Assembly: GCA_963662465.1 (NCBI GenBank)
Contig: OY759599.1
Location: 7,520,001 to 7,584,000, forward strand
DNA length: 64,000 nucleotides
Reading direction: 5' to 3'
Source: Desulfatiglandales bacterium
Lineage (GTDB): Bacteria > Desulfobacterota > DSM-4660 > Desulfatiglandales > Desulfatiglandaceae
Shown here: positions 1 through 64,000 of the stretch, in pieces
Layout: each line of letters opens with the position of its first letter
Numbering within the stretch: position 1 is the stretch's first letter
Program-made: the position numbers and the translations under genes
Notes under the pieces: generated by a model
What the model was told of the DNA's origin: nothing
Seen by the model: the letters and a program-made list of their open reading frames with translations, nothing else
Database searches by the model: none

Positions 1-208
1 TATCATTTGCCACCGGGGAAGCGACAATTCCCTTGTTGTGAGCGTTTGGTAGGTGTCGGATTTTCAGTGCGGAGGGGAGAATCAATTGCGAAAACAGGCA
101 AATATCCGCTGAAAGCATGAATTTCAAAAGGGTGTTTCCTATGCCACATTATCTGACGCTTCCCGGCACCCGGGCGTTGCCGGTATGCGCTCACAATTGA
201 ACATTACC

Positions 209-1243
209 ATGGAACAGCTTACAAGACCCCACGATCTGTTTTTTAAGGAATCATTTTCGCGGATAGAAACGGCGCGTGATTTTGTGCGCCACTATCTGCC
301 GGCGGAAATAACCGCTTTGTTGAAGCTTGAGACCCTTGAAATCACCAAGGACAGCTTTGTGGACAAAAAGCTCAAAGAGCGGTTCTCGGATTTGGTGTAC
401 CGGGTGGCGCTGAAAGAAGGCGGGTCTGTTTACGTATATCTTCTCTTTGAACACAAAAGCCATCCTGAACCCGAAGTGGCACTGTACCTCTTGTCGTGCA
501 TGGTCCAGTTGTGGAACCAGCGTCTGAAGCAGAACCTGAAGCCGCCGCTGTCTCCGATCATCCCGCTGGTGGTTTATCACGGTCAGGAGAAATGGACTGC
601 TTCCCGAGCGTTTCAAGACCTGGTGTTTACGCCTGAGGCCATGAAACCGTTTGTTCCTGATTTTTCGTACCGGCTGTGGGATCTGTCGGATTATACGGAC
701 CATGAGATTAAGGGCGGAGTGTCTCTGAAGGTGGCAGCTCTTTTATTGAAGCATATATTCTCTGAAAACATAGGGGAAAAACTCCCCGGTATTTTCAAGC
801 TTCTTAGAAGCATCATCGACGCGCGCAGCGGTTTGGAATATCTTGAAGCCGCTCTTCGGTATGTGTCGTCCGGCAGCAGTCATGTGGAGAAGGACGACAT
901 CATACGGGCGTTGAAGGAAGCGCTGGAAGAGAAAGGAGAGGATGACATGAGCACATTGGCGGAGCAGTGGATTGAAGAGGGTGTTCAAAAAGGAATCAAG
1001 AAAGGTAAAATACTGGGGCTGAAAGAAGGCGTGAAGAAGGGCGTCAAGGCCGGCAAGATCCAGGAGGCCCGGGAGATGGTGCTTGAAGCCGTCGCATCCA
1101 GATTTGGCACGGCGCCTGACGATATTGTAAAAGAGATCAATGCCGTAAACAACCGTGCGCTTCTCAAGTTGCTGCTCAGGCAGGCAATTGTGTGTACGGA
1201 TATAAACGTCTTTTGGAAAACCCTTCGTGAACTGAGGGAGTAA
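209..1243 (+). CDS. rpn: Rpn family recombination-promoting nuclease / YhgA-like putative transposase (PD-(D/E)XK), copy 1
   Basis: Motifs PHDLFFK, FSDLVY, LLFEHKS and IIPLVVYHG, plus C-terminal MSTLAEQW and EKG/KKG-type repeats. ATG at 209. Confidence 0.93.
   Translation: MEQLTRPHDLFFKESFSRIETARDFVRHYLPAEITALLKLETLEITKDSFVDKKLKERFSDLVYRVALKEGGSVYVYLLFEHKSHPEPEVALYLLSCMVQLWNQRLKQNLKPPLSPIIPLVVYHGQEKWTASRAFQDLVFTPEAMKPFVPDFSYRLWDLSDYTDHEIKGGVSLKVAALLLKHIFSENIGEKLPGIFKLLRSIIDARSGLEYLEAALRYVSSGSSHVEKDDIIRALKEALEEKGEDDMSTLAEQWIEEGVQKGIKKGKILGLKEGVKKGVKAGKIQEAREMVLEAVASRFGTAPDDIVKEINAVNNRALLKLLLRQAIVCTDINVFWKTLRELRE
947..1243 (+). CDS. Putative intragenic small C-terminal Rpn product (RpnS-like antitoxin), copy 1, 98 aa
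   Basis: In-frame ATG at 947 (MSTLAEQW) preceded by the purine-rich SD-like sequence AAAGGAGAGG. Confidence 0.65.
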   Translation: MSTLAEQWIEEGVQKGIKKGKILGLKEGVKKGVKAGKIQEAREMVLEAVASRFGTAPDDIVKEINAVNNRALLKLLLRQAIVCTDINVFWKTLRELRE

Positions 1244-1336
1244 TGTGCCGGTGGTCGGTATGCCGTCCATGAATGCAACATTCTGTAAAATCCGGACATC
1301 ATCGGCGACTATACGCCGGGATAATTGAACATTACC

Positions 1337-2371
1337 ATGGAACAGCTTACAAGACCCCACGATCTGTTTTTTAAGGAATCATTTTCGCGGATAGAAACGG
1401 CGCGTGATTTTGTGCGCCACTATCTGCCGGCGGAAATAACCGCTTTGTTGAAGCTTGAGACCCTTGAAATCACCAAGGACAGCTTTGTGGACAAAAAGCT
1501 GAAAGAGCGGTTCTCGGATTTGGTGTACCGGGTGGCGCTGAAAGAAGGCGGGTCTGTTTACGTATATCTTCTCTTTGAACACAAAAGCCATCCTGAACCC
1601 GAAGTGGCGCTGTACCTCCTGTCGTGCATGGTCCAGTTGTGGAACCAGCGTCTGAAGCAGAACCTGAAGCCGCCGCTGCCTCCGATCATCCCGATGGTGG
1701 TTTATCACGGTCAGGAGGAATGGACTGTTTCCCGAGCGTTTCAAGACCTGGTGTTTACGCCTGAGGCCATGAAACCGTTCGTTCCAGATTTTTCGTACCG
1801 GCTGTGGGATCTGTCGGATTATACGGACCATGAGATTAAAGGGGGTGTGTCTCTGAAGGTGGCCGCCCTTTTACTGAAGCACATATTCTCTGAAAACATA
1901 GGGGAAAAACTCCCCGGTATTTTCAAGCTTCTTAGAAGTATCATCGACGCGCGCAGCGGTTTAGAATATCTTGAAGCCGCCCTTCGGTATGTGTCGTCCG
2001 GCAGCCGTCATGTGGAGAAGGACGACATCATACGGGCGTTGAAGGAAGCGCTGGAAGAGAAAGGAGAGGATGACATGAGTACATTGGCGGAGCAGTGGAT
2101 TGAAGAGGGCGTTCAAAAAGGACTCAAGAAAGGTAAAATACTGGGTCTGAAAGAAGGGGTGAAGAAGGGTGTCAAGGCCGGCAAGATCCAGGAGGCCCGG
2201 GAGATGGTGCTTGAAGCGGTCGCATCGAGATTTGGTAAGGCGCCTGACGACATCGTAAATGAGATCAATGCCGTAAACAACCGTGCGCTTCTCAAGTTGC
2301 TGCACAGGCAGGCAATTGTGTGTACGGATCTAAACGTTTTTTGGAAAACCCTTTGTGAACTGAGGGAGTAA
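1337..2371 (+). CDS. rpn: Rpn family nuclease, copy 2 (internal start at 2075)
   Basis: Near-identical to copy 1 at an offset of 1128 bp. Confidence 0.93.
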   Translation: MEQLTRPHDLFFKESFSRIETARDFVRHYLPAEITALLKLETLEITKDSFVDKKLKERFSDLVYRVALKEGGSVYVYLLFEHKSHPEPEVALYLLSCMVQLWNQRLKQNLKPPLPPIIPMVVYHGQEEWTVSRAFQDLVFTPEAMKPFVPDFSYRLWDLSDYTDHEIKGGVSLKVAALLLKHIFSENIGEKLPGIFKLLRSIIDARSGLEYLEAALRYVSSGSRHVEKDDIIRALKEALEEKGEDDMSTLAEQWIEEGVQKGLKKGKILGLKEGVKKGVKAGKIQEAREMVLEAVASRFGKAPDDIVNEINAVNNRALLKLLHRQAIVCTDLNVFWKTLCELRE

Positions 2372-2464
2372 TGTGCCGGTGGTCGGTATGCCGTCCATGA
2401 ATGCAACATTCTGTAAAATCCGGACATCAGTGGCGACCACACGCCGGGATAATTGAACATTACC

Positions 2465-3204
2465 ATGGAACAGCTTACAAGACCCCACGATCTGTTTTTC
2501 AAAGAATCATTTTCGCGGATAGAAACGGCGCGTGATTTTGTGCGCCACTATCTGCCAGCGGAAATAACCGCTTTGTTGAAGCTTGAGACCCTTGAAATCA
2601 CCAAGGACAGCTTTGTGGACAAAAAGCTCAAAGAGCGGTTCTCGGATTTGGCGTACCGGGTGGCGCTGAAAGAAGGCGGGTCTGTTTACGTATATCTTCT
2701 CTTTGAACACAAAAGCCATCCTGAACCCGAAGTGGCGCTGTATCTCTTGTCGTGCATGGTCCAGTTGTGGAACCAGCGTCTGAAACAGAACCTGAAGCCG
2801 CTCTTCGGTATGTGTCGTCCGGCAGCCGTCATGTGGAGAAGGACGACATCATACGGGCGTTGAAGGAAGCGCTGGAAGAGAAAGGAGAGGATGACATGAG
2901 CACATTGGCGGAGCAGTGGATTGAAGAGGGCCTTCAAAAAGGAATCAAGAAAGGTAAAATACTGGGTCTGAAAGAAGGGGTGAAGAAGGGCCTGGAGAAG
3001 GGCATCAAGGCCGGCAAGATCCAGAATGCCCGGGAGATGGTGCTTGAAGCCGTCGTATCGAGATTTGGCACGGCGCCTGACGATATTGTAAATGAGATCA
3101 ATGCCGTAAACAACCGGGCGCTTCTCAAGTTGCTGCACAGGCAGGCAATTGTGTGTACGGATCTAAACGTTTTTTGGAAAACCCTTCGTGAACTGAGGGA
3201 GTAA
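2465..3204 (+). pseudogene. rpn: Rpn family nuclease, copy 3, with a 307-bp internal deletion and frameshift; the C-terminal ORF 2896-3204 is intact
   Basis: Alignment to copy 1 shows a deletion between the TGAAGCCGC microhomologies (537-545 and 844-852 in copy 1; junction at 2793-2801). Confidence 0.9.
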
Positions 3205-3343
3205 TGCGTCGGTGATCGGCATGCCGTTCATGAATGCAAAACTCCGGTTTTGACCTTGATTTGCTGTTACAAAAACAGTATCTTTCAAGCGGTTTGAAGC
3301 CGTCGATTGGGCATTTTTTTCGCGTATCACAGGGAGGTTTCAG

Positions 3344-5056
3344 GTGAAGAAGACAGTTTTTTCCCTCATGATTTTCCTTGCTCCGGTGCTTTTGTTGTCG
3401 TTAAATGGCGCAGCTGCGGATCGCGGCATCACCATCGTCGCCAACAACGGCAGAAGTCTGCGCCTGTATGACGACTATCATGCGGTTGTGATCGGCGTGA
3501 GTGACTATCAGTACTGGCCGAAACTGCCCAATGCGGCCAAGGATGCGGCGGAAGTGTCGGACCAACTGAAGCGCATGGGAGTTTATGTGAAGCTGGTTTT
3601 GAATCCCACCTATCGTGAAATGAAAACGGTTTTAGCCGACATGGTTTACGACATTGGACGAAAGGAGAATCGGGGGCTGTTGTTCTTCTATGCCGGTCAT
3701 GGAGAGACCGAAGCCCTGGCCGACGGCGCCAAGATGGGTTACATCATCCCGCGGGACTGCCCCGTGTTGAAGCACGACCCCCGGGGGTTCGCGGCACACG
3801 CCGTCAGCATGCGTGAAATCGAATCGGCATCCTTAAAGATCCGCTGCAAGCATGTTTTGATGCTCTTTGATTCCTGTTTTTCAGGGGCTCTTTTTTCCCT
3901 GGTGCGCGCCGTTCCCGACGATATCACCGAAAAAAGTCTGCTCCCTGTCCGGCAGTACATCACCGCCGGAACGGAGGAGGAAAGCGTACCCGATAAAAGC
4001 ACCTTTAAACGATGTCTTTTGATTGGTCTGGGCGGCAGCGCGGACCTGACGGGGGACGGCTACATCACGGGGTCGGAACTGGGGATGTACCTGGCGGACA
4101 AGGTGGTCAACTATACCCACCGTCAGCAGCATCCCCAATACGGAAAGATCAATAACCCGGAACTGGACCGGGGGGACTTCGTCTTTGCGCTGAAGCGTTC
4201 GGAGCCGAAGAAAATCGTTGCTCCCGCAAAAGCCCCGCCAGTGGTGCAGGCATCCGCCAAACCCCAGGTTGACCTGGACGCGCTTCTTGAAAAAGTCCGG
4301 CAAAATCAGGAAGCCAAAAGAAAAGCGCGGGAAGCGCTTCTGGCCAAGGCGAAAGAGCTGAAGGTTGATCTGGAGAAATACAACCAGATTCTGCAAGCAA
4401 AAGAAGATAAGACCCTGGAACTGGCTGCATGGGAAGTGTTGGCCATGAAATACCCGGAATGGATGCAAAACGTAAAATCCGGGGATACCACCCAACTGGT
4501 TCGAAATGTAGTAGCGCAAGATACGGATGGGTCCTTTAAAAAGATTTTTGAACCCGGCGCCGGCAAAGGATACGTCAGAAGTCCTGAAAACCTATCGAAG
4601 CATAAGCCTTCCGTTTCGACCGCGGTAAAAACCGGGGAAACAACGAGCGACGGTCGCTTTATCGCCAATTCCGACGGAACGGTTCTGGATACCAAAACAA
4701 AGCTTATGTGGGCGGGTTCGGACGTGGGCGTGTCTTTTGGAGGGGATGATGGTGGTCATGAGGATGCTAAAAGGTGTTGTAAGGGGTATCGGGGGGGTGG
4801 ATACTCGGACTGGCGAATGCCGACCCTGGATGAGTTGGAGGGTCTTTACGATGAAAAGTTGACCAATGAACACGGCTTCCACATAACGAAACTGATTAAT
4901 GTGGGCACCGAGCTTATCTGGGCGGATAACAATAGTTGGGGTGGGGCGGCGAAATTCAATTTTAAAAATGGTTCCACAATGTCTGATGACTTGGGGAGGC
5001 GGGGGCACGGAATGGTTCTCAATGCCCGGGCCCTGCCGGTGCGATCTGCGAATTGA
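3344..5056 (+). CDS. Secreted caspase-family (peptidase C14) protein with coiled-coil linker and C-terminal DUF1566/Lcl-like domain
   Basis: Signal peptide, YAGHG and FDSCFSG His/Cys dyad, and C-terminal DGTVLDTKTKLMW...GYSDWRMPTLDEL. Confidence 0.85.
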   Translation: MKKTVFSLMIFLAPVLLLSLNGAAADRGITIVANNGRSLRLYDDYHAVVIGVSDYQYWPKLPNAAKDAAEVSDQLKRMGVYVKLVLNPTYREMKTVLADMVYDIGRKENRGLLFFYAGHGETEALADGAKMGYIIPRDCPVLKHDPRGFAAHAVSMREIESASLKIRCKHVLMLFDSCFSGALFSLVRAVPDDITEKSLLPVRQYITAGTEEESVPDKSTFKRCLLIGLGGSADLTGDGYITGSELGMYLADKVVNYTHRQQHPQYGKINNPELDRGDFVFALKRSEPKKIVAPAKAPPVVQASAKPQVDLDALLEKVRQNQEAKRKAREALLAKAKELKVDLEKYNQILQAKEDKTLELAAWEVLAMKYPEWMQNVKSGDTTQLVRNVVAQDTDGSFKKIFEPGAGKGYVRSPENLSKHKPSVSTAVKTGETTSDGRFIANSDGTVLDTKTKLMWAGSDVGVSFGGDDGGHEDAKRCCKGYRGGGYSDWRMPTLDELEGLYDEKLTNEHGFHITKLINVGTELIWADNNSWGGAAKFNFKNGSTMSDDLGRRGHGMVLNARALPVRSAN

Positions 5057-5298
5057 ACATTATGGTTATTTGATGATTTAGGGGGAAGGAAAACATTTTT
5101 GTATTTTCCCGGCAGGGTAATCTACGAAAATGTGGACTCCCAGCGAATGATAGATTCAGGTGTTAGGTGTTAAGTTTTAGCTGTTACGGGCAGGCAAAAC
5201 CCGAAATCCAAGACTTGGTCCGGATACCTGTAACCCATGAGAAAATTATTTTTAGGTAATTAAATCAAAAAGAAAGCTTTAGTGCCGGGATAGTTCGT

Positions 5299-5327
5299 CT
5301 TAAAACTTAAAACTTAAAACTTAAAAC
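5299..5327. repeat. Heptamer tandem repeat (CTTAAAA)x4
   Basis: Read directly. A degenerate opposite-sense heptamer array lies at 5155-5189. Confidence 0.9.
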
Positions 5328-5360
5328 CTGTTCCCCAATCCTCTTCATCAATCCCATTTT

Positions 5361-5377
5361 CCGGCACCACATTTGCA
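5361..5377 (+). promoter_or_regulatory. Sigma-54 (-24/-12) promoter upstream of glnA
   Basis: ccGGCACcacatTTGCa, with GG-N10-GC spacing exact (GG 5363-5364, GC 5375-5376). Confidence 0.65.
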
Positions 5378-5502
5378 TAACCATAAAACACAAAAAAACG
5401 GAAATCAGTTTATACAAACGTATTGGAATTATCGTACCATGAGTTCGGTGATCATGGATGACGGTGGGAAGAAACATTTTAACATGCAAGGGAGGAAACA
5501 AA

Positions 5503-6831
5503 ATGAACTGTCAGTCATTTGATGATGTGAGAAAAATTGTAAAGGAAATGGATATCAGCTTTGTTCAATTCTGGTTTACCGATGTCTTGGGGGTCTTGAA
5601 GAGTTTTGCCATTACCCCTTCCGAACTGGAGGAGGGCATGACCGAAGGGATGGGGTTTGACGGGTCGTCCATTGAGGGGTTTGCGCGAATTCAGGAGAGC
5701 GACATGATCGCCAAACCGGATCCCACCACCTTTCAGCTGGTTCCCTGGCGGAGCGGCGACCGGCCCGTGGCCCGTATGTTCTGCGATGTGATGCATCCGG
5801 ATGGAACGCCTTATGAGGGAGATCCCCGGTATGTACTCAAAAGGCTTCTCAAGAAAATTGCGGAAAAAGGATATACCTTCTACGTGGGTCCTGAAGCGGA
5901 GTATTTTTACTTCAAGGACGACAAATGCACGGAGGTGCTGGATAAGGGCGGTTATTTTGATTCCCGGCCCGTGGATATGGGAAGCGGCCTGAGACGGGAT
6001 ACCATCTTTGCCCTTCAGGACATGGGGATTCAGGTGGAATACAGCCATCACGAGGTGGCGCCCAGTCAGCACGAGATTGACCTTCGGTACCAGGAGGCCC
6101 TGCGTATGGCGGACAACATCATGACTTACCGCCTGGTGGTCAAGGAGATCGCGCGTCAGAACGGCGTTTACGCTACCTTCATGCCCAAACCCATCTTCGG
6201 GGAAAACGGAAGCGGCATGCATGTGCATCAGTCCCTTTTCATTAAGGATAAAAATGCGTTTTACGATGCATCCGATGAATTTAACCTGTCCACCGTTGCC
6301 AGGCAGTATATTGCCGGGTTGATGCGACACGCGCCTGAAATTACGGCTGTTTGCAACCAGTGGGTCAATTCCTATAAACGCCTGGTGCCTGGATACGAGG
6401 CGCCGGTTTACGTATCCTGGGCCCGGCGAAACCGGTCTGCCATGATTCGGGTTCCCATGTACAAACCCGGCAAGGAAAATGCCACCCGGATTGAGTTCAG
6501 GTCTCCTGATCCGGCCTGTAACCCGTACCTCGCTTTTGCGGTAATGCTGGGCGCGGGCCTCAAAGGGATTGAAAACAAATATGAATTGCCGGCCCCCGTG
6601 GAAGAAGACATCTTTGAGATGAACCCGGCCGAAAGAAAGGCCCATGGGATCACCGATCTTCCAGGGAATCTGTATGCCGCCATTCTGACCACGGAAAAGA
6701 GTGAATTAGTTCGGGAAGTGCTGGGGGATCACGTATTCAATAAATTTATTGAAAACAAAATTATTGAATGGGACAAATACCGAACCCATGTGAGCCAGTA
6801 TGAACTGGATAAATATTTGCCCACTTTATAA
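5503..6831 (+). CDS. glnA: Glutamine synthetase type I
   Basis: FDGSSI, HHEVAPSQHEID, TFMPKP...NGSGMH, SYKRLVPGYEAP and RIEFRSPD. SD GGAGG precedes ATG 5503. Confidence 0.97.
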   Translation: MNCQSFDDVRKIVKEMDISFVQFWFTDVLGVLKSFAITPSELEEGMTEGMGFDGSSIEGFARIQESDMIAKPDPTTFQLVPWRSGDRPVARMFCDVMHPDGTPYEGDPRYVLKRLLKKIAEKGYTFYVGPEAEYFYFKDDKCTEVLDKGGYFDSRPVDMGSGLRRDTIFALQDMGIQVEYSHHEVAPSQHEIDLRYQEALRMADNIMTYRLVVKEIARQNGVYATFMPKPIFGENGSGMHVHQSLFIKDKNAFYDASDEFNLSTVARQYIAGLMRHAPEITAVCNQWVNSYKRLVPGYEAPVYVSWARRNRSAMIRVPMYKPGKENATRIEFRSPDPACNPYLAFAVMLGAGLKGIENKYELPAPVEEDIFEMNPAERKAHGITDLPGNLYAAILTTEKSELVREVLGDHVFNKFIENKIIEWDKYRTHVSQYELDKYLPTL

Positions 6832-6852
6832 TGCTATAACGCTGAAGTTGCT

Positions 6853-6887
6853 CGTCTCCCTCTGTTTTGAGAGGGGGGCGATTTTTA
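6853..6887 (+). terminator. Probable intrinsic terminator after glnA
   Basis: CGTCTCCCTCT-gttttg-AGAGGGGGGCG followed by ATTTTT. Confidence 0.6.
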
Positions 6888-6932
6888 TCCTAAAACCGCG
6901 GCTTGCCGCATCAGAAAGGATTCATCCAGGAA

Positions 6933-7355
6933 ATGATAAACACAAAGAGGCGCAAATTGGCGCTTTTTTATTGCCGGAATGTCCCTGAAAGCCGAGAGAA
7001 GGATCGGCAGGCTTTGGAAGAGGCTTGTCATGAGTCCATTGCGCTCTTTCCCATGCCTTGCAGCGGAAGAGTGGAGCCGGTCCATTTGCTCCGGGCCTTG
7101 GAAGAATTTGCCGATGCTGCTTATGTGATCGCTTGCCCCGAAGGCGCTTGCCGCAATTTTGAAGGGAATTTGAGGGCAAAAAAGCGCATTGAAAGGACAA
7201 AATCGATCATTGAAAGTATCGGTCTTGAAAGGGAAAGGGTAGGGTTGATCGTTTGTTCAAAGGATAACCCTAAACCCCTGGCCATGTTGGCTCGAGAGAT
7301 CATGGATAGGATTTCACCCCTGGGGCCGTCCTCCGCATTGGGCCCTGAGGCGTAA
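6933..7355 (+). CDS. mvhD: Hydrogenase iron-sulfur subunit (MvhD/FlpD family)
   Basis: PCSGRV, AC.EG.C...GN and IGLERERV. The start codon is uncertain. Confidence 0.85.
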   Translation: MINTKRRKLALFYCRNVPESREKDRQALEEACHESIALFPMPCSGRVEPVHLLRALEEFADAAYVIACPEGACRNFEGNLRAKKRIERTKSIIESIGLERERVGLIVCSKDNPKPLAMLAREIMDRISPLGPSSALGPEA

Positions 7356-7403
7356 TGCCGAACTATCCATCGGCGAAGCGTAAATAATGAGGAGAATAGG
7401 GAT

Positions 7404-8072
7404 ATGATCACAGGAGAACAGAAGCCTGTTGAAGAGATCAGAAAAATGATTGCGCCATACAAGCGGATCCTGGTGCTGGGTTGCGGCTCATGTGTTGCCG
7501 AGTGTGCGGCAGGCGGTGAAAAGGAAACCGCTATGCTGGCATCCGCCCTGCGCATGGCGGCCCGAATGAATGATGAGGATGTTGTCATTGAAGAAATGAC
7601 CCTGGACCGGCAGTGTGTTATGGAGTTCGTGGTCCAACTGGACAAAATCATCGAGCCCTATGATGCGGTGCTTTCTCTGGGTTGCGGCGCCGGCGTTCAG
7701 GCCGTGGCGGATATGTACCCGGAAGTGCCGATTATCCCGGGGCTCAATACTGAATTTTTAGGGGAAACAAAGGCCCAGGGGGTTTGGGCGGAAACATGCG
7801 TGGGATGCGGGGATTGTATGCTCTATTATTTCGGCGGCATCTGTCCCCTGACCCGCTGTTCCAAGCAAATTTTAAATGGACCCTGCGGCGGGTCCGTGGA
7901 TGGTCGGTGCGAAGTGAACCCGGATATTCCGTGCGCCTGGCAACAGATCATTGATCGTCTGGAGAAATTCGGCGCACTGGACCGACTGGAAGAGATTTAC
8001 CCCCCCAAGGACTGGTCCAAAAAACAGGGCGGGGGTCCCAGAAAGATTATCAGGGAGGATCAGCAAAAGTGA
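7404..8072 (+). CDS. metV: Methylenetetrahydrofolate reductase small Fe-S/Zn subunit (MetV)
   Basis: GCGSCV.EC..GG, CG.GVQ and C.GCG.C.....GGICP.TRC.K...NGPCGG...G.CEV. Confidence 0.88.
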   Translation: MITGEQKPVEEIRKMIAPYKRILVLGCGSCVAECAAGGEKETAMLASALRMAARMNDEDVVIEEMTLDRQCVMEFVVQLDKIIEPYDAVLSLGCGAGVQAVADMYPEVPIIPGLNTEFLGETKAQGVWAETCVGCGDCMLYYFGGICPLTRCSKQILNGPCGGSVDGRCEVNPDIPCAWQQIIDRLEKFGALDRLEEIYPPKDWSKKQGGGPRKIIREDQQK

Positions 8073-9001
8073 ACCATGAAAGTCAGCTAAAAAAAGTTCT
8101 TGCGCAGGGTGAATTTGCGGTCACGGCGGAATGCGGTCCCCCGAAAGGCGCGGATGCGCAGGTGATATTAAAAAAAGGCGAATTACTGAAGCATATGGTG
8201 GATGCCGTGAATGTGACCGACAATCAGACGGCTATTGTTCGCATGTCAAGTCTTGCCGCCTGCAGCCTGTTGAAATCGGCTGGTCTGGACCCGGTGTTGC
8301 AGATGGTGGTCAGGGACCGCAATCGTATATCGCTCCAGTCGGATATCCTGGGGGCGTCGGCTCTGGGGATTCACAATGTGTTATGTCTCTCCGGCGACCA
8401 TCAGATTTTCGGCAATCAACCCCAGTCCTTAGGTGTTTTTGATCTGGATTCCATCCAGTTTGTGCAGGCCGTCAAGGGGATGCGGGATGATGGCGTTATT
8501 CTGGGAGGCGACTTGCTGGATCATAACCCCCACATGTTTATCGGGGCGGCCGCCAATCCTTTTGCGGACCCCTTAGGGTTTAGAATCGTTCGGTTGGCCA
8601 AGAAGATCAAGGCCGGGGCCGACTTTATTCAGACCCAGTGCATTTACAATCTCGACCGCTTTGAATCCTGGCTTTCCATGGCCGCCGACAGGGGGTTGAC
8701 GGAAAAAACCTTTATCCTGGGCGGTGTGACCCCCATCAAGTCGGTAGGCATGGCCAAATATATGAAAGCAAAGGTGGCCGGCATGGATATTCCCGATGAC
8801 GTGATCAAACGGATGGCGGGGGTTCCCAAGGAGAAACAGCGGGAGGAAGGAATCAACATTTGCGTGGAAACTATTTCCCGGTTAAAAGAGCTCCCGGGCG
8901 TCAGCGGCGTCCATATCATGGCCATTGAATGGGAAGAGGCCGTGGGCAAAATCGTCAAACGGGCAGGGCTGTACCCCAGACCGGCCCTGGACAGGGCATA
9001 G
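8069..9001 (+). CDS. metF: Methylenetetrahydrofolate reductase
   Basis: VTAECGPPKG, NVTDNQTA, RDRNR, L.LSGD and KKIKAGADFIQTQ. Confidence 0.93.
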   Translation: MNHESQLKKVLAQGEFAVTAECGPPKGADAQVILKKGELLKHMVDAVNVTDNQTAIVRMSSLAACSLLKSAGLDPVLQMVVRDRNRISLQSDILGASALGIHNVLCLSGDHQIFGNQPQSLGVFDLDSIQFVQAVKGMRDDGVILGGDLLDHNPHMFIGAAANPFADPLGFRIVRLAKKIKAGADFIQTQCIYNLDRFESWLSMAADRGLTEKTFILGGVTPIKSVGMAKYMKAKVAGMDIPDDVIKRMAGVPKEKQREEGINICVETISRLKELPGVSGVHIMAIEWEEAVGKIVKRAGLYPRPALDRA

Positions 9002-9014
9002 GGAGGAGCCGGTT

Positions 9015-10406
9015 ATGCCGTCCAAATATGTAATCCATACCAAGACTGTCCCTCGCCGTTTTCAGCCCATGACCCAATCGGGTATTATTGCCTGGGAGGA
9101 AGGGTGTTTAAAATGCGCTGTTTGCGTCAAAACAAAATGCGTTTACGGCGTTTACGACCACCGGGGGCTGGATGCCAGGCACATGGTGGAATCCATTGAC
9201 AACCAGTGCATGAACTGTCTGCGCTGTGTGCAGGGATGCCCCAGGGAGCTGATCCACAAATCCATTAATCCCGAATTCATGGCCATGGGGGATGAGTACT
9301 GGTCTCCCAATATTATCGCCAGTCTGTGGACCCAGTCGGACAGCGGAAAGATCCCCGTTTCCGGGGCCGGTTATTCAGGCCCTTTCAGCGGACCCGGTTT
9401 CGACGCCATCTGGACCGATATGAGCGAGATTGTGAGGCCCACAAGGGACGGGATCCATGGACGAGAATATATTAGCACCGCCGTCGACCTGGGAAAAACG
9501 CCTTCATATCTGGTTTTTAACCCCGAAGGCGAGCTTGAGGGGGAGTCTCCCAGGTTCCTGGACATCCCTTTACCCATTATCCTGAAGGTTCCCGGCTTCG
9601 GGGCCGTGAGTGAAAAGACCCTTGAAGGATGGGCCGAAGCAGCCAAACGGCTGGGGACGCTTTTTTCACTTCCCGAGGAAATGCTGAAACAAGTCCCGGG
9701 CGGATATGCTCCGTGGCTTCTGCCGTCCATTTCATCGAACTCGGAAGGTCTGCCCGCCGGGGTTCGCATGGTGGAATTGACCTTTGATGATGACTGGAAA
9801 GGCAGGGGTAAAAAAACTTTTGCCCCGACGGCCGGTCCGGCGCCTTTGATCTCCGTTAAAATCCCCATGGCCGAAGGCATGGAAGAGAAGGCGCAACTGC
9901 TGGCGGAAGCGGGTGTTTCCATTATCCATCTGGAAGCCGATTTCCAGGGGCGTGCGTTTGACGGCGCGGACTTTTTAAAAGACGGCATCCGTTCCGTTCA
10001 CTTGCGGCTGGTCGAGATGGGGATCAGGGACAACATAACCCTTCTGGTCGGCGGCGGTATTTCCATGGCCGAGCATGTGGCCAAGGCCATTATCTGCGGC
10101 GCCGATGGCGTTTTCATGGATTTTCCCATGCTCATCGCCCTGGAGTGCCGCATGTGCCGGCGTTGTGAAAAGGGCCTCTCGTGCCCGGTGGATATTCAGG
10201 ATGCGTCAGCGGAATGGACGGCCGGCAGGGTGGTGAATCTCATGGGGGCATGGCATAACCAGCTCCTGGAAGTGATGGGCGCCATGGGGATCCGCGAGGC
10301 CCGTCGCCTGCGGGGAGAGGTGGGTCGGGCCATGTTCTTTGAACAGTTGGATCGCGAAACCTTTGAAGCCATGGGAGAGGTTGAGGAGGACTGTGAGCTT
10401 GAATAA
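9015..10406 (+). CDS. Glutamate synthase-related FMN-domain protein with ferredoxin motifs (divergent GltB2-like)
   Basis: CxxCxxC motifs, GPGFDAIWTDMSEIVRPTRDGIHGREYIST, GGGI...AKAI..GAD and C.MCRRC...CP. It lacks the GEGG and QGAKPG motifs. Confidence 0.8.
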   Translation: MPSKYVIHTKTVPRRFQPMTQSGIIAWEEGCLKCAVCVKTKCVYGVYDHRGLDARHMVESIDNQCMNCLRCVQGCPRELIHKSINPEFMAMGDEYWSPNIIASLWTQSDSGKIPVSGAGYSGPFSGPGFDAIWTDMSEIVRPTRDGIHGREYISTAVDLGKTPSYLVFNPEGELEGESPRFLDIPLPIILKVPGFGAVSEKTLEGWAEAAKRLGTLFSLPEEMLKQVPGGYAPWLLPSISSNSEGLPAGVRMVELTFDDDWKGRGKKTFAPTAGPAPLISVKIPMAEGMEEKAQLLAEAGVSIIHLEADFQGRAFDGADFLKDGIRSVHLRLVEMGIRDNITLLVGGGISMAEHVAKAIICGADGVFMDFPMLIALECRMCRRCEKGLSCPVDIQDASAEWTAGRVVNLMGAWHNQLLEVMGAMGIREARRLRGEVGRAMFFEQLDRETFEAMGEVEEDCELE

Positions 10407-11889
10407 TTCGGAATCATTTCAGTTGCCTGAAGTTAAACGTACCCCTTCCCGATTTAGAAACGCAATCGGGAAGTACCGGTTGAACCGAACGAGTGCCTGC
10501 ATTGCGTGCGGAAAATGCGTGGAAATCTGCCCCTACGAGGTGCATGTGGCGCGAAGGGGTCGGGTGTTAATCGAAAACGCCTATCGCTGTGTGGGGAAGG
10601 ATTGTGAAAACCCCTGCGTCGATGCTTGTCCGGTTCAGGCGCTCAGTTTAAAAAGAAATCCTGATTTTGAGACATTGGGGGATCGCCGGTGGCCGCCGGA
10701 TTTGCTGGCCTCCTCCTGGCATATGGCGGAATTCGGCCAGGTTCCTGAAAGGGGACTCGAGTACAAGATCGGCGCCTCCGAAGGGGGATTTGACAAACTG
10801 CGCATTGCCTTTAGAAAGAGCAAAATCGGATCGGTTCTGGTGGATGATGATGAAATGGACCTGGGTGTTCTCTTGAACCGGCGCGATGACAATGCCTACC
10901 GGGCCAGGACCCAAGTGCCCTTTTACGGGGGCGGCATGAGCTACGGGTCCGTGAGCATCAACACCATGCTCAGTCGAATGAAGGCGGCCAAGGCCCTGGG
11001 CACCTTTTGCTGCACCGGTGAAGGGGGATACCCCGATGAACTCAAGCCCTACGACGATCATGTGATCACCCAGGTGGCGACGGGTCTTTTTGGGGTGCGT
11101 GAAGAGACCCTTCAGCGCGTCAAGATCGTTGAATTCAAGTATGCCCAGGGCGCCAAGCCGGGCTTGGGCGGGCATCTTCTGGGAGACAAGGTGACACCGG
11201 GAGTTGCTCGCATGCGGGAGGCGGTGGTGGGGTATCCCCTCTTTTCCCCTTTTCCCTTTCACTCGGTGTATTCGGTGGAAGACCACAAAAAGCATGTGGA
11301 CTGGATTAAGGCCATCAATCCCAAGGCTTTGGTTTCCGTGAAGGTCTCTACGCCAACCGACGTGGATATGGTGGCGGTGGGGAGCTATTATGCGGGCGCC
11401 CACATTATTCATTTGGACGGCAGCTACGGCGGTACGGGGGCTGCGCCCGACATTGCCAAGAAAAACATCGCCATGCCTATTGAATACGCTTTGCCCAAGG
11501 TACACCGGTTTTTGACGGAAGAGGGGGTGCGGGATAAAATAACGGTCATTGCCGGCGGCGGAATTCGAACCCCCCATGATGTGGCCAAGACCATTGCCCT
11601 GGGTGCTGACGGGGTCTGCACCGGAACGGCGGATTTGGTGGCCCTGGAGTGTATCAGGTGCCACAACTGTGAGCGCGGACGGGGTTGCGCCAGGGGGATT
11701 GCTACCACTGACAGCGAATTGATGAACCTGATCGAGGTGGAATGGGGAACCCAAAGAATTTTGAATCTGTTTCTCGCCTGGCGAAAGGAACTGGCCCGCA
11801 TTTTGAAGAAATTGGGCATGAAAAACCTGAAGGAACTGGTGGGGCGCACCGATTGCTTGGTGCATTTGGATTATATGAAGAAGAGTTAA
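10393..11889 (+). CDS. Archaeal-type glutamate synthase FMN-binding subunit (GltB2) with N-terminal ferredoxin
   Basis: MSYGS, TGEGG, QVATGLFGV, QGAKPGLGGHL and CIRCHNC..G.GC.RGIAT. GTG at 10393 follows GAGGAGG. Confidence 0.9.
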   Translation: MSLNNSESFQLPEVKRTPSRFRNAIGKYRLNRTSACIACGKCVEICPYEVHVARRGRVLIENAYRCVGKDCENPCVDACPVQALSLKRNPDFETLGDRRWPPDLLASSWHMAEFGQVPERGLEYKIGASEGGFDKLRIAFRKSKIGSVLVDDDEMDLGVLLNRRDDNAYRARTQVPFYGGGMSYGSVSINTMLSRMKAAKALGTFCCTGEGGYPDELKPYDDHVITQVATGLFGVREETLQRVKIVEFKYAQGAKPGLGGHLLGDKVTPGVARMREAVVGYPLFSPFPFHSVYSVEDHKKHVDWIKAINPKALVSVKVSTPTDVDMVAVGSYYAGAHIIHLDGSYGGTGAAPDIAKKNIAMPIEYALPKVHRFLTEEGVRDKITVIAGGGIRTPHDVAKTIALGADGVCTGTADLVALECIRCHNCERGRGCARGIATTDSELMNLIEVEWGTQRILNLFLAWRKELARILKKLGMKNLKELVGRTDCLVHLDYMKKS

Positions 11890-11958
11890 AAGTGAAGAGT
11901 GAAGAGTGAAGAGTTGCAGGGTGACAACTATTCACTTTTTACTATTCACTCTTCACTT
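11881..11958. repeat. Inverted heptamer arrays (AAGAGTG)n / (CACTCTT)n forming a long hairpin
   Basis: aagagtt aaaagtg aagagtg aagagtg aagagtt ... aactatt cactttt tactatt cactctt cactt. Confidence 0.85.
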
Positions 11959-11975
11959 AAATATTTTTGGCGGAA

Positions 11976-14962
<2,987 letters not shown>

Positions 14963-14972
14963 GGCGAACATT

Positions 14973-17564
14973 TTGAACGAATCGCAGGCAAGGGTTGCGG
15001 CATTTCTGTCGGAAAGAAATGCCTTGGCCCAAAAAGGGCTTCAATCTGAATCGGGTCTTCGGTTTTCCCATCAATATGCCGATGTGATGGATCGGTTTGT
15101 TCGGGACCTTTTTTTAATGGCTGGATTTCCGCGGCAAAGCCGTTCCGATGGGGAAGGGGCTTTGGCGGTGGCGGCTTTGGGCGGCTATGGGCGGCGGGAA
15201 CTCTGCCTGGGTTCGGATGTGGACCTGATGGTGCTTCATCAGGGCGATCTGACCCCTCACATGAATCAGGTGATTCGTCATGCCCTTTACCCCTTATGGG
15301 ATGCCAAGGTGGAGGTGGGGTATTCCATTGTGACCTATCAGGAGTGCATCCGGCTGGCCATGGAGGATTTTCGAATGCTCACGTCCCTGGTGGACAGCCG
15401 TTTTTTGCTGGGAAGCCGGTCTTTCTACAGACTTTACCAGGAGGCTTTCTGGTCTCGCATGGCCCGTGAAAAAGGGTCGCTTTTGGGCAGGTTTCTGGTT
15501 TCAAGACGGGAACGGGCGGACCGGAACAAGGGAGAGGAATGTTTCGTGGAGCCGGATCTGAAAGAGGGACTGGGCGGTCTTCGGGACATTCATCTTATGG
15601 GCTGGATGGCCCGGATCTGGTTTGATTGCCGGCGCCTGGGCGAGATGAAGCGGTTTGGGGCCTTCAGCCATTTTGAGATACGGAAGTTGGGGATCAGCAG
15701 GAGTTTTCTCCTGAAGATTCGAAACCACCTTCACTGGCTGGCCCATCGCAAGGAAGATACCCTCGGACTTTCCTACCAGGATCAGATTGCGAATATTTTG
15801 GGGTACGGGGATGAACCCCATATCTCCGGCCCTGAAAGGCTTATGCGGGATGTGTATCTTCATTTGAACAGGATTCGCTACCGGCATGAGGAGTTTCAGG
15901 TAAAAATTCTGGATATGATTGATCCATCCCCCATTGAACCGATCCGGGAGGACCTTCCTTCGGAATTTCGGGTGCGAAAGGGGAATGTTGTTCTGGCGGA
16001 TGGGGTGTTGTCCGAAAAGGATCCCCTGGTGATCCTGCGGGGGTTCAAGGAAGCCAATGATCGGGGCCTTTTTCTGGGGTCCGGGTTTATCTGGGAGGCC
16101 AAGGAAATCATCAGCCGGAAAGGGAAAACCATTGCGCGGTCGGCTGAGGGAAAGGTCCTGTTCCTAGACATGATTCTGAAGCCCGAAAATCCGAAAATCA
16201 TACGACTGGCCCTTGAAATCGGGCTCATCGATCTCTTCACCCCGGAATTCAAAAAAATCAGGAACCTGCCCCAGTTCGGCTTTTATCACGAGATGACCGT
16301 GGACCTGCATTCTCTGAGGACTTTGGATGTGATCAGCGAAATTACAAAGGGGGTCTACGATGAAAAATGGTCTGTTTTCAGGTTCGTTTTCGAGGAAATA
16401 GAAAATCCCGACTGCCTTTTTCTGGCGGCCCTGCTGCACGATATCGGGAAAGGATACGGTGAAGATCATTGTGCCCGGGGCCCCCGACTCATCCCCGTGA
16501 TCCTGGCGCGATTGGGATTTGGGAAATCATGCGTTCAAATGGTATCATCTTTGATCCGGCATCACCTCCTGTTGCCAAGGGTGGCTCAGCGCAGGGATCT
16601 TCGGGATGAGAAAACCAGTGTGCAAACGGCCCAGACCGTTCAGGATCCGCAGTTACTGAAAATGCTTTTTCTACTGGCCGTTGCGGACAGTTTTGCCACC
16701 GGGCCCATGGCCCGGAGCGACTGGAAGATCATGCTCCTGGCGGAGCTGTTTCACAAGGTGCAGCGCATATTGGAGAGGGATAATCTGGCGTCGCCCGATG
16801 CCACCCAGAAGATTGAGGGCAGGAAAAAGCGCATTCGGGAAATCTTGCTGCGAGACTTTGAAGAAGACAAAGTCCGGCACCTCATCGATCAGGTTTCCTC
16901 CCGCTATCTTCTCAATACATCGCTTTCGGACATGGTGGTGCATTTTTCTCTGGCGTTGGATCTGGGCGACCTGAAGCACGCCTGGAAACTGGAAAAGCGG
17001 AAAGACGCTTCCGTCACCCGTGTCATTCAGGTGACCTACGACAAGCCCGGGTTGTTCAGCAAGATGGCGGGCGTCTTCACCCTGAACAACATGGCGGTAT
17101 TGTCCGCGAGCATCTTTACTTTGAAAAACGGCCTGGCGTTTGATACCTATGAGGTGACCAATCCGCTGGATGTTTACCTCGAAACGGAGAAATGGGCTAA
17201 AACGGAAAAAGACCTGTATGAAGCGCTGGATGATCGTCTTTTGCTGGATGGTTTGATAAAGGAGAAAAGGGACGCCAAAATGCCGGGGGTCTATGGAAGG
17301 CCGGTCAGGAAAAAGGTCGTCTTAAACAATGAAGAGAGCGATTTTTTTACCCTTATCGAAATTGAGTCCGGCGCCAGATTCGGCCTGCTTTATGACCTGG
17401 CATGCGTGATATTCAGCATGAACCTTGACATTCGAACGGCAAAGGTCAACAGTGACGGTGAAAAGGTGACCGGTGTTTTCTATGTGCGGGATTCGGTTGG
17501 GCAGAAGGTTTATGAGCCCGACATGATTTATGAAACCAAACAGCGTCTGATGGGGGTGCTGTGA
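14973..17564 (+). CDS. glnD: [Protein-PII] uridylyltransferase
   Basis: ALGGYGR.EL...SDVDL, EPDLKEG.GGLRD, HD domain LLHDIGKG and two ACT domains. The start is uncertain (TTG 14973). Confidence 0.95.
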   Translation: MNESQARVAAFLSERNALAQKGLQSESGLRFSHQYADVMDRFVRDLFLMAGFPRQSRSDGEGALAVAALGGYGRRELCLGSDVDLMVLHQGDLTPHMNQVIRHALYPLWDAKVEVGYSIVTYQECIRLAMEDFRMLTSLVDSRFLLGSRSFYRLYQEAFWSRMAREKGSLLGRFLVSRRERADRNKGEECFVEPDLKEGLGGLRDIHLMGWMARIWFDCRRLGEMKRFGAFSHFEIRKLGISRSFLLKIRNHLHWLAHRKEDTLGLSYQDQIANILGYGDEPHISGPERLMRDVYLHLNRIRYRHEEFQVKILDMIDPSPIEPIREDLPSEFRVRKGNVVLADGVLSEKDPLVILRGFKEANDRGLFLGSGFIWEAKEIISRKGKTIARSAEGKVLFLDMILKPENPKIIRLALEIGLIDLFTPEFKKIRNLPQFGFYHEMTVDLHSLRTLDVISEITKGVYDEKWSVFRFVFEEIENPDCLFLAALLHDIGKGYGEDHCARGPRLIPVILARLGFGKSCVQMVSSLIRHHLLLPRVAQRRDLRDEKTSVQTAQTVQDPQLLKMLFLLAVADSFATGPMARSDWKIMLLAELFHKVQRILERDNLASPDATQKIEGRKKRIREILLRDFEEDKVRHLIDQVSSRYLLNTSLSDMVVHFSLALDLGDLKHAWKLEKRKDASVTRVIQVTYDKPGLFSKMAGVFTLNNMAVLSASIFTLKNGLAFDTYEVTNPLDVYLETEKWAKTEKDLYEALDDRLLLDGLIKEKRDAKMPGVYGRPVRKKVVLNNEESDFFTLIEIESGARFGLLYDLACVIFSMNLDIRTAKVNSDGEKVTGVFYVRDSVGQKVYEPDMIYETKQRLMGVL

Positions 17565-17634
17565 TGAGGAATCATTTTGCTATGCTGCAACGACTATACG
17601 TACACAACTTACTTCAGATACAAAAATATCTTCA

Positions 17635-17702
17635 TTGAACTTGTACAGATAAATTAACAAGTTCAAGAGTGTTTATGATGCTTGTACGATAAATAATACA
17701 AG
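17635..17702. promoter_or_regulatory. YefM-type operator palindromes
   Basis: TTGAACTTGT...ACAAGTTCAA (17635-17666) and CTTGTA...TACAAG (17681-17702). A TGTACA core is typical of yefM-yoeB operators. Confidence 0.65.
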
Positions 17703-17715
17703 TTTGGAGGATATT

Positions 17716-17970
17716 ATGAGAATTATCAATTTTAGCGAAGCAAGAAGCAATTTAAAGTCTGTTTTAGATCAAGTCATAGATGATGCTGACTATACAATAA
17801 TAACCCGCAGTGATTCAGAAGATGCCATTGTTATGTCATTAGAGACCTTCAATAGTTATATGGAGACTTTCTGTCTATTGCGGTCACCCGCTAATGCTGC
17901 CCATCTTATAAAATCTATGGAGCAGTATAAAAATGGAAGCGTCCAAGAAAGAGAACTAATAAATGAGTAG
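17716..17970 (+). CDS. yefM: YefM/Phd family antitoxin
   Basis: FSEARSNLKSVLDQV..D, S.MET..LL.SPANA.HL..S. Confidence 0.92.
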   Translation: MRIINFSEARSNLKSVLDQVIDDADYTIITRSDSEDAIVMSLETFNSYMETFCLLRSPANAAHLIKSMEQYKNGSVQERELINE

Positions 17971-18040
17971 AAAATTAGCTTGGACTGATGAAGCATGGAA
18001 GGGATACATTTATTGGCAATCACAAGATAAAAAAACACTT
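17963..18040 (+). pseudogene. yoeB: Truncated YoeB toxin (first ~26 aa only)
   Basis: MSRKLAWTDEAWKGYIYWQSQDKKTL, after which the homology ends. Confidence 0.85.
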
Positions 18041-18045
18041 TTTCT

Positions 18046-18144
18046 CTCTATCCGTCTGATCCGGATGACATTGCCTTTCTTCTTTGTGCGGAAAACGGAA
18101 ATGCGGATACTATTTTAAGCTATGATCCGCCAGGTACTGGCTAA
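18046..18144 (+). pseudogene. PIN-domain toxin C-terminal fragment
   Basis: Manual translation DPDDIAFLLCAENGNADTILSYD matches the DPDD..FL..A..G.AD.I.S.D PIN pattern. Confidence 0.7.
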
Positions 18145-18320
18145 TGAATAGCAAAGAATTCAAACGCTGGTTAACGAAACAGGGAGCTGCCTTTCAACCT
18201 GGCAGGGGATCTCATCTGAAGGTATTTCTGAATGGTCGCTAGTCTGTTTTACCCATGCACAATATCGAGTTGAAGAAAGGCACGGTGAGTGCGATCAAGA
18301 AACGATTAGGTTTGAAGTAG
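18144..18320 (+). pseudogene. hicA: HicA toxin with in-frame TAG at 18240-18242
   Basis: MNSKEFKRWLTKQGAAFQPGRGSHLKVFLNGR*SVLPMHNIELKKGTVSAIKKRLGLK. Confidence 0.85.
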
Positions 18321-18329
18321 GAGGCTGTT

Positions 18330-18749
18330 ATGTGGGATTATCCGGTTGAGTTGACCTCAGATAAAGAGGATGGAGGGTTTGTGGTGACTTTCCCTGATGT
18401 GCCGGAGGCAATTACTCAAGGCGAAAATAAGGAAGAAGCATTGTTATATGCCCGTGATGCGCTTGAGACGGCACTCTCAATGTATGTTGATGGCCACCGT
18501 GACTTGCCTGTTCCAAGCCTTGCAGATGGTCGTGATGTGGTACGTCCTAATGCTTTGGAGTGTGCCAAGCTTGATATCTATTCTGCTATGCGAGCGCAAG
18601 GTGTCATCAAAGCGGAGCTTGCGAGGCGTTTGCATTGGCATGTGCCGCAGGTGGATCAATTGTTGGACCTTAGCCATGCCTCTAAGTTGTCCCAAATTGA
18701 ACAGGCTGCGGCATCGCTTGGTAAACGTGTCGAAATGAGTGTTGTTTAA
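18330..18749 (+). CDS. hicB: HicB antitoxin with C-terminal HTH
   Basis: YPVEL...GGFVVTFPDVPEAITQG...EAL..A.DAL and KAELARRL. Confidence 0.92.
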   Translation: MWDYPVELTSDKEDGGFVVTFPDVPEAITQGENKEEALLYARDALETALSMYVDGHRDLPVPSLADGRDVVRPNALECAKLDIYSAMRAQGVIKAELARRLHWHVPQVDQLLDLSHASKLSQIEQAAASLGKRVEMSVV

Positions 18750-18841
18750 TCTCGAATGAATAAAGATCTTTATAACGCAATTACAGATAACGAATCAGGG
18801 ATTTAGCATGGCTAAAGAAATATTGGTAACAGGGCTGCTCA

Positions 18842-18905
18842 ATGATGGGAATCTTCAGGTTCGGATTTGTGGGGAGAGCACTGGAAACCGGTGTTTTTAT
18901 CCGGA
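18842..18905 (+). mobile_element. Degenerate group II intron 3' end (partial domain V plus domain VI)
   Basis: ATGATGGGAATCTTCAGGTTCGGATTTGTGGGGAG followed by the stem AGAGCACTGG-AAA-CCGGTGTTTT with a bulged A before TCC. Confidence 0.5.
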
Positions 18906-19012
18906 ACCAAACGCCTGAATGTCATGCAGTTCCGGCGGGGTAAGGCCGAGGCGATGGTGAACTTATCGATATGTTTTTCACGGCAAAGCCGCTTTCTGAC
19001 AAAGGGGAAAAT

Positions 19013-19225
19013 ATGAATTTTAATATCAAAGAAATGTCAGCAGAAGAAAAAATGCGGACGATGGAACTGTTATGGGATGATTTTTGCGGTAGACAGCCGG
19101 ATTTCAAGTCACCGGATTGGCATGAAAACATTTTGAACGAAAGAGAAAAAAGATATAAAGAAGGAAAAGATAAATTGCTCGATTGGGAGCAGGCTAAAAA
19201 AGAGATTTGGGAATCGGTATTGTGA
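19013..19225 (+). CDS. Addiction module antitoxin
   Basis: MS.EEK...ME.LWDD, SP.WH..IL.ER and DWE.AK. Confidence 0.85.
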   Translation: MNFNIKEMSAEEKMRTMELLWDDFCGRQPDFKSPDWHENILNEREKRYKEGKDKLLDWEQAKKEIWESVL

Positions 19226-19515
19226 AAATCAGAATACTTGAATCAGCAAAAAGGGATCTGAAAGAGGGATTTTATTTCTATGAGAGTCAGAAACAGGGGC
19301 TCGGACATTATTTCATAGAAACACTTTTGTCAGATATTGAGTCTCTCAGAATTTTTGCTGGTATTCACAGTATTCATTTCGGCAAATATTATCGTCTCCT
19401 TTCAAAAAGATTTCCCTTTGCGGTATATTACGTTATTGAAGACAATGAGGTCAGAATTTACGCTGTTATTGATTGTCGAAGATCCCCTGCATGGATAAGA
19501 CAAAAATTGCAATAA
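19222..19515 (+). CDS. RelE/ParE family toxin
   Basis: A..DL..G..FYE.Q..GLG.YF, RFPFAVYY and AV.DCRR.P. GTGA overlap with the antitoxin. Confidence 0.88.
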   Translation: MKIRILESAKRDLKEGFYFYESQKQGLGHYFIETLLSDIESLRIFAGIHSIHFGKYYRLLSKRFPFAVYYVIEDNEVRIYAVIDCRRSPAWIRQKLQ

Positions 19516-19529
19516 AATAAAGCAAAAAG

Positions 19530-19697
19530 GAAGTCGTCAAGGGGGCTGTAAACGATATAGGGAAATTTGAACTGCGCTTATCCCCGGAAGGCCATCGAGC
19601 TGTTGCCCTTGCTGCTCAAATAGCCAACCAGAGTTTCAATACGTGGGCAGCAAAACATTTGGTCAAAAGCGCCGAACAGGAGTTTCAAAAGATTTAA
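19530..19697 (+). pseudogene. HicB (RHH-type) antitoxin remnant
   Basis: Manual translation ...GAVND-IGKFELRLSPEGHRAVALAAQIANQSFNTWA... resembles the HicB GKF.LR..PELH..A......SLN.W C-terminus. Confidence 0.6.
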
Positions 19698-19739
19698 AGA
19701 TCGCAAAACGACAAATAATAGAGAAACAAGCGTATCATT

Positions 19740-22700
19740 ATGGATAACGATTTTAAAAAATTAGGCGGATACCCCCGCCCCCAGGGGCTTTACAGTGGTC
19801 GACATGAGCACGACAGTTGCGGGGTGGGGTTCGTGGCCAATATTGACGGCGCCAAAGATCACGCGGTCATCCTGAACGGACTTCGGATACTCAAAAACCT
19901 GATGCATCGGGGCGCCGTGGGGGGAGATCAGACCACCGGCGACGGCGCGGGCATCCTGTTTCAGTTACCGGATGCATTCTTTAGAAAGGTGTGTGGGGAA
20001 TTGGGCATCCCACTGCCCCCGACCGGTCAATACGGGGTGGGCATGGTGTTTCTGCCCCAAAACCTTGCAGCACGAAAAAAATGGGCTCGGGAAATTGAAA
20101 AGGCCGTTTCCCTGGAAGACTTGAGGATTTCAGGCTGGCGGGATGTTCCGGTGGACGGCAGCGTCATTGCAGGCCAGGCCAAAGACCAGCAACCCTGGAT
20201 CAGCCAGTGTTTTGTGGATGGCGAAGGGCTTTCCGGGGCGGACCTGGAACGAAAACTCTACCTGATTCGCAAAGTAATCGAAAAACGGGCGAGGGAATGC
20301 GCCGAGTCTGAAGAGACGTGCTATCTGCCCAGCATGAGCTGCCGGACCATTGTGTATAAGGGTTTATTTACCGCCACGCAGCTGGCCGGGTTCTATCCGG
20401 ACTTGAAGGATCCCGAAATGGTAAGCGCCATGGCCGTGGTGCATCAGCGATACAGCACCAATACTTTTCCGTCCTGGGAACTGGCCCAGCCCTTTCGCTA
20501 TTTGGCCCACAACGGAGAAATCAACACCCTCAGGGGAAACCTGAACCTGATCCGGTCTCGGGAGCAATCCCTGGAAAGCGCGTTTTTCGGCGTCAAGATC
20601 AAGCAGCTGCTGCCCGTCATCGATGAGCGGGGAAGCGACTCCGCCTGTTTGGACAACGCTCTGGAACTCCTGGCCTGTGCCGGTCGCTCATTGTCTCACG
20701 CCATGCTCATGTTGATTCCCGAAGCCTGGGGGGTCAAATACCCCATGGGTCCGGATCAGCGGGGGTTTTTTGAATATCATGCCGGTCTCATGGAACCCTG
20801 GGATGGACCGGCGGCGGTGGCGTTTTCGGACGGAAGTCAGGTGGGCGCCATGCTGGACCGAAACGGTCTCAGACCGGGCCGATTCACCATCACCCGGCAG
20901 GGGGTGATGGCCTTTGCGTCGGAAGCGGGTGTTCTGGATTTTGCGCCTGAAGACATGGTGGAGACGGGGGCGCTGGGGCCCGGCCAGATGATCCTGGTGG
21001 ATTTTGAAAAACAACGGGTTCTGAAGAACGGCGAAATCAAGACCCTGAATGCCCGGCGGCAACCCTACCGTCGTTGGGTGGATGAAAACCGGATCAGCCT
21101 GAGGGGATTTTACGGCGAGGTGGCTTCCATCAAGCCGAATCTGGCGCAATTGCCTTTTCTGCAGAAGCTGTTTGGTTATACCCGTGAAGACCTTCAGATG
21201 ATTATGGCCCCCATGGCGTCCACGGGTCTGGAACCTGTGGGGTCCATGGGGGCGGATACGCCCCTGGCCGTGTTTTCCGAAAAGAACCAGTTGCTGTTCG
21301 GGTATTTCAAGCAGCTCTTTGCCCAGGTGACCAATCCTCCCATTGATCCGGTTCGGGAGGAACTGGTCATGAGCCTCATGACCTTCATCGGGAATCCGGG
21401 AAATATCCTGGCGGAAAGCCCCCGGGGCAGCCGATTGATCAAACTGCTTCATCCCATACTCACCAACGAGGATCTGGTCCGGTTGAGGGATCTGAATGTG
21501 GCGGGGTTTCGCGCTGAAACGGTTAAAATGGGGTTTCCCGTCAAAGGGGGCGGCGTCATGCTGGAAACGGCCCTGGAGCGCATCTGCCGGGAGAGTGAAG
21601 CGGCCATTTTGAAGGGCCGCTCGCTGATTATCCTGAGCGACCGGGATTTGCCGGAAGACATGGCCCCCATTCCCTCCCTTCTGGCGGTGGCAGCCGTTAA
21701 CCGGCGTCTGGTCGAGCGGGGGATCAGAACCTCGGTGGGCATCCTTTTAGAGACCGGCGAAGCCCGGGAAGTGATGCACATGGCGCTGCTTCTGGGATAC
21801 GGGGCCACGGCCGTCAATCCCTATCTGGCCTTTGAAATTGTGGCGGCCATGGCGGGTCGAAAGGAATTGAGTCGGGAATTGAGCCTTGCCGTGAGCATCG
21901 AAAATTACATCAAGGCCCTGTGCAAGGGCCTGCTCAAGATCATGAGTAAAATGGGCATTTCAACCCTCAGAAGTTATCGTAGCGCCCAGGTGTTTGAAGC
22001 GGTGGGCATTAACACGCGCGTGATAGACCGGTATTTTGTGGGAACCGATTCCCGTGTGGAAGGGATCGGACTGGATGAGATTGCAAAAGAGGCCATTGAC
22101 CGGCGCCGTTCGGCCCACAACGAGGCCCCCGACGCACCGAAAATTCTTCCCAGCGGCGGTCATTTCCGATTGCGCGTGGACGGGGAGCGTCATCTTTGGA
22201 CGCCGGATGCCATCAACCATCTTCAGCGGGCCGTCAGGGAAAATAACGCGGATTTGTACGCCCATTATGCACGGGAAATCAATGATCAGTCTAAAAGACT
22301 GTCCACTTTGAGGGGCATGTTTGCCTTTCGCAAAACTGAGTCCGTGCCCCTGGCGGAAGTGGAGTCGGCATCGAAAATTCTCGAACGGTTTGTCACCGGC
22401 GCCATGAGCTTTGGTTCCATCAGCCGAGAGGCCCACGAGACCATTGCCATTGCCATGAATCGTTTGAAGGCCGGAAGCAACAGCGGCGAGGGGGGGGAGG
22501 ACCCGGCCCGTTATGAACCGCTTCCCAATGGCGACAGCCGGTCCAGCGCCATCAAACAGGTGGCCAGCGGGCGATTCGGCGTCACCGCCGAGTACCTGGT
22601 AAACGCTCGCGAGATTCAGATCAAGATTGCCCAGGGCGCCAAACCGGGTGAAGGCGGCCAGCTGCCGGGTCACAAGGTGAATCTGGAGATCGCACGGGTT

Positions 22701-24293
22701 CGTTATTCCACCCCGGGCGTCACCTTGATTTCTCCGCCTCCCCACCACGACATCTATTCCATCGAGGACTTGAGCCAGCTGATTTTTGATTTGAAAAATG
22801 TGAACCCTGAAGCCCGGGTGTCCGTCAAACTGGTGTCGGAGGTGGGTGTGGGCACCATTGCCGCGGGCGTGGCCAAGGCCCATGCGGACATGGTCCTCAT
22901 CAGCGGATACGACGGGGGAACCGGCGCATCGCCCCTGTCCTCCATCCGCCATGCGGGAGCGCCATGGGAGCTGGGACTTTCCGAGACCCAGCAGACCCTG
23001 ATGCTGAACGGGTTAAGAAGCCGGATCCGGGTGCAGGCGGATGGACAGATGAAAACCGGCAGAGATGTGGTGGTGGCGGCTCTTCTGGGGGCCGAGGAAT
23101 ACGGATTTGCCACTGCGGCTCTGGTGGTCCTGGGGTGCGTCATGGTGCGAAAGTGCAACAATAACCGCTGTCCCGTGGGGATTGCGACCCAGGATGAGGC
23201 GCTTCGAAAACGGTTTGCGGGCAAACCGGAGCATCTGGAAAATTTCTTCACCCTGCTGGCGGAAGAGGTTCGCGGGTACATGGCCACCTTAGGTTTCAGA
23301 AAAATGGAGGATATGATTGGACGCTCCGATCTTCTGGAAATGTCCCGGGCCATTGCTTTCTGGAAAGCCGGAGGGCTTGATTTCTCAAAAATTTTCTATT
23401 TCCCCGAGGGCCATGAGGGGTTTCCCAGACGTTGCACCGAGGCTCAGGAACACCCCATTACGAATGTGCTGGATCATGAACTGATGGTGCGATGCCGAAA
23501 AGCACTCGACCATGGGGAAAAGGTGACCCTTTCCCTGCCCATTCGAAATGTGAACCGGACCGTCGGCGCCATGCTGAGTGGTGAAGTGGCCCGGGTCTAC
23601 GGCAACCGGGGGTTGCCCCCGGATACCATCACCTGCCGGTTTCAAGGGGCCGCGGGGCAGAGTTTCGGCGCATTCGGGGCCCGGGGCATCACCCTGGTGC
23701 TGGAAGGGGAAGCCAACGATTATCTGGGCAAGGGCCTGTCCGGCGGAAAGATCATCGTCAAACCTTATCCGGGTGCAACCTTCGATCCATCCGAGAATGT
23801 GATTGTGGGAAATGTACTGCTCTACGGGGCTTCCGCCGGCGAAGTGTACTTTCACGGCAAGGCGGGCCAACGGTTTGCCATTCGGAACAGCGGCGCCATG
23901 GCGGTGGTTGAAGGGGTGGGGGATCATGGTTGCGAATATATGACCGGCGGTCGGGTGGTGGTACTCGGAGATACGGGCCTTAACTTTGCCGCCGGCATGA
24001 GCGGCGGCATCGCCTATGTGTATGATCCCGGTCGTCAGTTTGACCTTCGGTGCAACCTGGACATGGTGGACCTGGAACTCCTGGTGGAGCCGGAGGATAT
24101 CGCGGAACTCAAAAATTTGATTACCCGGCATGTGGATTACACCGGAAGCCCCAAGGCGCGAACCATCCTGGAGAACTGGGAAGCCAGTCTGCCTTTTTTT
24201 GTCAAGGTTTTTCCCATGGAATACCGGCGGGTCCTTGGCCGGATGAGTAAGGAAGACGAGGCCACGGAGCGGGAAGAGGTGCAGCATGGGTAA
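19740..24293 (+). CDS. gltB: Glutamate synthase large subunit
   Basis: [36 protein letters not shown] and GXGXG C-terminus. Confidence 0.98.
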
Positions 24294-25722
24294 TTCAGAG
24301 TTTGTTGAAGCGGCACGAAAAGATCCGGGATATCGGCCCGTGGTGGAAAGGTTGGGGGATTACGAGGCGGTTGAGAAGCAGTTGCATGATCGGGATGTGA
24401 TGATCCAGGCCGGGCGCTGCATGGGGTGCGGTACGCCCTTCTGTCACGCCTACGGATGCCCGCTTTCCAATGTGATTCCCGAATTCAACGATTATCTTCA
24501 TCGGGGCTTGTGGAAGGAAGCACTGGAGATTCTTTTGAGTACCAACAATTTTCCCGAGTTCACGGGGCGGTTATGCCCGGCTCCCTGCGAGGCTGCATGC
24601 GTAGACGGCATTCACGGGGATCCCGTGACCATCCGGCAGATTGAGCTGGCGCTGGTGGAAAAGGGATACCTGAACGGCTATTTATCGTCGTCTCCTCCGA
24701 AAAAGCGTTACCCTGAAAAAGTGGCGGTGGTGGGGTCCGGCCCTGGGGGCCTGGCGGTTGCCGATACCCTCAACAAGGCCGGCATTACCGTGACGGTGTT
24801 TGAAAGCGCCGAACATCCGGGGGGGATTCTTCGCTACGGCATTCCCGATTTCAAGCTGGAAAAATGGGTGGTGGCTCGCCGCATTGCCTTGATGAAAGAA
24901 GAAGGGGTTAAATTTGAAACGGGCGTGGTGGTGGGGGAAGACCTTTCCTACCGGTTTTTAAAGCAACGGTTCGGTGCTTTGTGTCTGGCTTGCGGCGCCG
25001 GAAAACCTCGGGATCTGAATATTTCCGGTCGAAATCTAGCCGGTATCCATTTTGCCATGGATTATCTGTGTGGTCAGAACCGAAGGCTTTCGGGAGAGGC
25101 GGTTGTCCCTTCGGAGAGGATTCATGCGAAAGGAAAATCCGTGCTGGTCATCGGCGGCGGGGATACCGGATCCGATTGTGTGGCCACGGCCTTGCGCCAG
25201 GGGGCGAAAAGGGTTTTGCAGTTTGAGATTCTGCCCAGGCCTTCCGAAACCCGCCCTGCTTCAACCCCCTGGCCCATGTGGCCTCAGGTCCTGCGCACAA
25301 CCCATGCCCATCAGGAAGGGGGAGAGCGCCGGTGGGCCGTGATGACCCGGGAATTTATGGGAGAAAAGGGTACGCTCACGGGGGTGAGATGCGTGGAAGT
25401 GGAATGGGCGGCCGGCGCCGATGGTCGCTTGACGGGACCCAGGGAAAAACCCGGAACCGGGTTTGAACAGGCCGTGGACCTGGTCATCCTGGCCATGGGG
25501 TTTACGGGCCCCACTCAAAATCGGATGGTTGATGATCTGGGAATTCAATTCAATGATCGCGGTCATATCGGCAGCGACAGTCGCGGCATGACCAGTGTCG
25601 AAGGGATTTTCGTGGCCGGGGACATGGGCCTGGGTCAGTCCCTGGTGGTCAGGGCCATCGCCGACGGCAGAAAGACGGCCCATGGCATCATGGCATTTCT
25701 GGAAGGAAATAAGCGTTTATGA
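24286..25722 (+). CDS. gltD: Glutamate synthase small subunit
   Basis: [32 protein letters not shown] and GGGDTGSDC. Confidence 0.97.
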
Positions 25723-26858
25723 AAGCGATACTCGCATTGGAAGACGGAACGTTATTTACAGGTCGCTCCTTTACAGGCCACTGTGAAACCGAAGGGGAAG
25801 TGGTGTTTAACACCAGCATGACGGGTTATCAGGAGATCCTGACGGATCCCTCCTACTGTGGTCAGATGGTGACCATGACCTATCCCCTGATTGGCAACTA
25901 TGGGGTCAATGAAGCGGATGTGGAATCGGATTGCATTCAGGTCAAAGCCCTCGTGGTCAAAGAATACCAGCCTTACCCCAGCAATTTCAGGTCGGAGAAA
26001 AGCCTTGGGGATTATTTGGAAGAAAGCGGCATTCCCGGGATTGAGGGGATTGATACCCGGGCCCTCACAAGGCATATCCGTCTTTCCGGGGCCATGCGGG
26101 GGGTGCTGTCCACCCGTGACCTGGATCCGGTGTCCCTGGTTCGGAAGGCGAAACAGTCGCCCCTGATGACGGGCCGGGACCTGGTTCAGGAGGTGTCTTG
26201 CCCGGAACCGCTTTTGTGGCGGGATGGATGTCCCATGCCGGTTCCGGGAGGGCTTGCAAAGTTCACCTGGCCCGAGAAAAATGGCGCTTTTCGCGTGGTG
26301 GCCATGGATTTCGGTATCAAATACAATATCCTTCGAGCCCTGGAAACGCGGGGATGCCATGTGCTGCTGGTTCCGGCAAGGACCGATGCGGCCGCCATCG
26401 ACCGGCTGAATCCCGACGGTCTTTTCCTGAGCAACGGTCCGGGAGACCCAGCCGCCGTTGACTACGGCATTGAGACCATTCGACAACAGATCGGTCGTCG
26501 TCCCATTTTCGGCATCTGCCTGGGTCATCAGTTGCTGGGGTTGGCCCTGGGGGGCAAGTCCTTTAAACTCAAATTCGGTCATCGGGGCGGCAACCAGCCC
26601 GTGAAGGACCTGAAAACGGGTAAAGTGGAAATCACTTCCCAGAATCACGGGTTCTGCGTGGATCATGATACCCTGAAAGATCCGGACATCGAGACCAGTC
26701 ATCTGAACCTGAATGACAACACCCTGGAAGGCATGGTCCACAAAAAACACCCCCTTTTCTCGGTTCAGTATCACCCGGAGGCATCCCCCGGTCCCCACGA
26801 TGCCGCGCACCTCTTTGACCGGTTTATCGAAATGATGAAGGGGCGCGGGAGCGAATAA
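25719..26858 (+). CDS. carA: Carbamoyl-phosphate synthase small subunit
   Basis: GEVVFNT.MTGYQE, SNGPGDP, FGICLGHQ and QYHPEA. Confidence 0.98.
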   Translation: MKAILALEDGTLFTGRSFTGHCETEGEVVFNTSMTGYQEILTDPSYCGQMVTMTYPLIGNYGVNEADVESDCIQVKALVVKEYQPYPSNFRSEKSLGDYLEESGIPGIEGIDTRALTRHIRLSGAMRGVLSTRDLDPVSLVRKAKQSPLMTGRDLVQEVSCPEPLLWRDGCPMPVPGGLAKFTWPEKNGAFRVVAMDFGIKYNILRALETRGCHVLLVPARTDAAAIDRLNPDGLFLSNGPGDPAAVDYGIETIRQQIGRRPIFGICLGHQLLGLALGGKSFKLKFGHRGGNQPVKDLKTGKVEITSQNHGFCVDHDTLKDPDIETSHLNLNDNTLEGMVHKKHPLFSVQYHPEASPGPHDAAHLFDRFIEMMKGRGSE

Positions 26859-26873
26859 TAATTTACCCCTGCA

Positions 26874-26908
26874 CTTAAAACTTAAAACTTAAAACTTAAA
26901 ACGTGAAA
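26874..26908. repeat. Heptamer tandem repeat (CTTAAAA)x4 abutting the carB start
   Basis: Read directly. Confidence 0.9.
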
Positions 26909-26910
26909 CT

Positions 26911-29900
26911 ATGCCCAAACGCACCGACATAAAAAAAATTCTCATCATCGGCTCCGGTCCCATCGTCATCGGCCAGGCTTGCGAATTCGATTATTCCGGT
27001 ACCCAGGCCTGCAAGGCCCTGGTGGAGGAAGGGTTTGAAATTGTACTCATCAACAGCAACCCGGCCACCATCATGACGGACCCGGAAACGGCCCATCGCA
27101 CATACATCGAACCCATTACCGCCGAGGTGGTTGCCAAGATTATCGAGCGGGAGCGGCCCCAGGCCATTCTGCCCACCCTTGGGGGCCAGACCGGTCTTAA
27201 TACGGCTGTGGAAGTGGCGGAGTCAGGCATCCTGGAAAGGTTGAACGTGGAGATGCTGGGAGCGTCTCTTCCGGTGATTCAAAAGGCGGAGGATCGGGAG
27301 CTGTTTCGCAACGCCATGGAAAAGATCGGCCTCAAAGTCCCTGAAAGCTTTATCGCCAGGAATATGGACGAGGCCAGACATGCGGCGGAACAGATCGGCT
27401 ACCCCGTTATCATCCGCGCCAGTTTCACCCTGGGGGGGATCGGCAGCGGTGTGGCCTACAACCGGGAGGAAATGGAAGACATCGCCAGGACTGGATTGGA
27501 TGCCAGCATGATCAGTGAAGTAATTATGGAAAAATCACTTCTCGGCTGGAAGGAATATGAGCTGGAAGTCATGCGGGATTTCAAGGACAATGTGGTGATT
27601 GTCTGCTCCATCGAAAATTTTGATCCCATGGGGGTTCATACGGGCGACAGCATCACCGTGGCCCCGGCCCAGACGCTGACCGATCGGGAGTACCAGGTGA
27701 TGCGTGACGCTTCCCTGGCCATTATTCGGGAGATCGGCGTGGAAACGGGCGGGAGCAACATTCAATTTGCCATCCATCCGAAAACCGGCGAGATGGTGGT
27801 GATCGAGATGAACCCGCGCGTGTCCCGAAGCTCGGCCCTGGCTTCCAAGGCCACGGGGTTTCCCATCGCCAAGATCGCCGCCAAGCTGGCCGTTGGATAT
27901 ACCCTGGATGAAATTCCCAATGATATTACCCGAGAGACCTATGCTGCCTTTGAACCCACCATTGACTACTTCGTGGTCAAGATTCCCCGGTGGACTTTTG
28001 AGAAATTCCCGGGCGCAAAAGATTCCTTGACCACCTCCATGAAGTCCGTGGGGGAAACCATGGCCATCGGTCGAACCTTTAAGGAATCCCTCCAAAAAGC
28101 CGTGCGGTCTCTTGAAATCGGGCGGTTCGGCATGGGAACCGACACCCCCGACTGCACCCTTTCTTCAATTGATGCCCATGAGTTGGAACGGGGCCTAATT
28201 CACCCCAACTCCCACCGGCTCTTTTATATCTATGAGGCTTTCAACCGGGGGATCAGCATTGAGAAAATTCATGAGTTCTCAAGCATCGATCCCTGGTTTC
28301 TGTATCATATTCAGCAGATCCATGCCTTTGAAAGCCGGTTGCGTGAAATGGCGCTTCAGGGTGAAAGGCCGGACCAATGGGATAAGGATTTCCTGAAACA
28401 GGTCAAGGAATACGGTTTTTCCGATATTCAGCTGGCTGCCATTTTCGATACCACGGAAGAGGCGGTTCGGCAGATCAGAAAATCAAAGGGCGTGGAACCG
28501 GTTTACAAATTGGTGGACACCTGCGCCGCCGAGTTTGAGGCCTTCACGCCTTACTATTATTCCACTTACGAACAGGAAAACGAGATTCGAACCAGCCATA
28601 AGCGTAAAGTGGTTATTTTGGGCGGCGGCCCCAACCGCATCGGTCAGGGCATCGAGTTTGATTATTGCTGCGTTCACGCCTCCATGGCCCTCAGAGAAAT
28701 GGGCATCGAGAGCATCATGGTCAACAGCAATCCTGAAACCGTGAGTACCGATTACGATACCTCCGACCGGCTCTATTTCGAGCCTTTGACACGGGAAGAC
28801 GTGCTGCACATTGTGGAGCAGGAGCAACCGGAAGGGATTATCGTGCAGTTCGGCGGGCAGACCCCCCTGAACCTTTCCGTGCCCCTTTCCGAGGCAGGGG
28901 TGAACATTCTCGGCACCAGCCCCGACAGCATCGATCGGGCGGAGGATCGGGAGCGTTTTCAGGTCCTGCTTAAGAAGCTTAAAATCCTTCAGCCGGAAAA
29001 CGGTATTGCCGTGAACAAACAAGAGGCCGTTCACGTGGCGGATCGGATCGGATACCCCGTGGTGGTAAGACCCTCCTTTGTGCTGGGGGGGCGGGCCATG
29101 GAAATTGTCTATGACCGGAAGGACCTGGAATACTATATGGAGACAGCGGTCCAGGTGTCCCCCGGTAAACCCATATTGATCGACCGGTTTCTGGATGGCG
29201 CCGTGGAAATCGATGTGGACGCCATTTCCGACGGCCATGACACCCTTATTGGCGGCATCATGGAGCATATCGAGGAAGCGGGCATTCACAGCGGCGACAG
29301 CGCCTGCGTGCTGCCCCCTGTTTCCCTGGAACCGGAAATCCTTCAAACCATCATGGACCATACCCGGGCGCTTGCCAAAGAGCTTTCGGTGGTGGGTCTC
29401 ATGAACATTCAATATGCGGTGAAAGACGGGGTCATTTACGTTATCGAGGTTAATCCGCGGGCGTCGCGGACGGTTCCTTTTGTGAGCAAGGCCACCAGCG
29501 TTCCCCTGGCCAAAATGGCCACCCGTGTGATCATGGGGGAAACCCTGAAAGAACTGGGGCTGACGGAGGAAGTCGTGCCGAAACATGTTTCGGTCAAGGA
29601 AGCGGTCTTTCCCTTCAGCCGGTTTCCGGGGGTGGATGCCATCCTGGGACCCGAGATGAAATCCACGGGAGAGGTCATGGGCATCGACCGCACCTTCGGC
29701 CTGGCCTTCGGTAAATCCCAATTGGCGGCCGGTCAGCGGATCCCCTTGAAAGGCACGGTGTTCATCAGCGTCAAGGATGAAGACAAAAGAAATGTCCTTC
29801 CCGTGGCCGGGGGGCTCTTTGACCTGGGTTTCAGGATACTGGCCACCAAAGGGACTTCCCGATTTTTTTTGGAGAATGGTGTTGTCAGTGAACCCGTCAA

Positions 29901-30150
29901 CAAGGTTCGGGAAGGACGGCCTCATATCGTGGACATGATCAAAAACGGAGAGGTTCATCTGGTGATCAACACCAGCAGCGATAAAAAGGCCAATGCCGAG
30001 TCCTATTCCATTCGTAGGGCATCTCTTACGCTCAATGTTCCCTATACCACGACGCTGGCCGGCGCCAAAGCAACCCTTTCGGCGATTCGCTCCATGACGG
30101 AAGAAGATATGACGGTACGAACCATACAGGAGTACCATGGGGATTGTTGA
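26911..30150 (+). CDS. carB: Carbamoyl-phosphate synthase large subunit
   Basis: [30 protein letters not shown], duplicated ATP-grasp domains and an MGS domain. Confidence 0.99.
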
Positions 30151-30176
30151 TTGTTGATTGATGATTGTTGATTGAT
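30142..30176. repeat. Heptamer tandem repeat (GATTG[T/A]T)x5 overlapping the carB stop
   Basis: Read directly. Confidence 0.85.
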
Positions 30177-30205
30177 CGGTGAGACAAAGGAAGATGGGAT
30201 GATCT

Positions 30206-31612
30206 ATGAACGATGCAGGATTTGAATCCAGACGACCCAAAGATGAATGCGGCATTTTTGCCGTGTACGGCCATGAAGATGCGGCCAAACTAACTTATTT
30301 CGGGCTCTATGCTTTGCAGCACCGAGGTCAGGAGAGCGCGGGCATTGTGGTTTCCGATGGAAAACAGGTGATGGAACACAAGGCCATGGGTCTGGTTCCC
30401 GAGATTTTTAACGAGCAGATCTTAAATGGTCTCAAGGGAAATATGGCCCTGGGGCATGTGCGCTATTCCACTACGGGGTCTTCCCTGTTGTGCAATGCAC
30501 AGCCCTTTCGCGTTCGCCATTCGGGCCATTCCATGTCCATTGCCCATAACGGCAATATCGTCAATGCGCATCAAATCCGGTCGGATCTGGAGGGTAACGG
30601 GTCCATTTTTCAGACCACCATGGACAGTGAAGTGGTTTTGCACCTGATGGCCCGGCGGTTGAATCTGGGACTGGAACAGGCCATGATTGATGCCATGAGC
30701 CGGCTTCGGGGCGCTTACTCCATAGTGGTCATGACTGAGGATACCCTCATTGCCGCAAAGGACCCCAATGGTTTCAGGCCCCTGTGCCTTGGGAAACTCA
30801 ATGGGGGTTATGTGCTGGCCTCCGAAACCTGCGCCTTTGATCTGGTGGAAGCGGAGTTTATCCGGGTCATCGAACCCGGCGAGATCGTGATTATCAATAA
30901 AGACGGCGTCAAGAGTATCCCCTCGGGCATTTTATCCCGTCGAAGCCAGTGCATCTTTGAACTTATCTATTTTGCCAGGCCCGACAGCAATGTTTTCGGT
31001 GAAAACGTCTACCTTTTTCGCAAGCGGCAGGGAGAACTTCTGGCCAGGGAATATCCCCTGGATGTGGATTTTGTGATGCCCTTTCCCGATTCCGGGAATT
31101 ACGCGGCCATTGGTTATGCTCAGGCATCCGGAATTCCCCTTGAGATGGGCATGATTCGAAACCACTACATCGGTCGAACCTTTATTCAGCCGTCCCAGAG
31201 CATGCGGGATTTCGGGGTGAAAGTGAAGCTTAATCCGGTGAAGGAATTGCTGAAGGGCAAACGGGTGCTGATCATGGAAGATTCCATTATTCGTGGCACT
31301 ACCGCAAAGACCCGGGTGAAAACCCTGCGCGAGATCGGCGCCAAAGAGGTTCACATGGTGGTGAGTTGTCCCCCCCATGCCTTTCCCTGCCATTACGGCA
31401 TCGATTTCTCCACCCGGGGGGAACTGATTGCGGCCCAGAAAACAGTAGAGGAGATTAGGGCTTTTGTGGGGCTGGACAGCTTGGGCTATCTATCCATCGA
31501 TAACTTGAAAAAAGCCACCGCCATTCCCGCTAAGGATCTCTGTTTTGCCTGCTTTAACGGGGAATACCCCGTCCCCATCGAGAAGGAAACCTCTAAATTC
31601 TGTCTTGAATAA
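30206..31612 (+). CDS. purF: Amidophosphoribosyltransferase
   Basis: DECGIF, LQHRGQESAG, GHVRYST and EDSIIRGTT. Confidence 0.98.
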   Translation: MNDAGFESRRPKDECGIFAVYGHEDAAKLTYFGLYALQHRGQESAGIVVSDGKQVMEHKAMGLVPEIFNEQILNGLKGNMALGHVRYSTTGSSLLCNAQPFRVRHSGHSMSIAHNGNIVNAHQIRSDLEGNGSIFQTTMDSEVVLHLMARRLNLGLEQAMIDAMSRLRGAYSIVVMTEDTLIAAKDPNGFRPLCLGKLNGGYVLASETCAFDLVEAEFIRVIEPGEIVIINKDGVKSIPSGILSRRSQCIFELIYFARPDSNVFGENVYLFRKRQGELLAREYPLDVDFVMPFPDSGNYAAIGYAQASGIPLEMGMIRNHYIGRTFIQPSQSMRDFGVKVKLNPVKELLKGKRVLIMEDSIIRGTTAKTRVKTLREIGAKEVHMVVSCPPHAFPCHYGIDFSTRGELIAAQKTVEEIRAFVGLDSLGYLSIDNLKKATAIPAKDLCFACFNGEYPVPIEKETSKFCLE

Positions 31613-31614
31613 GA
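31583..31614 (+). repeat. attL-like 32-bp direct repeat (purF 3' end)
   Basis: AAGGAAACCTCTAAATTCTGTCTTGAATAAGA, identical to 50002-50033. Confidence 0.92.
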
Positions 31615-31645
31615 GGATCTCCGGAGCAGCGGAGACCCTCTTTTT
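31612..31645. terminator. Terminator between purF and the convergent SDR remnant
   Basis: AGAGGATCTCCG-gagcag-CGGAGACCCTCT-TTTT. Confidence 0.7.
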
Positions 31646-31646
31646 A

Positions 31647-32276
31647 TCAATCAGTGGGAAGTTCGTCCACCAAATGGTTGTGAAGCGACAGTCCCGCATC
31701 CACTTTTAATACCGTCCCGGTTGTAAAATGGGAAAAGAAATCCAATGCCGGATCCAGGGCCAGTTCCTTGACCACCATGCCGATGGCGCCTTTGGTGGCG
31801 CTGTAAGCCGGGTATTTTCTCACGGTCCACTGATGCACCGAACTCATGAAGATGATGGAACCGGAGATCTTTTTGTTGACCATCAGGTCCTCCACCCGCT
31901 TCGTGAGATACATGGGGCCGAAGAGATTGGTTTGAAATATCCGGTGCCACTCGGCCGGATTCAACCCATTCAGGGCCACCGTCGTGGATGGCATCCCCAC
32001 ATTGTTTACCAGAATATCGATGCCTCCGTGGTCTTTGATCAACCCATGCACAAGACGATCCGTGCTCCCGGTGTCTGTGATGTCCGAAACAAATCCCTTG
32101 CCAGCATTGAGACCTTCAAGCCGTCGCTCCAAACGCTTCACGGCCCCTTCATCGATATCCGTAAAGTAACCCCTGGCCCCCTGCTCAGCCATTTCCAAGG
32201 CCGTGGCACGGCCGATGTTGGCCCCGGCTCCGGTAACCAGAACCCGCTTTCCCTCCAATAATAAATGATGATCCAC
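31647..32276 (-). pseudogene. SDR oxidoreductase, diverged copy of 40636-41409 with a 48-codon in-frame deletion
   Basis: 209 vs 257 aa; lacks the segment LAKYGIRVNAVAPG...AVVYL. Confidence 0.85.
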
Positions 32277-32291
32277 GATGCCCTCCGCTTC

Positions 32292-32820
32292 TTAGACAAT
32301 CCCTTTGTCTTTCCACCTGCCGCTCAAATAGTACACATATGCCGTCATGCCCGCCAGAACGTAGCTCACCGCCAGACCATACCAGACCCCTTCCAGCCCA
32401 AAAAAATGCCTGAACATAAAAATGCCTGCCACTCGCCAGGCCCATATTCCCATCACCGCGATGATCATGCCCGCGAAATTGGCCCCTACGATGGAGAGGT
32501 AGGTATTCGTTAAAGTGAGAATCGCCTCCGGCGTGTGCATCAAGCGCGGAAGCCATTCTCCGAACAGGAAAATGGCTGCGGTGGCCAGGATGGCACAGGC
32601 CCCCAAAAGCAGAAACGTGCTTGATGCCGCCTTTTTCAATTGCTCTGTTTTATGGGCACCGAAGTACTGGGAGATGACCGTGCCGGTTCCGATGGTCAGG
32701 CCCATGGAAAACGAGGAAATGACCACCAGGATCACCGCCGCAATGGACAGGGCGCCCAGGGCGCTGTCCCCCAGGAACTTCCCGGCCCAGATCCGGTTCA
32801 ACGTGAGATTGACCAGTTGA
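32292..32820 (-). pseudogene. MATE transporter remnant (5' truncated, ~750 bp internal deletion), copy of 41425-42774
   Basis: TYLSI is joined directly to VGANFAG. Confidence 0.88.
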
Positions 32821-32904
32821 TGAAACCCTCAAGGAGTGCCAGACCTATCCATTCAAATTTGTATGTCAGGAACGCAAAGGAACCTTACCCGAAGGAGTGA
32901 AAGC

Positions 32905-33399
32905 ATGAAGAATAACGACAACCATCTCCGACTTTTTGTCTATGGAACCCTGAAAAAGGGATTCTGGAACTTTGACCTGTTCTGCACCCGGGCCATCAGT
33001 ATCGAACCCGCCACCACTTGGGGCAGGCTCTATCATTTGCCTGCCGGATTCCCGGCATTGGAAGTCCAGGAGAGCTGCATACTGGCCACCGGCACTGCCG
33101 ATCCGCTGGCCGATACCCGAACACAGAACACCATCGAGCTGCCGGAAAATGCCATGACTCGACCGGAAGGCGACTGGGATCTGGTCCACGGGGAGCTGAT
33201 GACCTTCGCCAATCCCGGCTTTGATCTGCCGCCCATCGATCTGCTGGAGGCATTCGATCCCAATGGCCGCTGTGTTTATAAGCGGGTTCTGGTGGCGGTG
33301 GCGTCGAACGACTTGAACAGGCCCGTTTGGCTGTACAATTACAAGCTCGGCCATGATGCGGAAAGGATTGCCTCAGGACGCTGGTATCCAGCAATATAA
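32905..33399 (+). CDS. Gamma-glutamylcyclotransferase family protein
   Basis: LFVYGTLK.G, G.LYHL..GFPAL, V.GEL and ID.LE. SD AAGGAG. Confidence 0.85.
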   Translation: MKNNDNHLRLFVYGTLKKGFWNFDLFCTRAISIEPATTWGRLYHLPAGFPALEVQESCILATGTADPLADTRTQNTIELPENAMTRPEGDWDLVHGELMTFANPGFDLPPIDLLEAFDPNGRCVYKRVLVAVASNDLNRPVWLYNYKLGHDAERIASGRWYPAI

Positions 33400-33430
33400 A
33401 ACGAAATCGTCTTAAATCGGCAAAGAACAT

Positions 33431-33459
33431 TTGACTTCTTGCTTTCATCTCAGTATATT
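33431..33459 (+). promoter_or_regulatory. Sigma-70-like promoter for the HTH-hsd operon
   Basis: TTGACT-N17-TATATT. Confidence 0.55.
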
Positions 33460-33561
33460 TGCAAGGTGAATTAAACTGGGAATGTTGTATTTGCAGCATT
33501 CCTTAACTGCCTCTGTTGAGGTCATGGCAAAAAGCAATAGCCCCCGAGAGGAGTATGAGAC

Positions 33562-33777
33562 ATGGCACAAGATGATCGCTGGTTGTCAGTGGGCGAAATA
33601 TGCAAATACCTTGGGATCGGTAAGGATACCGTCTACAAGTGGATCGATAAGCACGGCATGCCCGCTCATCGAATGGGCCGCCTGTGGAAATTCAAAAAAA
33701 ATCAGGTAGACGCTTGGGTTGAGGCTGGCGGCGCTGCTGCAGGCAATGAGCAACATGATAAAAACAAAGCCGACTAA
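33562..33777 (+). CDS. Excisionase-like helix-turn-helix (HTH_17) protein
   Basis: DRWLSV.EI..YLG...DTVYKWI....MPAHR.GRLWKFK...VD.W. Confidence 0.9.
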   Translation: MAQDDRWLSVGEICKYLGIGKDTVYKWIDKHGMPAHRMGRLWKFKKNQVDAWVEAGGAAAGNEQHDKNKAD

Positions 33778-33797
33778 CTTAAATCAGGAGTTTATAG

Positions 33798-35317
33798 ATG
33801 ACAAGTAACCAACAACGCGCCGCCCTGCAGCGCCAGATCTGGCAGATCGCCAATGATGTACGAGGCGCAGTGGATGGCTGGGATTTTAAGCAATATGTGT
33901 TCGGCACCCTGTTTTACCGCTTTATCAGTGAAAACTTTTCCAGCTACATCTATGCGGAACTGGACGATGGGGTGATTACCCCGGAAATCAAAGATGATGC
34001 CGTTAAAACCAAGGGTTACTTCATCTACCCCAGCCGGCTGTTCGCCAATATTGCCAAAGGCGCCAACACCAATGAGAGCTTGAACACCGATCTGGCCTCC
34101 ATATTTGCAGCCATTGAAAGCTCCGCCAATGGCTACCCATCGGAGCGTGACATCAAAGGGTTGTTTGCCGATTTCGACACCACCAGCAACTGCCTCGGCA
34201 ACACCGTTACCGACAAGAACACCCGTCTGGCCGCTGTACTCAAGGGCGTGGCCGGGCTGAACTTTGGTGATTTTCAAGGCAACCAGATCGACTTGTTTGG
34301 CGATGCCTACGAGTTTCTCATCTCAAACTACGCTGCCAACGCCGGTAAATCCGGGGGCGAGTTTTTCACCCCGCAGCATGTATCGAAGCTGATAGCCCAG
34401 CCGCCATGCACAAGCAAACCAGCGTCAATAAAATTTATGACCCGGCATGCGGTTCAGGTTCCCTGCTGCTGCAATCCAAGAAACATTTTGACGCCCATAT
34501 TATTGAAGAGGGATTTTTCGGTCAGGAGATCAACCACACCACCTACAACCTGGCGCGGATGAACATGTTTTTGCACAATATTAACTACGACAAGTTCAAT
34601 ATCCAACTGTGCAACACTTTGATCGACCCGCATTTCGGCGATGACAAACCCTTTGACGCCATCGTCTCCAATCCGCCGTATTCGGTGAAATGGATTGGCA
34701 GTGACGACCCGACGCTGATTAACGATGACCGCTTTGCCCCGGCCGGTGTACTCGCCCCCAAATCCAAGGCCGACTTTGCCTTTGTGCTGCACGCGCTAAG
34801 TTATCTTTCAAGCCGTGGCCGCGCTGCCATTGTCTGCTTTCCCGGTATTTTTTACCGAGGTGGCGCCGAGAAGAAAATCCGCCAGTATCTGGTGGATAAC
34901 AACTATGTGGAGACCGTAATATCACTTGCGCCCAACCTCTTTTTCGGCACCACCATCGCCGTCAATATTCTGGTGCTCTCCAAACACAAAACCGACACCA
35001 CCACCCAGTTTATTGATGCCAGCGGGCTGTTCAAGAAAGAGACCAATAACAACATCCTTACAGAAGCGCACATTGAACAGATCATGCAGGCGTTCGACAG
35101 CAAAGAGAAGGCAGAGCACTTTACCCAGTCCGTCGATAACGACAAAATCGCCGAAAACGACTACAACCTCTCCGTCAGCAGCTATGTGGAAGCCAAAGAC
35201 ACCCGCGAGGTGATTGATATTACAAAGCTCAATGCCGAGCTGAAAACCACCGTCGCCAGGATTGATGAGCTTCGAAAAGATATTGACAATATTGTGGCGG
35301 AAATCGAGGGGGCGTAA
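33798..35317 (+). pseudogene. hsdM: Type I R-M methyltransferase subunit, frameshifted near 34400
   Basis: N-terminal half (GEFFTP) and C-terminal half (DPACGSG, NPPY) lie in different frames. Confidence 0.9.
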
Positions 35318-35319
35318 GG

Positions 35320-35355
35320 GGAACCACAGATGGACACAGATACACACAGATTGAA
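35320..35355. repeat. Decamer tandem repeat (CACAGAT core x3)
   Basis: ggaaccacagat ggacacagat acacacagat tgaa; a sister array lies at 36475-36510. Confidence 0.85.
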
Positions 35356-35403
35356 GTTTAATCCCGTCGAATCCGGCGGGTTTGAAATACGGAGTACAAA
35401 CCG

Positions 35404-35868
35404 ATGGCTAAAAATAAGAAAATACATGTTCAGGGCAGCGAAATAACAGTCTTTCATGCCGAAAAACAGGACTACATTTCGTTAACCGACATCGCAAAAA
35501 CCAAGGAAGGCGATGGACGAGCAGCAGATATAATAAAAAACTGGATTCGAAATAGAGGAACTATTGAGTTTATTGGCACCTGGGAGCAGTTATACAACCC
35601 GAACTTTAAAGTGGTCGAATTCGACCACTTTAGAATGAATGCCGGCTTAACATCTTTTGTTTTAAGTCCTGGGAAATGGGTTGAAAAAACCGATGCAATC
35701 GGGATTTTTGTCAAAGGTGGCAGATATGGAGGCACCTATGCCCACTTAATCCAGCAGGACTTACCCCAGGGAGAACGATTGAAACTGCTGAACCAGACCG
35801 CCATCCAGCAGATGCGCCTGCTGACTGAAGATAACCGCATTAAAAAGCTGGAGGAGGGAGATAGATGA
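35404..35868 (+). CDS. KilA-N domain protein (probably internally deleted)
   Basis: DYISLTDIAK, I.NW.RNR.TIEF.G.WE.LYNP.F and GRYGGTYAH. Confidence 0.8.
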   Translation: MAKNKKIHVQGSEITVFHAEKQDYISLTDIAKTKEGDGRAADIIKNWIRNRGTIEFIGTWEQLYNPNFKVVEFDHFRMNAGLTSFVLSPGKWVEKTDAIGIFVKGGRYGGTYAHLIQQDLPQGERLKLLNQTAIQQMRLLTEDNRIKKLEEGDR

Positions 35869-36470
35869 ACCTGGAAAATAAACTGGGTATCACCAATCAG
35901 GTTGAACTGGCCAGGGTCGAAGAAAAAATCAGCAAACAAAAAGCCCGCCAGCTTTTTGATACGGGCGACATTGATCAGGTAACCGTCGGAACCTTTGAAG
36001 GACTGGCCTTCATTCATACCTTTCTGTTTGGGGATATTTATCATTTTGCCGGCAAGATTCGCGAGGCAAATATTGCCAAGGGCAACTTCCGTTTTGCACC
36101 GGTGATGTATTTGGAAGCATCCCTGAACCACATCGATTCCATGCCGCAAAGCAACGTGGATGAAATCATCGAAAAATATGTCGAGATGAACATCGCCCAC
36201 CCCTTTCGGGAAGGCAACGGCCGCGCCACCCGCATCTGGCTGGATCTCATGTTGAAACAGGAGATCCGGAAGATCATCGACTGGAACCAGGTTGATAAAG
36301 CGGAATACCTCTCCGCCATGGAGCGCAGCCCGGTAAAAGATGTGGAAATCAAGGTGCTGCTGAAAAGTGCGCTGACCGACCGGATCGATGACCGCGCTCT
36401 GTTCATGAAAGGCATTGACGTCAGCTACTTCTATGAAGGCTATAGCGAATTTAAAACCGAGGAGCTGTAG
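35865..36470 (+). CDS. fic: Fic family protein adenylyltransferase
   Basis: HPFREGNGR motif, with C-terminal GIDVSYFYEG. Confidence 0.92.
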   Translation: MNLENKLGITNQVELARVEEKISKQKARQLFDTGDIDQVTVGTFEGLAFIHTFLFGDIYHFAGKIREANIAKGNFRFAPVMYLEASLNHIDSMPQSNVDEIIEKYVEMNIAHPFREGNGRATRIWLDLMLKQEIRKIIDWNQVDKAEYLSAMERSPVKDVEIKVLLKSALTDRIDDRALFMKGIDVSYFYEGYSEFKTEEL

Positions 36471-36472
36471 CA

Positions 36473-37690
36473 ATGGAACCACAGATAACCACAGATGGAC
36501 ACGGATTGAATTCGTTTATGGAAAAACTGCTGGATGGTGTTGAGGTGAAGTGGATTGCGTTGGGGAATGACAACTTTGTTGAGGTGGCAAATAGTGGACG
36601 AAAGCCTGTAAAAGCATCTCTACGTGTGGCCGGAGAAACGCCATATTACGGTGCGAACAATATTCAGGACTATGTCGATGGCCATACTCACGATGGCGAG
36701 TACGTTCTTATCGCTGAGGACGGATCAGCAAGCCTTGAAAACTATTCAATTCAATATGCAACCGGAAAGTTTTGGGCTAACAATCATGTTCATGTTGTAC
36801 GTGGGAAATCCAGATTGAACACAAGGTTTCTGTTTCATTATTTAAGCATCGTTAGTTTCATCCCATTTCTATCAGGTGGTGGTAGAGCAAAGCTGACAAA
36901 AGGGAAGATGGTAGAAGTCAAAATCCCCATCCCGTGCCCGGAGAACCCGAAAAAATCGTTGGAAATTCAGACCGAAATCGTCCGCATTCTGGACAAATTC
37001 ACCGAGCTTACAGCGGAGCTTACAGCTCGCAAAAAACAATACAACTACTATCGCGACCAGTTTTTGAGTTTTGAAGAAGGTGAAGTGGAATGGAAGACGT
37101 TGGGGGAACTATGCGTAATTGGGGATGGTCTTCATGGCACTCCAGCATACGACGATAATGGGGATTATTATTTTATAAACGGAAACAATTTAGAAAATGG
37201 AAAAATAGTCTTTACTGAAAAGACAAAAAAAGTGAATGACTCGATGTTTGAAAAGCATGGAATTGTTTTTACGGCTAAAAACACTGTTTTTTTATCTATA
37301 AATGGTACAATTGGTAATGTTTCATTTTATGAAAATGAAAAGATTGTTCTTGGGAAATCTGTTGCCTTTTTTAAAATTGAATCATCATCACTCCAATTAA
37401 GATATCTATTCTATTTTCTGCAAACAGATTTTGCTAAAAGATATTTTGAGTCGAATAAAACGGGCTCGACAATTAAAAACTTAGGTTTAAAAGCCTTGAG
37501 AGCATTTGAAATTCCAATCCCACTCATAGCAGAACAAGCCCGCATCGTCGCCATTCTGGACAAATTCGACGCTCTCACCACCTCCCTCACCGAAGGTCTG
37601 CCCCGTGAGATTGAACTGCGCCAGAAGCAATACGAGTATTACCGCGATTTGCTGTTGAGCTTCCCCAGGCCGGAGGAGATTGATGTCTGA
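36473..37690 (+). CDS. hsdS: Type I R-M specificity subunit
   Basis: Two TRDs with conserved spacers IPIP...Q.EIV.ILDKF and LP.EIELRQKQYEYYRD. The start could be 36518. Confidence 0.93.
   Translation: MEPQITTDGHGLNSFMEKLLDGVEVKWIALGNDNFVEVANSGRKPVKASLRVAGETPYYGANNIQDYVDGHTHDGEYVLIAEDGSASLENYSIQYATGKFWANNHVHVVRGKSRLNTRFLFHYLSIVSFIPFLSGGGRAKLTKGKMVEVKIPIPCPENPKKSLEIQTEIVRILDKFTELTAELTARKKQYNYYRDQFLSFEEGEVEWKTLGELCVIGDGLHGTPAYDDNGDYYFINGNNLENGKIVFTEKTKKVNDSMFEKHGIVFTAKNTVFLSINGTIGNVSFYENEKIVLGKSVAFFKIESSSLQLRYLFYFLQTDFAKRYFESNKTGSTIKNLGLKALRAFEIPIPLIAEQARIVAILDKFDALTTSLTEGLPREIELRQKQYEYYRDLLLSFPRPEEIDV
36475..36510. repeat. Decamer tandem repeat (CAC[A/G]GAT core x3)
   Basis: ggaaccacagat aaccacagat ggacacggat tgaa. 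Confidence 0.85.
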
Positions 37691-38333
37691 TTTGATCCCT
37701 AAACACGGCGGTTACCGCAAACTGAAGAGCTTTCAGGTGGCGCAGTTGGTGTATGACATCACCGTGCGCTTTTGCGACCGCTATGTGGATCGATTCAGCC
37801 GTACAAAAGACCAAATGGTGCAGGCGGCACGGTCGGGCGTGCAGAACATTGCGGAGGGCTCGCAGGCATCCGCAACTTCGAAAAAGACGGAGCTCAAACT
37901 GACCCAGGTGGCGCGGGCGAGCCTGGAAGAGTTGAAGCTGGATTATGAGGATTTTTTGCGGCAAAGGGAGCTGGCGATGCTGGAGCCGAATCATCCAGTG
38001 CTGAAGCACTTCAAAGAGCGGAAACCATCAACGGTTAATGAGTTTGCAGCGTGGGTGGCGGAAGAGCACCGGAGAAGTTTAGACGCACACGGACGAGCAA
38101 AGATGCACACTGACGATCAGAAGGAAAAGGAAAGGTCTGTGTCTGTCGGTGCATGTCCGTGTCAGTCCTTAAGCTCTTCTTGTTTGGCAGCCAACGGTGC
38201 ACTTTCTCTTCTTAATCTTGCCTGCTATCTCCTCGACCGCCAGGTCGAACGGCTGGCACAGGATTTTGAAAACAAGGGCGGTTTCACCGAGCGCCTTTAT
38301 CGCGTACGCAGCGAAAAGCGGAGGAATAAATGA
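37683..38333 (+). CDS. Four-helix-bundle (23S rRNA IVP-like) protein with suffix domain
   Basis: GGYRKL..FQ, RT.DQMVQAARSG.QNIAEGS, ARASLEEL..DYED and F...GGF.ERLY. Confidence 0.88.
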   Translation: MSDLIPKHGGYRKLKSFQVAQLVYDITVRFCDRYVDRFSRTKDQMVQAARSGVQNIAEGSQASATSKKTELKLTQVARASLEELKLDYEDFLRQRELAMLEPNHPVLKHFKERKPSTVNEFAAWVAEEHRRSLDAHGRAKMHTDDQKEKERSVSVGACPCQSLSSSCLAANGALSLLNLACYLLDRQVERLAQDFENKGGFTERLYRVRSEKRRNK

Positions 38334-39394
38334 TTGAACCTAACCAGCGCAAACTGACACCCCGGGATGAGGTGACCGACTTTCTACTTTACACCGCGCC
38401 GGATGGCCAGGTGAAGGTGGAGTGCATCCTGCGCGACGAGACCATCTGGCTGACACAGGAGCGAATAGCCGAACTTTTCGGCGTGCAACGTCCGGCTATT
38501 ACCAAGCATCTGAAGAATATCTTTGAGTCCGGTGAACTGGAGGAAAACATGGTTAGTTCCATTTTGGAACATACCACTCAGCACGGGGCCATTGAGGGGA
38601 AGACCCAGACTCGGTCCGTCAAATTCTACAATCTGGATGCCATTATCTCAGTCGGCTACCGGGTAAATTCCTCGAAAGCCACCCAATTCCGTATCTGGGC
38701 GACGAAACTGTTGAAGGAATACATCACCAAAGGCTTCGCCATGGATGATGAGCGGCTGAAGAACGGTCGTTATTTCGGCAAGGACTACTTTCGTGAGCTG
38801 CTTGAGCGTGTTCGTTCCATCCGTGCTTCCGAACGTCGGATTTACCAACAGATCACCGATATTTTTGCCGAGTGCAGCATCGATTATGATCCAAGGTCGG
38901 AAACGACTCAGAATTTCTACGCCCATGTGCAGGATAAATTTCACTACGCCATCACGGGGCATACCGCTGCTGAAATCATTTATCTGAATGCCGACGCCGA
39001 AAAACCGCTGATGGGGATGATGACCTACAAGAACGCACCAAATGGACGTGTGCTCAAATCAGATACCACCATTGGCAAAAATTATCTGCAGGAAGATGAG
39101 ATTAAAAAACTGGAACGGACTGTTACCGCGTTCTTCGACTACATCGAGCGGATCATTGAAAACCGCACCACCTTCACCATGGAAAGCTTTGCCGAAAGCG
39201 TGAACCGCTTTCTGGAATTTAACGAATATAAAATCCTTGAAGGCTATGGTTCCGTCTCCCGCAAAAAGGCCGAAGCAAAGGCATTTGCTGAATACGACAA
39301 GTTCAACAAAACTCAGCGCATCGAATCCGACTTCGACAAAGCTGTTAAACAGATAGAGGCCTCATCAAGGAATAAGGGGGATATCAATGATTGA
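38330..39394 (+). CDS. Virulence RhuM family protein
   Basis: [34 protein letters not shown] and IRASERR.YQ. Confidence 0.92.
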
Positions 39395-40528
39395 ATACAC
39401 CAAGCCAATTGCGGAATCCAAAAACTTCATTGTTTTAGATAAATACACCCAGGAGTGGAAGGTCTGTGAAAACGGTCAAGGATACCAAAGCGAAAATGAT
39501 TTAGAGCAGGAATTTATCCGTGACCTGCAAAATCGGAGCAGGCGACCATTGATGCCATTACGCTCTTTGGCGATAAAAACACCAAAAACGTGGTATTGGA
39601 GAAAGGCTATAAAGAATACATGGAAGGCTTTACTGATGTAGCAACCGGTGAAGCCCGACGCGGCTATATGGAGGTGGTAACAGAATTACAGCGGCGCTTC
39701 CCCAACCCGGATGAGATTGAAAAAGAAGCGGATAAAAAAGCCTTTGCTAAACTGTTTGGCGAATATTTGCGGGTGGAGAATGTGCTGCAAAACTACGATG
39801 AATTTGCCAGTCTGAAAGCCTTACAAAGCGTTGACATGACCGACTATGAAGCTGTTGAGGCGTTTAAAGCCCAGCATTATGTAACCGATGAAGATTTGCA
39901 GGCTATGCAGGAGATTGAGATACCTCCTGAGCGACAAATTCAGGATTACCGTTCCACATACAACGACATCCGCGACTGGCTGCGCCATGAAAAAGCAAGT
40001 GCGGACAAAGCCGAGTCAAAAATCGATTGGGATGATGTGGTTTTTGAAGTGGATCTGCTTAAATCGCAAGAGATCAACCTTGACTACATTCTGGAGCTGA
40101 TTTTTGAACACCACAAGAAGACCAGAAGCAAAACCGAGCTGGTTGACGAGGTACGCCGGGTGATTCGCGCCAGCCTCGGTAACCGCGCAAAAGAGAGTCT
40201 GCTGGTTGATTTTATTAACCAAACCGACCTTGATCAGGTTCGCGATAAGGCCAGTGTGATTGATGCCTTTTTTGCCTTTGCCCAGGCGGAGCAAAAACGA
40301 GAAGCCGAAGAATTAATCGGCTCTGAAGGTTTGAATGAAGATGCTGCAAAGCGTTATCTTGTCACCTCGTTAAAGCGGGAGTTTGCCAGTGACAATGGCA
40401 CAGAGCTCAATGCCATCCTGCCTAAGATGAGCCCGTTAAATCCGCAATATCTCCCAAAAAAGCAGAGTGTGTTTCAAAAGATAGCCGCTTTTGTTGAGAA
40501 GTTTAAGGGTGTGGGGGGCGAGGTTTAA
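39387..40528 (+). pseudogene. hsdR: Type I R-M endonuclease subunit with most of the gene deleted
   Basis: N-terminus YQSE.DLE.EFI.DL is joined near 39535 to the C-terminal region ([10 protein letters not shown]...[14 protein letters not shown]). The nuclease and helicase core is missing. Confidence 0.88.
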
Positions 40529-40635
40529 TGCATATAGAGGTGAGGTGATAAGACATTGCTTTTTTTCGGCAACGAGCATGGAGAAAATAAGATTGTGGGC
40601 CAAGAAAAGCAACCCCAACATGCTTGGTATTGTTA

Positions 40636-41409
40636 TCAATCGATAGGAATTTCATCCACCAGATGGTTGTGAAGTGACAGTCCCGCATCCACTTTCAATA
40701 CCGTCCCGGTTGTAAAATGCGAAAAGAAATCTGATGCGAGATACACGACGGCACGCCCCACGTACTTGGCGGGAATGGAGGTGTGATGAAGGGGCGTGAA
40801 GTGATGGGCCGCGGGTGCTGTTTCATCATCGCCCAACACATAACCCGGTGCCACCGCGTTGACCCGGATGCCGTATTTTGCCAGATCCAGGGCCAGTTCC
40901 TTGACAACCATGCCGATGGCGCCTTTGGTGGCGCTGTAAGCCGGGTATCTTCTCACCGTCCACTGATGAACCGAACTCATGAAGATGATGGAACCGGAGA
41001 TCTTCCGGCTGACCATCAGGTCCCCCACAAGCTTCGTGAGATACATGGGGCCGAAGAGATTGGTTTGAAATATCCGGTGCCACTCGGCCGGATTCAACCC
41101 ATTCAGGGCCACCGTCGTGGATGGGATCCCCACATTGTTCACCAGAACATCGATGCCCCCATGGTCTTCGATCAACGCATGCACAAGATGATCCGTGCTC
41201 CCGGTGTCCGTGATGTCCGAAACAAATCCCTTGCCACCATTGAGACCTTCAAGCCGGCGCTCCAAACGCTTCACGGCCCCGTCATCGATATCCGTAAAGT
41301 AAACCCTGGCCCCCTGTTTGGCCATTTCAATGGCCGTGGCCCGGCCGATGTTGGCCCCGGCCCCGGTAACCAGAACCCGTTTCCCCTCTAATAATGAATG
41401 ATGATCCAT
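40636..41409 (-). CDS. SDR family oxidoreductase
   Basis: VTGAGANIG, VNNVG, YSATK and VNAVAPG. Confidence 0.92.
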   Translation of the reverse strand: MDHHSLLEGKRVLVTGAGANIGRATAIEMAKQGARVYFTDIDDGAVKRLERRLEGLNGGKGFVSDITDTGSTDHLVHALIEDHGGIDVLVNNVGIPSTTVALNGLNPAEWHRIFQTNLFGPMYLTKLVGDLMVSRKISGSIIFMSSVHQWTVRRYPAYSATKGAIGMVVKELALDLAKYGIRVNAVAPGYVLGDDETAPAAHHFTPLHHTSIPAKYVGRAVVYLASDFFSHFTTGTVLKVDAGLSLHNHLVDEIPID

Positions 41410-41424
41410 GCGATCCTCCGGTCT

Positions 41425-42774
41425 TCAGACAATCCCTTTGTTTTTCCATCTGCCGCTCAAATAGTACACATATGCCGTGGCGCCCGCCAGAACGTAGCTC
41501 ATCGCCAGGCCATACCAGATCCCTTCCAGCCCAAAGAAGTGCCTGAACACAAAAATGCCCGCCACCCGCCAGGCCCATATTCCCATCACCGCGATGATCA
41601 TGCCCGCGAAATTGGCCCCCACCCCGGAAAAAAAGCTGTCCAGAATATTCATCACAACGAGAAAGAAGAGGGGAATGGCGACGATCCGGAGAAGTTCCGC
41701 GCCGCAGGCAATGGTGGCATGGGCATCCGATGACAGAAAACAGAGCATAATGCCCCTTGGAAAGAGTAGCGACGCAACCACAATGACCGATGTATACAGC
41801 AGGCAGATCTTCAAGCCCTCGACCAACCCCTGCCTGACCCGGTCGACGCTGTGGGCCCCCATGTTCTGCCCCGCCACAACGGATACACCGGCCCCAATGG
41901 CCCACGAGACGTAAAGGACGAGGTTGGTCACCGACGTGACGGCCCCGTAAGCCGCCACGGGTCCGGCGCCATATTGATTCACGAACACCTGGACCACCAG
42001 GACCCCTGAACTCGTCGCGACATTCTTGCCCCCCGATGACATGCCGAGCCTCAGGATCTGTTTCGTCACCCCCCAATCCGGTCTGAAGATGTCCTTAAGG
42101 GATGTATGAAGCACATGCGCTTTTTTTTGATACAGATAGAGCGCCACCACAAATCCCACAAACAGGGAGATGAGATAAGAATAGGCGGCCCCCGTCACTT
42201 CCAGCCTGGGAAACGGAAAAATCCCCAACATCAGGAATGGATCCAGGGCAGCGTTCACGCAAACGCTGACCCCTGAATAGATCAACGGCGTCAGGGAATC
42301 CCCGATGGCAAAAAACATGAAACCCACCAGGACCTGGATGAACAGGAAGAGAAATCCGATGCTGGTGATGGAGAGGTAGGTATTCGTTAAAGTGAGAATC
42401 GCCTCCGGCGTGTGCATCAAGCGCAGAAGCCATTCTCCGAACAGGAAAATGGCCCCGGTGGCCAGGATGGCACAGGCCCCCAAAAGCAGAAACGCGCTAG
42501 ATGCCGCCTTTTTTAATTGCCCCGTTTTATGGGCGCCGAAGTACTGGGAGATGACCGTGCCGGTTCCGATGGTCAGGCCCATGGAAAACGAGGAAATGAC
42601 CACCAGGATCACGGCCGCAATGGACAGGGCGCCCAGGGCGCTGTCCCCCAGGAACTTCCCGGCCCAGATCCGGTTCAACGTGAGATTCACGAGCTGAAGG
42701 ACGTTGCTCACCAGGAGCGGCCAGGAAAACACCAGGATTTGCTTCCGAATGTTCCCGGCCGTGAGGTCTTTCAT
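41425..42774 (-). CDS. MATE family efflux transporter
   Basis: MKDLT.GNI, multiple TM segments, SQYFGA, GDS.TPL and GQN.GA. Confidence 0.92.
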   Translation of the reverse strand: MKDLTAGNIRKQILVFSWPLLVSNVLQLVNLTLNRIWAGKFLGDSALGALSIAAVILVVISSFSMGLTIGTGTVISQYFGAHKTGQLKKAASSAFLLLGACAILATGAIFLFGEWLLRLMHTPEAILTLTNTYLSITSIGFLFLFIQVLVGFMFFAIGDSLTPLIYSGVSVCVNAALDPFLMLGIFPFPRLEVTGAAYSYLISLFVGFVVALYLYQKKAHVLHTSLKDIFRPDWGVTKQILRLGMSSGGKNVATSSGVLVVQVFVNQYGAGPVAAYGAVTSVTNLVLYVSWAIGAGVSVVAGQNMGAHSVDRVRQGLVEGLKICLLYTSVIVVASLLFPRGIMLCFLSSDAHATIACGAELLRIVAIPLFFLVVMNILDSFFSGVGANFAGMIIAVMGIWAWRVAGIFVFRHFFGLEGIWYGLAMSYVLAGATAYVYYLSGRWKNKGIV

Positions 42775-43733
42775 CAAAAAACCTCGTTGTTCTCTAGCTG
42801 TTCCCGATGGGCATCCACAAAATCTTCCATTTTCTGCCTGGATGGGAACGGACCCGTGTACTGGATGGCCATGTTGATGGAGAAGTTTTGGTGCCCCTTG
42901 GCTGGATCGATGACGCCGAAAAAGCGGGTCTGCCACAAATTGTATTTCCGGTGAAGGGCCAGGGCGCTTTCAAGAGCGGATGCTGCCACATCCGTCACCG
43001 CTTTGGTGTGGGGCCAGTGAAGGGAACACGCCTTTTTGTCCATGACGAAGGCGTTGTTGTTCAGGTACAGTCTGATCCCCAAATCAGTGTCCTCCCCGCC
43101 CCAGTGTTTATAGTCCTCATCGAATCCGCCGACCTTCAGGGCTTCAGCCTTTTCCAGGGATACATGGCAGGTCCAGAAGATCTCGAAGGGCGCGGGCCAG
43201 GTGTGGAGCTTTTCCCCCAGGAGATCATATTGATACTGCCGGATATCGAACATCTTTTGATCCTGAAAAAACCGAATACAGCCATCGGCATCTTGTGAAT
43301 CCAGTTGGCGAATGACGGGCTCAACCCGTTCGTTGGGGACATCGAAGCCGTAAACATATCCGATCATGACACAGGGAGAGGTGGATTGTTCGTGGACGGC
43401 CATATGCCTTTCAAGTGCGCCTGATGCCAGGAGCAGCCCCGTGTCCAGGAGCACCAGATATTTCCCTTCCGCAATACTCATGCCGATATTGCGCACCCGG
43501 CTGAGCCTGAAGCCCTTGTGTTCCTGCCGATAGTACCGGATGTGGAGGCGATCGCCAAAGCGGCCCACGACTTCCCCTGTTTCGTCCGTGCTGCCGTCAT
43601 CCACGATGACCACTTCAAAGCGGTCGTTTTCAAGGGTTTGACGTACAAGGGATTCCAGTTGATAGGACAAAAGGACGGCGCGGTTATACGTGGGGATGAC
43701 GACACTGATCTCTTTTACTGGTTTCTCGCTCAT
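42774..43733 (-). CDS. GT2 glycosyltransferase (paralog 3)
   Basis: SVVIPTYNR, VDDGS and GFDE..WGGED. Confidence 0.92.
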   Translation of the reverse strand: MSEKPVKEISVVIPTYNRAVLLSYQLESLVRQTLENDRFEVVIVDDGSTDETGEVVGRFGDRLHIRYYRQEHKGFRLSRVRNIGMSIAEGKYLVLLDTGLLLASGALERHMAVHEQSTSPCVMIGYVYGFDVPNERVEPVIRQLDSQDADGCIRFFQDQKMFDIRQYQYDLLGEKLHTWPAPFEIFWTCHVSLEKAEALKVGGFDEDYKHWGGEDTDLGIRLYLNNNAFVMDKKACSLHWPHTKAVTDVAASALESALALHRKYNLWQTRFFGVIDPAKGHQNFSINMAIQYTGPFPSRQKMEDFVDAHREQLENNEVF

Positions 43734-43766
43734 GTCTTCTGATAGCCCTTTTTCACCGAAATGTTT

Positions 43767-44453
43767 TCAATGGTCGTAAAGCCGCTTCACCACCTGGGCC
43801 GGATTGCCCACGGCAACACAATTCGGGGGAACCGACTCATGAACCACGGAGTTTGCGCTGACAACACTGTTGGCGCCGATTTCGACGCCCGCCAGGATGG
43901 TGGCGCCCATGCCGATCCACGCATTTTCCCGGATGGTCACGGGGTGGGCGTGGGTTCTGGCCACATCATCCTCCCGGCCCCTGTGAAGGAGCGGATGACC
44001 GTTGCTGTCCATGATGGTCACCATGGGGCCGAAGAGCGCATTTTTCTCAATGACGACCCGTTCATAGGCGACGATTGCGAGCCCCGCCAAATAGACATTT
44101 TCCCCAATTTCGATGGTCCCGGGGGATCCGTCATTGCACTTGACCAGCGTTAGCTTCACCGGCTGGTTGTGAAATGCGGGATTGAAGGTGGAATCCATGA
44201 ACACATTTTCCGCGATCCGGATCCTTCCTTCGAAATCACTCACATCAAGCGTTTGAATCTTGGCGTCTTCCTCGAAATTGTGCGAGTCCCTCTCCACCGT
44301 GTAGCAGATCCGGGGAATGCCTTCAATCCTGCAGCTCTCTGCCAAAAGGATGCCGTCTTTTCTCATGATGCCGGGCAGGGCTTCCGGCGTATAGCGATGA
44401 GCCTCTTCACAATCGGGACGACACACAAAATAGTTTTCAAAAATGGTCGGCAT
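43767..44453 (-). CDS. Hexapeptide-repeat (LbH) acyltransferase
   Basis: IMDSNGH, V.I.ENAWIG.GATIL.GV.IG.NSVV and GNPA. Confidence 0.88.
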   Translation of the reverse strand: MPTIFENYFVCRPDCEEAHRYTPEALPGIMRKDGILLAESCRIEGIPRICYTVERDSHNFEEDAKIQTLDVSDFEGRIRIAENVFMDSTFNPAFHNQPVKLTLVKCNDGSPGTIEIGENVYLAGLAIVAYERVVIEKNALFGPMVTIMDSNGHPLLHRGREDDVARTHAHPVTIRENAWIGMGATILAGVEIGANSVVSANSVVHESVPPNCVAVGNPAQVVKRLYDH

Positions 44454-44456
44454 GGG

Positions 44457-45383
44457 TCACTTCCAATTTCTGAATTTTTCAAGTCCTTCTTCGGTCTCAA
44501 CCGGCCCGATACACTTAATGGCCATGTTCAGGGAAAATTTCGCGTGCAGGTCATCCATTTCCATGTATTTGTAGAAGCTCGTCTGCCATAGCTTGTACCG
44601 CCGGTGAAGTTTCATGGCCGCTTTGGCGGATTTCTCCTTGACGTCGGCAACCTGCTTCTTGTGGGGCCAGTGAAACGAACAGATGTTCCGGTCGAAATAG
44701 AACACATGATTGTTCATGAAAAGCCTTATGGCCAGGTCCACGTCTTCCCCGCCCCAGCTGGAATAGCTGGGGTCGGACTCGCCTGAGCGGATGATTTCGT
44801 TCCTGGGGGCCGATACATGGCAGGTCCAGAAGATATCAAAGGGCGCGGGCCAGGCGTGAACATCCTCCCCCAGGGCCCGATATTGCGGTTCCCTCACATC
44901 AAAGGCTTCCTGCGCCTTTGCGACCTCGATACACCGATCCGTGTCCTCGGGATCTATTAAGGGCAGCAACCGGTCTACCTGTTCATCGGTGATCTCGAAG
45001 GCATGCACATATCCGATGACGACACAGGGAAAGCGGGACCGTTTATGCGCCTTCAAACGCAGTTCAAGTGCCTGGCTGGAGAGGAGAATCCCCGTATCGC
45101 AAAAGACCACTAATTCTCCCCAGGCCAGGGACACGCCGATATTACGGGCCTTTCCCACCGTGAAACCATGGTCTTCCTGGGACACGTACTTGATGTCGAG
45201 CCGGTCCTGAAAGCGTTCAACCACCTGACCGCTTTCGTCCTTCCCACCGTCATCCACCACAATGACCTCGAAGTGTTTCCGGGCCAGGGTCTGCCGGGCG
45301 AGGGATGTGAGGGTATACCCCAACAGCTCCGCCCGATTGTAGGTGGGCACCACCACACTGATTTTTTTAAAAAATCGACTCAT
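44457..45383 (-). CDS. GT2 glycosyltransferase (paralog 2)
   Basis: SVVVPTYNR, VDDGG, WPAPFDIFWTCHVS and WGGED. Confidence 0.92.
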   Translation of the reverse strand: MSRFFKKISVVVPTYNRAELLGYTLTSLARQTLARKHFEVIVVDDGGKDESGQVVERFQDRLDIKYVSQEDHGFTVGKARNIGVSLAWGELVVFCDTGILLSSQALELRLKAHKRSRFPCVVIGYVHAFEITDEQVDRLLPLIDPEDTDRCIEVAKAQEAFDVREPQYRALGEDVHAWPAPFDIFWTCHVSAPRNEIIRSGESDPSYSSWGGEDVDLAIRLFMNNHVFYFDRNICSFHWPHKKQVADVKEKSAKAAMKLHRRYKLWQTSFYKYMEMDDLHAKFSLNMAIKCIGPVETEEGLEKFRNWK

Positions 45384-46357
45384 GCAAAATCTTCCAATTC
45401 AGAGAGAACCGTATCCCCTTTCTCGAACTTCTCCCGGTTCTTTAAAGAGAACGCTTCGAGTTGTTTTTCATCATACCCGGGTCCCGTGAAGTGAATCGCC
45501 ATGTTGAGCGAGAACAGGGGATGTCTTTTGGGTGATCCCAAAAACCGGTAGAAGGCCGTCTGCCACAGGTTGTATCGTTCATGGAGCGCCAGACCGCATT
45601 GGTAGGTTTCTTCTTTGATGTCGCTCACGGCTTTCGGGTGGGGCCAGTGAAAGGAGGTGATGGTGTTGTCGGTATAGAAGATGTTGTTCCGCAAAAAGAG
45701 CTTGATTCCCAGGTCCACATCCTCTCCGCCCCACCGGCTGGTTTCCGCATCGAAGCCGCCCGCCTTGATCACTTCCCGTTTGTCCACCGAAAGATGGCCC
45801 GACCAGAACACATCAAAAGGCGCGGCCCAGCAGTGAAGATCATTTCCCAGTACCCGGTACTGATACTGTCTGAAATCATAGGCTTCAAACTTTTTTGCCG
45901 CTTCGATACACGTGCGGACATCGGTGGAATCGGCATAGGGAAGAATCTTTTCCACCAGTTCATTGGGCGTGTCGAAGGCGTAGATGTTACCGATGACGGA
46001 ACAGGCATGGTGAGAATTTTCGTGAATGGTCAGGTGATTTTCGAGGCCTTCCGGAGAAAGCAGAATGCCGGTATCCAGAAACAGCACGTAAGGGCTCTCC
46101 GCGTGGGCGATGCCCATGTTCCTGGCCCGACCGGCCCGAAAGCCCATGTCTTTCTGCCGTAAATAAGCAATATCCAGATGGCTGTCGTAGGAAAGGGTCA
46201 CTTCTTTTGAATGGTCGCTGCCCCCGTCATCCACAACGATCACCTCAAAAGATTTTGCGGGCAATGTCTGCCGCACCAGGGAATCGAGCGTGTAGGAGAG
46301 GAGTTTTTCCCGGTTATAGGTCGGTATGACAACGGCGATTTTCTTTTCTGATGACAT
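45380..46357 (-). CDS. GT2 glycosyltransferase (paralog 1)
   Basis: VVIPTYNR, VDDGG, W.APFD.FW and WGGED. Start at MSSEKK. Confidence 0.9.
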   Translation of the reverse strand: MSSEKKIAVVIPTYNREKLLSYTLDSLVRQTLPAKSFEVIVVDDGGSDHSKEVTLSYDSHLDIAYLRQKDMGFRAGRARNMGIAHAESPYVLFLDTGILLSPEGLENHLTIHENSHHACSVIGNIYAFDTPNELVEKILPYADSTDVRTCIEAAKKFEAYDFRQYQYRVLGNDLHCWAAPFDVFWSGHLSVDKREVIKAGGFDAETSRWGGEDVDLGIKLFLRNNIFYTDNTITSFHWPHPKAVSDIKEETYQCGLALHERYNLWQTAFYRFLGSPKRHPLFSLNMAIHFTGPGYDEKQLEAFSLKNREKFEKGDTVLSELEDFA

Positions 46358-46472
46358 GGTTTTATTTGGTATCCTTTTTGCTGTTACTCCCCGAAAAGGG
46401 TCGAATCCAGTGATCATCACATGTGATTTTGTGAAGGATCTTGGCCGGTGAACCCGCGGCCAGTACGCTTTT

Positions 46473-48359
46473 GCCATCAAAAACGTTAGAAAAATTTACG
46501 TTTTTTAACTTTCATGAAATCATTGCAAGCTCCTGAGTTAACAGCCCTAATCCTTTATTGAGGAGTGAGTAAGCAGCTTCAATTTGAGATGGTTGCTCGG
46601 CACCCTTGATAGGTTGCTTTTTGATAACCCCTGAAATCATTGGGTTTTTGAAATGGAGTTCAGAGCAAATTGAGAGCCATAGCCATTTCCAGCCTGTGTC
46701 CGTAACCCTATAGAATGACATGCTATTCTTCTTTTCGACAATTCCCCGGACCCTCAATTTGTTCATTTCATACCGGATTTGTGCAGGATTTCGAAAAGAT
46801 TGGGGGAGGCTGTTGAGAAGATCCACTGTTCTGAAGCCATATGCATGGTATTTTGGCTTTAGAAGCTCTTGGGCCAGGGCGGTCTGACGATCTTTTCTGA
46901 AGTCCGGTGGGGTCACGTTGTGGCCAAGATGATCTGAGACAGGCCTTTTGTAACGCTCCTCTTCGCCTTCTGAAATAGAGGCGATATCCACATCGGCACA
47001 GCATTCCAAGAATCGATCATTACATTCCACACCTTCCCAAAGATAGGCCTGTAGATAGAGGACAGGCTTTTTAAGCCCCAGCGATTTGGGGTTATTGATG
47101 GTGGTCTCGGTGCGGATGTAGTACCCGGTCTTATTGTACTGCTTGATGGAGTTGCCTCGGAACCAGTGTTTGATGCACGCATTATTGTCATATAGCCGCC
47201 AGAAGGTCTTGGATGTTGATCGGCGATGGAGCCGACGATTGAAAATCTGAGCAATGGTCTCGGGCAATCCGAGACGGTGGAATTTATCCAAGAGCCTTTC
47301 AAAGAGGCTGGTGCAAAAACGTGCGGAACGAAACACAATATTAGAAGAGACTTCGACCTGGCTTGAATACCAGTCGTGATAAAGAAATTTGGATCGTGTC
47401 GAATATTTTCCTTTGTCGAATTTGAAGAAAATATTCATCCAGTAGTTGATCCTGTTAAGTACAGCTCTGCCAGTGAGAGACGCAGCGGCTTTTTGAAGGG
47501 CCTCTGGATTTTCAACGTCAACAAATGCGTTTTCGTTTAGCCTGTATTTGATGCCTTGTTTATCGAGCTGGAGTTGAATGGCATTGTGGCCGTTGAAATA
47601 GAATTCTGCACGAAAAGGAAGGTAGGAAGAGATTTTGAGGTAGCAGAGACCACCGAGAAGGGCATCGTGCAAGTAGATGTAATACTGCTTCACCGGCTTT
47701 CTGCAGTCATAGATTCGTTCATAGGGCTTTCCGGCTTTTGAAGTGAGTTGCCTGCAGGCAAATGTTCTAACTGGTTCTTTGTCCGTAAGGATGCAAAACA
47801 CATGGTTCCCTTTTCCTGTAAAGGCCTTGGCGTATTTTTGTTCCACGAATTTTGACTTTGCGCCGTCAGTGCCACCCCCTTCAGAGGGCCACCAGTGAAT
47901 GGGGATATTGTTGTTCCGGGCTACCTTTTGAATATGACCATTGAGTTGGTCGGTTAGAATCCTCATTACACCGTTTGACAACCCTTTGAATCCGAGAGCC
48001 CTGAGGAGCCTGACAATGCCTGCTGGAGAAAAGAGGGAGAGAATGTAGCCTCGAATAATAACCCGATCGAAGCAGAAATATTTGAACTTGATATTTTCTG
48101 AGAATTGATTCAAAAATGAATTCTTCATGGGTGTATCCTCCGGTGAGGGAATGTTAGCTAAACAATCCATACCGGATCACCCATGAAATTTCAAATCAAA
48201 GAATGGGATTTTAGGCAGGGGGTTAAGAGACTTCAGGATGGTCAGATGACGCCAAAAGCTTCATCAACTTTAATATCCGGGATTTGCCCCGGCCAAAAAT
48301 ATAACCATCATGTCATTAGCCCCCTGCCTACAGCCCTTTTCGGAACTTTAGTTTGGTAA
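46473..48359 (-). mobile_element. ~1.9 kb insertion element without terminal inverted repeats
   Basis: Interrupts the acetyltransferase. CTTTT is present at both junctions (46468-46472, 48360-48364), with a subterminal hairpin at 46479-46505. Confidence 0.85.
46512..48128 (-). CDS. Putative transposase of unclassified type with C-terminal winged HTH
   Basis: Sole ORF of the insertion. Motifs CFDRVIIRG, YY.Y..D...G.CY.KI..Y.PF....YFNGH and IKQYNK....R.ETT.N; MarR-like C-terminus; SD GGAGG. Confidence 0.7.
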   Translation of the reverse strand: MKNSFLNQFSENIKFKYFCFDRVIIRGYILSLFSPAGIVRLLRALGFKGLSNGVMRILTDQLNGHIQKVARNNNIPIHWWPSEGGGTDGAKSKFVEQKYAKAFTGKGNHVFCILTDKEPVRTFACRQLTSKAGKPYERIYDCRKPVKQYYIYLHDALLGGLCYLKISSYLPFRAEFYFNGHNAIQLQLDKQGIKYRLNENAFVDVENPEALQKAAASLTGRAVLNRINYWMNIFFKFDKGKYSTRSKFLYHDWYSSQVEVSSNIVFRSARFCTSLFERLLDKFHRLGLPETIAQIFNRRLHRRSTSKTFWRLYDNNACIKHWFRGNSIKQYNKTGYYIRTETTINNPKSLGLKKPVLYLQAYLWEGVECNDRFLECCADVDIASISEGEEERYKRPVSDHLGHNVTPPDFRKDRQTALAQELLKPKYHAYGFRTVDLLNSLPQSFRNPAQIRYEMNKLRVRGIVEKKNSMSFYRVTDTGWKWLWLSICSELHFKNPMISGVIKKQPIKGAEQPSQIEAAYSLLNKGLGLLTQELAMIS

Positions 48360-48880
48360 CTTTTCGGGAATATCGTGGGTGACAAGTGAACCCGCGCCGA
48401 TCACCGAATGATCCCCGATGGTGACGCCCGGCGCGATCATGGCCTGGGAGGCAATCCAGACGTTGTTTCCGATTCGAATGGGCCCCACATGCGTCGCCCC
48501 CCCCCTGCTCCACCGGATGGAACGCGGTGTCCAGAATGGTCACCCAGTCTCCAATGGCGCAGTGCCGGCCGATTTCGATGGATTCCACGGCACAGATGTT
48601 GGCGCCGTCATTCAGGGCCGTGCAGTCACCAATGGACAGAATCGCATCAGGGTTGAAAACCGTGATGTGGCTTCGGACTCTCACCCCCATGAAATTGACG
48701 TCCCTGCCGAGTTTTAGTTTTCCATTGAGTTCGAAGATGGGAAAGAGTCCCGAAAAGGTGGGACGATTCACATACTCGACGTCACACCGGTAAAACTTTC
48801 GTCGTTTATATGCGTGCTCTAACAGAGAAATGAGATGGATCACCACTTCCTCCCATGTTCAACCCGGGAAACCGGAGCAT

Positions 48881-49792
48881 TCAGCGCAGCACGTCCTGAT
48901 ATTTGCGGATCAGATCGTAGCGGTGCCTGTAATATTCATGTTCCAGAATCATTTGATAAAAATACGTGCGCTCATCCCCTAACTTGATGGAATCATGGGG
49001 CCTCAAAGCCATGCCGACAAAATAGTTAATGCTGAAAATTCCCCGGCACGATTCGGAATCGCTTTTCAGCTCGTGGGCGGCAAACTGTCGTTTTTTTTCG
49101 GCGGTGTAATTGGAGGGGACTCGCGCCAGGGCGATGGAATAGCCGCTGCCGTAGACACGCCGAAAAATATGAATGGCACGAATGGCATGAAAATCAGACG
49201 TGACCAACATCAGTTTTCCCGAGGGCGCCAACAGCTTTTTTTGCCTTAGTTTCAATTTTGAAAGCACCGCATTGCCCACGGTATCAATGGAATCATCCTC
49301 AATGACAACCCTCTCGGGGGTCAGGCCAAGGTCATCTTGCGATTGCAGAAACGCCAACATCTGTTCCGACTCCGTCTGTTGACACATGAATCCCCCGCCG
49401 CACAGAATGATAATCGCTTTGGGGCGGTTACGGATGAACCGCACGGCATGACGCGCCCGATCCAGCAAAATTTCCATATGTTTGGAGGCCAGCACAAAGA
49501 TGTAGTCCGCATGGTAGAGTACGTCTGAATCGCCGATGACGTCATTGTCTTCAAAATAGGTCAAATAAAAATCGAGGATCTCCTCCCGTTTCCGATCCAA
49601 CTTCCGGATGACATCCGTGAACAGTTCGGGTTCAACATGAATCGGAATCAGCCGGTGCAGCCATGCCAGTACCGACTCAAGCACCTGATAATGTTCGTCG
49701 AGCGCTCCGTTCGGCAGCCAGTTGGGATATTCATTCGGATCCAGCCGCTCACAAAACGCCATCAAATCATCGATTAATCTGTTGTAACTCAT
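48881..49792 (-). CDS. YdcF/ElyC (DUF218) family protein with N-terminal extension
   Basis: IILCGG, TESEQM, IEDDSIDTVGNA and LVTSDFH..RA. Confidence 0.85.
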   Translation of the reverse strand: MSYNRLIDDLMAFCERLDPNEYPNWLPNGALDEHYQVLESVLAWLHRLIPIHVEPELFTDVIRKLDRKREEILDFYLTYFEDNDVIGDSDVLYHADYIFVLASKHMEILLDRARHAVRFIRNRPKAIIILCGGGFMCQQTESEQMLAFLQSQDDLGLTPERVVIEDDSIDTVGNAVLSKLKLRQKKLLAPSGKLMLVTSDFHAIRAIHIFRRVYGSGYSIALARVPSNYTAEKKRQFAAHELKSDSESCRGIFSINYFVGMALRPHDSIKLGDERTYFYQMILEHEYYRHRYDLIRKYQDVLR

Positions 49793-50001
49793 GGATCACT
49801 CTCATCCATAGGGGCGCGCTATTGCGATTTCGACAAAAAAACCAATCGATCAACAGCATAGAGACCTTGTGGTATGCCTCAGCTACAGCCGGCACTACGA
49901 ATTCAGATCGCCGTTCGTAAGGTTTCAATATCTTGCATGATTTCTCACCAACCTCTAAAAAATTTAGCACACCATAATTTTTTATGCACACCAAAATTTA
50001 A

Positions 50002-50033
50002 AAGGAAACCTCTAAATTCTGTCTTGAATAAGA
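50002..50033 (+). repeat. attR-like 32-bp direct repeat
   Basis: Identical to 31583-31614. Confidence 0.92.
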
Positions 50034-50048
50034 TTGGATCATATTCTA

Positions 50049-50099
50049 TTGACTCTCCCTAAAAAAGTGTTATCATAATCCTTAAATTAACATTATGAT
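50049..50099 (+). promoter_or_regulatory. Promoter/operator of the RHH-PIN pair
   Basis: TTGACT...TATCAT, with inverted repeat ATCATAAT (50072-50079) / ATTATGAT (50092-50099). Confidence 0.55.
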
Positions 50100-50116
50100 T
50101 AATGTGGAGACAGCAA

Positions 50117-50362
50117 ATGGTACGCACGCAGATTCAACTTACGGAAGAGCAGGCCCGTTTGCTGAGGGAAATTTCCCGTACGGGCCGGGAGTCCATGGCC
50201 GCTTTGATTCGCAGGGCCGTGGATCAATTTCTCATGACCCGAAAGCCGGATTGTATGGCCCTTTATCGGCAGGCTGGGGCGGTTATGGGGAAGTACGAGG
50301 CAGGGGTTGGGGATATCTCCCAGGAACATGACCGTTATCTTGACGAGGCCTTTAGACAATGA
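50117..50362 (+). CDS. CopG/RHH antitoxin (VapB-like)
   Basis: MVRTQIQLTEEQ...S.A.LIR.AVD and D.S..HD.YL. Confidence 0.88.
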   Translation: MVRTQIQLTEEQARLLREISRTGRESMAALIRRAVDQFLMTRKPDCMALYRQAGAVMGKYEAGVGDISQEHDRYLDEAFRQ

Positions 50363-50778
50363 TTGTTTTTGCGGACACGTCGGCACTTTTTGCGCTCCTG
50401 GTCCGTGACGACTTCATGCACGTTCGTGCGAAGGAAAACTTCGGGTATTTTTCCGATCACCGGACCCAGCTCCTGACCAGTTCTTTTGTGTTGGTAGAAA
50501 CAGTCGCTCTCCTCCAGCGGCGTGTAGGACTGGATTCCGTTCGCGACTTCAACGCAAAGATCCTGCCTCTTCTGGAGGTCATATGGGTGGACGCCGACTG
50601 GCAAAATAGGGCCATGCAACGTCTCTTAACCCAAAACAGAAAAAATCTGAGTCTCGTAGACTGTATGAGTTTTGAAATTATGGAGGCGCGAGAAATAGCC
50701 GAGGCTTTCACCTTTGACCGGCATTTTGAGGAAAACGGCTTCCAGATCGCTGATTATCATGGGGGAAACTCTCAGTAA
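50359..50778 (+). CDS. vapC: PIN domain toxin (VapC-like)
   Basis: F.DTSA, V.ET, SLVDC.SF and FTFD.HF. Confidence 0.9.
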   Translation: MIVFADTSALFALLVRDDFMHVRAKENFGYFSDHRTQLLTSSFVLVETVALLQRRVGLDSVRDFNAKILPLLEVIWVDADWQNRAMQRLLTQNRKNLSLVDCMSFEIMEAREIAEAFTFDRHFEENGFQIADYHGGNSQ

Positions 50779-50975
50779 ACCCACCCCGGATACCCTAAAC
50801 ACAGAATGTTGGCCATTGCAGTGAAAGTGAAATATAAAGCTTGTCCCTATGCTTCAGTGTGGGCATGACTGTTTCGGAAAGGTTTTTTGCTTTGCATTTC
50901 TTCGAGATCATTTCTATGGCGGCAACTGAATCCAGGCTTGAAACCGGAAGGTTATCCGTTATTCGGCGTCAAACG

Positions 50976-51587
50976 ATGAGAATACTTTGTGCATATCTCA
51001 TCCTTGCCGCCTTTTGCGGATGTGCAACGCCCACCCCTCCCCGGAACGTGGATAACATCTGTGAGATTTTCAGGGAGAATGACCAGTGGTATGACGATGC
51101 GGCGGATGCCTCCAAAAAATGGGGCATTCCCATTCCCGTCATGATGGCCATCCTGCACCAGGAATCAAAATATGTGGCGGATGCCAAACCCCCTCGCACC
51201 ACCTGCTTGTGGATTTTTCCGGGTCCCAGGCCTTCGTCGGCTTTTGGGTATGCTCAAGTATTGGATGCGACCTGGGAGGAATATCAGGAAAGTGCGGACA
51301 ATTCCTGGGCTGACAGGGACGATTTCGGAGATGCCGTCGACTTTGTGGGGTGGTATTGTTCATTGAGTGTGAAAAAGTGCGGGATATCCAAAGACAATGC
51401 GAGAAATCTCTATCTCGCCTATCATGAAGGTCGCGGCGGTTATAACCGAAAAACCTATGCGAAAAAGGCATGGCTTTTGAGGGTGGCGGGCAGGGTTCAG
51501 AACAGGGCTGTAAAATATCGAGGTCAGCTGGCAGCCTGTGAAGATGAGTTCAGGGACAAAGGCGGTTGCTGTTTGTGGCCTTTTTGA
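50976..51587 (+). CDS. Transglycosylase SLT-like lipoprotein
   Basis: Lipobox-like FCGC, AI..QES, SSA.GYAQ.LD.TW and LYLAYHEG.GG. Confidence 0.8.
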   Translation: MRILCAYLILAAFCGCATPTPPRNVDNICEIFRENDQWYDDAADASKKWGIPIPVMMAILHQESKYVADAKPPRTTCLWIFPGPRPSSAFGYAQVLDATWEEYQESADNSWADRDDFGDAVDFVGWYCSLSVKKCGISKDNARNLYLAYHEGRGGYNRKTYAKKAWLLRVAGRVQNRAVKYRGQLAACEDEFRDKGGCCLWPF

Positions 51588-51597
51588 TTGCTCTGCT

Positions 51598-52254
51598 CTA
51601 CTTTGAATCTCTTAGCAATGTCTCGGCTTTTTTCTGAGCGTTGCCAATGGCGCTTTCCACTCGGCGGCAGTACTCGGAGACTTTCGAAGCATCGGCGTTT
51701 TTTGGGAAGTAGAGGGGTTTGTCAACCCATACCACCTGGCGGGAAAAGGGGAGGGGAAGATAGGCTCGATTCCACGATTTTTTAAATACATATCGGCTTG
51801 ATCCCGCCACCCCTACCGGGAAGAGGGGAGCGCCTGATTTTTGAACCACCCGGACAATCCCCGGTTTGCAAACGCCGCGAGGACCCTGGGGGCCGTCCAC
51901 CGCCAGCACGACCGCGTGACCGTCTCTCACCGCCTTAATGAGTGCCAGGAGCCCGCCCACGGCGCCTCGGGAAGAGGATCCCCTTGTTACGCGATAGCCC
52001 AGGGCAGTGGTGGCTTTTGCCATGATTTCCCCATCTTTGGAATGACTCACCAGGATGGTGGGGCCGATGTGTCCGAAACGGGGGATGAGCGCCAGCTCAT
52101 CGCCATGCCAGTGAGCGATGCCGCAGGGACCCCTTGTGACTTGTTCTATCCCGACGGCCTTTGTGCGAACCAGCCCGGATACCCACTTTAATGTTTTTGC
52201 CGCCCATATGGGCCAGCGTTTGTGAAACCACTGTTTTACATAGGATTCATACAT
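51598..52254 (-). CDS. Lysophospholipid acyltransferase family protein (DUF374)
   Basis: WHG, S.SKDGE, RGSSSRG and AVDGP.GP. Confidence 0.85.
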   Translation of the reverse strand: MYESYVKQWFHKRWPIWAAKTLKWVSGLVRTKAVGIEQVTRGPCGIAHWHGDELALIPRFGHIGPTILVSHSKDGEIMAKATTALGYRVTRGSSSRGAVGGLLALIKAVRDGHAVVLAVDGPQGPRGVCKPGIVRVVQKSGAPLFPVGVAGSSRYVFKKSWNRAYLPLPFSRQVVWVDKPLYFPKNADASKVSEYCRRVESAIGNAQKKAETLLRDSK

Positions 52255-53362
52255 GGTTTATCGTTCCATTTTCGGTGAGTCCTTGATCCGCGGGAATCCA
52301 GTGCATTCCTTTTCGATTCAGCCCCACCGGGATTTTATGCCCCAGTTCCAGGTTTGTCGGCAGTTCGTCCATTTCTCGCCATGAGAGGGTGGTTATCAGT
52401 TGTTCTCCCTCAGTGTGTTTCAAGTGGATTTTCATATGCCCTTGGGCACGTTCAAGCCCGGTAATGGTCATGGGAAACATGGCCAGGTAGTTGCCGTTAT
52501 GGTTTTTGTTGGGAAAGAGTTGGATGGCCCAGTTGGGTATGATCAAACAAATTGCCTTTTCAGTTTCCTTAGGCGATGCTGAAAAAACGGGCGGATCACC
52601 GGGTCCCAGGCCCTGAAGGAAAAGCTGCTCGCCGGCGCCGAGTCTGGCGGGAATGAAATTCTCAATTCCCAGAAGTTCGGCAACAAATCGATCTTTGGGT
52701 TGCTTCAAAATTGCTTCGGGAGTGCCTTCTTGAATGATGGCGCCGTTTTTCATGACCATGATGCGGTCCGCCAGGAAGAAGGCTTCACTGAGATCATGGG
52801 TAATGTGGATAATGCTGACGCCCAGTTCCCTGTGGATGCGTTTCAACTCCCCGCGAAGCCGGTCCCGGGTCAGGCGATCCAGCGCACTGAGCGGTTCATC
52901 CAGGAGCAGCATGTGGGGGTCCAGTACCAGAGCCCTGGCCAGGGCGACTCGCTGACGTTCTCCCCCGGAGAGAAGTTTTGGCTTTCGCGTAAGGATGGTT
53001 TGGATGTCCAGAAATCGGGCCATTTTCGATACGGTCCCCGCAATTTCACGTGCGCCTTTTTTTTTCAGTTTCAGACCAAAGGCAATATTATCGAAGACTG
53101 TCAGATGGGGAAACAGTGCATACTCCTGATAGACGACCCCCAGGTGTCGTTTTTCAGCCGGCATATGGGTAACGTCCATCCCTTTTAGAAATATCCGTCC
53201 CGATTCGGGATGGTGCAGCCCGGCAATGGTTTCCAGCAAAACGGTTTTGCCCGTGCCCGTGGGCCCCACCAGCACCAGATATTCACCTTGGTCGACTCTC
53301 ATGGAGACGTCGAAAAGGGTGAAATTTCCCAATTGAAGCCTGACGCGTTCAAGCCTGAGCAA
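52247..53362 (-). CDS. wtpC: Tungstate/molybdate ABC transporter ATP-binding subunit
   Basis: GPTGTGKT, LSGGE.QR and LLLDEP. TTG start. Confidence 0.85.
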   Translation of the reverse strand: MLRLERVRLQLGNFTLFDVSMRVDQGEYLVLVGPTGTGKTVLLETIAGLHHPESGRIFLKGMDVTHMPAEKRHLGVVYQEYALFPHLTVFDNIAFGLKLKKKGAREIAGTVSKMARFLDIQTILTRKPKLLSGGERQRVALARALVLDPHMLLLDEPLSALDRLTRDRLRGELKRIHRELGVSIIHITHDLSEAFFLADRIMVMKNGAIIQEGTPEAILKQPKDRFVAELLGIENFIPARLGAGEQLFLQGLGPGDPPVFSASPKETEKAICLIIPNWAIQLFPNKNHNGNYLAMFPMTITGLERAQGHMKIHLKHTEGEQLITTLSWREMDELPTNLELGHKIPVGLNRKGMHWIPADQGLTENGTINHV

Positions 53363-54154
53363 CTAGGTCTCCTTTCGGGGTTCGGCCAGCCATCTGAGGA
53401 GCGCAAAGATCACCAGGCAGATGAGAATGAGCAGAACGGCCACGGGTTTGGCATATTTGAGCCCATAGGCCTGAAATCGTTCCCAGATCAGGATGGGGGC
53501 GGTCATGGGGTGATAGGCAATGATAATGACGGCGCCGAACTCGGAAATTCCCCGGGCCCACATCATGATGGCCCCCGAAAGGATGGGTCGCCAGGCCAGG
53601 GGAAGGCTAACCCTGAAAAATGCCTGACGGGGTGAAGCACCCAGGGTTCGCGCCACCCGCTCCAGCTTTGGGTCGACCCCCAAAAAGCCGTCCCGGGCGG
53701 CATTGACCAGAAATGGAATGCTTACATAGGCCATTGCCAGGCTGATGCCCGCCTCCGTGCCCACAAAACTCAGACCCATTGTGCCGAGGGTTTTCCCCAC
53801 AAAAGAGGCTCGTCCGAAGACCATGAGCAATGCAATGCCCGCGGCCGTATGGGGAATCATTACCGGCAGATCCACAAGTCCCTGCACCAGGCTTTTGCCG
53901 GGAAAATCAGTGCGGGCCAGGAGATAGGCCAGGGGAATCCCCAGTATCAGACAGGCGATGGTGGCCCACAGGGCCGACCGAAGGGTCAGAAAGATAGATG
54001 ACATTACCTCCCGTTCGGCCATGGTGGAAATAAGGGCCTCGGGGTCGGCGCTCGTAATCATTCGGAGCAGGGGAAACCCAATAAGAATGACCAGAAGGGC
54101 GCTCGCAGAAAATAAAACAGCTTTAAAAGGCCGCCTGCCGAGGAAGGGGTGCAT
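53363..54154 (-). CDS. wtpB: Tungstate/molybdate ABC transporter permease
   Basis: DLP..IPHT.AGIALL, EAA loop and WARGISEFGA. Confidence 0.88.
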   Translation of the reverse strand: MHPFLGRRPFKAVLFSASALLVILIGFPLLRMITSADPEALISTMAEREVMSSIFLTLRSALWATIACLILGIPLAYLLARTDFPGKSLVQGLVDLPVMIPHTAAGIALLMVFGRASFVGKTLGTMGLSFVGTEAGISLAMAYVSIPFLVNAARDGFLGVDPKLERVARTLGASPRQAFFRVSLPLAWRPILSGAIMMWARGISEFGAVIIIAYHPMTAPILIWERFQAYGLKYAKPVAVLLILICLVIFALLRWLAEPRKET

Positions 54155-54171
54155 GGGATGGATTCTCGAAT

Positions 54172-55152
54172 CTATCGGGACGCTGCCAGTTTTTGAAGCA
54201 ATGGCGGCAAGCGGTTCAGATCGCCCGAGGCTCGAGGCGGTGAAATGGGCGGCTGTCCATTTTCCCGCATGATTTTCTGACCTTCCGGGCCCACCACGAA
54301 GGCCACAAAGCGGATGGCCATATCTCGGTTGGGCGCATTTTTAGGAATCGTAATCCCATAAACCATTGGTTTACCGGTTTTTGTAATAAAATCACCCGGC
54401 TTTTTGCCGCTGATTTTGACGGAGGCCTGATTGTAAAATTTTTCGTAGCGAACGGATTTAAGGTTGATTTGATTCGGAAGGACCACGAAAGGCATTTTAT
54501 GTTGTTCGCAGACGGAGCGGTAGATGAAGAGATAATCGATTTCACCCACCTCCAACAAGGCGATGAGGTCGGTTTCCTTGGGTCGAATGTTCTTTTTTGG
54601 ACAACCCGCCACGAGTTGTGAGTATAGTCCCGGATCTTTATAGTATTTCTCCGCAAGCTGCCAGACCAGCAGGGTCCGATACCCGCAGGGATCGCTGTTC
54701 GGGTCCGAATGGCCATACTGGGTCCCTTTTTGAAGCAGGGTTTTGTACCAGTTTTGGCCATTGATGGCTTTGGCCCCGGGTGCGTCGGGCCGGTAGGCAA
54801 TGGCCATTTCATTGGTGGCAAAGGAGATATTCCAGTCCGCATGTTGGGGAATCAGGAGTTCGTCGATAACCGTAAAGTCCGCGGAGGCCATGACGTCGCA
54901 AGGGCGTTTCAGGTCCGTGATTTTTCGAGCGCAGGTGCGGGAACCCGCGGCCTCCAGGTCAATGTTCACCTGGGGATACTGTTGGCTAAAGGCTTTGGCC
55001 AGTGCTTTAAACGGAACGGCAAGGGAACCCGCATGAAACACCATCAGATTTTCTTTGGTTTCTGCATAAACTCCTTTAGCGGAAGGCGAAAAAAGCGTGG
55101 TCAGAAATCCCACGGCTGCGAGGCATAGTGACAAACGGAAAATTCTACGCAT
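54172..55152 (-). CDS. wtpA: Tungstate/molybdate ABC transporter substrate-binding protein
   Basis: FHAGSL, AGSR, ASAD, DPCGYR and RPKE (D/E oxyanion ligands of WtpA). Confidence 0.9.
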   Translation of the reverse strand: MRRIFRLSLCLAAVGFLTTLFSPSAKGVYAETKENLMVFHAGSLAVPFKALAKAFSQQYPQVNIDLEAAGSRTCARKITDLKRPCDVMASADFTVIDELLIPQHADWNISFATNEMAIAYRPDAPGAKAINGQNWYKTLLQKGTQYGHSDPNSDPCGYRTLLVWQLAEKYYKDPGLYSQLVAGCPKKNIRPKETDLIALLEVGEIDYLFIYRSVCEQHKMPFVVLPNQINLKSVRYEKFYNQASVKISGKKPGDFITKTGKPMVYGITIPKNAPNRDMAIRFVAFVVGPEGQKIMRENGQPPISPPRASGDLNRLPPLLQKLAASR

Positions 55153-55228
55153 GATGAAAACTCCCTATGTGAGTGTCTTATTTCCTGAAACCCTGTCATA
55201 AAAAACAAGAAATTCATTGGCGGAATAA

Positions 55229-55257
55229 CTTAAAACCTAAAACCTAAAACTTAAAAC
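55229..55257. repeat. Heptamer tandem repeat (C[T/C]TAAAA)x4
   Basis: Read directly. Confidence 0.9.
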
Positions 55258-55271
55258 CGCAGTTTCCCGCT

Positions 55272-56189
55272 TTAGGGTTCTTTGGGGAAAAGCATTTTTC
55301 CTGAAAAACGCAAATCATATCCTGACAGATCTTCACCCAGCTTTTTGAAGGACGGTTCGTTCAAAAAGCTCAGGAATTGTTGCACGCCTTTTTCGAAAAA
55401 ACGTTCCTTGAGGATCAACAGATCAAAACTCTCCCATTTTATGGGAACAAAATCCAGACCCAGGAGTTGGGCTACAGGCCGGATACAGGGGCCGGTTTGT
55501 GCCCGACCGGAAAGAATTTCCAATCCCAGGTCGAGGTGCCGGGATACTTCCCGGTCATAACCCTCAATTTTATTCCCTTCAATCCCGGCCTTGGCCAGTT
55601 CTTCGTCCAGAAGCAGACGGGTTCCGGTGCCCAAAGGGCGGTTGATAATTTTGAGGCCGGCCTGATTGAGGTCTGCTACGCATGCAATACCCCTGGGGTT
55701 GCCTTTTTCAACCAGGAGGCCCTGTTCCCGGCGACAAAAATTGATAATGCCGGGCATCTGAGCCAGTTCGTCCCTGGCAAATCCAAAATTGTATTCCTGC
55801 CCGTCTTTCTGGATCAGGTGGCTTGAAGCCATATGGCAATGATTCCGTCTGAGGGCTCGAATACCCCCAAGGCTTCCCATGTTCCCGAATGCGACCAATT
55901 CTTCCGGGTGGCGCTGGTTGATCAGCGAGATGGTTCTGTCCAGAAGAATATCGTTGCTGCCGGCAATAATGAGCAGGCCGTCGTAGGGCGGCAGCGGATC
56001 CAGCTGTTTGGGGAAATTGATGGTCTGCGCTTCCAGCCATTGCTCTACCAGATGGCGGGGAAAGAGCCATTTGCCCGTGGCTTTGGTGGCGGGGAGACCC
56101 TTTTCGGAAATCAGCGTATAAACCATTTTTTCGTTGATATTTAAAAATTGCGCCAGTTCACGGGTGTTCAGCAGTGGTTTCTCCTCCAT
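55272..56189 (-). CDS. HTH_17 plus PBP-like (molybdate/tungstate-binding) transcriptional regulator, TaoR-like
   Basis: L.T.ELA.FL.INEK.VY.L, GKWLF, GSND, GS.GG, REQGL and NR..G.GTR. Confidence 0.82.
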   Translation of the reverse strand: MEEKPLLNTRELAQFLNINEKMVYTLISEKGLPATKATGKWLFPRHLVEQWLEAQTINFPKQLDPLPPYDGLLIIAGSNDILLDRTISLINQRHPEELVAFGNMGSLGGIRALRRNHCHMASSHLIQKDGQEYNFGFARDELAQMPGIINFCRREQGLLVEKGNPRGIACVADLNQAGLKIINRPLGTGTRLLLDEELAKAGIEGNKIEGYDREVSRHLDLGLEILSGRAQTGPCIRPVAQLLGLDFVPIKWESFDLLILKERFFEKGVQQFLSFLNEPSFKKLGEDLSGYDLRFSGKMLFPKEP

Positions 56190-56445
56190 GGCGTTTTACC
56201 CTCCCTCTTTGCAGCGACAAGAACATACCCGCTTTTATAAATCAATAACGGTCATGGGTCAAGAAAAGTTCCAAAAGGGTGTTTATGGTTAATTTTGATG
56301 CTTTATGGTGTGTATATGATTTGATGTATAAAATGCTTGACAAGAAATGACTCAAAAAGGTAGGAAGTCCTGATCTTTTCACCGCCCAACGAAATCAGTA
56401 TCCGGTAGGGGCAAGCGCTGAGTCCGCAAGACTGATAATAAAATA

Positions 56446-57189
56446 ATGAACTCTATTTCAACAGGATATGTAACTGTTTTTTTCCTCTACGCTCTGACGC
56501 TCTTCACTTGTCTCATGAGATGGAACAGCATTTCCTGTTTACTGTCCCTTATGGCCCTGGTCATAAATGGATTGATTCTGGTGGGGATCTCAATGGTGTC
56601 CGGTCAGCCGCCTGTTTTTGAAATGTTTGGCGGTTTGCTGTTTGTGACATTTGTCCTCGGTCTCCTCGGCGTCTTCTGTTGCCGGGTCGAAGAAGGAAGA
56701 TGGAACGTTAAGGCCTGGGTCTGGATTGAGGTCCTCCTGCTTTTCGGCATTACCCTGTTTTTTTCAAGAGAGCCTCCCCCCCACCGATACCATCACACCT
56801 ATCCCTGGGTGGTTCTGTTTCACGGGTTTAGGTGCCTTGCACTCTCATTCGCACTCTTTTCATCTGCTCATTTCATCCGGTTTAGAAGCGAACCGGTGCG
56901 CAAGAGGGTCAATAACCCGCTGTTGGCGCAAGGCCGGAATTTTCTGCTGCTCAGCGCGGTTTCCTTTCTCTGTGGCGAATACTCGGGGATTATCTGGTGT
57001 CAGAATGGATGGGGTGATTTCTGGCACTGGAGTCCCGCGTTCTTTCAATCGACATTGATCATCCTTTGTTTGATGGTTGCGTTTCATATCCCCGGCAAGA
57101 ATTCCCGGTCGGACGACCTTCGATCGGTTGTTGCGGTTATGACCCCCTTTCTGATGCTTGCTATAAAGGTTGTCAAGGGCTTGTCATGA
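56446..57189 (+). CDS. Cytochrome c assembly protein, CcsA/ResC-like
   Basis: Multi-TM protein with WWD-like motif GIIWCQNGWGDFWHWSP and flanking His residues (LFHG, AFH). Confidence 0.75.
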   Translation: MNSISTGYVTVFFLYALTLFTCLMRWNSISCLLSLMALVINGLILVGISMVSGQPPVFEMFGGLLFVTFVLGLLGVFCCRVEEGRWNVKAWVWIEVLLLFGITLFFSREPPPHRYHHTYPWVVLFHGFRCLALSFALFSSAHFIRFRSEPVRKRVNNPLLAQGRNFLLLSAVSFLCGEYSGIIWCQNGWGDFWHWSPAFFQSTLIILCLMVAFHIPGKNSRSDDLRSVVAVMTPFLMLAIKVVKGLS

Positions 57190-58037
57190 GAAAATTCTTT
57201 GACCAACTCTCCTCCATGCAGTTTACGATCGTGATATTGAGTGTCCTTATGCTGTGGTTTGCCTGGGGAATTCTTCTGGCTGAGTCGGATGCTTTCCGTC
57301 AGGGATTCAATGTCATGGACCGTTTCCTGGTCCCTGAATGGTTTTCCGTAGCTGGCAGGCTGCCTTTTTTGCTGAAGTTTTGGTTTGTCGGGCTCTGTTT
57401 GATAATGGGCATTCTCGGGATCAATCTGGTTTTCTGTTCTTGGACCAAGATCCTGAAAATGATGCGAAACAAACAGGCCGCTTCTCGATTTGTTATGCTG
57501 ATCATTCATATTGTGTTCGGCCTTGTGGCCTTAGGTCACTTCGGGAGTTTCTTGCTGGGCTATCGGTACGAAAATGTAAAACTGCGGGTGAATCAGTCTT
57601 TTACGCTTCCCCAGGGGCATGTTGTAACCGTCAAGGACGTTCATTTTGGAGATGATATGAAACTTCTTTACCAGCGACCCAGGGAACGTACCCCCGGGGC
57701 CTTTCATCCGGAAGTGAATTTTTGCGAGGTGTCGCTTGCCCAAAATGGAAGTATTGTGGCCGGAGGAAAGGCCTATTTCCTGAGGCCGTTTATCTGGAAA
57801 GACATTCAGGTAACCCTGAAACGCTTTACCCCGCCCAAAGGCAGGGTAAACCGGGATCACGGCGTTCAAAAACCAGGGGTCAGGCTGATCATCAGCAGCA
57901 ACCCCGTCAAGCCTTTTGTGTTTGTCCTGTTCCCGGTCATGATTGCCGGAATAGGTCTTTATATGGTGATGACGTGGCGGACACGCCCATCCCAAAAATC
58001 AAATTCAATGGTGAAACAGGAGGAAAATGAAAAATGA
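57186..58037 (+). CDS. CcsB/ResB-like membrane protein
   Basis: LSSM.F.I..L, NL..CS, His in TM3 (IIHI...LGH), a periplasmic domain and a C-terminal TM. Confidence 0.65.
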   Translation: MRKFFDQLSSMQFTIVILSVLMLWFAWGILLAESDAFRQGFNVMDRFLVPEWFSVAGRLPFLLKFWFVGLCLIMGILGINLVFCSWTKILKMMRNKQAASRFVMLIIHIVFGLVALGHFGSFLLGYRYENVKLRVNQSFTLPQGHVVTVKDVHFGDDMKLLYQRPRERTPGAFHPEVNFCEVSLAQNGSIVAGGKAYFLRPFIWKDIQVTLKRFTPPKGRVNRDHGVQKPGVRLIISSNPVKPFVFVLFPVMIAGIGLYMVMTWRTRPSQKSNSMVKQEENEK

Positions 58038-60025
58038 GATTGAAAAGCAGTCTATTGTTGTGGATGGCTATGTCCTTTATGATGAGCGTCCCGGCCCTGG
58101 CCCAGGAAGATAATGCGAGTCCCATTCCGGAAGTGGGAGCGGTGTTTACCCTCGGCGAGGTGGTGGTGACCGGGGAAAAGGATGCGGTGTCGCAAATCGC
58201 TACAACCGATATCATCAGTGAGGAACGGATCGATCTGACCACGTCGGAGAACGTTGCTGAAGCCCTCGACACACTGCCCGGCGTTTTTTTATCCGTGGGG
58301 ACCAAAAACGAGCAGAATTATACGGTCAGGGGATTTGATCAGCGGTATGTCCCGATATTTTTCGATGGGATCCCTATTTATGTTCCCAATGACGGCTATG
58401 TGGATGCGGGTAAACTGCCCACGTCCAATATTTCGGAGATCAAACTGACCAAGGGAAACAGCTCGGTGCTGTACGGCCCCAACGCCATGGGTGGTGTCAT
58501 CAATATTCTGTCCAAAAAGCCTGAAAAGAAAATAGAAGTCGATTTCAACATGGGGATGCGTCAGTCCAATGCTGTGAATACCAACCTTTATTTGGGTTCA
58601 CGGATGGACCGGTTTTATGTGGCTTTGAACGCGGGGTTTCTCGATTCAGAGGGATACCGGGTGTCCAATGATCTGACCCCCGGACCGAATCAGGGGCATG
58701 GCACCCGGAACAATTCCGATATTCTACAGAAAAATGTCGCGTTCAAAGCAGGGTTTACACCTGTAGCCGGGCATGAATACGCACTTGGCATCAACCACAT
58801 TAACAGTGAATGGGGGCTGCCACCAGATGCCTACGCTACTTCGCGGCCCGAACTTAAATGGTGGCGATTTACCGAGTGGGAGAAGGATACCTATTATTTT
58901 ATCGGTGATTCCAAAATAACGGACAACCTCAGCACCAAGATACGGATTTACCATGATACATACTATAACGTCCTCGATTCCTATGACGATAATACCTATT
59001 CGACACAGACGAAAAAATACGCTTTTCACAGCACCTACGATGATTTCAGCAACGGTGGTTCATTAACCGTTCGGGGAACTTATATTCCACAAAACATCAC
59101 GAGCTTTTCCTTCCATTATAAGGATGACGTTCACCGGGAGCAGGATGACAGGGGAGAGACCTGGGAGCGTTATGAAACAGAACTCTTTTCATTCGGACTC
59201 GAAGATGATTTTGAGATTATCGAGAACCTTTCCCTGGTGGTGGGGGCCGGCTATGACATTCAGAAACCCAAATATGCCAATGGTGAATCGCTCCGCGATG
59301 ACGATAACACCTTCAACCCCCAGGCCGGTATTCACTGGACTTGTTTGAAGGATCTGGGACTTCATTTTTCGGTGGGGAAAAAGACGCGATTCCCGACGTT
59401 GTTGGAACTCTATTCCGGGCTTCTCGGCAAAAATGAGCCCAATCCCAATCTCAACTCGGAAGAGGCTATTAATTATGAAATCGGTGCTGAAAAACCCCTG
59501 CCCGGAAGAAATTTCGTGGGCCTTAGCCTGTTCTATTCCGATGTCAAGAACTTGATTGTGAATAAAGAGATTGAAGGCGGCATCAACCAATATCAAAATG
59601 TTGGAAAGGCTGATTTGAAAGGGATTGAGCTCAGCTTCAAGTCTGGATTTTTCAGTAGAAACATGTTTGAGCTAAGTTATACATATCTAAACTCAAAAGA
59701 CTGCTCCCCGAACAGGACCAGCGACCATTTAGAGGAGCGTCCGGAGAACAAGCTCTATATCAGCGATTTGTACAACCTGACCGACTGGCTCTCCCTATTC
59801 GGCAAGTTGGAATACTATTCCAAACAGTGGTATGAGGACCCTGACACGGGATGGCAGGAATTAGATGGTTTTGTAACCTTTGATTTCAAGGTTATCGGCT
59901 CCTTCTCTGAGGTCTTTACCCTTGAGGCCGGGGTCAAAAACATGTTTGATAAAAACTATTTTCTTTCTTCCGGGTATCCGAGAGAAGGCCGGACGTTTTT
60001 CGGGATGCTCAGGGCAACCTTTTAA
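58034..60025 (+). CDS. TonB-dependent receptor
   Basis: Signal peptide, EVVVTG TonB-box-like motif, plug (LPGV, VRGF, G..S.LYG.NA.GGVIN), NMFDKNY...GR and terminal Phe. Confidence 0.95.
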   Translation: MRLKSSLLLWMAMSFMMSVPALAQEDNASPIPEVGAVFTLGEVVVTGEKDAVSQIATTDIISEERIDLTTSENVAEALDTLPGVFLSVGTKNEQNYTVRGFDQRYVPIFFDGIPIYVPNDGYVDAGKLPTSNISEIKLTKGNSSVLYGPNAMGGVINILSKKPEKKIEVDFNMGMRQSNAVNTNLYLGSRMDRFYVALNAGFLDSEGYRVSNDLTPGPNQGHGTRNNSDILQKNVAFKAGFTPVAGHEYALGINHINSEWGLPPDAYATSRPELKWWRFTEWEKDTYYFIGDSKITDNLSTKIRIYHDTYYNVLDSYDDNTYSTQTKKYAFHSTYDDFSNGGSLTVRGTYIPQNITSFSFHYKDDVHREQDDRGETWERYETELFSFGLEDDFEIIENLSLVVGAGYDIQKPKYANGESLRDDDNTFNPQAGIHWTCLKDLGLHFSVGKKTRFPTLLELYSGLLGKNEPNPNLNSEEAINYEIGAEKPLPGRNFVGLSLFYSDVKNLIVNKEIEGGINQYQNVGKADLKGIELSFKSGFFSRNMFELSYTYLNSKDCSPNRTSDHLEERPENKLYISDLYNLTDWLSLFGKLEYYSKQWYEDPDTGWQELDGFVTFDFKVIGSFSEVFTLEAGVKNMFDKNYFLSSGYPREGRTFFGMLRATF

Positions 60026-60036
60026 GGGGACTTATC

Positions 60037-61797
60037 ATGAAAAAGAGCTGTATGTGGCTGATTATGGCCGCTGTTTTATTTGTTTTTGGCCCGGCATGGG
60101 CCGGTTCATCTCCAGGCCTCAGCATCACCGGTCTTGTGAAACAGCCTGTGAATCTGTCTTTGGCTGACATTAAACAATATCAATCGATTGAGGTTCAGTT
60201 GAATGAAGTGCTTGAGGACGGCGGTTATCGAGGTGTTTTTGTTTTCCGGGGCATCCCTCTGAAGGCGCTTCTGGAAACCGCTTTTATTCAAAAGGAAGAA
60301 ACGGATTTTAAAAAGCATGTGGACCTTGCCATCGTGGTCAAAAACAAAGAGGGGAAACAGGCTGTCTTGTCTTGGGGCGAGGTGTTTTACAAAAATCCGA
60401 GGATCATCGTGGCGTTTTCCGGGCGGCCCATCATGCCCCACAAGGATTGCAATCGGTGTCATAGCCCGGAAGTATACAAGCCCCGTTTGGACCAGCTATC
60501 CCGTCAAATCGGTTACCCCAAACTCGTGGTTTCAGGCGATGCATACGCGGATCGTTCATTGGATGATATTACGAGCATTCAGGTGGTAGATTTGAAACCG
60601 GAGATGCCGACTGAAAAGTTGGAAATGCTATTTTCTCCGGAATTCGTGGTTGCGGGGGCTGTAAAAAAACCGATGACCGTCACGGATTTTTCAGCTTATC
60701 CGAGAAGGTCCGTCAAGGCAAGGCATCTGGGAGAGGGAAAGGGATATCATGGCATTGATCTGATGGAAGGCGCCTCGCTTAGGTCGGTGCTGAACAAGGC
60801 CGGTATAACGCCTGATGTGAACACCGTGTTTTTGCTGTCGGCCCCTGATGGGTATCGTTGCTTGTTTTCTTATGGTGAAGTATTTCTTGACCCTGCCGGA
60901 GAACGGATGCTTCTGGCGGATCGGATGAATGGTCAACCGATTAAGAAGAATGGAAAATTCTTCTTTGTGCCGCCCGATGATCTGATGGCGGATCGGGATG
61001 TCAAGGCGGTTCAAAAGATTGAAGTTATTTCGGTCAAACAGGACCCGAAGATTTATGTTATCGGTGTGGGATGCGGGGATACGGATCTCATTACCCTGGA
61101 TGCCATTTCCCATATGGCCGGCGCCGACGTTTTTGTATGTCCCCCGGATATCAAAAAACAATTTTCCAAGTATATGGGGAACAAACCGGTGTTGTTGAAC
61201 CTTTACGATTTTGTTCCACCGGTGTTGAGAAAGAAGCATCCGGGCCTTTCTTCCGAAGACCTGGAAACCCTGTTGAAAAAAGAGCAGGCCGGCGCCGCCA
61301 AGGTCATTGGACAGGCTTTAGATGAAGGCAAAACCGTCGCCATTCTGGAATACGGAGATCCCAGCATCTGGAGTGGGTGGCGATGGGCATGGGATTCCTT
61401 CCCCACCGGGACCATCGAGATCATTCCGGGGCTCAGCTCTTTTAATGCGGCAAATGCGCTTATCGGCGAAGACCTTGCGTGCAACGGCGCCATTGTCGTT
61501 GCCACGCCAAGAGGCCTCAGGGAAGATCCCGCCATGGTTAAGGCCATTGCGGAGAAGGGCGAAACCTTATGCATCTTCATGGGCTTGAAAGATGTGGGGG
61601 CGTTGGTCTCTTTCCTTAAACAATGGTATCCGGGAACCATACCCGCCTGCATTGTTTACAAGGCAGGGTATTCCGCCGGCGAAGCAATGGCGAGGACAAC
61701 GCTGGATGGCCTTGCAGACGCCGCAAGCAGTGCCGAAGAAAAATTCCTGGGGTTGATTTATGTGGGTCCGTGTTTGGCCAAAAAGGCCGGAAACTGA
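60037..61797 (+). CDS. Secreted protein with two molybdopterin-binding-oxidoreductase-like repeats, a CxxCH motif and a C-terminal SAM-dependent tetrapyrrole methylase domain
   Basis: Signal peptide; repeats G.PL..LL...G....SWGEV and G.SL.SVL...DGY...FSYGEV; DCNRCH; IGVG.GD.DLIT, GDPSI, IPGLSS and IFM. Confidence 0.75.
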   Translation: MKKSCMWLIMAAVLFVFGPAWAGSSPGLSITGLVKQPVNLSLADIKQYQSIEVQLNEVLEDGGYRGVFVFRGIPLKALLETAFIQKEETDFKKHVDLAIVVKNKEGKQAVLSWGEVFYKNPRIIVAFSGRPIMPHKDCNRCHSPEVYKPRLDQLSRQIGYPKLVVSGDAYADRSLDDITSIQVVDLKPEMPTEKLEMLFSPEFVVAGAVKKPMTVTDFSAYPRRSVKARHLGEGKGYHGIDLMEGASLRSVLNKAGITPDVNTVFLLSAPDGYRCLFSYGEVFLDPAGERMLLADRMNGQPIKKNGKFFFVPPDDLMADRDVKAVQKIEVISVKQDPKIYVIGVGCGDTDLITLDAISHMAGADVFVCPPDIKKQFSKYMGNKPVLLNLYDFVPPVLRKKHPGLSSEDLETLLKKEQAGAAKVIGQALDEGKTVAILEYGDPSIWSGWRWAWDSFPTGTIEIIPGLSSFNAANALIGEDLACNGAIVVATPRGLREDPAMVKAIAEKGETLCIFMGLKDVGALVSFLKQWYPGTIPACIVYKAGYSAGEAMARTTLDGLADAASSAEEKFLGLIYVGPCLAKKAGN

Positions 61798-61867
61798 GGT
61801 CGAGTTTAACATCCGTCTCTGATAAGGTGACGGTGTGGTAAACCGAATATTCAGCTGTTAACATAAG

Positions 61868-61900
61868 GAGGCAGGATCGAAGATGGTTCTGCCTTTTTTT
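61868..61900 (+). terminator. Intrinsic terminator
   Basis: AGGCAGGA...TTCTGCCT followed by a T tract. Confidence 0.7.
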
Positions 61901-61990
61901 GTTTTGCCATCATTGTATTTCAAAGACGCTCGGATTGTGGTATGTAGATTGGCAATGAGGATGAAACATAACAGAATATAGGGAGATATC

Positions 61991-62623
61991 ATGACACTGG
62001 ATCGGCCTCTGGTTCTGGCCACAAAAAATAAAGGCAAAATATTAGAATTCAAGGAACTTTTCAGGGATTCTGGTGTTGAAATTAAAACCCTGGATGATTT
62101 CGGGCCCATTCCTCCGGTCATTGAGGATGGCGCCACGTTTGAAGACAACGCAGTCAAAAAAGCGCAATTTACAGCAAGGGTGCTGGGGTTTCCCGCTATT
62201 GCCGATGACTCCGGTTTGACGGTTGCGGCCCTCCAGGGCGCCCCGGGCGTATTTTCTTCACGATATGCCGGGGAGGATGGGGACGATGAAGCCAATAACC
62301 GCAAATTATTGACCGATATGAAAGGCGTGGCGGATCGGGGGGCGGCCTTTGTCTGTGTGCTGGCCATTGCCGTGCCGAGGGGACCGGCCCTGATATATGA
62401 AGGCATTTGCGAGGGTGTGATTGGCGAGACCCCAAAGGGCGACCAGGGGTTTGGCTATGATCCGCTTTTTTACTATCCGCCGCTTGGAAAGACCTTTGCG
62501 CAGCTGACCGGCGAGGAAAAAAACAGGGTCAGTCATCGTGGAAAGGCCATTGGAGAATTGCGCGGGGAGTTGAAGAAGGTGATCCTCTGGTTGAAACAGC
62601 GTTTCTCGGAAGAGCCTTTTTAA
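61991..62623 (+). CDS. rdgB: XTP/dITP diphosphatase
   Basis: AT.N.GK..E, ADDSGL, PGV.S.RYAG, GFGYDP and SHRG. Confidence 0.95.
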   Translation: MTLDRPLVLATKNKGKILEFKELFRDSGVEIKTLDDFGPIPPVIEDGATFEDNAVKKAQFTARVLGFPAIADDSGLTVAALQGAPGVFSSRYAGEDGDDEANNRKLLTDMKGVADRGAAFVCVLAIAVPRGPALIYEGICEGVIGETPKGDQGFGYDPLFYYPPLGKTFAQLTGEEKNRVSHRGKAIGELRGELKKVILWLKQRFSEEPF

Positions 62624-62729
62624 AAAAAACCGTAACCTTTTTCTTTGCGACGGCTCTATATTGACAAAGGGGATATCGTGTATATCCTAACACAAATCAA
62701 TTGGCAACAAAGGCTCACAAGGAGGAGAT

Positions 62730-63047
62730 ATGCTGGAAGTAACCGAAAAAGCAAGTGAGATGATCAAGGACTTTCTGAAGGACAGGGAAGAGATACCGGC
62801 CATCCGGATCATGATGTCCCAAGGCGGGTGAAGCGGCCCATCACTGGGAATGGCTCTGGATGAGTCACGAGATGACGATCAGGAATTTGATGACCGCGGT
62901 ATTAAGTTTGTTGTGGAAAACACCCTGTATGATCGGGTAAAACCCATAAAGGTGGACTATGTAACGTCCGCCATGGGCTCCGGTTTCAATATTATGAGCA
63001 ACATGCCGGCAGCGCCGTCTTCGTGCGGTTCCGGTTGCAGTTGCTAG
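62730..63047 (+). CDS. HesB/IscA-like selenoprotein (UGA at 62829-62831 read as Sec)
   Basis: SD AGGAGG and ATG 62730. MLEVTEKA...QGG-U-SGPSLGMALDE continues in frame into ORF 62850-63047, ending SCGSGCSC. Confidence 0.85.
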
Positions 63048-63127
63048 GAATGCCGGACAAAAAATAAAACATCCTCTGATTGGCATGTTGTCGAGCATGG
63101 TTCATGACGAGGATGTTTTTTTTACAA

Positions 63128-63565
63128 TCACTTAAAAGCGCCCAGCTGACAGGCGTTTATTTTAATTCCCAGCACTTCGCAGGCGGACGACACCGCCATC
63201 TTTCTCAATCCCAGTTTTTCGGCAATTTCCCATGCCTTTTTGCAGGGCAGTCGGTTGTTTTTGAGCCCTTGCCGAATGCAAGCCTCCAGCTCTTTTGAAA
63301 CCACTTCAGCTGGTTTTACAATCCTTTTATTCGGCTTATACCCGAAAAGTCCCATTTGACATTTTGCCAGGCGAAATTCAAGCAGATCCGTGGTTTGTCC
63401 TATAATTTCCGGCGTCACGCCCAGTTCCGATGCGATTTTAAAGGCTACCGCACAGGGAACTTCGCCCTCTGATGCCTTCTGTTTCAATGCGTTAACCACC
63501 CGGGGATCCGCGTCACTGTTGAAAGGGTGCTTCCTGGCAAAATGCCCATCCGCATCTTTTGGCAT
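63128..63565 (-). CDS. Conserved hypothetical protein with a duplicated PC..A..IA...CQ.G.F motif
   Basis: Two internal repeats; SD AAGGAGG 7 nt before ATG 63565. Confidence 0.75.
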   Translation of the reverse strand: MPKDADGHFARKHPFNSDADPRVVNALKQKASEGEVPCAVAFKIASELGVTPEIIGQTTDLLEFRLAKCQMGLFGYKPNKRIVKPAEVVSKELEACIRQGLKNNRLPCKKAWEIAEKLGLRKMAVSSACEVLGIKINACQLGAFK

Positions 63566-63721
63566 GTCATGGCCTCCTTGATGTTTTATTTCTAAACTCA
63601 AGAATCCTAAATAACACAGACGCCGAAAAAAAACCAACGAAATGCACCTTTATGGCAGTGTACCCCTTTACAGCCATTTGGAATTGGAGTATCAACTTTC
63701 TAAGCACTTAGGAGGTTTATC

Positions 63722-64000
63722 ATGATCAGAGATAATGTGAAACGGATACTGGCGGAATTGCCTGAAGGGGTTCAACTTGTGGGGGCAGCTAAAACCCGCA
63801 CGGCGGAAGAGGTACGGGAGGCCATCGAGGCGGGCCTTACGATTATCGGGCACAACTATGTGCAGGAAGCGGAAAGGCTTTTTGATGTTGTTCGACAACC
63901 CGTGAAATGTCACTTGATTGGCCACCTTCAGTCCAATAAGGCCAAAAAGGCCGCGGCAATCTTTGACATGATTGAAACCGTGGATTCCATGAAGCTGGCC
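63722..64000 (+). CDS. yggS: YggS family PLP-binding protein (partial, runs off the window)
   Basis: MIRDNVKRILAELPEGVQLVGAAKTR...IGHNYVQEA...HLIGHLQSNKAKKA; SD AGGAGG. Confidence 0.9.
   Translation, partial: MIRDNVKRILAELPEGVQLVGAAKTRTAEEVREAIEAGLTIIGHNYVQEAERLFDVVRQPVKCHLIGHLQSNKAKKAAAIFDMIETVDSMKLA

Follow-up and report, generated by a model that had tools for sequence, protein, structure and literature searches.

The transposons described as moving through single strands, namely IS91/ISCR, IS200/IS605, Helitrons, and Replitrons, all depend on HUH enzymes, and the same literature knows Rep_trans proteins only as initiators or relaxases of plasmids, phages, and ICEs. Rep_trans initiators and MOBT relaxases (PF02486, including RepC/RepD and RepSTK1; structures 4cwc, 4cwe, and 4cij) adopt the TBP fold (PMC13107129) and are marked by the Asp of motif N', RxD, a strand-borne YxKxxE, and W/LxRxE (PMC5714925). 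The Rep-Arvir proteins (DUF7845/PF25227, SNJ2 ORF19) combine a TBP fold with a MarR-like winged helix and are described as exclusive to archaea, where they occur on viruses, plasmids, and integrative elements (PMC13107129). Among the transposons, IS91/ISCR elements come closest in plan to the element described here, as they lack terminal inverted repeats (TIRs) and target site duplications (TSDs), insert in a fixed orientation on the 5' side of a short target, and have a single ORF and a circular intermediate (PMC5714925, PMC10288648). We found no description in the literature of an element such as the one in the window, the whole 64,000-nucleotide stretch of Desulfatiglandales DNA analysed. 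The element is probably the first of its transposon class to be described, because its sole enzyme is shaped like plasmid rolling-circle initiators, unlike known transposases. On balance, we favour the reading that it is an autonomous insertion sequence from a family that is widespread and unannotated, moved through a replicative single-strand-circle route by a tyrosine nickase-ligase of the Rep_trans type (TBP fold, no HUH) that also has a winged helix.

Table 1. Features of the insertion sequence and of the gene that it interrupts (positions in the window)
Feature	Position	Strand	Basis and remarks
Whole insertion sequence	46467-48359	-	1,893 bp; no TIR, no TSD; empty-site joint, filled junctions, ends common to relatives
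5' end TTACCAAACTAAAGTTCCGAAA	48338-48359	-	Short palindrome AACT-RA-AGTT; begins (T)TA
Structured non-coding segment	48201-48341	-	Long basal stem, three-way junction with two hairpins; covariation and folding
Candidate transposase promoter TTGAAA-17-TATGGA	48166-48194	-	Putative; downstream of the leader structure
538-aa transposase	46512-48128	-	ATG 48128, stop 46512; residues ~7-385 TBP-like/Rep_trans-like catalytic domain, ~388-506 winged helix, then C-terminal helix
Key residues of the catalytic domain	D21, Q257, E259, K329, Y331, K333, R339, E341	-	Alignment and model
Subterminal inverted repeat AAAAACGT-N11-ACGTTTTT	46479-46505	.	12 nt inside the 3' end; spacing constant in relatives
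3' terminus AAAAGC	46467-46472	-	Conserved end; empty-site joint
Target trinucleotide GTA (NTA motif)	46464-46466	-	Host DNA immediately past the 3' end
Acetyltransferase, upstream part (hexapeptide-repeat)	48360-48846	-	Frameshifted near 48500; weak Hexapep match (E 0.21)
Acetyltransferase, downstream part, VLAAGSPA... to stop	46362-46466	-	ORF/translation reading

The element interrupts a hexapeptide-repeat acetyltransferase gene, as the earlier note had recognised in describing a 1.9-kb segment whose flanking halves are in frame once rejoined. Its limits could be set to the base with two runs, X1 and X2, of one sample, from which the assembly probably derives: in a contig of run X1, 46466 is directly followed by 48360, with 1,893 nt left out, giving the exact empty site, and run X2 contains both filled junctions. 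The ends first placed at 46468 and 48364 are thus corrected to 46467 and 48359, the empty site encodes D-I-P-E-K-V-L-A-A-G-S-P-A rather than the D-I-P-E-S-V-L-A-A-G-S-P-A read earlier, and the duplication, put at AAA at most, shrinks to zero. The AAAAG present at both junctions is the element's own conserved end (AAAAGC) on the 3' side and target DNA on the other. TIRs are indeed absent, the 5' end TTACCAAAC being unlike the complement of the 3' end, and a subterminal inverted repeat reported as a hairpin is present, starting 12 nt from the end instead of about 6. Because compensatory changes are absent among the distinct 3' ends compared, this repeat may serve as a protein-binding site rather than as a hairpin. 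A short TIR seen in one genome copy (TTACCA...TGGTAA) was rejected, as relatives place the end further out, at AAAGC. The GC content of the element is 44.8%, compared to 52.6% in its flanks. Separately from the insertion, the acetyltransferase is frameshifted at a C run near 48497-48505; a clear intact paralogue lies at 43767-44453.

There is hardly any doubt that the element is a real insertion sequence, and it has recently been mobile. Empty and filled alleles of this site occur in the two runs of the same sample, and at another site, which the assembly shows as empty, one X2 contig carries the 3' end of the element next to a matching target. The sequence around a copy nested in L117 rejoins gap-free (120 of 120 columns), and two internally deleted derivatives (L197 and L207) keep both ends. 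Among the sequences searched, an empty site was found for 1 of 43 other loci.

Insertion takes place in one orientation, 5' of NTA, with fixed asymmetric ends and with neither TIR nor TSD. NTA follows the 3' end in 71 of 73 non-redundant junctions, beyond chance (TA background 0.04), and TA occupies positions 2-3 in all 74 non-redundant 5' junctions, positions that the search pattern had left free. Flank duplications in the 47 two-ended copies range from 0 nt (n = 25) through 1 nt (n = 15) and 2 nt (n = 6) to 3 nt (n = 1), and there is therefore no fixed TSD; TIRs with TSDs of fixed length in other copies, which the earlier note had named as evidence against its reading, did not appear in this set. 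Duplication of TA or NTA was also rejected, since the base that opens the element matches the one that opens the flank at just 21 of 47 loci, and since the empty allele is exact. The proposed mimicry of the target by the element end is borne out by comparing the target, AAWWT^WTANC, with the end-to-end junction, AAAGC^TTACC. As the mimicry extends to both sides of the cut, it would also suit excision as a double-stranded circle together with site-specific recombination over a short TA core, in the style of IS110 or of tyrosine recombinases, performed by the Rep_trans-like tyrosine and with the junction acting as a promoter. Such a route is favoured as well by a first 5' base other than T in 9 of 74 junctions and by the joined ends, which here yield TTGATG-17-TAAAGT (across 42 junctions, the two boxes match the consensus at 3.4 and 3.6 of 6 positions on average). 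However, insertion sites within a lineage differ in the base past the 3' end but keep the 5' T, as a cut at a single fixed bond would give, many junctions have G as the second base of the -10 box, no junction promoter is evident by eye in distant relatives, and no recombinase fold is found among the top structure matches, making TA-core recombination improbable.

The single 538-aa ORF, its winged helix, and its KQYNK....R.E motif, which is conserved in relatives, all stand as the earlier note described them, and the reported lack of an HUH motif is confirmed by the absence of a conserved HxH, the sole conserved His being H181 in NGH. Across 39 rows of distant relatives, D21 is retained in 38, Q257 and E259 in 38 and 37, Y331 and K333 in 39 and 37, and R339 and E341 in all 39, and the order D21, Q257-x-E259, Y331-x-K333, R339-x-E341 is that of Rep_trans. 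D21, E259 (of QxE), and E341, the putative counterparts of the Rep_trans metal triad (D of motif N', D of RxD, E of RxE), are conserved and stand in triad order along the sequence. The protein differs from Rep_trans and MOBT enzymes in having QxE in place of RxD and a far longer insertion following the first Asp (D21-E259 spacing of about 240 residues vs. 107 in RepSTK1), and neither motif II of Rep_trans (T/SxY/ExG; the HWFRGNS region is variable) nor the Glu of YxKxxE is evident in the alignment. Five further residues (E118, Y150, Y152, N179, and N200), for which the Rep_trans reading does not account, are invariant as well.

Searches by sequence gave no family assignment. The 538-aa protein has no significant match in Pfam or NCBIfam, and winged-helix or scattered weak matches were all that Pfam (41 of 110 aligned proteins) and PHROGs (31 of 110) returned. 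PF02486 matches neither the window protein nor 41 relatives and 7 further loci, and has no match in the genome; the PDB sequence search gave nothing below E 1 and the ESM Atlas only unnamed clusters. In contrast to these searches, the predicted structure points to a TBP-like fold. The model of residues 1-385 (pLDDT 92.7) has Y331 on a strand (326-333), and in the VIA comparison over residues 13-384, TBP (Z 8.7, rmsd 3.7, 180 aligned) ranks above RepDE (4cwc; Z 6.6, rmsd 5.2, 175 aligned) and RepSTK1 (4cij; Z 6.4, rmsd 4.6, 192 aligned); Z values under 8 can reflect a common arrangement. An RNase H fold is not among the matches listed, the best of which are TBP-like. The Foldseek comparison with Rep_trans that the earlier note suggested placed initiators of this type among the best but weak matches: they head both PDB searches (4cwe, E 3.6e-3; 4cij, E 4.1e-3, probability 0.95), with no match at E 0.001 or better, TM-scores of 0.17-0.36, and rmsd values of 12-22 Å. 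When profiles of the catalytic halves were aligned, Y331 and RxE fell on those of RepSTK1 (score 20.9 vs. at most 15.2 in 30 shuffles; probability 5.6%, P 0.0068, from trimmed alignments); whole-profile comparisons with RepSTK1, the RepSTK1 family, and HRPV-3 ORF9, which we take to be a Rep-Arvir member, were negative. Fold and motif order, without significant sequence similarity, thus support the Rep-like transposase first proposed, and Rep_trans-type tyrosine chemistry is very likely. The three conserved acidic residues could suit a divergent DDE or HUH insertion sequence, but the missing TIR, fixed TSD, and HxH, a TBP-like fold over residues 7-381, and no transposase match in Pfam, NCBIfam, or PHROGs largely refute membership in a known family of either type, which we consider barely credible.

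This is a large family, with 1,904 clusters at a 50% identity level, and because its proteins are annotated in RefSeq/GenBank as hypothetical proteins or ArsR regulators, mobilome inventories miss it. All named hosts are bacterial. Relatives from Burkholderiaceae and Mycobacterium with 21-23% identity share the same end plan (CTA start, target CTAG after the element, stem-loops near both ends), and ends and protein remain paired from Desulfobacterota to Actinomycetota and Burkholderiaceae. With Rep-Arvir, the protein shares a winged helix placed after a TBP fold, the order of three acidic residues and a Tyr, a conserved repeat downstream of the gene, and two viral Foldseek matches (A0A2N9QVX7 and A0A345MNV4), but it has no DUF7845 match and its hosts are bacterial. 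As Rep-Arvir proteins of this layout, with a hairpin origin downstream, replicate viruses and plasmids (PMC13107129), the ORF could, instead of being a transposase, initiate the replication of a minimal integrative circle resembling a plasmid, or be a passenger that some other enzyme moves. We regard this as very improbable: the ORF is the only gene of the element, dozens of unrelated sites show constant ends, deleted derivatives retain both of these, end and protein stay paired over the taxonomic range given above, and relatives are absent from 50,697 phage records. A search for close relatives in viral contigs likewise found none. The C-terminal winged helix and the status as sole gene of an insertion sequence, rather than as a gene of a plasmid, phage, or ICE, also set the protein apart from Rep_trans and MOBT enzymes.

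In the nickase-ligase reading that we favour, the winged helix would bind the subterminal repeat(s), and Tyr331, with a metal on Asp21, Glu259, and Glu341, would nick one strand at one end and keep the 5' phosphate, the free 3'-OH then priming host replication and the nicked strand being displaced. A second cut at the opposite end would release a single-stranded circle with the end-to-end junction, and the enzyme would cut a junction-like chromosomal site and exchange strands, so that no base is gained or lost. The overall logic would be that of IS91 and Helitrons with another enzyme fold; the subterminal repeat on the 3' side, which lies about 12 nt inside the element, recalls the Helitron terminator. 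IS91 differs in its HUH enzyme with a helical Tyr (Y2 or Y1) and its tetranucleotide target, compared to a TBP-like fold with a strand Tyr and NTA here. Tyrosine single-strand chemistry, as proposed here, the usual lack of a TSD, and subterminal palindromes are shared with Helitrons, Replitrons, and IS200/IS605, but all of these are HUH systems, Helitrons carry a helicase and, like Replitrons, are eukaryotic, and the IS200/IS605 transposase is a small HUH Y1 enzyme without a family match to the 538-aa protein. If true, transposition would have arisen independently from a second, unrelated class of rolling-circle nickase. As insertion is scarless at a three-base motif and requires a single 538-aa protein plus ends a few dozen bases long, with apparent activity in the current sample, this is directly testable.

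The two element ends can be directly joined, as seen in the circular contigs of L012 and L109 (two of seven tested), which may also be tandem dimers and do not indicate strandedness. The same enzyme could act in the IS200/IS605-like manner of peel-and-paste, cutting one strand at both ends at a replication fork so that a single-stranded circle leaves and the donor is resealed precisely. An exact empty allele beside a filled one in one sample, stem-loops or palindromes near both ends even in distant relatives, and a target-supplied motif at one end only would all agree with it. However, the empty allele may equally come from cells that never carried the insertion, relatives with the Rep_trans fold prime replication (PMC5714925, PMC13107129), and two plasmids carry read-through-like duplications whose start coincides exactly with the 5' end and which continue past the 3' end, each of which has another explanation as well. 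We therefore consider peel-and-paste rather unlikely, and replicative copy-out somewhat better supported than plain single-strand excision. For copy-out, either end could be the origin with about even chances. While 3'-truncated copies seem commoner than 5'-truncated ones, only about 3 of 10 truncation junctions have NTA within one base (by eye, near chance), and pairs with one common flank, possibly assembly chimeras, occur in both directions (2 and 1 of 43 loci). Should one end be leaky, the element could carry neighbouring genes.

Between the 5' end and the transposase gene lies a structured leader (folding z -4.85) with changes on both sides in 17 of 29 pairs, a level reached in none of 500 shuffles and far above slid controls. 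Counted by eye, the structure is found in 53 of 61 full-length elements; it has no match in Rfam. The pattern TTGA..-17-TAT.. of the candidate transposase promoter recurs in 48 of these 61, although a consensus scan did not call the promoter at this locus. IS110 circles switch on a bridge RNA. By analogy, end-joining might build a -35/-10 promoter whose transcript would start at the first base of the 140-nt structure, and a functional structured nucleic acid made only after circularisation, either as RNA or as this structure formed by the displaced DNA strand and serving as second-strand origin, might be a working part of the Rep_trans-type machine, a speculative idea to which we give little credence. 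Within the genome, a covariance model of the leader matches only at the four 5' ends of this kind, and a scan of 150 other genomes yielded a single clear match, to an orphan 5' end, plus four weak ones.

The 1.9-kb segment that splits the hexapeptide-repeat acetyltransferase gene is a recently mobile insertion sequence (IS). A contig from X1, one of two sequencing runs of a single sample, joins position 46466 directly to 48360, skipping 1,893 nt, and contigs from the other run, X2, bridge both filled junctions. The assembly itself probably comes from this sample, and the empty allele therefore shows heterogeneity within the sample and not an independent occurrence. The empty joint confirms the earlier note's interrupted gene with halves rejoining in frame, but the restored protein reads D-I-P-E-K-V-L-A-A-G-S-P-A instead of E-S-V. 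It also leaves an exact empty site in place of the duplication of up to AAA proposed there and, together with the ends of relatives, corrects the boundaries from 46468 and 48364 to those in the table. In one X2 contig, the 3' end is attached to a site about 70 kb distant, which the assembly shows without the element (AAGAT^TTATA, based on 30 flank letters at one junction). A copy inside a relative's transposase gene (locus L117) has flanks that join gap-free over 120/120 columns, the sole case of such rejoining among 43 loci.

Coordinates of the element and neighbouring features (window positions)
Feature	Position	Strand	Remark
Whole insertion sequence	46467-48359	minus	ends shared with relatives
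Transposase ORF	48128 to 46512	minus	538 aa
Structured leader	48201-48341		within the 5' end of the element
Acetyltransferase frameshift	48497-48505		homopolymer run
Gene neighbourhood	41425-49792		

The ends were defined from 120 loci (40 from species genomes and the best 80 of 145 from metagenomes) and four pieces of the host genome. Across the collected loci, the element starts with TTACCAAACT.AAGTTC and finishes with AAAAACG-N13-CGTTTT-N-AAAGC, and each of these motifs is found in 92 of the sequences. The element has no terminal inverted repeats, as first noted, and no target duplication: flank duplications in 47 two-ended copies are not of fixed length, spanning 0 nt (n = 25), 1 nt (n = 15), 2 nt (n = 6), and 3 nt (n = 1). 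Leaving out end-to-end junctions and three loci with the pattern on a non-standard end, NTA opens 71 of 73 non-redundant 3' flanks (TTA 31, ATA 30, CTA 6, GTA 4), the background for TA being 0.04. In the 5' flanks (n = 74), A is preferred at -5 and at -4, in each case with 66%, and T is preferred at -1 with 68%. On either side of the cut, the consensus of the target, AAWWT^WTANC, thus looks like the sequence formed when the ends are joined, AAAGC^TTACC, extending the earlier idea that the element end mimics its target. Deleted derivatives, ~0.7 and ~0.4 kb long, retain both termini next to an NTA target. A palindromic repeat (GGGGTCAGGTCT...AGACCTGACCCC) hosts the copies L082, L087, L099, and L107 and is a possible preferred target.

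The host genome carries more copies: one is interrupted by a nested insertion and two are truncated, and there are two fragments as well. All host-genome copies and fragments lie within ~1.1 Mb (G000:C1:7.00-8.12 Mb) of the 8.2-Mb chromosome, hinting at local hopping. The 6.5-kb insert in the split copy (G000:C1:7334432-7340956) has ordinary terminal inverted repeats, a 10-bp duplication, and further transposase-like ORFs. Copies, and other places too, are repeatedly interrupted by MITE-like inserts of ~50-100 bp, many of which have CCTGCCCGC...GCGGGCAGG as their boundaries (L006, L017, L018, L020, L024, L036, L037, L110). At the 3' ends of L023, L112, and L113, the final 22 or 13 element bases are repeated, starting at an internal TTA, and the extended end of L112/L113 is present at two different sites, which suggests that an element entered the tail of a sister copy and that the extended form later moved as one unit.

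The sole protein of the element resembles a Rep_trans-type tyrosine nickase, and nothing in Pfam, NCBIfam, or PHROGs matches it significantly. Its model (pLDDT 88.7 overall, 92.7 for residues 1-385) includes the previously suspected winged helix at residues ~388-506 (Z 9.8, rmsd 3.5, 90 aligned). For residues 1-385, the best VIA matches are five TBP structures (Z 8.7-7.0), followed by RepDE (Z 6.6, rmsd 5.2, 175 aligned) and, behind a phosphoglucomutase, RepSTK1 (Z 6.4, rmsd 4.6, 192 aligned); no RNase H fold stands among the matches listed. Both Foldseek searches rank Rep_trans initiators first (probability 0.87-0.96), with E-values of just 0.004-0.02 and low TM-scores. One study assigns Rep_trans to the TBP fold, names the RepDE residues D46, D142, Y191, and E214, and identifies two of the viral Foldseek matches, one as a viral TBP and the other as an inovirus Rep_trans protein (PMC13107129). 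The motifs listed for Rep_trans are an N' Asp, RxD, T/SxY/ExG, YxKxxE on a strand, and W/LxRxE (PMC5714925). The element protein has D21, Q257xE259, Y331xK333, and R339xE341 in this order. Of 110 aligned rows, the 39 that are most distant conserve them as follows: D21 38, Q257 38, E259 37, Y331 39, K333 37, R339 39, and E341 39. Motif II (T/SxY/ExG) is not evident in this alignment, which likewise lacks a conserved HUH; the earlier note had recognised no HUH motif in the ORF. Whole-alignment profile comparisons with RepSTK1, its family, and HRPV-3 ORF9 were negative. The best profile alignment of trimmed catalytic halves places Y331 and RxE on their RepSTK1 equivalents (P 0.0068, probability 5.6%), with a score of 20.9; in 30 column shuffles no score exceeds 15.2, and reversal gives 11.0. 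The KQYNK....R.E first noted is conserved. By predicted fold and motif order the protein is Rep_trans-like, suggesting that it works like these enzymes, yet it is no PF02486 member. E118, Y150, Y152, D155, N179, H181, and N200, all within the long insert that separates the first Asp from QxE, are also strongly conserved and have no assignable counterpart in Rep_trans; one of the two tyrosines, Y150 or Y152, might act as a second nucleophile.

A tyrosine nicking-closing enzyme would explain the single-bond, no-loss exchange between a junction-like target and the joined ends, judged from the chemistry described for Rep_trans and HUH enzymes (PMC5714925, PMC10288648). Two of seven contigs tested, L012 and L109, are circular, their ends overlapping by 55 and 123 nt, respectively, and contain an end-to-end junction; the L012 unit equals the element exactly, the L109 unit has a doubled 5' end, and both could represent either free circles or copies in tandem. 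We moderately favor rolling-circle copy-out via a single-stranded circle, while IS608-like excision seems unlikely and double-strand recombination improbable. Within the copy-out model, the 5' and 3' ends are about equally probable origins. A 3' origin is favored by an inverted repeat of fixed spacing that resembles a dimer binding site, and by IS91, whose ori is likewise located downstream. The essential replication element of Rep-Arvir also lies downstream of its gene (PMC13107129). A 5' origin is favored by two Burkholderia plasmid copies sharing 7,458 identical bases from the exact 5' end through the 3' end to IS66, and by two Rhodococcus copies sharing sequence from the 5' end onward, although IS66 rearrangement and linear-plasmid arm exchange could also have caused these shared stretches. 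Truncation junctions carry no information on the direction of rolling.

The leader forms a long stem with a three-way junction (folding z -4.85) and has no Rfam match. Among 27 relatives, both partners have changed in 17 of 29 pairs, a count that none of the 500 shuffles and none of the slid controls reaches; the structure was taken from this very alignment, and relatedness inflates the shuffle test. In the host genome the leader is confined to element ends. Read by eye, 8 of 61 full elements lack it, among them one lineage at several sites, and it is thus not always needed in cis. The likely transposase promoter lies downstream of it (pattern in 48/61 elements), and the joined ends create a moderately conserved TTGATG-17-TAAAGT just before it. 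The leader may serve as a second-strand origin, insulate against read-through, or be transcribed from circles as an RNA.

Scoring of 8,000 candidates gave 399 matches, and the family comprises 1,904 clusters at 50% identity. In a sample of 301 genomes from the phylum, 18 match. Most of the close relatives that carry a name are bins of Desulfobacterota. Relatives on 16 plasmid records (Rhodococcus, Burkholderiaceae, mycobacteria; 21-34% identity) are annotated as hypothetical or as ArsR regulators. Copy pairs on Caballeronia and Mycobacterium riyadhense plasmids start with CTA, have stem-loops near both ends, and are followed by a CTAG target after the 3' end, the same plan as in the element. 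On the plasmid of L121 (NZ_OY970457.1), which has six matches, two divergent members adjoin at 143-147 kb. We found no description of an IS with a Rep_trans-type transposase in the open literature; one may exist, for example in ISfinder or subscription journals, but this is less likely than not. To our knowledge, a TBP-like enzyme fold is not known among transposases. An IS family of this size, active yet unannotated and with such an unfamiliar fold, would surprise specialists; the structural statistics for the fold are weak. The earlier reading as a poorly described single-strand or rolling-circle transposon class largely holds.

The interrupted acetyltransferase gene is also frameshifted, and the X1 and X2 contigs, including that of the empty allele, agree with the assembly there. 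The neighbourhood encodes three family 2 glycosyltransferase-like proteins, two hexapeptide acetyltransferases, one DUF218 protein, and an exporter that we take to be MATE-like.
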